From: Candidatus Omnitrophota bacterium
GTDB lineage: Bacteria > Omnitrophota > Gorgyraeia > Zapsychrales > Aceulaceae
Direction of reading: 5' to 3'
Assembly (NCBI GenBank): GCA_041664145.1
Contig: JBAYLJ010000001.1
Location: forward strand, 1 to 25,732
DNA: 25,732 bases
A program made the position numbers and the translations under genes. The notes below the pieces were generated by a model. The model worked only from the letters and a program-made list of their open reading frames with translations, did not search any database and was not told where the DNA came from. Positions 1-25,732 of this stretch are shown one piece after another. Each line of letters opens with the position of its first letter. Position 1 is the first letter of the stretch.

Positions 1-630
1 AGCTCTCAGAAAACCCCTTTTGTCATTACCAAGAAATCTACCCTAAGAAAATCCAACGGCCAAAGACGTCACTATCTCACCGAAGACGATATTCGTGCCT
101 ATTATGCAAAATTATTCCCGCTTTTAAGAAGAATTGTTGGAAAACGTTTGACGCTTCGCAGCGCAAAATTGCACATTGGTGATGATGATTTTTATGATGA
201 TGAAGAACTAGAGGATGATTTTTTCATGACTCTTCATAAGAATAAATGGTTTAGAAAAACTCTTCTTGGGGCCTCTGAAGAAATAATCGAATCCGGTGAA
301 GAGGTAGGGGCAGGGGGAGTTGGCGCAAGCGAATCCTTAACGTCGATGGGTGGATCGAGCGAACAAACTTTTAGGCAGCGCAAGTTCTTTTTTGAGCTTG
401 GCACGGAATTGATCGTTTACGGCCGCACAGAACCTGATGCTCAAGTTTGGCATGGAAATAAACAGATTCCTCTTCGTCCTGATGGGACATTTTCACTACG
501 CTTTGCCTTGTCGGACAACGGATCGATCCCTCTTGATTTTAAGGCCATCTCGCATGATCAGCTTGAAGTGCGAAAGATATTAACCTCCGGCCAACGTTCA
601 AAAACAAAATACGAAACCAAACTTATCTAA
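1..630 (+). CDS. DUF4912-like protein, C-terminal part (5'-truncated by the window edge)
   Basis: Frame 1 has no stop from base 1 to the TAA at 628-630, so the TTG start at 148 in the ORF track is probably not the real start. The C-terminal ELIVYGRTEPDAQV...IPLRPDGTFSLRFAL segment resembles DUF4912 proteins, which commonly precede GH57/DUF1957 genes. Confidence 0.7.
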   Translation, partial: SSQKTPFVITKKSTLRKSNGQRRHYLTEDDIRAYYAKLFPLLRRIVGKRLTLRSAKLHIGDDDFYDDEELEDDFFMTLHKNKWFRKTLLGASEEIIESGEEVGAGGVGASESLTSMGGSSEQTFRQRKFFFELGTELIVYGRTEPDAQVWHGNKQIPLRPDGTFSLRFALSDNGSIPLDFKAISHDQLEVRKILTSGQRSKTKYETKLI

Positions 631-640
631 GAGGTTTAAC

Positions 641-2299
641 ATGCTTAAGGGCTATGTTTGTTTACTTCTTCACGCACATTTGCCTTTTGTTCGCCATCCC
701 GAAGAAGAAAATTTCCTTGAAGAAAACTGGCTTTATGAAGCTATCACAGAAACGTATATTCCTCTGATTGAAATTTTTGATGATCTTGTGGATGATGGCG
801 TTGATTTTCGCATCACCATGTCGCTTACTCCGCCTCTAGTTTCCATGCTCCAAGACCCCTTGCTTCAAAATCGTTATGTTCGGCATTTAAACAAATTGAT
901 CGAACTTTCAGAAAAAGAAATTGAACGCACAGGCTATGATAAAATTTATCATGGGCTTGCGCTAACGTATCATCGCAAATTTCTTGAAGCTAAGGATATT
1001 TTCTTAAATCGCTATAAAAGAGACTTGGTCTCAGCTTTTAAAAAATTTCAAGACCTAGGGTTTCTTGAGATTATAGGATCTGCGGCAACACACGGGTTTT
1101 TACCTAATTTACAAGTTAATCCATCAAGCGTAAATGCTCAAATTAAAATCGGTGTTGAGCATTATATTAAAACATTTGGTTGTCAACCCAAGGGATTTTG
1201 GCTTCCGGAATGCGCTTATTATCCGGGTGTTGATCAGTTTTTAAAAGAAGCTGGCGTTCAGTATTTTATTTTGGATTCACACGGCATCTTGCATGCGGAT
1301 CCGCGTCCGCGCTATAGTGTCTATGCGCCTATTTTCTGTCCGACGGGTGTCGCCGCTTTTGCGCGTGATTGGGAATCTTCAAAGCAGGTGTGGAGTGCCA
1401 AGGAAGGCTATCCAGGGGACCCGGATTATCGAGAATATTATCGAGATATTGGCTTTGAGCTCGAATATGATTATATTAAACCGTATATTCATCCAGATGG
1501 TTTTCGCGTTAACACAGGCATCAAGTATTGGCGCATTACAGGGAATACTGAATACAAAGAATACTATCGTCCAGATGCGGCTAAGGAAAAAGCTGCGAGC
1601 CATGCAGGAAATTTTATGTTTAATCGTGAAAAACAAGTTGAACATCTTTGTGCCCATATGGATCGAAAGCCCATCATTTTAGCCCCTTATGATGCTGAAC
1701 TTTTTGGACATTGGTGGTACGAAGGTCCTATGTGGATCGATTTTCTGATGCGTAAAACAGCCTTTGATCAAAAAACGATTAAATTTATCACTCCATCGGA
1801 GTATTTATTTGAATATCCTACGAATCAAGTCGCCATGCCTTCGGCCTCAACCTGGGGATGGAAAGGGCATAATGAATTCTGGCTTGAAGGTTCTAACGCC
1901 TGGATTTATCCGCACCTTCATCAAGCGGGTGAGCAGATGGTGGAATTAGTAGAAAAATACACTTCTTATCTTTTAGAACGCTCTAAAAAAGGCCTTATTC
2001 GCCGAGCACTTAATCAAGCAGCGCGAGAGCTTGTGTTGGCGGAGTCAAGTGATTGGCCTTTTATCATGAAAACAAATACGATGGTTCCTTATGCCAACAA
2101 ACGCGTGAGACAACATTTAAATCGTTTTGCAAAATTGTATAAGGACATTTTAAATAATTCAATCGATGAAGATTGGCTTGCAGAAGTTGAATGGCGGGAT
2201 AATATTTTTGCCGACATGGATTGTGCGATCCACTATCACAAGGATAAAATATTTCCTAAACGACAAAAAATAGAACGAAAGGCCAAAATCTATGCATAA
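641..2299 (+). CDS. GH57 1,4-alpha-glucan branching enzyme (DUF1957 C-terminal domain)
   Basis: All five GH57 conserved regions have the branching-enzyme fingerprint: HAHLP, ATHGFLP, GFWLPECAY (nucleophile Glu followed by Cys), YDAELFGHWW (acid/base Asp) and AESSDWPF. RBS-like AGAGG lies upstream. Confidence 0.9.
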   Translation: MLKGYVCLLLHAHLPFVRHPEEENFLEENWLYEAITETYIPLIEIFDDLVDDGVDFRITMSLTPPLVSMLQDPLLQNRYVRHLNKLIELSEKEIERTGYDKIYHGLALTYHRKFLEAKDIFLNRYKRDLVSAFKKFQDLGFLEIIGSAATHGFLPNLQVNPSSVNAQIKIGVEHYIKTFGCQPKGFWLPECAYYPGVDQFLKEAGVQYFILDSHGILHADPRPRYSVYAPIFCPTGVAAFARDWESSKQVWSAKEGYPGDPDYREYYRDIGFELEYDYIKPYIHPDGFRVNTGIKYWRITGNTEYKEYYRPDAAKEKAASHAGNFMFNREKQVEHLCAHMDRKPIILAPYDAELFGHWWYEGPMWIDFLMRKTAFDQKTIKFITPSEYLFEYPTNQVAMPSASTWGWKGHNEFWLEGSNAWIYPHLHQAGEQMVELVEKYTSYLLERSKKGLIRRALNQAARELVLAESSDWPFIMKTNTMVPYANKRVRQHLNRFAKLYKDILNNSIDEDWLAEVEWRDNIFADMDCAIHYHKDKIFPKRQKIERKAKIYA

Positions 2300-3746
2300 T
2301 ATCCCAGAAATCAAAGGTGAATTTCCTGATATTTTTGTTATCCCTTCGGATGATAAAAGCTTGCGTCCTTCCTCAACACCGTCTTATGCCCCTTGTTCAA
2401 ATATTAATTGGCCAGCCGTTCAATCTGCGTTTGGCATTGCTCTTCATATGCATCAGCCAACCATTCCCGCGGAAACGTATAATGTTAGAGAGGCACGCTT
2501 GATATCTAATTTACAAAACATGATGGAACATCAAGACACCGGCGATAATCACAATGCGCCAGTCTTTCTCCATTGTTACTCACGTATTTCGGATATCATT
2601 CGTGATTTAGTTAATCAAGGACAAAATCCGCGCGTCATGCTCGATTATTCGGGAAATCTTCTCTGGGGAATAGGTCAAATGGGGCAAGGAGGCGTTCTTG
2701 AAAATCTCGCGCTTGTTACAACGGATAAAAAATATTATCGTTATGTTGAATGGCTTGGAACAACATGGTCGCATGCCGTTGCCACCTCAACACCTGTTCC
2801 TGATCTTAAGCTCCATATTCTTGCATGGCGAAAACATTTTGCTTCCATTTTTGGACAAGAAGCACTGTCCCGTGTTAAAGGCTTTTCTCCGCCGGAAATG
2901 CACCTTCCCATCCATCCGGATGTTTGCTATGAATATATTAAATCCTTAAAAGATTGCGGCTATCAGTGGCTCATGGTTCAAGAGCATACCATTGAAAATT
3001 TAGATGGAAGCGGAATCCGTCAGCCTCATTTTCCTCACCGCTTGGTTGCTCGCAATTCAAAAGGGGAAACACAAGAGATCACCGTTCTTGTAAAGACACA
3101 AGGCTCTGACACAAAGCTTGTAGCCCAGATGCAACCATTTTATGAAGCAAAAACAATTGGGCCTCAAAATTATAATGGACGCACGATCCCACCCTTTGTT
3201 CTTCAGATCGGAGATGGAGAAAATGGGGGCGTCATGATGAATGAATTTCCTCCCGGATATCGTCAGGCTGTTGCCCAGCTGGGCAACGAAGGAACCGTGG
3301 CCATGAATGGTTCGGAATACCTTGAATTTCTTGAGCAAAAAGGTGTCAATGAAGCTCATTTCATAGCGGTTCAGCCGATATCTCAACATCGCATTTGGCA
3401 GGTGGTTAATGATCAATTCGGCGAAGGCGCTTGCGACCGCGCTATCGAAGAATTGAAAAAGAAAGATTCACGGTTTAATCTTGATAAGGGTTCATGGACA
3501 AGTGATCGCAATTGGGTTCATGGGTATGAAAGTGTTTTAGACCCTATCAATCAGCTAAGCGTAGCCTTTCATAAAGTCTATGATGGAAAGAAAATAAAAC
3601 CTGACAATACGACTTACCGAGAAGCCCTTTTGTATGTATTGCTTTCCCAAACAAGTTGTTTTCGCTATTGGGGTGAAGGCCTTTGGACCGACTATGCAAA
3701 AGAAATCTGTCGTCGAGGTATTGATCTATTAAAATCTTCTTCGTAA
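2292..3746 (+). CDS. GH57 family glycoside hydrolase, specificity unknown
   Basis: Motifs HMHQP, GFSPPEMH (Glu), IGDGENGG (Asp) and SQTSCFRYW. Overlaps the upstream CDS by 8 nt. Confidence 0.85.
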   Translation: MHNIPEIKGEFPDIFVIPSDDKSLRPSSTPSYAPCSNINWPAVQSAFGIALHMHQPTIPAETYNVREARLISNLQNMMEHQDTGDNHNAPVFLHCYSRISDIIRDLVNQGQNPRVMLDYSGNLLWGIGQMGQGGVLENLALVTTDKKYYRYVEWLGTTWSHAVATSTPVPDLKLHILAWRKHFASIFGQEALSRVKGFSPPEMHLPIHPDVCYEYIKSLKDCGYQWLMVQEHTIENLDGSGIRQPHFPHRLVARNSKGETQEITVLVKTQGSDTKLVAQMQPFYEAKTIGPQNYNGRTIPPFVLQIGDGENGGVMMNEFPPGYRQAVAQLGNEGTVAMNGSEYLEFLEQKGVNEAHFIAVQPISQHRIWQVVNDQFGEGACDRAIEELKKKDSRFNLDKGSWTSDRNWVHGYESVLDPINQLSVAFHKVYDGKKIKPDNTTYREALLYVLLSQTSCFRYWGEGLWTDYAKEICRRGIDLLKSSS

Positions 3747-3771
3747 AAATTCTTATCATTAAAGGATGGTC

Positions 3772-4929
3772 ATGGAACATATTTTTTATGCCTTAGGCCT
3801 TCATATGCACCAGCCACCAGACAATCTCGCTCTTTTGATCGAGACAAACGACTGGGAAGCTCAGCAGATCATTAAATGTTATGAGCGCGCGGCGCGCTAT
3901 GCGCATCAATACAAAGATGTTGCTTGTTTTCATATTGGATTTTCCGGTGTATTGCTTGCGCAATTTCTTGATCCAAAAATTGTTGATCGCTATCGCAAAT
4001 ATGTCGATATTCCTCAAATGTTAGAGATGTATCGTAGCGCTAAAAATATTGAAATTATTGGCATGGGATTTTATCATCCGCTTTTTCCTGTCATCCCCAA
4101 AGAAGATTGGGATGAGCAGCTCAAGCAAGGAAAAGAAATTGTTGAAAAGATCTTTCATCAAAGTCCAAAGGGCTTCTGGCCTTCGGAAATGGCGTTTTCA
4201 ATGGAAATGATTCCATCGCTGCAAAAGGCAGGGTATACCTATGCGGTCATTGACCATGTTCATGTAAAACCAAAAGATCCGAATCAAAAGATGGATTGCT
4301 TTGCTCCCTATAAAGCCCGCTTTGAAAATGCACAAATAACGATCATTCCTCGCAATCGTGATTTATCAAATGCGCAGGAGAGCGGATTAAGCGAAAAATG
4401 GTTTTTAACCGAATCAGCAAAGAAAATACAAGAATGTCCCTCAACACAAACACGACGCCTCATTACAACATGGTCTGACGGCGAAAATGGGGGATGGTTT
4501 AGGCAAATTGATGAAGCGGCAGGATTTTTTGGCTACTTCTTTGCACCGCTTGCACAGGCGATCAGGGAAAAAAGAACCAATCTGCAATTTATTAAGATCT
4601 CAGATTTTATTAAAAATACGCCCAAAATGGATGAAGCTATTGTCCGCACAGGGGCTTGGAATGTTGCGTCGACAAGCGGTTTTGATTTTTCCCAATGGAA
4701 TGGTTCGGAATCTCAAAAAAAAGCAATCAACGCGCTTTTTGAAACAAGTAAAAAATATTGGAATACGGTCAATCAAAAAGGGAGCTTGAGAATTGATCAG
4801 CGCGCACGATTAAGGAAGGCGCATCAAATTATCTTAGATGCCGAAACGAGTTGCTATCTTTTTTGGGGTGATGCCTGGATTCCCAAAATTTATGAAAAAC
4901 TTAATCACGCCAATCAGCTTCTCAGCTAA
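3772..4929 (+). CDS. GH57 family glycoside hydrolase, short form, specificity unknown
   Basis: Motifs HMHQP, FYHPLF, GFWPSEMAF (Glu), WSDGENGGWF (Asp) and AETSCYLFW. The ATG at 3772 is better spaced from AAGGA (3762-3766) than the ATG at 3766. Confidence 0.85.
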   Translation: MEHIFYALGLHMHQPPDNLALLIETNDWEAQQIIKCYERAARYAHQYKDVACFHIGFSGVLLAQFLDPKIVDRYRKYVDIPQMLEMYRSAKNIEIIGMGFYHPLFPVIPKEDWDEQLKQGKEIVEKIFHQSPKGFWPSEMAFSMEMIPSLQKAGYTYAVIDHVHVKPKDPNQKMDCFAPYKARFENAQITIIPRNRDLSNAQESGLSEKWFLTESAKKIQECPSTQTRRLITTWSDGENGGWFRQIDEAAGFFGYFFAPLAQAIREKRTNLQFIKISDFIKNTPKMDEAIVRTGAWNVASTSGFDFSQWNGSESQKKAINALFETSKKYWNTVNQKGSLRIDQRARLRKAHQIILDAETSCYLFWGDAWIPKIYEKLNHANQLLS

Positions 4930-4938
4930 AGATTGATC

Positions 4939-5562
4939 ATGCCCAGCGTCCTACCTAAGCTTAACTCAAGCGATCGATCCGCGATTCGGACGTTAGTGCA
5001 TCTTTATCGTCAAGTTGATAAAGAAACAGTGCACTTTAAAAAGCTTTCTAAAATTCACTGCCCACCTTTATGCGGTTATTGTTGCGCCACTGCAGATGTT
5101 GAAACAACATCTCTTGAGATGCTTCCTTTAGCTGCGCAATTGTGGTCAGAAGGAAAAGGTGATTATTGGCTTAAAAAGCTTGGAGCAGCAGGCTCAAAGA
5201 AAAGATGTGTATTCTTTAAGCCCTACCAAAGAAATTCTAAGCAAGGTCGCTGTATGGTTTATGCGTTGCGCCCGCTTATTTGTCGATTATTTGGATTTTC
5301 TTTTAATAAAAATAAAACAGGAGGATACGCTTACGGGGGCTGTAAGATTATTAAAAAAGAGTATCCAAAAACAATAGAGAAAATGAAAAAAATGCTTGGG
5401 CAAAAACCCCAACTGCTGAAAATGACCGATTTCTCCATGCGCCTTTTTGGATTAGGATCAACGATGGATCAAAAATTAATTCCTATCAACCAAGCGACAA
5501 AGATTACCCTTGAAAAAGTTGGTTTTATCCTAGAAAAACAGAAATCACAATGTAAAATGTAA
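4939..5562 (+). CDS. YkgJ/UPF0153 family cysteine-cluster (Zn/Fe-chelating) protein
   Basis: CPPLCGYCC at the N-terminus and RCVFF...GRCMVYALRPLICRLFGF. ATG at 4939 preferred over TTG at 4933. Confidence 0.85.
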   Translation: MPSVLPKLNSSDRSAIRTLVHLYRQVDKETVHFKKLSKIHCPPLCGYCCATADVETTSLEMLPLAAQLWSEGKGDYWLKKLGAAGSKKRCVFFKPYQRNSKQGRCMVYALRPLICRLFGFSFNKNKTGGYAYGGCKIIKKEYPKTIEKMKKMLGQKPQLLKMTDFSMRLFGLGSTMDQKLIPINQATKITLEKVGFILEKQKSQCKM

Positions 5563-5575
5563 CTGGAGAATACTG

Positions 5576-6193
5576 ATGAAGAAATTTATTAAGCACATAA
5601 AAATGTATATGTTCCGTGGAGTTCTGGCGGCGATTCCTTTAGCGCTGTCTTTTTTTGTCTTACGTTTTTTCTATATTTTTATCGATAAAAGAATTGTTGA
5701 TTTTTTTGACAGGACTTTTGGTTACCGCATTCCTGGCATCGGCATCCTCCTTTTTTTGTTAATCCTTTACTTCTTAGGTGTCCTGACAAGCAATGTTCTT
5801 GGGCGACAACTTTTGAATTTCTTCGAGAAAATTTCTAATCGGATTCCTATCATCAAGACAACATATCAAGTTGGAAAACAAATTTCCGCAACCTTGTCGT
5901 TGCCCGAGGGAGAGGTTTTCAAACGTGTTGTCCTCCTTGATTATTTCAGGCCAGGCGTGTGGACCATTGGTTTTGTCACGGGAACAGTGGTCGATAAAAT
6001 AAGCAATGAAAAGTTACTTAAGGTTTTTGTTCCAACAGTGCCAAATCCAACTTCTGGTATTTTAATTATTTTAAAAGAAACGCAAGTCATTGATCCTTGC
6101 TGGACGATCGATCAAGGAATGAAAGTAGTTATTTCCGGAGGGATCATCGGACCTGAAGAAATAAGAAGCTCCCGATTAAATACTTATGAATAA
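5576..6193 (+). CDS. DUF502 family membrane protein
   Basis: Two N-terminal hydrophobic helices, then RIPIIKTTY and IGFVTG...VFVPTVPNPTSG...GMKVVISGG. GGAG RBS upstream. Confidence 0.9.
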   Translation: MKKFIKHIKMYMFRGVLAAIPLALSFFVLRFFYIFIDKRIVDFFDRTFGYRIPGIGILLFLLILYFLGVLTSNVLGRQLLNFFEKISNRIPIIKTTYQVGKQISATLSLPEGEVFKRVVLLDYFRPGVWTIGFVTGTVVDKISNEKLLKVFVPTVPNPTSGILIILKETQVIDPCWTIDQGMKVVISGGIIGPEEIRSSRLNTYE

Positions 6194-6548
6194 AATGATC
6201 ATCACAACCCTTTTACTCATTACCAGCAATGTCTTTATGACATTTGCCTGGTATGCCCACTTAAAGAATTTAAGTGGAAAGCCATGGATGATTGCAGCGC
6301 TTATTAGCTGGGGTATTGCATTTTTTGAATATATGATTCAAGTTCCTGCCAATCGTATTGGCCACCAAGTGATGAATTTAGGCCAGCTTAAAATTTTGCA
6401 AGAGGTGATCACGTTGTCAGTTTTTGTACCATTTTCTTTTTTTTATATGAAGGAAAATCTGAAACTTGATTATCTTTGGGCGTCGCTATGTATTCTTGCG
6501 GCAGCTTTTTTTATTTTTCGATCACGTTTTTTAGGATCAATCCAGTAG
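6186..6548 (+). CDS. DMT superfamily small membrane protein (DUF486)
   Basis: SNVFMTFAWYAHLK, SWGIAFFEYMIQVPANRIG and QLKILQEVITL. Four TM helices. Overlaps the DUF502 gene by 8 nt. Confidence 0.9.
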   Translation: MNKMIITTLLLITSNVFMTFAWYAHLKNLSGKPWMIAALISWGIAFFEYMIQVPANRIGHQVMNLGQLKILQEVITLSVFVPFSFFYMKENLKLDYLWASLCILAAAFFIFRSRFLGSIQ

Positions 6549-6567
6549 GAAGGAGCGCAAAAGACAT

Positions 6568-8322
6568 ATGCAACCATTTCGTATCTCTGGCAATAAAATT
6601 ATTTTAAGAATAAAAAATCATCTCTGCGACACCTCGGAAGAGCTTTTAGCAAGCAAACTTTTAAAATGGGTGATGACCCAGTACGTTGATGAATTATCGC
6701 ATCGCAATTCAATGCTCATTGGTATTTTTGGAAAGAAAAAAATAGCTGAAAGCGACATTAATTGCCTGATTCAATCACTTCAGTTTCTAACAAAAATGCC
6801 TGCCAAGCTTGTTCCGAGCGTTGTTCCTGGTTCAAAAGTTTTTTTCCAAGATATTTCTCTCTTAGGTGATTTTGTTGAAAGCCTTTACAACTATTGGCGC
6901 GGATTTGAGCGTTTTATTATCTGCGAGTCTCACGAGGATACTATTGACCAGCGTCCTTATCGGACATTCAACGAAACCGTTGAAAAGCTCATGCACTTGG
7001 TACGCTGGACATATCGTATTGTTCAAGAAAATATCAGCGGCGATCATCCGCGCATATACCGTCAGGTGCGTGCCGGTGCCGGAGTGGCAGCCATTGCTGT
7101 ACCAAAAAAACTTCGATACCCTAAAGAAATCGCTAAAAAATTAAATGCTATTTCTGTGATCCGTCAGGTTTTGCTTTATCCGCCGTTGGTTATTAATGCC
7201 CCCATGAACAAAAGGACAGGTGAGTTCGAACGCATAGACGAAAATCCCTTAGATACTATATCGCTCAACAAGAATGAATGGCTCTGCTATCCGGCGATGA
7301 TTGGATCATTGCTTGTGTGTATTTATTTTCATGAAAAATTTTATGAATTAGGTTTTTCATTATGTAATTTATTTGAGCTTGCGGATGATGAAGAGCTCAA
7401 GAGTGTTCCTGACGCTGTGTATTTTTTTGGCGTTAACAAGAGCGCCATCAAAGGATTTCAGAAATATCTTACGGTTTTTTATGATCATAAAAAAACAAAT
7501 ATGTTGATTGCCGCAGTTCCTAATGAAAATGAGTTTGGTTATTTTGGGTATCTTAAGAAAATGGCGCTCACACTGCATAATATTAAGATCATGAAACTTG
7601 GAAAAATGCCGTTTCACGGCGCCTTGATTCGTATTGTGCTCAAAGGGGATAAAGAGGCAACCATTCTGATCGTTGGTGATACCGGTGCAGGGAAATCAGA
7701 AACCCTGGAAGCCTTTCGTCAAATGGGAAAAGATTACATTCAAGACCTTATCGTGATTGCCGATGATATGGGATCTCTTGAGATTAACAGCAAGGGAGAG
7801 ATTATCGGCTATGGGACAGAAATAGGTGCTTTTTTACGGCTTGATGATTTACAGCCTGGTTTTGCCTTTGGACAAATGGACCGCTCTATTATCATGAATC
7901 CAAACATGGTCAACGCGCGCATAGTTTTACCTATTACGACTTATTACAATGTCATCAAAGGGTATCCTATCAACTTTGTGCTTTATGCCAATAACTACGA
8001 TATCGTTGATAAAGATTATCCTGTCATTGAACAATTTGAGACCCCTGAACAAGCTTTGCGTGTTTTCCGTGAGGGAGTGGTAATGAGCAAGGGGACAACA
8101 ACGACAACGGGACTTGTGCATTCCTATTTTGCGAATGTCTTTGGTCCGCCGCAATACAAAGATATTCATGAAAAAATTGCCGAAAAATATTTTAAAGCTT
8201 TTTTTAAGAAAAATCTTTTTGTTGGACAAATCAGAACGCAGCTGGGGATTGCAGGATCGGAAAGTCTTGGACCAAAAGAGGCAGCTGAAAGCTTGCTCAA
8301 GACAATACTTGATCGATCTTAA
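6568..8322 (+). CDS. Divergent PEP carboxykinase-superfamily (PEPCK/HprK P-loop) protein
   Basis: YFGYLKK (K330/K331), FHG (H350), P-loop GDTGAGKSET, IADDMG and NARIVLPI parallel the PEPCK catalytic motifs. RBS AGGAAGGAG upstream. Confidence 0.7.
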   Translation: MQPFRISGNKIILRIKNHLCDTSEELLASKLLKWVMTQYVDELSHRNSMLIGIFGKKKIAESDINCLIQSLQFLTKMPAKLVPSVVPGSKVFFQDISLLGDFVESLYNYWRGFERFIICESHEDTIDQRPYRTFNETVEKLMHLVRWTYRIVQENISGDHPRIYRQVRAGAGVAAIAVPKKLRYPKEIAKKLNAISVIRQVLLYPPLVINAPMNKRTGEFERIDENPLDTISLNKNEWLCYPAMIGSLLVCIYFHEKFYELGFSLCNLFELADDEELKSVPDAVYFFGVNKSAIKGFQKYLTVFYDHKKTNMLIAAVPNENEFGYFGYLKKMALTLHNIKIMKLGKMPFHGALIRIVLKGDKEATILIVGDTGAGKSETLEAFRQMGKDYIQDLIVIADDMGSLEINSKGEIIGYGTEIGAFLRLDDLQPGFAFGQMDRSIIMNPNMVNARIVLPITTYYNVIKGYPINFVLYANNYDIVDKDYPVIEQFETPEQALRVFREGVVMSKGTTTTTGLVHSYFANVFGPPQYKDIHEKIAEKYFKAFFKKNLFVGQIRTQLGIAGSESLGPKEAAESLLKTILDRS

Positions 8323-8411
8323 TTGCCAGAAAATAAGCCTGGCATATTACAGAGGAGAAATTTTCAATACTAGTTGCGAAAATATGAGGATAGTAGATAA
8401 GAAAGATTAAT

Positions 8412-9806
8412 ATGTTCATTAATAATATTATAAATAATAAATTTTTTAATCGTAATCCTGAGGCGCTCATTTTGTGCAGCTTTTTAATGACCATCCTTGT
8501 GGGTGGTTGCTTGTTAAAGTTGCCATACACTGTTCAGCCGGGAGTTTCTTTGTCTTGGATTGACGCGCTCTTTATGTCAACATCGGCAACATGCGTTACA
8601 GGCTTAAGCGTTATTGATATTGGAACAAAGTTTTCTTTTTTTGGTCAAATGGTTATCCTGATCCTTATTCAGGTTGGAGGATTAGGTACCATGACGCTTT
8701 CTTTGCTTTTCCTTATGCTGCTTGGGCGACGCGCGTCGCTCACAACGCGTGGTTGCTTGGCCTCATTATCCAATGAAGTTGATTTGCGACGCATTCGTTT
8801 GGCAACTTTTAAAATTTTTATTTATTCAATCGTCCTTGAGCTCTTAGGCGCTATCTTATTATTTTTCTATTTGCAGCAAAAACACGATACTGGCTTCGCG
8901 ATCTATAGTTCAATTTTTCATTCCATTTCAGCCTTCTGCAATGCTGGCTTTAGCCTCTACACAGAAAGTCTTGTTTATTTTCAGCATTCTGCTTATGTTC
9001 AATGCATTATCATGGCCTTAATTATTTTAGGAGGCATTGGCTTTATTGTTATGAACGATGTTTTTTCAACTCTTTTCAGAAAGAAAAACAATCCATTTAA
9101 AAAGCATACGCTCCACACAAAGATTGCTATTATTGGAACTTTTTTTCTCATTATTTTTGGGACGCTTATGATATGGCTTTTAGAGCGTACAAATATTTTA
9201 TCGCAAATGTCGTTACCGTATCAATTTCTAAATGCAGCCTTTCTTTCTATTACTTCGCGTACAGCTGGTTTTAATAGCATTGATACCTCGTCATTATCCA
9301 ACGGAACTCTATTTTTTGTCATTGGGCTTATGTTTATAGGTGGCTGTCCAGGATCAACCGCCGGCGGCGTTAAAGTCAACACAGTCTTTGTTTTAATTTG
9401 TTTTGTTGTCAGCCAATTCAAGGGAACAGGTACTGCAAGTTTTTCAAAACGAAAAATATCACCTGATGTTATTTATAAATCGGCGGCGATTATTATCGCT
9501 TCTGTTGCGCTTGTTATGGGGGCGGTTTTTATCCTTCAGATCACTGAGAGCATTAATCAGCATTGTATTCCAGGGCAAGAACGAGGAAACTTTATTGTCT
9601 TGCTTTTTGAAGCTGTTTCAGCCTTTGGCACCGTTGGACTTTCTGCCGGGAATACCTCGGCGCATTCAGGATTGGGAGAATTTGTGCTCATTGTCTTGAT
9701 GTATATTGGCCGCGTAGGGCCTCTGACCCTTGGCTTTGCATTACAAAGAATTTCGAATAAAACAGCTGATTTTGAATACCCAGAAGAAGATATTTTTATC
9801 GGTTAA
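8412..9806 (+). CDS. ktrB: KtrB/TrkH-family K+ uptake membrane subunit
   Basis: Four pore loops, each with the filter Gly: SATCVTGL, SAFCNAGF, TSRTAGF and SAFGTVGL. Also PGSTAGGVK and MYIGRVGPLT. Confidence 0.93.
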   Translation: MFINNIINNKFFNRNPEALILCSFLMTILVGGCLLKLPYTVQPGVSLSWIDALFMSTSATCVTGLSVIDIGTKFSFFGQMVILILIQVGGLGTMTLSLLFLMLLGRRASLTTRGCLASLSNEVDLRRIRLATFKIFIYSIVLELLGAILLFFYLQQKHDTGFAIYSSIFHSISAFCNAGFSLYTESLVYFQHSAYVQCIIMALIILGGIGFIVMNDVFSTLFRKKNNPFKKHTLHTKIAIIGTFFLIIFGTLMIWLLERTNILSQMSLPYQFLNAAFLSITSRTAGFNSIDTSSLSNGTLFFVIGLMFIGGCPGSTAGGVKVNTVFVLICFVVSQFKGTGTASFSKRKISPDVIYKSAAIIIASVALVMGAVFILQITESINQHCIPGQERGNFIVLLFEAVSAFGTVGLSAGNTSAHSGLGEFVLIVLMYIGRVGPLTLGFALQRISNKTADFEYPEEDIFIG

Positions 9807-9820
9807 ACAGGAGGATACCT

Positions 9821-10474
9821 ATGATACGCAGTGCTTTAATTATTGGGTTGGGACAATTTGGATTAACACTCGTCGAAGAACTTTCCAAAAAAGGGTGGGA
9901 GCTTATTGTTATTGATAACAACCAAGAAAAAGCTCAGCAGATCAAAGACCTTGCGCATCAAATTATTATCACGGATGCGGTTAATAAAGAGATCCTAAAG
10001 AAATTCGCCACACAAGTTGAAATGACAGTTGTTTGTTCGGGTGAAAAAATTGATAGTAGTATTCTTATTACCTATTATCTAAAAGAGCTCGGCGTTAAAA
10101 AAATCCTCGCTAAGGCTTCCAGTAAAGAGCACGGAGAGATCCTGAAGGCTGTAGGAGCTGACGAAATCCTTTTTCCTGAGCGCGAAACAGCCCAGCGTCT
10201 GGCCCTTAGCTTAACCTCTCCCGATATCATGGAGATTATTAAATTATCTAATAATTTTGATATTGTTGAGGCTTCAGCTCCAGATAGCTTTATTGGAAAA
10301 ACAATTAAGGAACTGTCTCTTCGAAATAAATACCAGATGGACGTTCTAGCCATAAAAAATGCGCTGACGGGGAATTTGATCATTATGCCTCCGGCAGAAC
10401 ATAAGTTTAATCCTGATGACATCATGGTTGTTATCGGTGGCGTTGAATCGATCGAGAAGCTTAATCTAAAATAA
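9821..10474 (+). CDS. ktrA: KtrA/TrkA-family RCK regulatory subunit (RCK_N plus RCK_C)
   Basis: IIGLGQFG Rossmann motif, VGADEILFPERE and a C-terminal LSLRNKY RCK_C domain. AGGAGG RBS. Adjacent to ktrB. Confidence 0.92.
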   Translation: MIRSALIIGLGQFGLTLVEELSKKGWELIVIDNNQEKAQQIKDLAHQIIITDAVNKEILKKFATQVEMTVVCSGEKIDSSILITYYLKELGVKKILAKASSKEHGEILKAVGADEILFPERETAQRLALSLTSPDIMEIIKLSNNFDIVEASAPDSFIGKTIKELSLRNKYQMDVLAIKNALTGNLIIMPPAEHKFNPDDIMVVIGGVESIEKLNLK

Positions 10475-10673
10475 AAAAAATCAAAGTAATTTCATAGATC
10501 TTCCTTGATAGCATCACGCTGATTTGCGTTTTTACGATAAAATACATGGCATTAATCATGACACAAATTCTTTCTTGCGTGCCTATATTGATACAAAAGT
10601 CTTGAACAAGAATGCGTGCAGGTTTGTATTTTCCCGTCGTTAATGCAATATCGTAAGAAAATTAATAGTCTCT

Positions 10674-12248
10674 ATGAGTAAAAAATCATTTTTACGAGAT
10701 AGCTGGTCATCGCGGCTAGGAATTATCATGGCTGTTGCGGGATCAGCTGTAGGTCTTGGTAATTTCTTACGCTTTCCAGCCAAAGTCGCTGCCAACGGCG
10801 GCGGCGCGTTCATGATCCCGTACTTCGTATCACTTTTTTTGCTCGGCATTCCTTTAGTGTGGATAGAATGGACACTAGGTCGTTACGGCGGAGGTTTTGG
10901 ACACGGGACAGCCCCTGGTATTTTTCACAGCCTTTGGAAGAAAAATCGTTTTATTAAATACTTTGGCATTATTGGAATCTTTGGCCCTGTTGTTATTTTT
11001 TCTTATTATCTTTTTATTGAATCCTGGACGCTTGCCTATAGCTTTTTTTCGATTATTGGAAAATACAAAACGATCGCTGATCAAGCAGGAATGAAAGAAT
11101 TTCTTTCAGGTTATCAAGGCCTCGTTCAAAATCAATATTTCAACAGCCTTCTACCAGCCTACATCTTTTTTATTATCACATTCCTTCTTAATATCGTCAT
11201 TATTTATCATGGCATAAAGAAGGGAATTGAACGATTTTGTAATATTGCCATGCCGCTATTATTTTTTTGTAGCTTAATCCTTTTTATTCGCGTGCTGACC
11301 CTTGGAACGCCAGATGCCCTAAAACCAGACTGGAATATTCACAACGGCCTTGGTTTTGTCTGGAATCCAGATTTTTCCGCTCTTTTAAATGCTAAAGTTT
11401 GGCTTGAGGCCGCAGGACAAATTTTCTTTACGTTAAGCGTCGGCATTGGTGTTATCCTGACTTACGCAAGCTATCTGTCTAAGGCCGACGACGTGGTCTT
11501 GTCCGGCACAACAGCTGTAAGCACCAACGAGTTTGCTGAAGTTATTTTTGGCGGAACCATTATCTTGCCGGCAGCCTTTGTTTTTTTTGGTCCTGCGGAC
11601 ATGAAAATGATCGCTCATTCGGGAATCTTTAACCTTGGATTTGTCACCATGCCCTTAGTTGTCAATCATTTGCCCTTTTCAGAAATAATGGGTTTCGTAT
11701 GGTTTTTTCTTTTATTTCTTGCTGGAATTACCTCTTCAGTGTCCTTGGCACAGCCTGCCGTAGCTTTTCTGGAAGATGAATTTAACATTTCCAGGAAAAA
11801 AGCCGTGACCATTTTTGGCATCGCAGGATTTGTTCTTTGCCAGCCAGCCGTTTTCTTTTTGAAAAATGGTGTTGTTGATGAGCTTGATTTTTGGGGTGGA
11901 ACATTCTTTCTGGTCATTTTTGCAACCGTTGAGGTTATTTTATTCTCCTGGGTCTTTGGCATGGAAAATGCCTGGAATGAAATCCATCAAGGAGCAGATC
12001 TGAATATACCCCGCATTTATAAATTTATTATTAAGTACATCACACCTTTATTTTTATTTTCTATCTTAGGCATATGGTTTTGGCAAGAGTGGAAACCCTT
12101 TATTTTGATGAAGAATGTTGCCGTGGAGAATCGAACCTACATTATGTTAACGCGTCTTGGATTATTTATGCTTTTGGCCTGCCTTGGCTTACTTGTGCGT
12201 ATAGCCTGGAAAAAAAAGGCCCTCGCAAAACAGGAGGTCCGCGCATGA
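10674..12248 (+). CDS. Sodium-dependent NSS/SNF (SLC6, LeuT-like) amino-acid transporter
   Basis: AVGLGNFLRFP, GGGAFMIPY, GQIFFTLS, NEFAEVIFGG and AGITSS. About 12 hydrophobic segments. Confidence 0.93.
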   Translation: MSKKSFLRDSWSSRLGIIMAVAGSAVGLGNFLRFPAKVAANGGGAFMIPYFVSLFLLGIPLVWIEWTLGRYGGGFGHGTAPGIFHSLWKKNRFIKYFGIIGIFGPVVIFSYYLFIESWTLAYSFFSIIGKYKTIADQAGMKEFLSGYQGLVQNQYFNSLLPAYIFFIITFLLNIVIIYHGIKKGIERFCNIAMPLLFFCSLILFIRVLTLGTPDALKPDWNIHNGLGFVWNPDFSALLNAKVWLEAAGQIFFTLSVGIGVILTYASYLSKADDVVLSGTTAVSTNEFAEVIFGGTIILPAAFVFFGPADMKMIAHSGIFNLGFVTMPLVVNHLPFSEIMGFVWFFLLFLAGITSSVSLAQPAVAFLEDEFNISRKKAVTIFGIAGFVLCQPAVFFLKNGVVDELDFWGGTFFLVIFATVEVILFSWVFGMENAWNEIHQGADLNIPRIYKFIIKYITPLFLFSILGIWFWQEWKPFILMKNVAVENRTYIMLTRLGLFMLLACLGLLVRIAWKKKALAKQEVRA

Positions 12249-12343
12249 GATGGGATGGATGGATTTTTTTTCTTTTGTCTTGGGGCTTTATTATAGGATT
12301 AGGCATTTTTTGTTTTGTGCGTGTTTTTACAAAAAAACAGTGA
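12245..12343 (+). CDS. 32-aa single-TM peptide, putative NSS transporter small subunit (MetS-like arrangement)
   Basis: MRWDGWIFFLLSWGFIIGLGIFCFVRVFTKKQ. AGGAGG at 12232-12237 lies 7 nt before the ATG, and the ATG overlaps the transporter stop (ATGA). Hydrophobic core with a basic C-terminal tail. Confidence 0.75.
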   Translation: MRWDGWIFFLLSWGFIIGLGIFCFVRVFTKKQ

Positions 12344-12448
12344 AATAATTTTCATATATCCTTGATTTATAATCCTTAAGCCAGCGCCAATCGTAAGTGC
12401 CTCATACGACAACTCGTTAGACGGTAAAAATAAAACTATTTCTAAATG

Positions 12449-12476
12449 TTGAATTTTACATAAATATATATATAAT
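12449..12476 (+). promoter_or_regulatory. Putative sigma70-type promoter for the pst operon
   Basis: TTGAAT (12449-12454), a 16-bp spacer and TATAAT (12471-12476), ending 47 nt upstream of the likely pstS start. The region is AT-rich, so a chance match is possible. Confidence 0.45.
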
Positions 12477-12523
12477 AAACAACGTTGTCTGGGTCATTCA
12501 CCGTCATTCTCGAAAGGAAAAAT

Positions 12524-13390
12524 ATGTCCTCACGTTTTAAGCAAATTTTGACTCTTGCTCTTTTCTTTATATTTACCTTATCCCTGGCCTTTGCAAAGCC
12601 TCAAGAGGATTCTTTGCAGATCAAAGGATCAGATACCATGGTTAATCTTGCCCAAGCTTGGGCTGAAGACTTTATGCAAAAGAATCCTAATTCTTTCATT
12701 GCTGTCACGGGGGGAGGATCTGGGACAGGGATCGCAAGCTTGATTAATGGAACATGCGACATCGCCATGACATCTCGAACCATCAAGCCAAAAGAAATAG
12801 AATTTGCTAAAAAAAGAAATGTTTTTCCCTTTGAACTTAAAGTCGCCTTAGACGGCTTAGCCGTGATTGTTCACCCTCAAAACCCTATCAAAGAACTAAC
12901 AATTGACCAGTTAGCCAAAATCTTTAGCGGTAAGATCGTCAACTGGAAAGAAGTTGGGGGAGAGGATAAAGAAATTGTCATTCTTTCGCGCGAAGTTAAT
13001 TCTGGAACACATGTGTATTTTAAGGAACACGTCCTTCGCCATAACGATCCTTCCTCTCAAGAAGAATTTGCCCCTAAAGCGCTCCTTCTTTCTTCCTCCC
13101 AAGCCATTGCCGATGAAGTGGCTACAAATCCTTCCGCCATTGGATATTACGGAATGGGATATATTTCAAAAAGACAAAAAGCCATTGCGATCGCACAAGA
13201 TGAAAAATCTGTTTATGTGGAGCCAACGGTCGATAACGTTACAAATCAAAGTTATCCTATTTCTCGACCGCTTTACGTTTATACAAATGCTGAGCCGCAA
13301 GGCTTTATGAAAACGTTCATTGATTTTGCCCTTTCACCTGAAGGACAAAAAGTTGTTCTAACAAGTGATTTTGTCCCTCTGATAAAATAA
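12524..13390 (+). CDS. pstS: Phosphate ABC transporter substrate-binding protein
   Basis: IKGSDT, GGGSGTG, AMTSR and SREVNSGT. Sec/SPI-type signal peptide (SLAFA-K) with no lipobox Cys. The ATG at 12524 follows GAAAGGA. Confidence 0.93.
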   Translation: MSSRFKQILTLALFFIFTLSLAFAKPQEDSLQIKGSDTMVNLAQAWAEDFMQKNPNSFIAVTGGGSGTGIASLINGTCDIAMTSRTIKPKEIEFAKKRNVFPFELKVALDGLAVIVHPQNPIKELTIDQLAKIFSGKIVNWKEVGGEDKEIVILSREVNSGTHVYFKEHVLRHNDPSSQEEFAPKALLLSSSQAIADEVATNPSAIGYYGMGYISKRQKAIAIAQDEKSVYVEPTVDNVTNQSYPISRPLYVYTNAEPQGFMKTFIDFALSPEGQKVVLTSDFVPLIK

Positions 13391-13395
13391 AGTTT

Positions 13396-14262
13396 ATGCG
13401 AAAATTTAAAGAATTTATCATCGAGAAGTTAATTCTTATCAGCGGATTAACATCTATTTTCTTCGTTGTTCTTATTTTCTTATTTTTACTCAAAGAAGGT
13501 CTTTCCGTATTTCAAACCGTTACACCTTTTGATTTTCTCTTTGGTAAAAGCTGGTATCCCATTTCCGAACCCGCGCAGTTAGGGATCTTGCCCTTAATGA
13601 TGGGTTCTCTTATCATCACGCTTGGCGCAACTTTAATTTCTGTCCCCATTGGTATTGCTTGCGCTATTTATATTGCGGAAGTCGCTCCATCAAAGATGAA
13701 AGAAATTCTAAAGGCGGGCATAGAACTTTTAGCAGCTATTCCAAGTGTTGTTCTAGGCTTTATTGGTATGATGACCCTTGTTCCGTGGATCAAGAATGTC
13801 TTTAACCTTCCGACAGGGCTTACGGCTTTGTCAGGATCCATCATGTTAGCTTTTATGGCCATGCCCACGATCGTTTCTATTGCCGAAGATGCGCTTTATT
13901 CCGTTCCCAAGTCGTATAAAGAAGGCGCGTTGGCCTTAGGCGCAACGCATTGGCAAACTATTTACCGCATTATTGTTCCAGCGGCAAGCTCAGGTATTTT
14001 AGCAGCTGTTATGCTTGGCATTGGCCGCGTCATTGGAGAAACCATGGCGGTTATGATGATTACCGGCAATGCGGCTGTTATCCCGACAAGCATCTTGCAA
14101 CCTGTCCGTACGCTTACAGCCACAATTGCAGCTGAAATGGGAGAAGCTGTTGTCGGCAGTGAACATTATTTTGCCCTTTTTGCGATCGGCATTGTTTTAT
14201 TTATTATTAGTTTTATCATTAACGTAACATCTGACTTATTTCTACATCGAGAACGAAAATGA
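13396..14262 (+). CDS. pstC: Phosphate ABC transporter permease PstC
   Basis: ELLAAIPSVVLG, EGALALGATHWQT (EAA loop) and GRVIGETMAV. Confidence 0.95.
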   Translation: MRKFKEFIIEKLILISGLTSIFFVVLIFLFLLKEGLSVFQTVTPFDFLFGKSWYPISEPAQLGILPLMMGSLIITLGATLISVPIGIACAIYIAEVAPSKMKEILKAGIELLAAIPSVVLGFIGMMTLVPWIKNVFNLPTGLTALSGSIMLAFMAMPTIVSIAEDALYSVPKSYKEGALALGATHWQTIYRIIVPAASSGILAAVMLGIGRVIGETMAVMMITGNAAVIPTSILQPVRTLTATIAAEMGEAVVGSEHYFALFAIGIVLFIISFIINVTSDLFLHRERK

Positions 14263-15107
14263 TCAGCTCCTTAGGAAAACAAAAAATTGCCTTTTTCTTC
14301 TTATTCCTAGCCAATCTTCTGGTCATTGTTCCCGTGGGCTTAATTTTGCTGATCATTATTCAAAAAGGCCTGCCGGCCATGACATGGCAATTTATTACAG
14401 ATATTCCCCGACAAGGCATGCGCACAGGAGGAATATTTCCTGCTATCATCGGGACCGTTTACCTTGTTGCCGGATCCATTCTTTTTGCTTTACCTATCGG
14501 ATTATTGGCGGCGATCTATTTAAGCGAATATGCCAAAGAGAATCTATTAACACGCATGATCAAGCTTGCGATTGTTAATCTTGCAGGCGTACCTTCCGTT
14601 GTTTATGGTCTTTTTGGGCTTGTTTTATTTGTTTCGTTTTGCAAATTTGGGGCATCCATTATCGCAGGCTCACTCACGCTAGGCATCATGATCTTGCCGA
14701 TCATTATTACAACATCGCTTGAAGCGTTAGAAAGCGTTCCTGCGTTGTTTCGTGAGGTCAGTCTTTCGCTGGGCGCAAGTAAATGGCAAACCATTAGGCA
14801 TATCGTTTTACCTAATGCCATTCCTGGCATTATTACAGGAACCATACTCGGCATTGGAAGGGCAGCAGGGGAAACCGCACCTATTATGTTTACCGTGGCA
14901 GCTTTTTATCTACCGCGGCTACCAAAATCAATCTTTGATCAGGCCATGGCCCTCCCATATCATCTTTACGTTATTTCTACACAAGTTCCTAACGTAGATG
15001 AGAAAATACGCTATGGGACAGCTTTGGTTTTGCTCATCCTTGTTTTATTTGTGAATCTAGTTGCCATTATTATCCGCTATCAATTTAGAAAGAAAAAGAA
15101 ATGGTAA
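14259..15107 (+). CDS. pstA: Phosphate ABC transporter permease PstA
   Basis: NLAGVPSVVYG, EVSLSLGASKWQT and GRAAGETAP. ATGA overlap with pstC. Confidence 0.95.
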   Translation: MISSLGKQKIAFFFLFLANLLVIVPVGLILLIIIQKGLPAMTWQFITDIPRQGMRTGGIFPAIIGTVYLVAGSILFALPIGLLAAIYLSEYAKENLLTRMIKLAIVNLAGVPSVVYGLFGLVLFVSFCKFGASIIAGSLTLGIMILPIIITTSLEALESVPALFREVSLSLGASKWQTIRHIVLPNAIPGIITGTILGIGRAAGETAPIMFTVAAFYLPRLPKSIFDQAMALPYHLYVISTQVPNVDEKIRYGTALVLLILVLFVNLVAIIIRYQFRKKKKW

Positions 15108-15922
15108 ACTCCGTTCAAAATATAAAATCGGCGGCTAACGCATCCAACAAAAGTTGTCCTGAGGGAATTTCAAGCGGGATAAAGATCGATATCCAAGATC
15201 TTAATGTTTGGTTTGCGGCAAACCATGCCTTAAAGAATGTCAACATGCAAGTTTACAACCATGAAATCTTATGCGCGATCGGGCCAGCAAATAGCGGAAA
15301 AACATCTTTTTTGCGAACGATCAATCGGCTAAACAATGTTTTGCCAAATTTTAAAACGAGCGGAAATATCATCCTTGATGGCGAGGATATCAAAAAGATC
15401 GATATTGAGCTTTTGCGAAAAAGAGTGGGAATGGTTTTTGCCATGCCATCGCCCTTGCCGCTTTCTGTTTTTGACAATGTCGCTTATGGTGCTCGGATGT
15501 CAGGCATAAAAAATAAGAACAAGCTTAACGAAATCGTTGAACGTTCTTTAGAACAAGCTTATCTTTGGCAAGAAATCAAAGATCGCTTAAATGAATCTGC
15601 CTTTAAGCTATCTGGGGGCCAGCAGCAACGGCTTTGCATTGCGCGGACACTAGCTGTTGAACCTGAGATCATCTTGTTTGATGAGCCTTGCTCAGGCCTT
15701 GACCCGATTTCAACAGCCAAGGTTGAAGAAGCCATGCTGAAGCTTAAAGAAATTTATACGATCATCCTTGTCACGAATAATGTTAAGCAAGCTGCGCGTG
15801 TTGGCAACCGAACAGCCTTTTTTTTAAGCGGAGAACTTGTTGAGCTCGATCGTACAGAAAAACTATTTACAGCCCCGTCGGATCAGCGTACCGATGGTTA
15901 TATAAGAGGAAGATTTGGATGA
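15101..15922 (+). CDS. pstB: Phosphate ABC ATPase PstB1, with degenerate Q-loop and H-loop and intact signature
   Basis: Walker A GPANSGKT, Q-loop VGMVFAMP (Q to A), signature LSGGQQQR, Walker B ILFDEP, H-loop VTNN (H to N). C-terminus TDGYIRGRFG. Confidence 0.9.
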   Translation: MVNSVQNIKSAANASNKSCPEGISSGIKIDIQDLNVWFAANHALKNVNMQVYNHEILCAIGPANSGKTSFLRTINRLNNVLPNFKTSGNIILDGEDIKKIDIELLRKRVGMVFAMPSPLPLSVFDNVAYGARMSGIKNKNKLNEIVERSLEQAYLWQEIKDRLNESAFKLSGGQQQRLCIARTLAVEPEIILFDEPCSGLDPISTAKVEEAMLKLKEIYTIILVTNNVKQAARVGNRTAFFLSGELVELDRTEKLFTAPSDQRTDGYIRGRFG

Positions 15923-16668
15923 TCCCAAAAATTAAAATTCAGGATTTAAATCTTCATTACAGTGATTTTCATGCCTTAAAGAACGTGAATGTGGCTCTCG
16001 AGGCAAAAAAAATTACAGCGATCATCGGGCCTTCTGGCTGTGGCAAATCCACACTTTTACGCGTCTTTAATCGCATGAACGACCTTGTGGATGGTGTTAA
16101 AATAACAGGGGAGGTCTTGATCGACGGCAACAATATTCTTAACGCTGACACTAACTTAGTTGACCTGCGTAAAAAAGTGGGAATGGTTTTTCAACGGCCA
16201 AATCCTTTTCCTTTATCCATTTATGAAAATATTGTTTTTGGGCTTAAGGTTCACGGAGTCAAAAAAAACTTAGATCCTGTCGTGGAAAGCAGCTTGAGGG
16301 CCGTATCACTATGGGATGGGCTTAAAGACCGTCTTAAGAAATCAGCCCTTAGCCTAACCCTGGAAGAAAAGCAGAGACTTTGCATTGCGAGGCTCATTGC
16401 CGTTAAATCGGACATTGTCCTTATGGACGAGCCCTGCTCATCTCTGGACCCTCAATCAACAGCGCGCATTGAAGAGTTGATGCGCGAACTTAAGAACGAC
16501 TACACTATCGTCATTGTGACGCATAACATGCAGCAAGCAGCCCGTGTTTCTGATGACACAGGATTTATGCTTTTGGGCGAATTGATCGAATTTAATAAAA
16601 CTGAGGTTATTTTTACAAAACCTCAAGATAGCCGGACAGAAGGCTATATAACTGGGCGATACGGTTAA
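15919..16668 (+). CDS. pstB: Phosphate ABC ATPase PstB2, with degenerate signature motif
   Basis: Walker A GPSGCGKST, Q-loop VFQRPNPF, signature replaced by LTLEEKQR, Walker B VLMDEP, H-loop VTHN. C-terminus TEGYITGRYG. ATGA overlap with pstB1. Confidence 0.92.
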   Translation: MIPKIKIQDLNLHYSDFHALKNVNVALEAKKITAIIGPSGCGKSTLLRVFNRMNDLVDGVKITGEVLIDGNNILNADTNLVDLRKKVGMVFQRPNPFPLSIYENIVFGLKVHGVKKNLDPVVESSLRAVSLWDGLKDRLKKSALSLTLEEKQRLCIARLIAVKSDIVLMDEPCSSLDPQSTARIEELMRELKNDYTIVIVTHNMQQAARVSDDTGFMLLGELIEFNKTEVIFTKPQDSRTEGYITGRYG

Positions 16669-16677
16669 GGAGGAATC

Positions 16678-17364
16678 ATGGAACGACATTTTGACGAAGA
16701 ATTAAAAAAATTAAATGCAAATATTATGAAAATGGCATCTTTAACAGAAGAAGCTATTCATAGTTCGATCAAGGCTCTGAAAAATCGCGACAAGGGATTA
16801 GCGCAGTCGGTGATCAGTGACGACCGCAAGATCGATGAATTTGAACTTTTAATTGAAGAAGAAACTATTGATCTTCTTGCTCTGATGCAGCCGATGGCAA
16901 GTGATTTACGCTTTATCACAACAGGAATGAAGATCAATGCAGAGCTTGAGCGTATTGCGGATTTAGCTGTCAATATTGCCCAGCGTGTTCTTGAGGTTGC
17001 AGATATGCCGCTTTTAAAACCCTTGGTAGATATTCCAAAGCTTTCAGCTGTTGCCGCGAGCATGGTACGAAGCGCTATCGATGCTTTTGTGAATCACGAC
17101 GAGATCCTTGCCAAAAAAGTGATCATTTCTGATTCCGAAGCCGATAACCTCAAAAACCTTATTCATAAAGAGCTGGTCAACGATTATATGATCAAAGATA
17201 GCACAACCGTTGCCCGCGCTGTTCCGCTTCTTCTCGTGGCGCGTCATCTGGAACGTATTTGCGATCACGCCACCAATATTGCCGAAGACGTGATCTACAT
17301 GGTCCAGGCTAAAACGGTTAAGCATCACCCTGAAATGCTAAAAGATAACGGAAACAATATCTAG
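16678..17364 (+). CDS. phoU: Phosphate signalling/uptake regulator PhoU
   Basis: Two PhoU repeats: QPMASDLR...ELERIADLAVNIA and LERICDHATNIAE. AAGGAGG RBS. Confidence 0.95.
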   Translation: MERHFDEELKKLNANIMKMASLTEEAIHSSIKALKNRDKGLAQSVISDDRKIDEFELLIEEETIDLLALMQPMASDLRFITTGMKINAELERIADLAVNIAQRVLEVADMPLLKPLVDIPKLSAVAASMVRSAIDAFVNHDEILAKKVIISDSEADNLKNLIHKELVNDYMIKDSTTVARAVPLLLVARHLERICDHATNIAEDVIYMVQAKTVKHHPEMLKDNGNNI

Positions 17365-17375
17365 TCGGAGGGTTT

Positions 17376-18899
17376 ATGTCGCAAGACAAGAAAATTGGCT
17401 TTGATAACGAAAAATACCTTACGGAACAAACCAAAGAAATCCTTACGCGCGTTAAGCGATTCGACAACAAGCTTTATCTTGAATTTGGAGGAAAACTCCT
17501 CTTTGATTATCATGCCTCCCGTGTCCTTCCTGGATTTGATCCCAATGTCAAAATTAAACTATTAAAACGCTTGGAAAATGATGCTGATATTATCCTTTGT
17601 ATTCATGCAGGAGATATTGAACGTCGAAAAGTACGCGCAGATTTTGGCATCACCTACGATGTTGACGCTTTAAAACTCATTGATGATCTAAAAGACTGGA
17701 AAATTGATATTTGCGCCGTTGTGATCACGCGCTTTAACAATCAACCCGCCGCAACGATCTTTAAGAATAAGCTTGAACGTTCTGGCATCCGTGTTTTTAC
17801 ACATTCTTTTACCAAGGGGTATCCTACCAATGTTGATCTCATCGTTAGTGAAGAAGGTTACGGAGCTAATGAATATATTCCGGCGAATAAAAGACTTGTG
17901 ATCGTTACAGGGCCTGGCCCTGGAAGCGGAAAACTAGCAACATGCCTCTCGCAGCTTTATCATGAGCATAAACGAGGCGTTAAGGCAGGGTATGCAAAAT
18001 TTGAAACATTTCCTATCTGGAACCTACCCCTTAAGCATCCTGTCAACGTTGCCTATGAATCCGCGACAGCGGATATTAAAGATTTCAACATGATCGATTC
18101 TTTTCATTTTGAAGCTTATCAAAAAATGTCGGTTAACTATAATCGAGATGTGGAAGTTTTTCCTGTCGTAAAACGCATTCTTACCAAGATCATCGGCGAC
18201 GAAATTTATAGATCACCAACGGATATGGGTGTTAATTGCGCAGGGTTCGGTATCGTTGATGACGCGATCGTTCAGGAAGCTGCCAAACAAGAAATTATCA
18301 GACGTTTTTTCCGCTATAAGTGTGAATTTATATTAGGCCTTGTTGACCGCGAAGCCGTTGAGCGTGCTGAATTGCTGATGAAAGAGATGAACATTAATGT
18401 TATCGATCGAAAAGTTGTTTCGGCTGCTCGCCAAGCTGCTGAAGATGCTGAAAAAAAAGGAAAAGGGAACAAAGGTGTTTTTTGCGGAGCAGCCATTGAA
18501 TTAAAAGATGGCCGAATTATTATTGGTAAAAATTCTCCTTTGATGCATGCGGCCTCTAGCCTTGTCTTGAACGTACTTAAAGAATTAGCAGACATTCCTG
18601 ATAAAATACCTTTGTTATCAAAAAATGCTATTGATTCTATTTCAAACTTAAAAAAAGATATCTTAAAAATGAAGACACTGAGCCTTGACCTTGATGAAAC
18701 ATTGATCAGCTTAAGCATCAGCGCAACATCAAATCCTGTATCTCAGCTAGCCCTGGAAAAATTAACAGAGTTGCAGGGATGTGAGGTTCACATGACGCAT
18801 ATTCCAACACCAGGTGATGAGGCAGGCTTAAGGCGCCTGGGTGTTAATTTGACAACCGATCCAAATTTTTCTTCTGGCAGTCTTTGTGATTTCAGATAA
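17376..18899 (+). CDS. DUF1846 (UPF0371) family protein
   Basis: KIGFDNEKY, LYLEFGGKL, RADFGITYD, GPGPGSGKLATCLSQLY, YAKFETFPIWNLPLKHPVN, SPTDMGVN and LGVNLTTDP. GGAGG RBS. Confidence 0.9.
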   Translation: MSQDKKIGFDNEKYLTEQTKEILTRVKRFDNKLYLEFGGKLLFDYHASRVLPGFDPNVKIKLLKRLENDADIILCIHAGDIERRKVRADFGITYDVDALKLIDDLKDWKIDICAVVITRFNNQPAATIFKNKLERSGIRVFTHSFTKGYPTNVDLIVSEEGYGANEYIPANKRLVIVTGPGPGSGKLATCLSQLYHEHKRGVKAGYAKFETFPIWNLPLKHPVNVAYESATADIKDFNMIDSFHFEAYQKMSVNYNRDVEVFPVVKRILTKIIGDEIYRSPTDMGVNCAGFGIVDDAIVQEAAKQEIIRRFFRYKCEFILGLVDREAVERAELLMKEMNINVIDRKVVSAARQAAEDAEKKGKGNKGVFCGAAIELKDGRIIIGKNSPLMHAASSLVLNVLKELADIPDKIPLLSKNAIDSISNLKKDILKMKTLSLDLDETLISLSISATSNPVSQLALEKLTELQGCEVHMTHIPTPGDEAGLRRLGVNLTTDPNFSSGSLCDFR

Positions 18900-18911
18900 T
18901 TATTAAAAAAA

Positions 18912-19358
18912 ATGACCGACCATCTACTATTTATGCAGGAGGCTATCGCGCAGGCTCGTCAAGGACTTACAGAAAATGGGATCCCCATTGGCTCTGTTTT
19001 GGTCAAGGATGGCATCATTATTGCCCGCGGTCATAACCGAAGGATTCAAAAGAAATCTTCCATTTTGCATGCAGAAATGGATTGCCTGGAAAACGCTGGT
19101 CGATTAACTGCCAAAGAGTATGCCGCGTGTACGATCTACTCAACTCTTTCGCCATGCGCTATGTGCACAGGTGCCATTCTTTTATACAAAATCCCTATTA
19201 TTGTCATTGGTGAAAACAGTACTTTTCAAGGCCCTGAACAATATTTATCAAACAAAGGTGCCATGCTTATTAATCTCAATTTAACTGAATGTAAAGAAAT
19301 GATGAAAACTTTTATTGCAAAGAACCCAACACTCTGGAACGAGGATATAGGAGAATAA
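18912..19358 (+). CDS. Zn-dependent nucleoside/nucleobase deaminase, most like yeast-type cytosine deaminase
   Basis: HAE...LSPCAMCTGAI zinc motif, IPIGSVL, GHNRRIQ, VIGEN and the C-terminal WNEDIGE. Confidence 0.85.
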   Translation: MTDHLLFMQEAIAQARQGLTENGIPIGSVLVKDGIIIARGHNRRIQKKSSILHAEMDCLENAGRLTAKEYAACTIYSTLSPCAMCTGAILLYKIPIIVIGENSTFQGPEQYLSNKGAMLINLNLTECKEMMKTFIAKNPTLWNEDIGE

Positions 19359-20141
19359 TTGATACGAAGAAAACTTTTAATCAGCTACACGCTTGCTCTT
19401 GGATTCTCTATTCTCGCGTTTTCTAGCTGTACTAAAATAGAGAAAAAAGATGCCTTGTTTCAAGCCTCGACGATTTCGGCGCTATCCCAAGGAATGTATC
19501 ATGGCGACATGTCATTTCAAGAATTAAATAAATACGGCGATTTTGGCCTTGGAACATTCAACGACTTAGACGGGGAAATGATCATCCTCGATGGTGTCTT
19601 TTATCAGGCAAAGACAGACGGATACCTTTATCCTGTATCCCTGCAAGAAACTAAAACACCTTTTTCTGAAGTTACTTTCTTCCGATCAAATCTGACTAAA
19701 ACAGTAACTCGTCAGATGACCCAAACTGAATTGAAAGAAATGATCACCGGCCTTTTAAGATCAAAAAATATTTTTTATGCAATACGGATCGTTGGTCATT
19801 TTCCTTACATAAAAATACGAAGCGTACCTGCCCAAAAAAGGCCATACCCTAAGCTGGATGACGTTGTAAAAGATCAAGCTGTGTTTGAATTTCACCAGGC
19901 AGAAGGAACGATTGTAGGATTCTGGTGCCCTGAATATGTAAAAAAAGTTAATGTCCCTGGCTACCATTTTCACTTTATTAGCAGGGATAAAAAAAGAGGG
20001 GGCCATGTTCTTGATTTCATCATAACAAATTCAACGATCGATATTGATGAAAAAACATCTCTTGACGTTGTGCTTCCAGAAACAGAAGATTTTTACATGA
20101 TCGATACATCAGAAGAAAGCCAAAATCTGGCCGAAAAGTAA
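19359..20141 (+). CDS. budA: Alpha-acetolactate decarboxylase with a lipoprotein-type signal peptide
   Basis: FQASTISAL, GDFGLGTF..LDGEM, IRSVP and GYHFHF...GGHVLD (three Zn-binding His). N-terminus RRK plus hydrophobic stretch plus AFSS-C. TTG start directly after the previous stop, with AGGAG 6 nt upstream. Confidence 0.88.
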   Translation: MIRRKLLISYTLALGFSILAFSSCTKIEKKDALFQASTISALSQGMYHGDMSFQELNKYGDFGLGTFNDLDGEMIILDGVFYQAKTDGYLYPVSLQETKTPFSEVTFFRSNLTKTVTRQMTQTELKEMITGLLRSKNIFYAIRIVGHFPYIKIRSVPAQKRPYPKLDDVVKDQAVFEFHQAEGTIVGFWCPEYVKKVNVPGYHFHFISRDKKRGGHVLDFIITNSTIDIDEKTSLDVVLPETEDFYMIDTSEESQNLAEK

Positions 20142-20165
20142 TCCATACGCTACGTTGACAACGAA

Positions 20166-20597
20166 GTGAGAATCAAAGAATTTCTAAAGCGCATCATTTA
20201 TCTCAATAACACTCCTCGAGAGATTGCCCTTGGCGTTGCCATTGGAGTGTTTATCGGCATCTTGCCGCTCTATGGATTGCATACGATCCTTGTTGTTGTG
20301 TTCGCGCTTATTGTCCGACAATCAAATAAAATTGCCATCCTTCTTGGAACGAATATTTCTTTACCGCCCACTCTTCCTTTCATTACGTGGGCAGGATACA
20401 ATACTGGTCGTCTTATATTAAGCAAAGACTATCCAGCCCTGAGCTGGACAATGTTCGAACATTTTTCTTATAAAAATACGGCGACTCTTTATTACCCGCT
20501 ATTTATCGGAAGTCTTGTCCTGGGCCTTAGCTGCGCATTTATTTCTTATTTTTTAACATACCAAATTGTTTTACACAGACAAAAAAAGTTGCGCTGA
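20166..20597 (+). CDS. DUF2062 family membrane protein
   Basis: TPREIALGVAIGVFIGILPLYGLHT, N-KIA...GTNIS and PLFIGSLVLG. GTG start. Confidence 0.88.
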   Translation: MRIKEFLKRIIYLNNTPREIALGVAIGVFIGILPLYGLHTILVVVFALIVRQSNKIAILLGTNISLPPTLPFITWAGYNTGRLILSKDYPALSWTMFEHFSYKNTATLYYPLFIGSLVLGLSCAFISYFLTYQIVLHRQKKLR

Positions 20598-21265
20598 TGC
20601 AAAAAGAAATAAACATACGAACATTCAGCCCTCAAGATCGATCTGCCGTTCGATCGATCAGCTGCCAAACCGCCTTCTTAGAGATGCCCACAATTCATTT
20701 TTTAAATAATGAAGAAATTCTTGCTGATGCACTGACACAATACTATACTGATTACGAGCCTGAGTCATGTTTTGTGGCAACACACGACGACAAGGTCATT
20801 GGATATCTTATTGGCACCAAGGACATCAAGCGCGCCAACAGTATTTTTAGAAAAAAAATTTTGTTTCCCTTGATCGCAAAAGCATTTAAAATAGGCATTT
20901 TCGTTTCGCCAAAGACACTGCGGTTCTTTTTTAACATCGTCCTATCGGCGGTGAGGGGAGATTTTCACGATCCTGATTTTTCACAGCAATATCCGGCAAC
21001 GCTCCATATCAACATTGACAAAAATTTTCGAGGATCTCATATCGGATCACGGCTCATTGACCATTACTTAAATTTTTTACAGCACAGCAAAGTATCCGGT
21101 GTCCACCTTGGGAGCATTTCTGACGCCGCTAAAGAATTCTTTCTTAAAAAAGGCTTTATCCTATTGCATCAAGGTCAACGTTCCTATTTGCGATACACCT
21201 TGGGACGGACATTAAATTATTATATTTTTGGAAAAAAGATTTTACTTGTCGAAAACGATAGATAA
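20597..21265 (+). CDS. GNAT family N-acetyltransferase
   Basis: CFVA...VIGYLIG, YPATLHINI, motif A FRGSHIG, VHLG and FFLKKGF. TGATG coupling to the DUF2062 gene. Confidence 0.88.
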   Translation: MQKEINIRTFSPQDRSAVRSISCQTAFLEMPTIHFLNNEEILADALTQYYTDYEPESCFVATHDDKVIGYLIGTKDIKRANSIFRKKILFPLIAKAFKIGIFVSPKTLRFFFNIVLSAVRGDFHDPDFSQQYPATLHINIDKNFRGSHIGSRLIDHYLNFLQHSKVSGVHLGSISDAAKEFFLKKGFILLHQGQRSYLRYTLGRTLNYYIFGKKILLVENDR

Positions 21266-21269
21266 CGAA

Positions 21270-22697
21270 ATGAAAAAATACAGATTAGCCACGCTTCTAT
21301 TTCTTCTTGTTTTAACCATTTTTCTTTTTATAGCCTATCACTGGCAACAGCCAACTACGCAAACATGGCTTAAGACTGCCTTATCGAAAAATCCTGATCG
21401 TATTCTTATTCTTGCACCGCACCCTGACGATGAGGTCTTAGGATGCGCAGGGATCATCCAGCGCGCAAGAAAAATGAACGTTCCGGTCAAAATTGTCTTT
21501 TTAACATATGGTGACAACAATCAGTGGTCTTTTTTAGTCTATCGCAAACACCTTGTTCTTACGTCAAAGGCTGCTCAAGCCATGGGACAGATTCGCCACG
21601 AAGAAGCAATTGCAGCAGATAAAATCCTGGGAGTCGACAAAGCGCATCTTATTTTTTTGGGATATCCTGACTTTAAAACACTCAACATCTGGTATTCGCA
21701 CTGGAAGGCTAGCCCTCCAGCGAAAAGTATGCTCACCGGCGTCAAAGAGGTTCCTTATCAGAATGCCTTTCATCCAGGGGCGCCGTATAAAGGTGAAGAG
21801 ATCTTAGAAGATTTAAAAACCATTATCCGTGAATTCAAACCAACAAAGATCTTTGTCTCTCATCCATCCGATTATAACGTCGATCATCGTTCGTTATACC
21901 TTTTTACGCGCGTTGCTTTGTGGGATCTTGCCGATGAAATCAAAACATCCTTGCACCCGTATCTTATCCATTATAAAAACTGGCCTTTACCTCGGGGATT
22001 TCATCCTAAAATTACTTTATCTCCGCCACAATACCTAAAAAATCAGATCGGCTGGAAAGCAAATACCTTGACCGATGATGAAATTGCCATAAAACATCTT
22101 GCGATTCAAAAACATCACTCGCAATACATCTCAAGCCCGGGATATCTTCTCACGTTTATCCGCTCGCCAGAGCTTTTCGGAGATTTTGCTGATATCCTTG
22201 TGGAACCAAACACGCAGGATAACTCCTTAGCGCCCTCAAGGCAAGAAGACTTCAAGACGCTTCCAGATGATCTTATGGCCGAAGAAGCAGCATCCTTTAT
22301 TGGGATCGAAGAAGGCTCTGTCCACCTTGAAGACAATTGCTTGATCATGTCTATCAAGCTATCACGTCCCTTAGGAAAAGCTTCTGGTTTGTCTCTGTAT
22401 GCCTTTGGATACCGTAACGATGTACCTTTTAAAGAGATGCCAAAGATACGGCTACGATTTGCAAATATTGGCCATAAAATCTTTGATCAATCACGTCAGA
22501 TAAAACATAAAGGAGTTGTTATCAAGCGAAAGGCTAAAACGCTTCTCGTTCGCATTCCGCTTGATTTACTCGGGAAACCACAGAAGATCCTTACGAGCGC
22601 TAGCACCTATCTTGGCGCGATACCTCTGGATTGGGTTCCATGGCGAGTTCTAAATATAAAATCTTCCACAAACGCTGTTTCAAAAAAGGAGAAATAA
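21270..22697 (+). CDS. PIG-L/LmbE family de-N-acetylase with N-terminal membrane anchor and C-terminal extension
   Basis: LAPHPDDE, RHEEA, LGYPD and HPSDYNVDH. The ATG at 21270 gives MKKYR followed by a hydrophobic helix, and is preferred over the TTG at 21228. Confidence 0.85.
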   Translation: MKKYRLATLLFLLVLTIFLFIAYHWQQPTTQTWLKTALSKNPDRILILAPHPDDEVLGCAGIIQRARKMNVPVKIVFLTYGDNNQWSFLVYRKHLVLTSKAAQAMGQIRHEEAIAADKILGVDKAHLIFLGYPDFKTLNIWYSHWKASPPAKSMLTGVKEVPYQNAFHPGAPYKGEEILEDLKTIIREFKPTKIFVSHPSDYNVDHRSLYLFTRVALWDLADEIKTSLHPYLIHYKNWPLPRGFHPKITLSPPQYLKNQIGWKANTLTDDEIAIKHLAIQKHHSQYISSPGYLLTFIRSPELFGDFADILVEPNTQDNSLAPSRQEDFKTLPDDLMAEEAASFIGIEEGSVHLEDNCLIMSIKLSRPLGKASGLSLYAFGYRNDVPFKEMPKIRLRFANIGHKIFDQSRQIKHKGVVIKRKAKTLLVRIPLDLLGKPQKILTSASTYLGAIPLDWVPWRVLNIKSSTNAVSKKEK

Positions 22698-22700
22698 GAA

Positions 22701-24083
22701 ATGCTGCGAAAACTTTTCTTTCTTGTTGTCTGTCTTTTAGTCTTAGCCATAATGCCCGTGAGCGCCTTTGCAGAGATGACGTTTAAATGGGGCGGGGCCG
22801 AGCGCATTCGCCATGAATACTGGAAAAATATGCGAGATGTCGATAATAACCAAAAAGACACACGTAATTTTTTCCGCATCAAAAGCTCCGTTTGGGGACA
22901 GGCGGATATGAATAAAAACTTAAGCTTTTTTGCAAAGCTTACAAATGAATTTAAGGCTTATACATTTTTTGAAGGTACTACCGGTTCCGTTGTTGATAAA
23001 AATGCCAGCAAAAAAGGATATCATTTTGATATCAATGAAATTGTTTTTGATAACTTGTATGCGGATTTTAAAAATATTCTAGATATGCCCGTTGATTTTC
23101 GCTTGGGTCGACAAGACTTTCTAGGAACCTATGGTGAAGGATTTCTTATTATGGACGGCACACCGCAGGATGGCTCAAGAACGTTTTATTTTAATGCCGC
23201 CAAAACAAGCTGGCGCATCAATGAAAAGAATACCCTTGATTTTATCTACATGAATAATCCTCGCGACGAAGAATTCTTGCCTGTCATTAATCGTTCGGAG
23301 CTGACTAAGACGGGGTCTTCGACCGATGACAAAGTTCCACAGCTCTTGAATACAACAGATGAGCAAGGTTATGTCTTATATTTAAAAAATAAAAATATTG
23401 AAAATCTAGGACTCGAAGCCTATTACATCTTTAAGAAGGAAGACGAAGAAGGCGGGACAGGTTTACAATCTAAAGAAAGCTATATTAACACGCTTGGTTC
23501 ATTTGCAAAATATGACTTGAATTCTTGGACGCTGCGTGGTCAACTCGCCGGTCAATTTGGTGATTATGGCGATGAAGACCGTTCTGCCGTCGGTGGTTAT
23601 GGTTTTGTTGACAAGAACTTTGAAGATGCAAAATGGACACCTAAGGCAAGCCTTGGTTATGTTTATTTATCAGGTGATGACCCAGCAACAGCCAAGAATG
23701 AAGCCTGGGATCCGCTTTTTTCACGCTATCCATGGATGTCAGAACTTTATGTTATCACTATCGCAAGCGATACAAATGTCGGGATCGCTGGCTACTGGAC
23801 CAATATTTCCATGATACGCGCCGAGCTATCTGCAAAGCCAACAAAAAAATCTAAGGCAACTCTTACGTATAATTATTTACGGGCAAATGAATCCGTGGCA
23901 AGCAATGCCTTTTGCTCTGGAACAGGGAAAGAGCGAGGCCATCTGCCTCAGGCGAGGATCGATTATGCCTTTACCAAAAATATTTCTGCCTATGTCTTGG
24001 CCGAATATTTAATTCCTGGAAATTTTTATAAAGATAAGGACACCGCTTTATTTTTAAGAACTGAGCTTCAGATAAAATTCTAA
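22701..24083 (+). CDS. Alginate-export (AlgE-like) outer-membrane beta-barrel protein
   Basis: Signal peptide ending AFA-E, ERIRHEYW, RLGRQD, LGYVYLSGDD, amphipathic beta-strands and a C-terminal Phe (ELQIKF). Confidence 0.8.
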   Translation: MLRKLFFLVVCLLVLAIMPVSAFAEMTFKWGGAERIRHEYWKNMRDVDNNQKDTRNFFRIKSSVWGQADMNKNLSFFAKLTNEFKAYTFFEGTTGSVVDKNASKKGYHFDINEIVFDNLYADFKNILDMPVDFRLGRQDFLGTYGEGFLIMDGTPQDGSRTFYFNAAKTSWRINEKNTLDFIYMNNPRDEEFLPVINRSELTKTGSSTDDKVPQLLNTTDEQGYVLYLKNKNIENLGLEAYYIFKKEDEEGGTGLQSKESYINTLGSFAKYDLNSWTLRGQLAGQFGDYGDEDRSAVGGYGFVDKNFEDAKWTPKASLGYVYLSGDDPATAKNEAWDPLFSRYPWMSELYVITIASDTNVGIAGYWTNISMIRAELSAKPTKKSKATLTYNYLRANESVASNAFCSGTGKERGHLPQARIDYAFTKNISAYVLAEYLIPGNFYKDKDTALFLRTELQIKF

Positions 24084-24124
24084 GCTGTTGCTTGTTACGA
24101 AAATTATAAATAAAAAGTTTTATC

Positions 24125-24332
24125 GGATTAATAAAAATGATATATTAATCCCGGATTTTGTATTAGCCTCGCACCGAGAGGCTACACAAAATCCGCCCAA
24201 AGGGCAGCAAAGTTTCGACAACATTATAGGACTTTGCTGGGTGACCCCGCGAAGCGATCCCGCAACTGCGGGATAAATTTTGCATGTTCTTTGCTTTTCT
24301 TATAAATGTAATGCAAAATTTGGGTTTATCCC
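24125..24332. repeat. Cluster of adjacent inverted repeats (structured intergenic element)
   Basis: Arms read directly from the sequence: 24125-33/24143-51 (9 bp); 24152-61/24186-95 (10 bp) enclosing 24164-70/24178-84 (7 bp); 24205-13/24231-39 (9 bp); CGC-GAA-GCG at 24248-56; 24257-63/24268-74 (7 bp); 24275-85/24311-21 (11 bp); 24270-77/24325-32 (8 bp). Confidence 0.75.
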
Positions 24333-24379
24333 TATTCACCAGCTGTTTATAAAAAAGTATTCATAGAGAAGGCCATCTT

Positions 24380-25228
24380 GTGAGCAATCAAATTCTTGGA
24401 AAAAAACAATTATCTGCTGACGTTGTTCAAATGAAGATAGCTGCGCCACTTATTGCAAGCGAGCGGCAGCCAGGTCAGTTTATCATTTTACAAATTGACC
24501 CTCTAGGAGAGCGCATTCCTTTAACCATCGCCGATGCCGATGAACAACAGGGAACCATTGATATTATTTTTCAAGTTGTTGGAAAAACAACGACCTTGCT
24601 TTCTCGACTCAACGTTGGCGAATCCATTTTAAGCTTAGTGGGGCCGCTTGGAAAACCAACGCACCTTGAACAATTTGGAACCGTTGTCTGTGTTGGCGGA
24701 GGGATCGGTGTGGCTCCCATGCATCCGATCGCAAAAGCTATGAAAGAAAAAGGCAATCGCGTTATTATTATTATTGGGGCTAGGAACAAAGAGCTTCTTA
24801 TCTTGTTAGATGAAATGACCGCGATCGCTGATGAGCTCATTGTCTGCACCGATGATGGATCTTATGGGCGTAAATGTCTTGTGACCGAACCCTTAAAAGA
24901 AATTTGCGAACGAACACAAAAACCTAATCTTGTCGTTGCCATTGGGCCGCCCATCATGATGAAATTTTGTGCGCAAACAACAAAAGCCTTTGCTGTCCCA
25001 ACGGTTGTGTCCTTAAATACGATTATGGTCGACGGTACAGGGATGTGCGGAGGATGCCGAGTCTCAGTGGGAAAAGAAACAAAATTTGTTTGTGTCGATG
25101 GTCCTGAATTTGACGGCCATTTGGTTGATTTTGACAACATGATGAATCGCCTCAAGACATATGTCCCTTACGAGCGAAACGCGCATCATCAATGCAAGCT
25201 GGATGCGCAGATACAAAAAAAGATCTAA
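24380..25228 (+). CDS. nfnA: NfnA/SudB-like FAD/NAD and [2Fe-2S] subunit of electron-bifurcating transhydrogenase
   Basis: PGQFIIL..GERIPLTIAD, VGGGIGVAP, TDDGSYG and MVDGTGMCGGCRV...CVDGPEFDG. GTG start. Confidence 0.88.
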   Translation: MSNQILGKKQLSADVVQMKIAAPLIASERQPGQFIILQIDPLGERIPLTIADADEQQGTIDIIFQVVGKTTTLLSRLNVGESILSLVGPLGKPTHLEQFGTVVCVGGGIGVAPMHPIAKAMKEKGNRVIIIIGARNKELLILLDEMTAIADELIVCTDDGSYGRKCLVTEPLKEICERTQKPNLVVAIGPPIMMKFCAQTTKAFAVPTVVSLNTIMVDGTGMCGGCRVSVGKETKFVCVDGPEFDGHLVDFDNMMNRLKTYVPYERNAHHQCKLDAQIQKKI

Positions 25229-25239
25229 AAAAAATTTCT

Positions 25240-25732
25240 ATGAGCCATAAAACAGCCGATCAACTTAAAAAGGAAGCAACAAAAGCTTTCAAAGAAATTC
25301 TTCCCAGGGCCTCTTCCTTAACACCTAAAGAACGCTTGACGATTCCTGCTCAAGATATGCCTTCTCAGGATCCGCATGAGCGACGAAAAAATATGTTTGA
25401 GGTAACGACAGGCTATTCTCAAGAACAAGTACGCCTAGAGTCCATGCGCTGCTTACAGTGCAAAAATGCTCCTTGTATCACGGGATGTCCGGTTGCCATT
25501 AATATTCCTGGTTTTATTCAAGCTGCTGGCGAAGGAGATTTTCAAAAGGCGATTAACATTATTAAGCAAAACAATGTGCTTCCTGCGATTTGTGGACGAG
25601 TTTGTCCTCAGGAAGAGCAATGTCAGACCAACTGCACGGTTGGAAAAGCTCTTAAAAATAGAAATCTTGCTGTTTCCATTGGGCGTATTGAGCGGTTTGT
25701 TGCTGACTGGGAGCGAGAAAACGGAAAAACAA
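25240..25732 (+). CDS. nfnB: NfnB/SudA (GltD-like) subunit, N-terminal part (3'-truncated; absent from the ORF track)
   Basis: ATG at 25240, open to the window end. Translates ...RCLQCKNAPCITGCPVAINIPGFI...NVLPAICGRVCPQEEQCQTNC...IGRIERFVAD, the 2x[4Fe-4S] region of the GltD/NfnB family. Follows nfnA. Confidence 0.88.
   Translation, partial: MSHKTADQLKKEATKAFKEILPRASSLTPKERLTIPAQDMPSQDPHERRKNMFEVTTGYSQEQVRLESMRCLQCKNAPCITGCPVAINIPGFIQAAGEGDFQKAINIIKQNNVLPAICGRVCPQEEQCQTNCTVGKALKNRNLAVSIGRIERFVADWERENGKT

Follow-up and report, generated by a model that had tools for sequence, protein, structure and literature searches.

Introduction

Type I ABC importers are usually regarded as symmetric machines that use two ATP. 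In the phosphate importer PstSCAB of E. coli, studied by cryo-EM (9k3x/9k3y), the ATPase component is a PstB homodimer, and ATP is held by Walker A and Walker B together with the LSGGQ signature of the partner subunit (PMC12976172). The number of ATP molecules used per substrate in ABC transport is still debated (PMC3971661), and the histidine permease is cited in the same article as a case in which a single active site is enough. A design with one degenerate site is already familiar from the ABC exporters, in which the cycle is believed to be powered by a single hydrolytic site (PMC3971661, PMC7756269, PMC12038006). A literature search found no paper that describes a design with one altered site for a Pst importer, consistent with the first-pass annotation of the locus studied here, whose author was not aware of such a description.

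The window analyzed in this work is a stretch of 25,732 nucleotides from the metagenome-assembled genome (MAG) of a Candidatus Omnitrophota bacterium (GCA_041664145.1, contig JBAYLJ010000001.1, positions 1 to 25,732, forward strand), and it carries two adjacent pstB genes.

The pst-phoU locus

All genes of the locus lie on the forward strand in the order pstS-pstC-pstA-pstB1-pstB2-phoU. The open reading frame of pstS, encoding the phosphate-binding protein (12485-13390; TIGR02136, 271 bits), opens at TTG 12485, and its likelier start is ATG 12524, which is preceded by a GAAAGGA ribosome-binding site. The permease genes pstC (13396-14262; TIGR02138, 299 bits) and pstA (14259-15107; TIGR00974, 294 bits) are followed by the two genes for ATPase subunits, pstB1 (15101-15922, 273 amino acids), whose start overlaps the stop of pstA, and pstB2 (15919-16668, 249 amino acids), and then by phoU (16678-17364; TIGR02135, 203 bits). 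The start of pstB2 lies on the stop of pstB1 in an ATGA overlap, an arrangement of translational coupling. Both genes thus sit inside a pstS-pstC-pstA-...-phoU operon, as expected of PstB, and in related loci permease genes were present upstream in 158 of 159 cases, while phoU followed B2 in 102 of the 114 loci with room downstream.

Family assignment was made with the whole-protein HMM TIGR00972 (NCBIfam, PstB), which has a curated cut-off of 343.2 bits. PstB2 scores above this value (361.0 bits) and PstB1 just below it (338.6 bits), although no other family comes within about 100 bits of the PstB score for PstB1, and both proteins are PstB by this model. The fold of the two proteins is already settled by their identity of about 50% to a solved PstB. 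A search of the MAG (80% complete) for a further PstB, a PiT or a Na/Pi cotransporter found none.

Motif composition of PstB1 and PstB2

PstB1 has an atypical Walker A (GPANSGKT, 15281-15304), a Q-loop that reads VFAMP, with Ala114 (GCC, 15440-15442) in place of the glutamine that is Q98 in E. coli, an intact LSGGQ signature (15608-15622), a Walker B that reads ILFDEP (15671-15688), the D-loop SGLD, and an H-loop that reads VTNN, with Asn226 (AAT, 15776-15778) in place of the histidine that is H210 in E. coli. The Walker A residue Lys67 and the Walker B residues Asp194 and Glu195 are retained. In PstB2, all cis motifs are canonical (GPSGCGKS, VFQRP, VLMDEP, SSLD and VTHN), and the signature is LTLEE instead of LSGGQ (16354-16368). 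In an alignment of PstB2 with the E. coli PstB of known structure (9k3x), LTLEE falls opposite LSGGQ, and Leu148 and Glu149 stand where E. coli PstB has the glycines G156 and G157. The coordinates and motif states given for both genes by the first-pass annotation were each reproduced to the base.

A complete canonical set of ABC motifs is therefore absent from both proteins, as PstB1 is without the Q-loop glutamine and the H-loop histidine and PstB2 is without LSGGQ. Taken together, the LSGGQ of PstB1 and the Walker A, Walker B, Q-loop and H-loop of PstB2 make up one consensus composite site.

Conservation of the substitutions in tandem PstB pairs

The comparison covered 176 tandem pairs of pstB genes, all distinct and complete, taken from public genomes. 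The full pattern was found in 169 of them, with the upstream gene having lost the Q-loop glutamine, carrying asparagine for the H-loop histidine and keeping LSGGQ intact. In the downstream gene of the same 169 pairs, the glutamine is kept in all, the histidine in 168, and the second signature glycine is Glu or Asp in 169/169. The remaining seven pairs comprise two intermediates and five in which both genes are canonical; a pair with defects spread over both sites was looked for among the 176 and not found. The loss of the Q-loop and H-loop residues together with the signature of the partner, which the first-pass annotation had proposed to look for across tandem pairs, is thus the rule, and the pattern goes beyond chance and is neither an assembly error nor a peculiarity of this genome. 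The co-occurrence is strict whichever of two directions of ascertainment is used, and these counts, being drawn from sequences that are related, stand for a small number of independent events. In a first set of related loci, the substitutions were fixed in 76/76 PstB1 and 68/68 PstB2 orthologues. The best 120 matches from a search of 5.8 billion proteins were all close PstB1 orthologues and added no breadth.

A position scan free of motif bias was made over the 119 positions whose conservation in canonical PstB is 85% or higher. The fixed changes of PstB1 were confined to Walker A, the Q-loop region, the D-loop and the H-loop, and those of PstB2 to the signature and the stretch just before it. 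The scan and the reading of the motifs agree with the earlier claim that all deviations fall in the site composed of the cis motifs of PstB1 and the signature of PstB2. The replacement residues (Ala, Asn and Glu/Asp) are themselves nearly invariant, and the GK[TS] of Walker A and the DEP of Walker B are invariant in the 76 PstB1 orthologues, with a single DEH in another set.

The relatives form a graded series, from intermediates in which the Q-loop glutamine and the first signature glycine are the only losses, through the full pattern, to pairs in which B1 is also without the P-loop lysine and the catalytic glutamate. One intermediate pair, L206, was found via short contigs (P0133, P0125 and P0153), on which the neighbours are only partial. 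At the other end of the series, MAGs labelled as Firmicutes encode a B1-type variant that is also without the Walker A lysine and the catalytic glutamate (replaced by Arg) and keeps LSGGQ; its partner is of the B2 type, with a degenerate signature and intact cis motifs.

Phylogeny, co-inheritance and distribution

The B1-type proteins formed one split in the tree (SH-aLRT 99), as did the B2-type proteins (SH-aLRT 88, and 60 when more rows were included). The B1 proteins share 64.7% and the B2 proteins 66.8% mean pairwise identity, and the two sets are correlated with a Mantel r of 0.85, a value that was reached in 0/500 permutations, which indicates that B1 is constrained like B2 and inherited with it. 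Each paralogue is of single origin, and the pair is co-inherited.

The carriers bear more than 15 phylum labels, which for MAGs are approximate, and all those found are uncultured bacteria. The pair is present in about 40% of the sampled Omnitrophota genomes, and other carriers include MAGs of Planctomycetota, Elusimicrobiota, Ignavibacteriota, the PVC group and deltaproteobacteria. A cultured carrier was sought in three of the four scans of genome collections and none was found, each carrier detected being a MAG; the matches from Sporomusa, Pectinatus, Paramaledivibacter, Streptococcus, Brevibacillus and Neobacillus were all canonical. A natural B1-B2 fusion, which would be separate evidence for the heterodimer, was likewise sought among 500 PstB open reading frames and long database matches, and none was found. 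Three candidate fusions (P0004, P0176 and P0203) were rejected as duplications, insertions or broken calls.

A putative heterodimer with one standard ATP site

We consider it likely that PstB1 and PstB2 power the Pst importer of this MAG as an obligate heterodimer, in which one site is catalytic and the other hydrolyses slowly or not at all. Site 1 would consist of the Walker A, Walker B, Q-loop and H-loop of PstB2 and the LSGGQ of PstB1; it would be fully consensus, and the ATP hydrolysis that powers transport would take place there. Site 2 would consist of PstB1's Walker A and Walker B, the Ala of its Q-loop and the Asn of its H-loop, and the LTLEE of PstB2. It would be without three elements that normally touch the gamma-phosphate, Mg2+ or the attacking water, and would retain the P-loop Lys/Thr and the Walker B Asp-Glu. 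Given the retained P-loop and Walker B and the lost contacts, site 2 probably binds nucleotide, with hydrolysis that is slow or nil, and the pump would then cost about one ATP per cycle. From the sequences we infer the heterodimer and a site 2 that is inactive but binds nucleotide. The first-pass annotation proposed that both kinds of homodimer would be impaired, and hence that the heterodimer would be obligate; this gains support from the co-occurrence of the substitutions, the position scan, the phylogeny, the co-inheritance and equal constraint, the ATGA overlap and the lack of another PstB in the 80% complete genome. As roles for the degenerate site, the same annotation suggested that it may act as a nucleotide sensor or may halve the ATP cost of uptake.

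In CFTR, ATP-driven dimerisation is stopped when the second glycine of the signature is replaced by an anionic residue (PMC4178940). By this precedent, the conserved Glu/Asp at the same position of PstB2 should repel ATP's gamma-phosphate, and site 2 would then not close over ATP, unlike the degenerate sites of exporters. A point against the proposal is that, if the dimer is to close when PstB1 is loaded with ATP, an acidic residue that blocks closure over ATP would sit poorly with it. The catalytic glutamate and the nucleotide-binding core of PstB1 are strictly conserved, so that site 2 might still hydrolyse ATP at a residual level or under certain conditions. In other ABC ATPases, substitutions in the Q-loop and H-loop lower activity and do not always abolish it.

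It is conceivable, and in our view rather doubtful, that the altered site is a purpose-built latch or sensor of nucleotide state and not merely a dead site. The His to Asn change in B1 occurs only alongside the Gly to Glu/Asp change in B2, and both positions normally lie at the gamma-phosphate, so that a carboxylate provided in trans may fill the gamma-phosphate/Mg position. In that case, closure of site 2 would take place over ADP, or without a gamma-phosphate, and be hindered by ATP. Such a latch would tie Pi uptake to the cellular ADP/ATP or Pi status at one ATP per cycle, and would represent a type of degenerate site undescribed in exporters, which occlude ATP.

The heterodimer with a single hydrolytic site has to be weighed against the alternative that the substitutions are tolerated and both ATP sites are catalytically competent, with Asn and the Glu provided in trans replacing His and Gln and two ATP being spent per cycle. 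The Walker A Lys/Thr, the Walker B Asp and the catalytic glutamate of B1 are kept in essentially all members with the full pattern, and the near-invariance of the replacement residues fits a working site and not a decaying one. We nevertheless regard this alternative as unlikely, since three independent contacts to the gamma-phosphate or Mg are altered within one site, an anionic residue in place of the second signature glycine abolishes ATP-driven NBD dimerisation in CFTR (PMC4178940), and the lineage with the Firmicutes label has lost the Walker A lysine and catalytic glutamate of B1 yet kept its LSGGQ, which shows that B1 can do without its own site.

PstB1 and PstB2 might also not form one motor; each could make its own homodimer as an alternative to the other, or the two could have different roles, with PstB1, for example, serving in signalling or regulation for PhoU/PhoR, along the lines proposed for PstB1 and PstB2 of E. 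faecalis. The adjacent pstB genes of E. faecalis have non-overlapping cellular functions (PMC12096839), and phoU follows B2 in most loci. Against this, both sites would be defective in a homodimer of either subunit, strict complementarity of the defects holds in 169/169 pairs with the full pattern, the genes are translationally coupled and co-inherited, and the window's genome (80% complete) offers no second PstB to power transport; the E. faecalis proteins, moreover, have every motif in canonical form, and the B1 and B2 branches do not include the tandem PstBs of Neobacillus, all of which makes separate roles very improbable. Sequencing or assembly errors, or decay of a pseudogene copy, which would be in keeping with the fragmented source MAG (220 contigs, 80% complete), were rejected on conservation and have a negligible probability, as identical changes are found in more than 200 independent assemblies, the frames are open, and B1 is conserved to the same degree as B2.

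The one-site heterodimer would mean that a natural, ancient and widespread Pst importer appears to use one consensus site, and the graded relatives are ready constructs for asking how many ATP sites are needed and what the second is for. The importer is the only recognisable phosphate uptake system in many carriers and bears on their acquisition of phosphorus. Many of the carrier groups are anaerobic and energy-limited.

Comparison with known ABC systems

The E. coli PstSCAB belongs to the same family and is encoded in the same kind of operon, and PstB2 shares about 60% of positions with E. coli PstB in a local alignment. The E. coli transporter uses the same PstB twice and has consensus at both sites, whereas two different PstBs are encoded here. 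The tandem pstB1/pstB2 genes of Firmicutes (also pstBA/pstBB; E. faecalis, B. subtilis and Neobacillus) resemble the present locus in being adjacent, in lying in a pst-phoU operon and presumably in providing two NBDs. The three Neobacillus pairs, however, have the Q-loop glutamine in both genes, are canonical, and are placed among the canonical PstBs in the tree. The assignment of the window's pair to the Firmicutes type was rejected, as E. faecalis and Neobacillus are canonical and Neobacillus falls outside the B1 and B2 branches. The canonical Firmicutes tandems indicate that asymmetry is not implied by tandem duplication alone, and the tandem pstB genes of Steroidobacteraceae are likewise canonical.

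Among importers, RbsA and NupO, which carry sugars or nucleosides and have fused NBDs, also have one of two ATP sites off consensus, but their NBDs lie in one polypeptide, they belong to another importer class, they have lost the Walker A lysine, and they are unrelated to PstB (PMC11466899).

The heterodimeric ABC exporters and channels (TM287/288, TmrAB, BmrCD, TAP1/2, CFTR, SUR and MsRv1273c/72c) have two non-identical NBDs, like PstB1-PstB2. In the exporters, as here, the deviations fall in one composite site, the other is consensus, and the asymmetry is evolutionarily conserved. The exporters and channels have NBDs fused to their transmembrane domains, whereas Pst, a type I importer, relies on a substrate-binding protein and has NBDs that are free subunits. 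In PMC7544095, the absence of the catalytic glutamate from Walker B is called a hallmark of the degenerate sites of exporters; PstB1 of the window keeps this residue, which is lost only in the variants from MAGs labelled as Firmicutes. Unlike the exporters, PstB1-PstB2 have the Q-loop glutamine and the H-loop histidine replaced and a conserved Glu/Asp at the second signature glycine, the position at which CFTR G551D/E repels ATP instead of occluding it (PMC4178940). The likeness to exporter degenerate sites drawn by the first-pass annotation thus extends to the one-site asymmetry, and departs from them in the retained Walker B glutamate and the acidic residue at the second signature glycine.

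Motif states of PstB1 and PstB2

The window encodes pstS, pstC, pstA, pstB1, pstB2 and phoU at 12485-17364 on the forward strand, as identified with NCBIfam models. The ATG of pstB1 (15101-15922, 273 aa) overlaps the pstA stop and that of pstB2 (15919-16668, 249 aa) overlaps the pstB1 stop as ATGA (15919-15922), as is usual for subunits that are translationally coupled and produced in equal amounts.

On re-reading of the sequence, all motif coordinates of the first-pass annotation proved exact. PstB1 has the Walker A motif GPANSGKT, in contrast to GPSGCGKS of canonical PstB, and carries Ala114 (GCC, 15440-42) in place of the Q-loop Gln and Asn226 (AAT, 15776-78) in place of the H-loop His, together with the signature LSGGQ (15608-22), the Walker B motif ILFDEP and the D-loop SGLD. 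The cis motifs of PstB2 (GPSGCGKS, VFQRP, VLMDEP, VTHN) are all canonical, and its signature is LTLEE (16354-68), opposite LSGGQ of E. coli PstB (PDB 9k3x). An ABC dimer binds ATP between the Walker A/B motifs of one subunit and the LSGGQ of its partner, as shown for PstB itself (PMC12976172); hence the PstB2 cis motifs and the PstB1 signature form a consensus site (site 1), and every deviation gathers in the site formed by the PstB1 cis motifs and the PstB2 signature (site 2).

An unbiased scan for paralogue-specific fixed residues was performed on the 119 alignment positions with a conservation of 85% or more among canonical PstBs. Fixed changes in B1 (E. coli numbering) were T39, S45, C47 and S50 in Walker A, M59, Q98 and F103 in the Q-loop and groove, A183 in the D-loop, and H210 and Q213 in the H-loop, and those in B2 were limited to A137, V143, G156 and G157 in the helical subdomain and signature. 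None of the 119 positions showed a paralogue-specific fixed change on the faces of the consensus site. Scan and motif reading thus agree with the original claim that all defects fall in one composite site.

Genomic context of the operon

The genome containing the window is a 1.26-Mb MAG of 220 contigs, 80% complete. A search of it for a second PstB, PiT (PF01384) or a Na/Pi cotransporter (PF02690) detected none, which makes the asymmetric Pst system the sole recognisable phosphate importer of this 80%-complete MAG.

Several further features were observed. PstB1 has a 26-residue N-terminal extension (15101-15178), which is absent from most orthologues (248 aa) and common only to the closest relatives (272-273 aa). 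Two GTCATTC direct repeats at 12493-12509, spaced by 10 bp and resembling Pho-box half-sites (CTGTCAT), have a sigma-70-like promoter (TTGAAT...ATAATA) on one side and the likely pstS start (12524) on the other, which puts them downstream of the -10 element and not at -35. A gene for a DUF1846 protein (17376-18899; PRK13663, 757 bits) follows phoU by 12 bp on the same strand. At 19359-20141, an alpha-acetolactate decarboxylase homologue (PF03306) is encoded whose N-terminal hydrophobic segment, ending ...AFSSC, looks like a lipoprotein signal peptide, unusual for this family of cytoplasmic enzymes.

Conservation and pairing across genomes

A search with B1, using one genome per species, returned 79 loci. 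Both Q-to-A and H-to-N were present in 76/76 B1 orthologues, and L[ST]LE[QE] with intact Q and H in 68/68 readable B2 orthologues, so that the substitutions are neither unique to one genome nor unpaired. Ascertainment was then reversed by scanning for the B2 signature in a PstB context; among the at least 120 loci found, a B1-type gene lay directly upstream of B2 wherever the locus had room. Two further searches, with Ignavibacteriota and Verrucomicrobiota members as queries, provided extra lineages and canonical controls.

The first three sets (loci L005-L287) were pooled, giving 176 distinct complete tandem pairs. The full pattern seen in the window was found in 169 of these; two were intermediate, five were canonical in both genes (Neobacillus, Steroidobacteraceae), and in none of the 176 were defects spread over both sites. 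The upstream position was always B1. In the downstream gene of full-pattern pairs the second signature Gly was always acidic (LE 158, GE 4, LD 2, AE 2, MD 1, VE 1). The predicted co-occurrence of Q/H loss with loss of the partner's signature is therefore borne out, and the paired state is an ancient one. A fourth search added about 25 full-pattern pairs, two canonical/canonical tandems (Ignavibacterium L343, Ammoniphilus L362), and one pair, from the Spirochaetia MAG L293, with the signature LPLYH, non-acidic at the second position.

The B2 signature was lineage-dependent (L288-L295; L297, L302, L303, L309, L319, L337, L356, L361): LPLDQ or LPMDQ in PVC-labelled MAGs, and LTEEQ or LSEE[IM] in deltaproteobacterial/Syntrophorhabdus MAGs, where the partner B1 had VSNN and VLSKP or VFAKP.

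Phylogenetic distribution

Every carrier found was a MAG. By phylum label, which is approximate, carriers were mainly Omnitrophota (61), Planctomycetota (45), Elusimicrobiota (19) and Ignavibacteriota (6), with rarer, equally approximate labels including Bacteroidota, Acidobacteriota/Aminicenantes, Margulisiibacteriota, Firestonebacteria, Verrucomicrobiota, Lentisphaerota, Nitrospirota, Thermodesulfobacteriota, deltaproteobacterial and others. Of 201 evenly sampled Omnitrophota genomes, 81 encoded a B1-type protein (at least 60% identity); in about 71 the only PstB matches had at most 57% identity and are, by identity, presumably canonical; and 49 had no match.

Evolution and grades of degeneration

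Maximum-likelihood trees placed all B1-type proteins behind a single split (SH-aLRT 99) and likewise all B2-type proteins (SH-aLRT 88, or 60 with divergent rows added), with canonical PstBs, including Firmicutes tandems, outside both branches. Across 160 loci, mean pairwise identity was 64.7% for B1 and 66.8% for B2, that is, both are equally conserved, indicating that purifying selection on B1 is as strong as on B2. The replacement residues Ala, Asn and Glu/Asp are near-invariant, and the B1 and B2 distance matrices are correlated (Mantel r = 0.85, 0/500 permutations). Judged from these sequence comparisons, B1 and B2 are inherited together.

The pairs fall into three grades: intermediates, the full pattern as in the window, and an extreme form. 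The intermediates are L282 (an Anaerolineae MAG), L236 (a Bacillota MAG) and L206 (a metagenome contig). In L282 and L236 the Q-loop Gln of B1 is gone; the H-loop His is kept in all three, this being the one readable state in L206, where B1 is broken off upstream of the Q-loop; their B2 has LSLGQ, with the first Gly alone replaced. In the trees they fall inside the B1 and B2 branches and outside the clades of full-pattern proteins, a placement that points to degeneration in steps. His-to-Asn was seen only where the second signature Gly is replaced (acidic in all pairs except L293), a co-occurrence that, given the phylogeny, may reflect a single event.

An extreme form was found in three Firmicutes-labelled MAGs (G201-G203; loci L320, L327, L363, L370-L375), with the gene order pstB2-like, pstS, pstC, pstA, pstB1-like, phoU. 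In its B1-like protein, Ile replaces the P-loop Lys (GPANSGIT), Asp the Q-loop Gln and Arg the catalytic Glu (LLDRP), yet LSGGQ is perfect. In the B2-like protein the cis motifs are all intact and the signature is LTTEQ or LSPGQ. Here the site of B1 itself is destroyed outright and its signature kept, as the heterodimer model predicts. G201 and G202 also contain an ordinary pstCAB-phoU operon.

Proposed mechanism

Since either homodimer would have two defective sites, PstB1 and PstB2 are predicted to form an obligate heterodimer with one hydrolytic site. In the histidine permease one active site is known to be enough (PMC3971661). In site 2, retention of the P-loop Lys/Thr and of the Walker B Asp and Glu suggests that nucleotide would still be bound. 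The CFTR variants G551D and G551E, and not G551K or G551S, create an ATP-inhibited site in which the gamma-phosphate is repelled and NBD dimerisation prevented (PMC4178940); by analogy, site 2, in which a conserved acidic residue replaces the second signature Gly, probably does not occlude ATP classically. Speculatively, it might close over ADP, or the carboxylate might replace the gamma-phosphate or act as a Mg ligand. Many carrier groups are anaerobic and energy-limited, and saving one ATP per cycle would fit such carriers. As far as comparative sequence analysis allows, the first-pass interpretation of complementary degeneration is supported by the motifs of the two proteins, by their conservation and pairing, and by the operon around them.

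Comparison with known systems

The arrangement is not known to have been described for Pst importers, and a full-text literature search, with subscription journals mostly not covered, gave no account of it in any Pst system. PMC11466899 models B. subtilis PstBA/PstBB as a type I importer of the ordinary kind and notes degenerate sites for fused RbsA and NupO only. Degenerate sites are common among exporters (PMC3971661), and the proposed likeness to these holds in that the deviations lie in one composite site. It does not extend to the site chemistry: loss of the Walker B Glu is called a hallmark of exporter degenerate sites in PMC7544095, whereas B1 keeps this catalytic Glu and B2 has a conserved acidic residue in place of the second signature Gly. 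The pair offers a natural system for the question of ATP stoichiometry. ABC motors in which one of the two sites is degenerate are already known; the motor predicted here belongs to a type I importer whose NBDs are free subunits, and the chemistry of its degenerate site is unusual, extending a familiar principle in a way that would be somewhat surprising to a Pst or ABC specialist.
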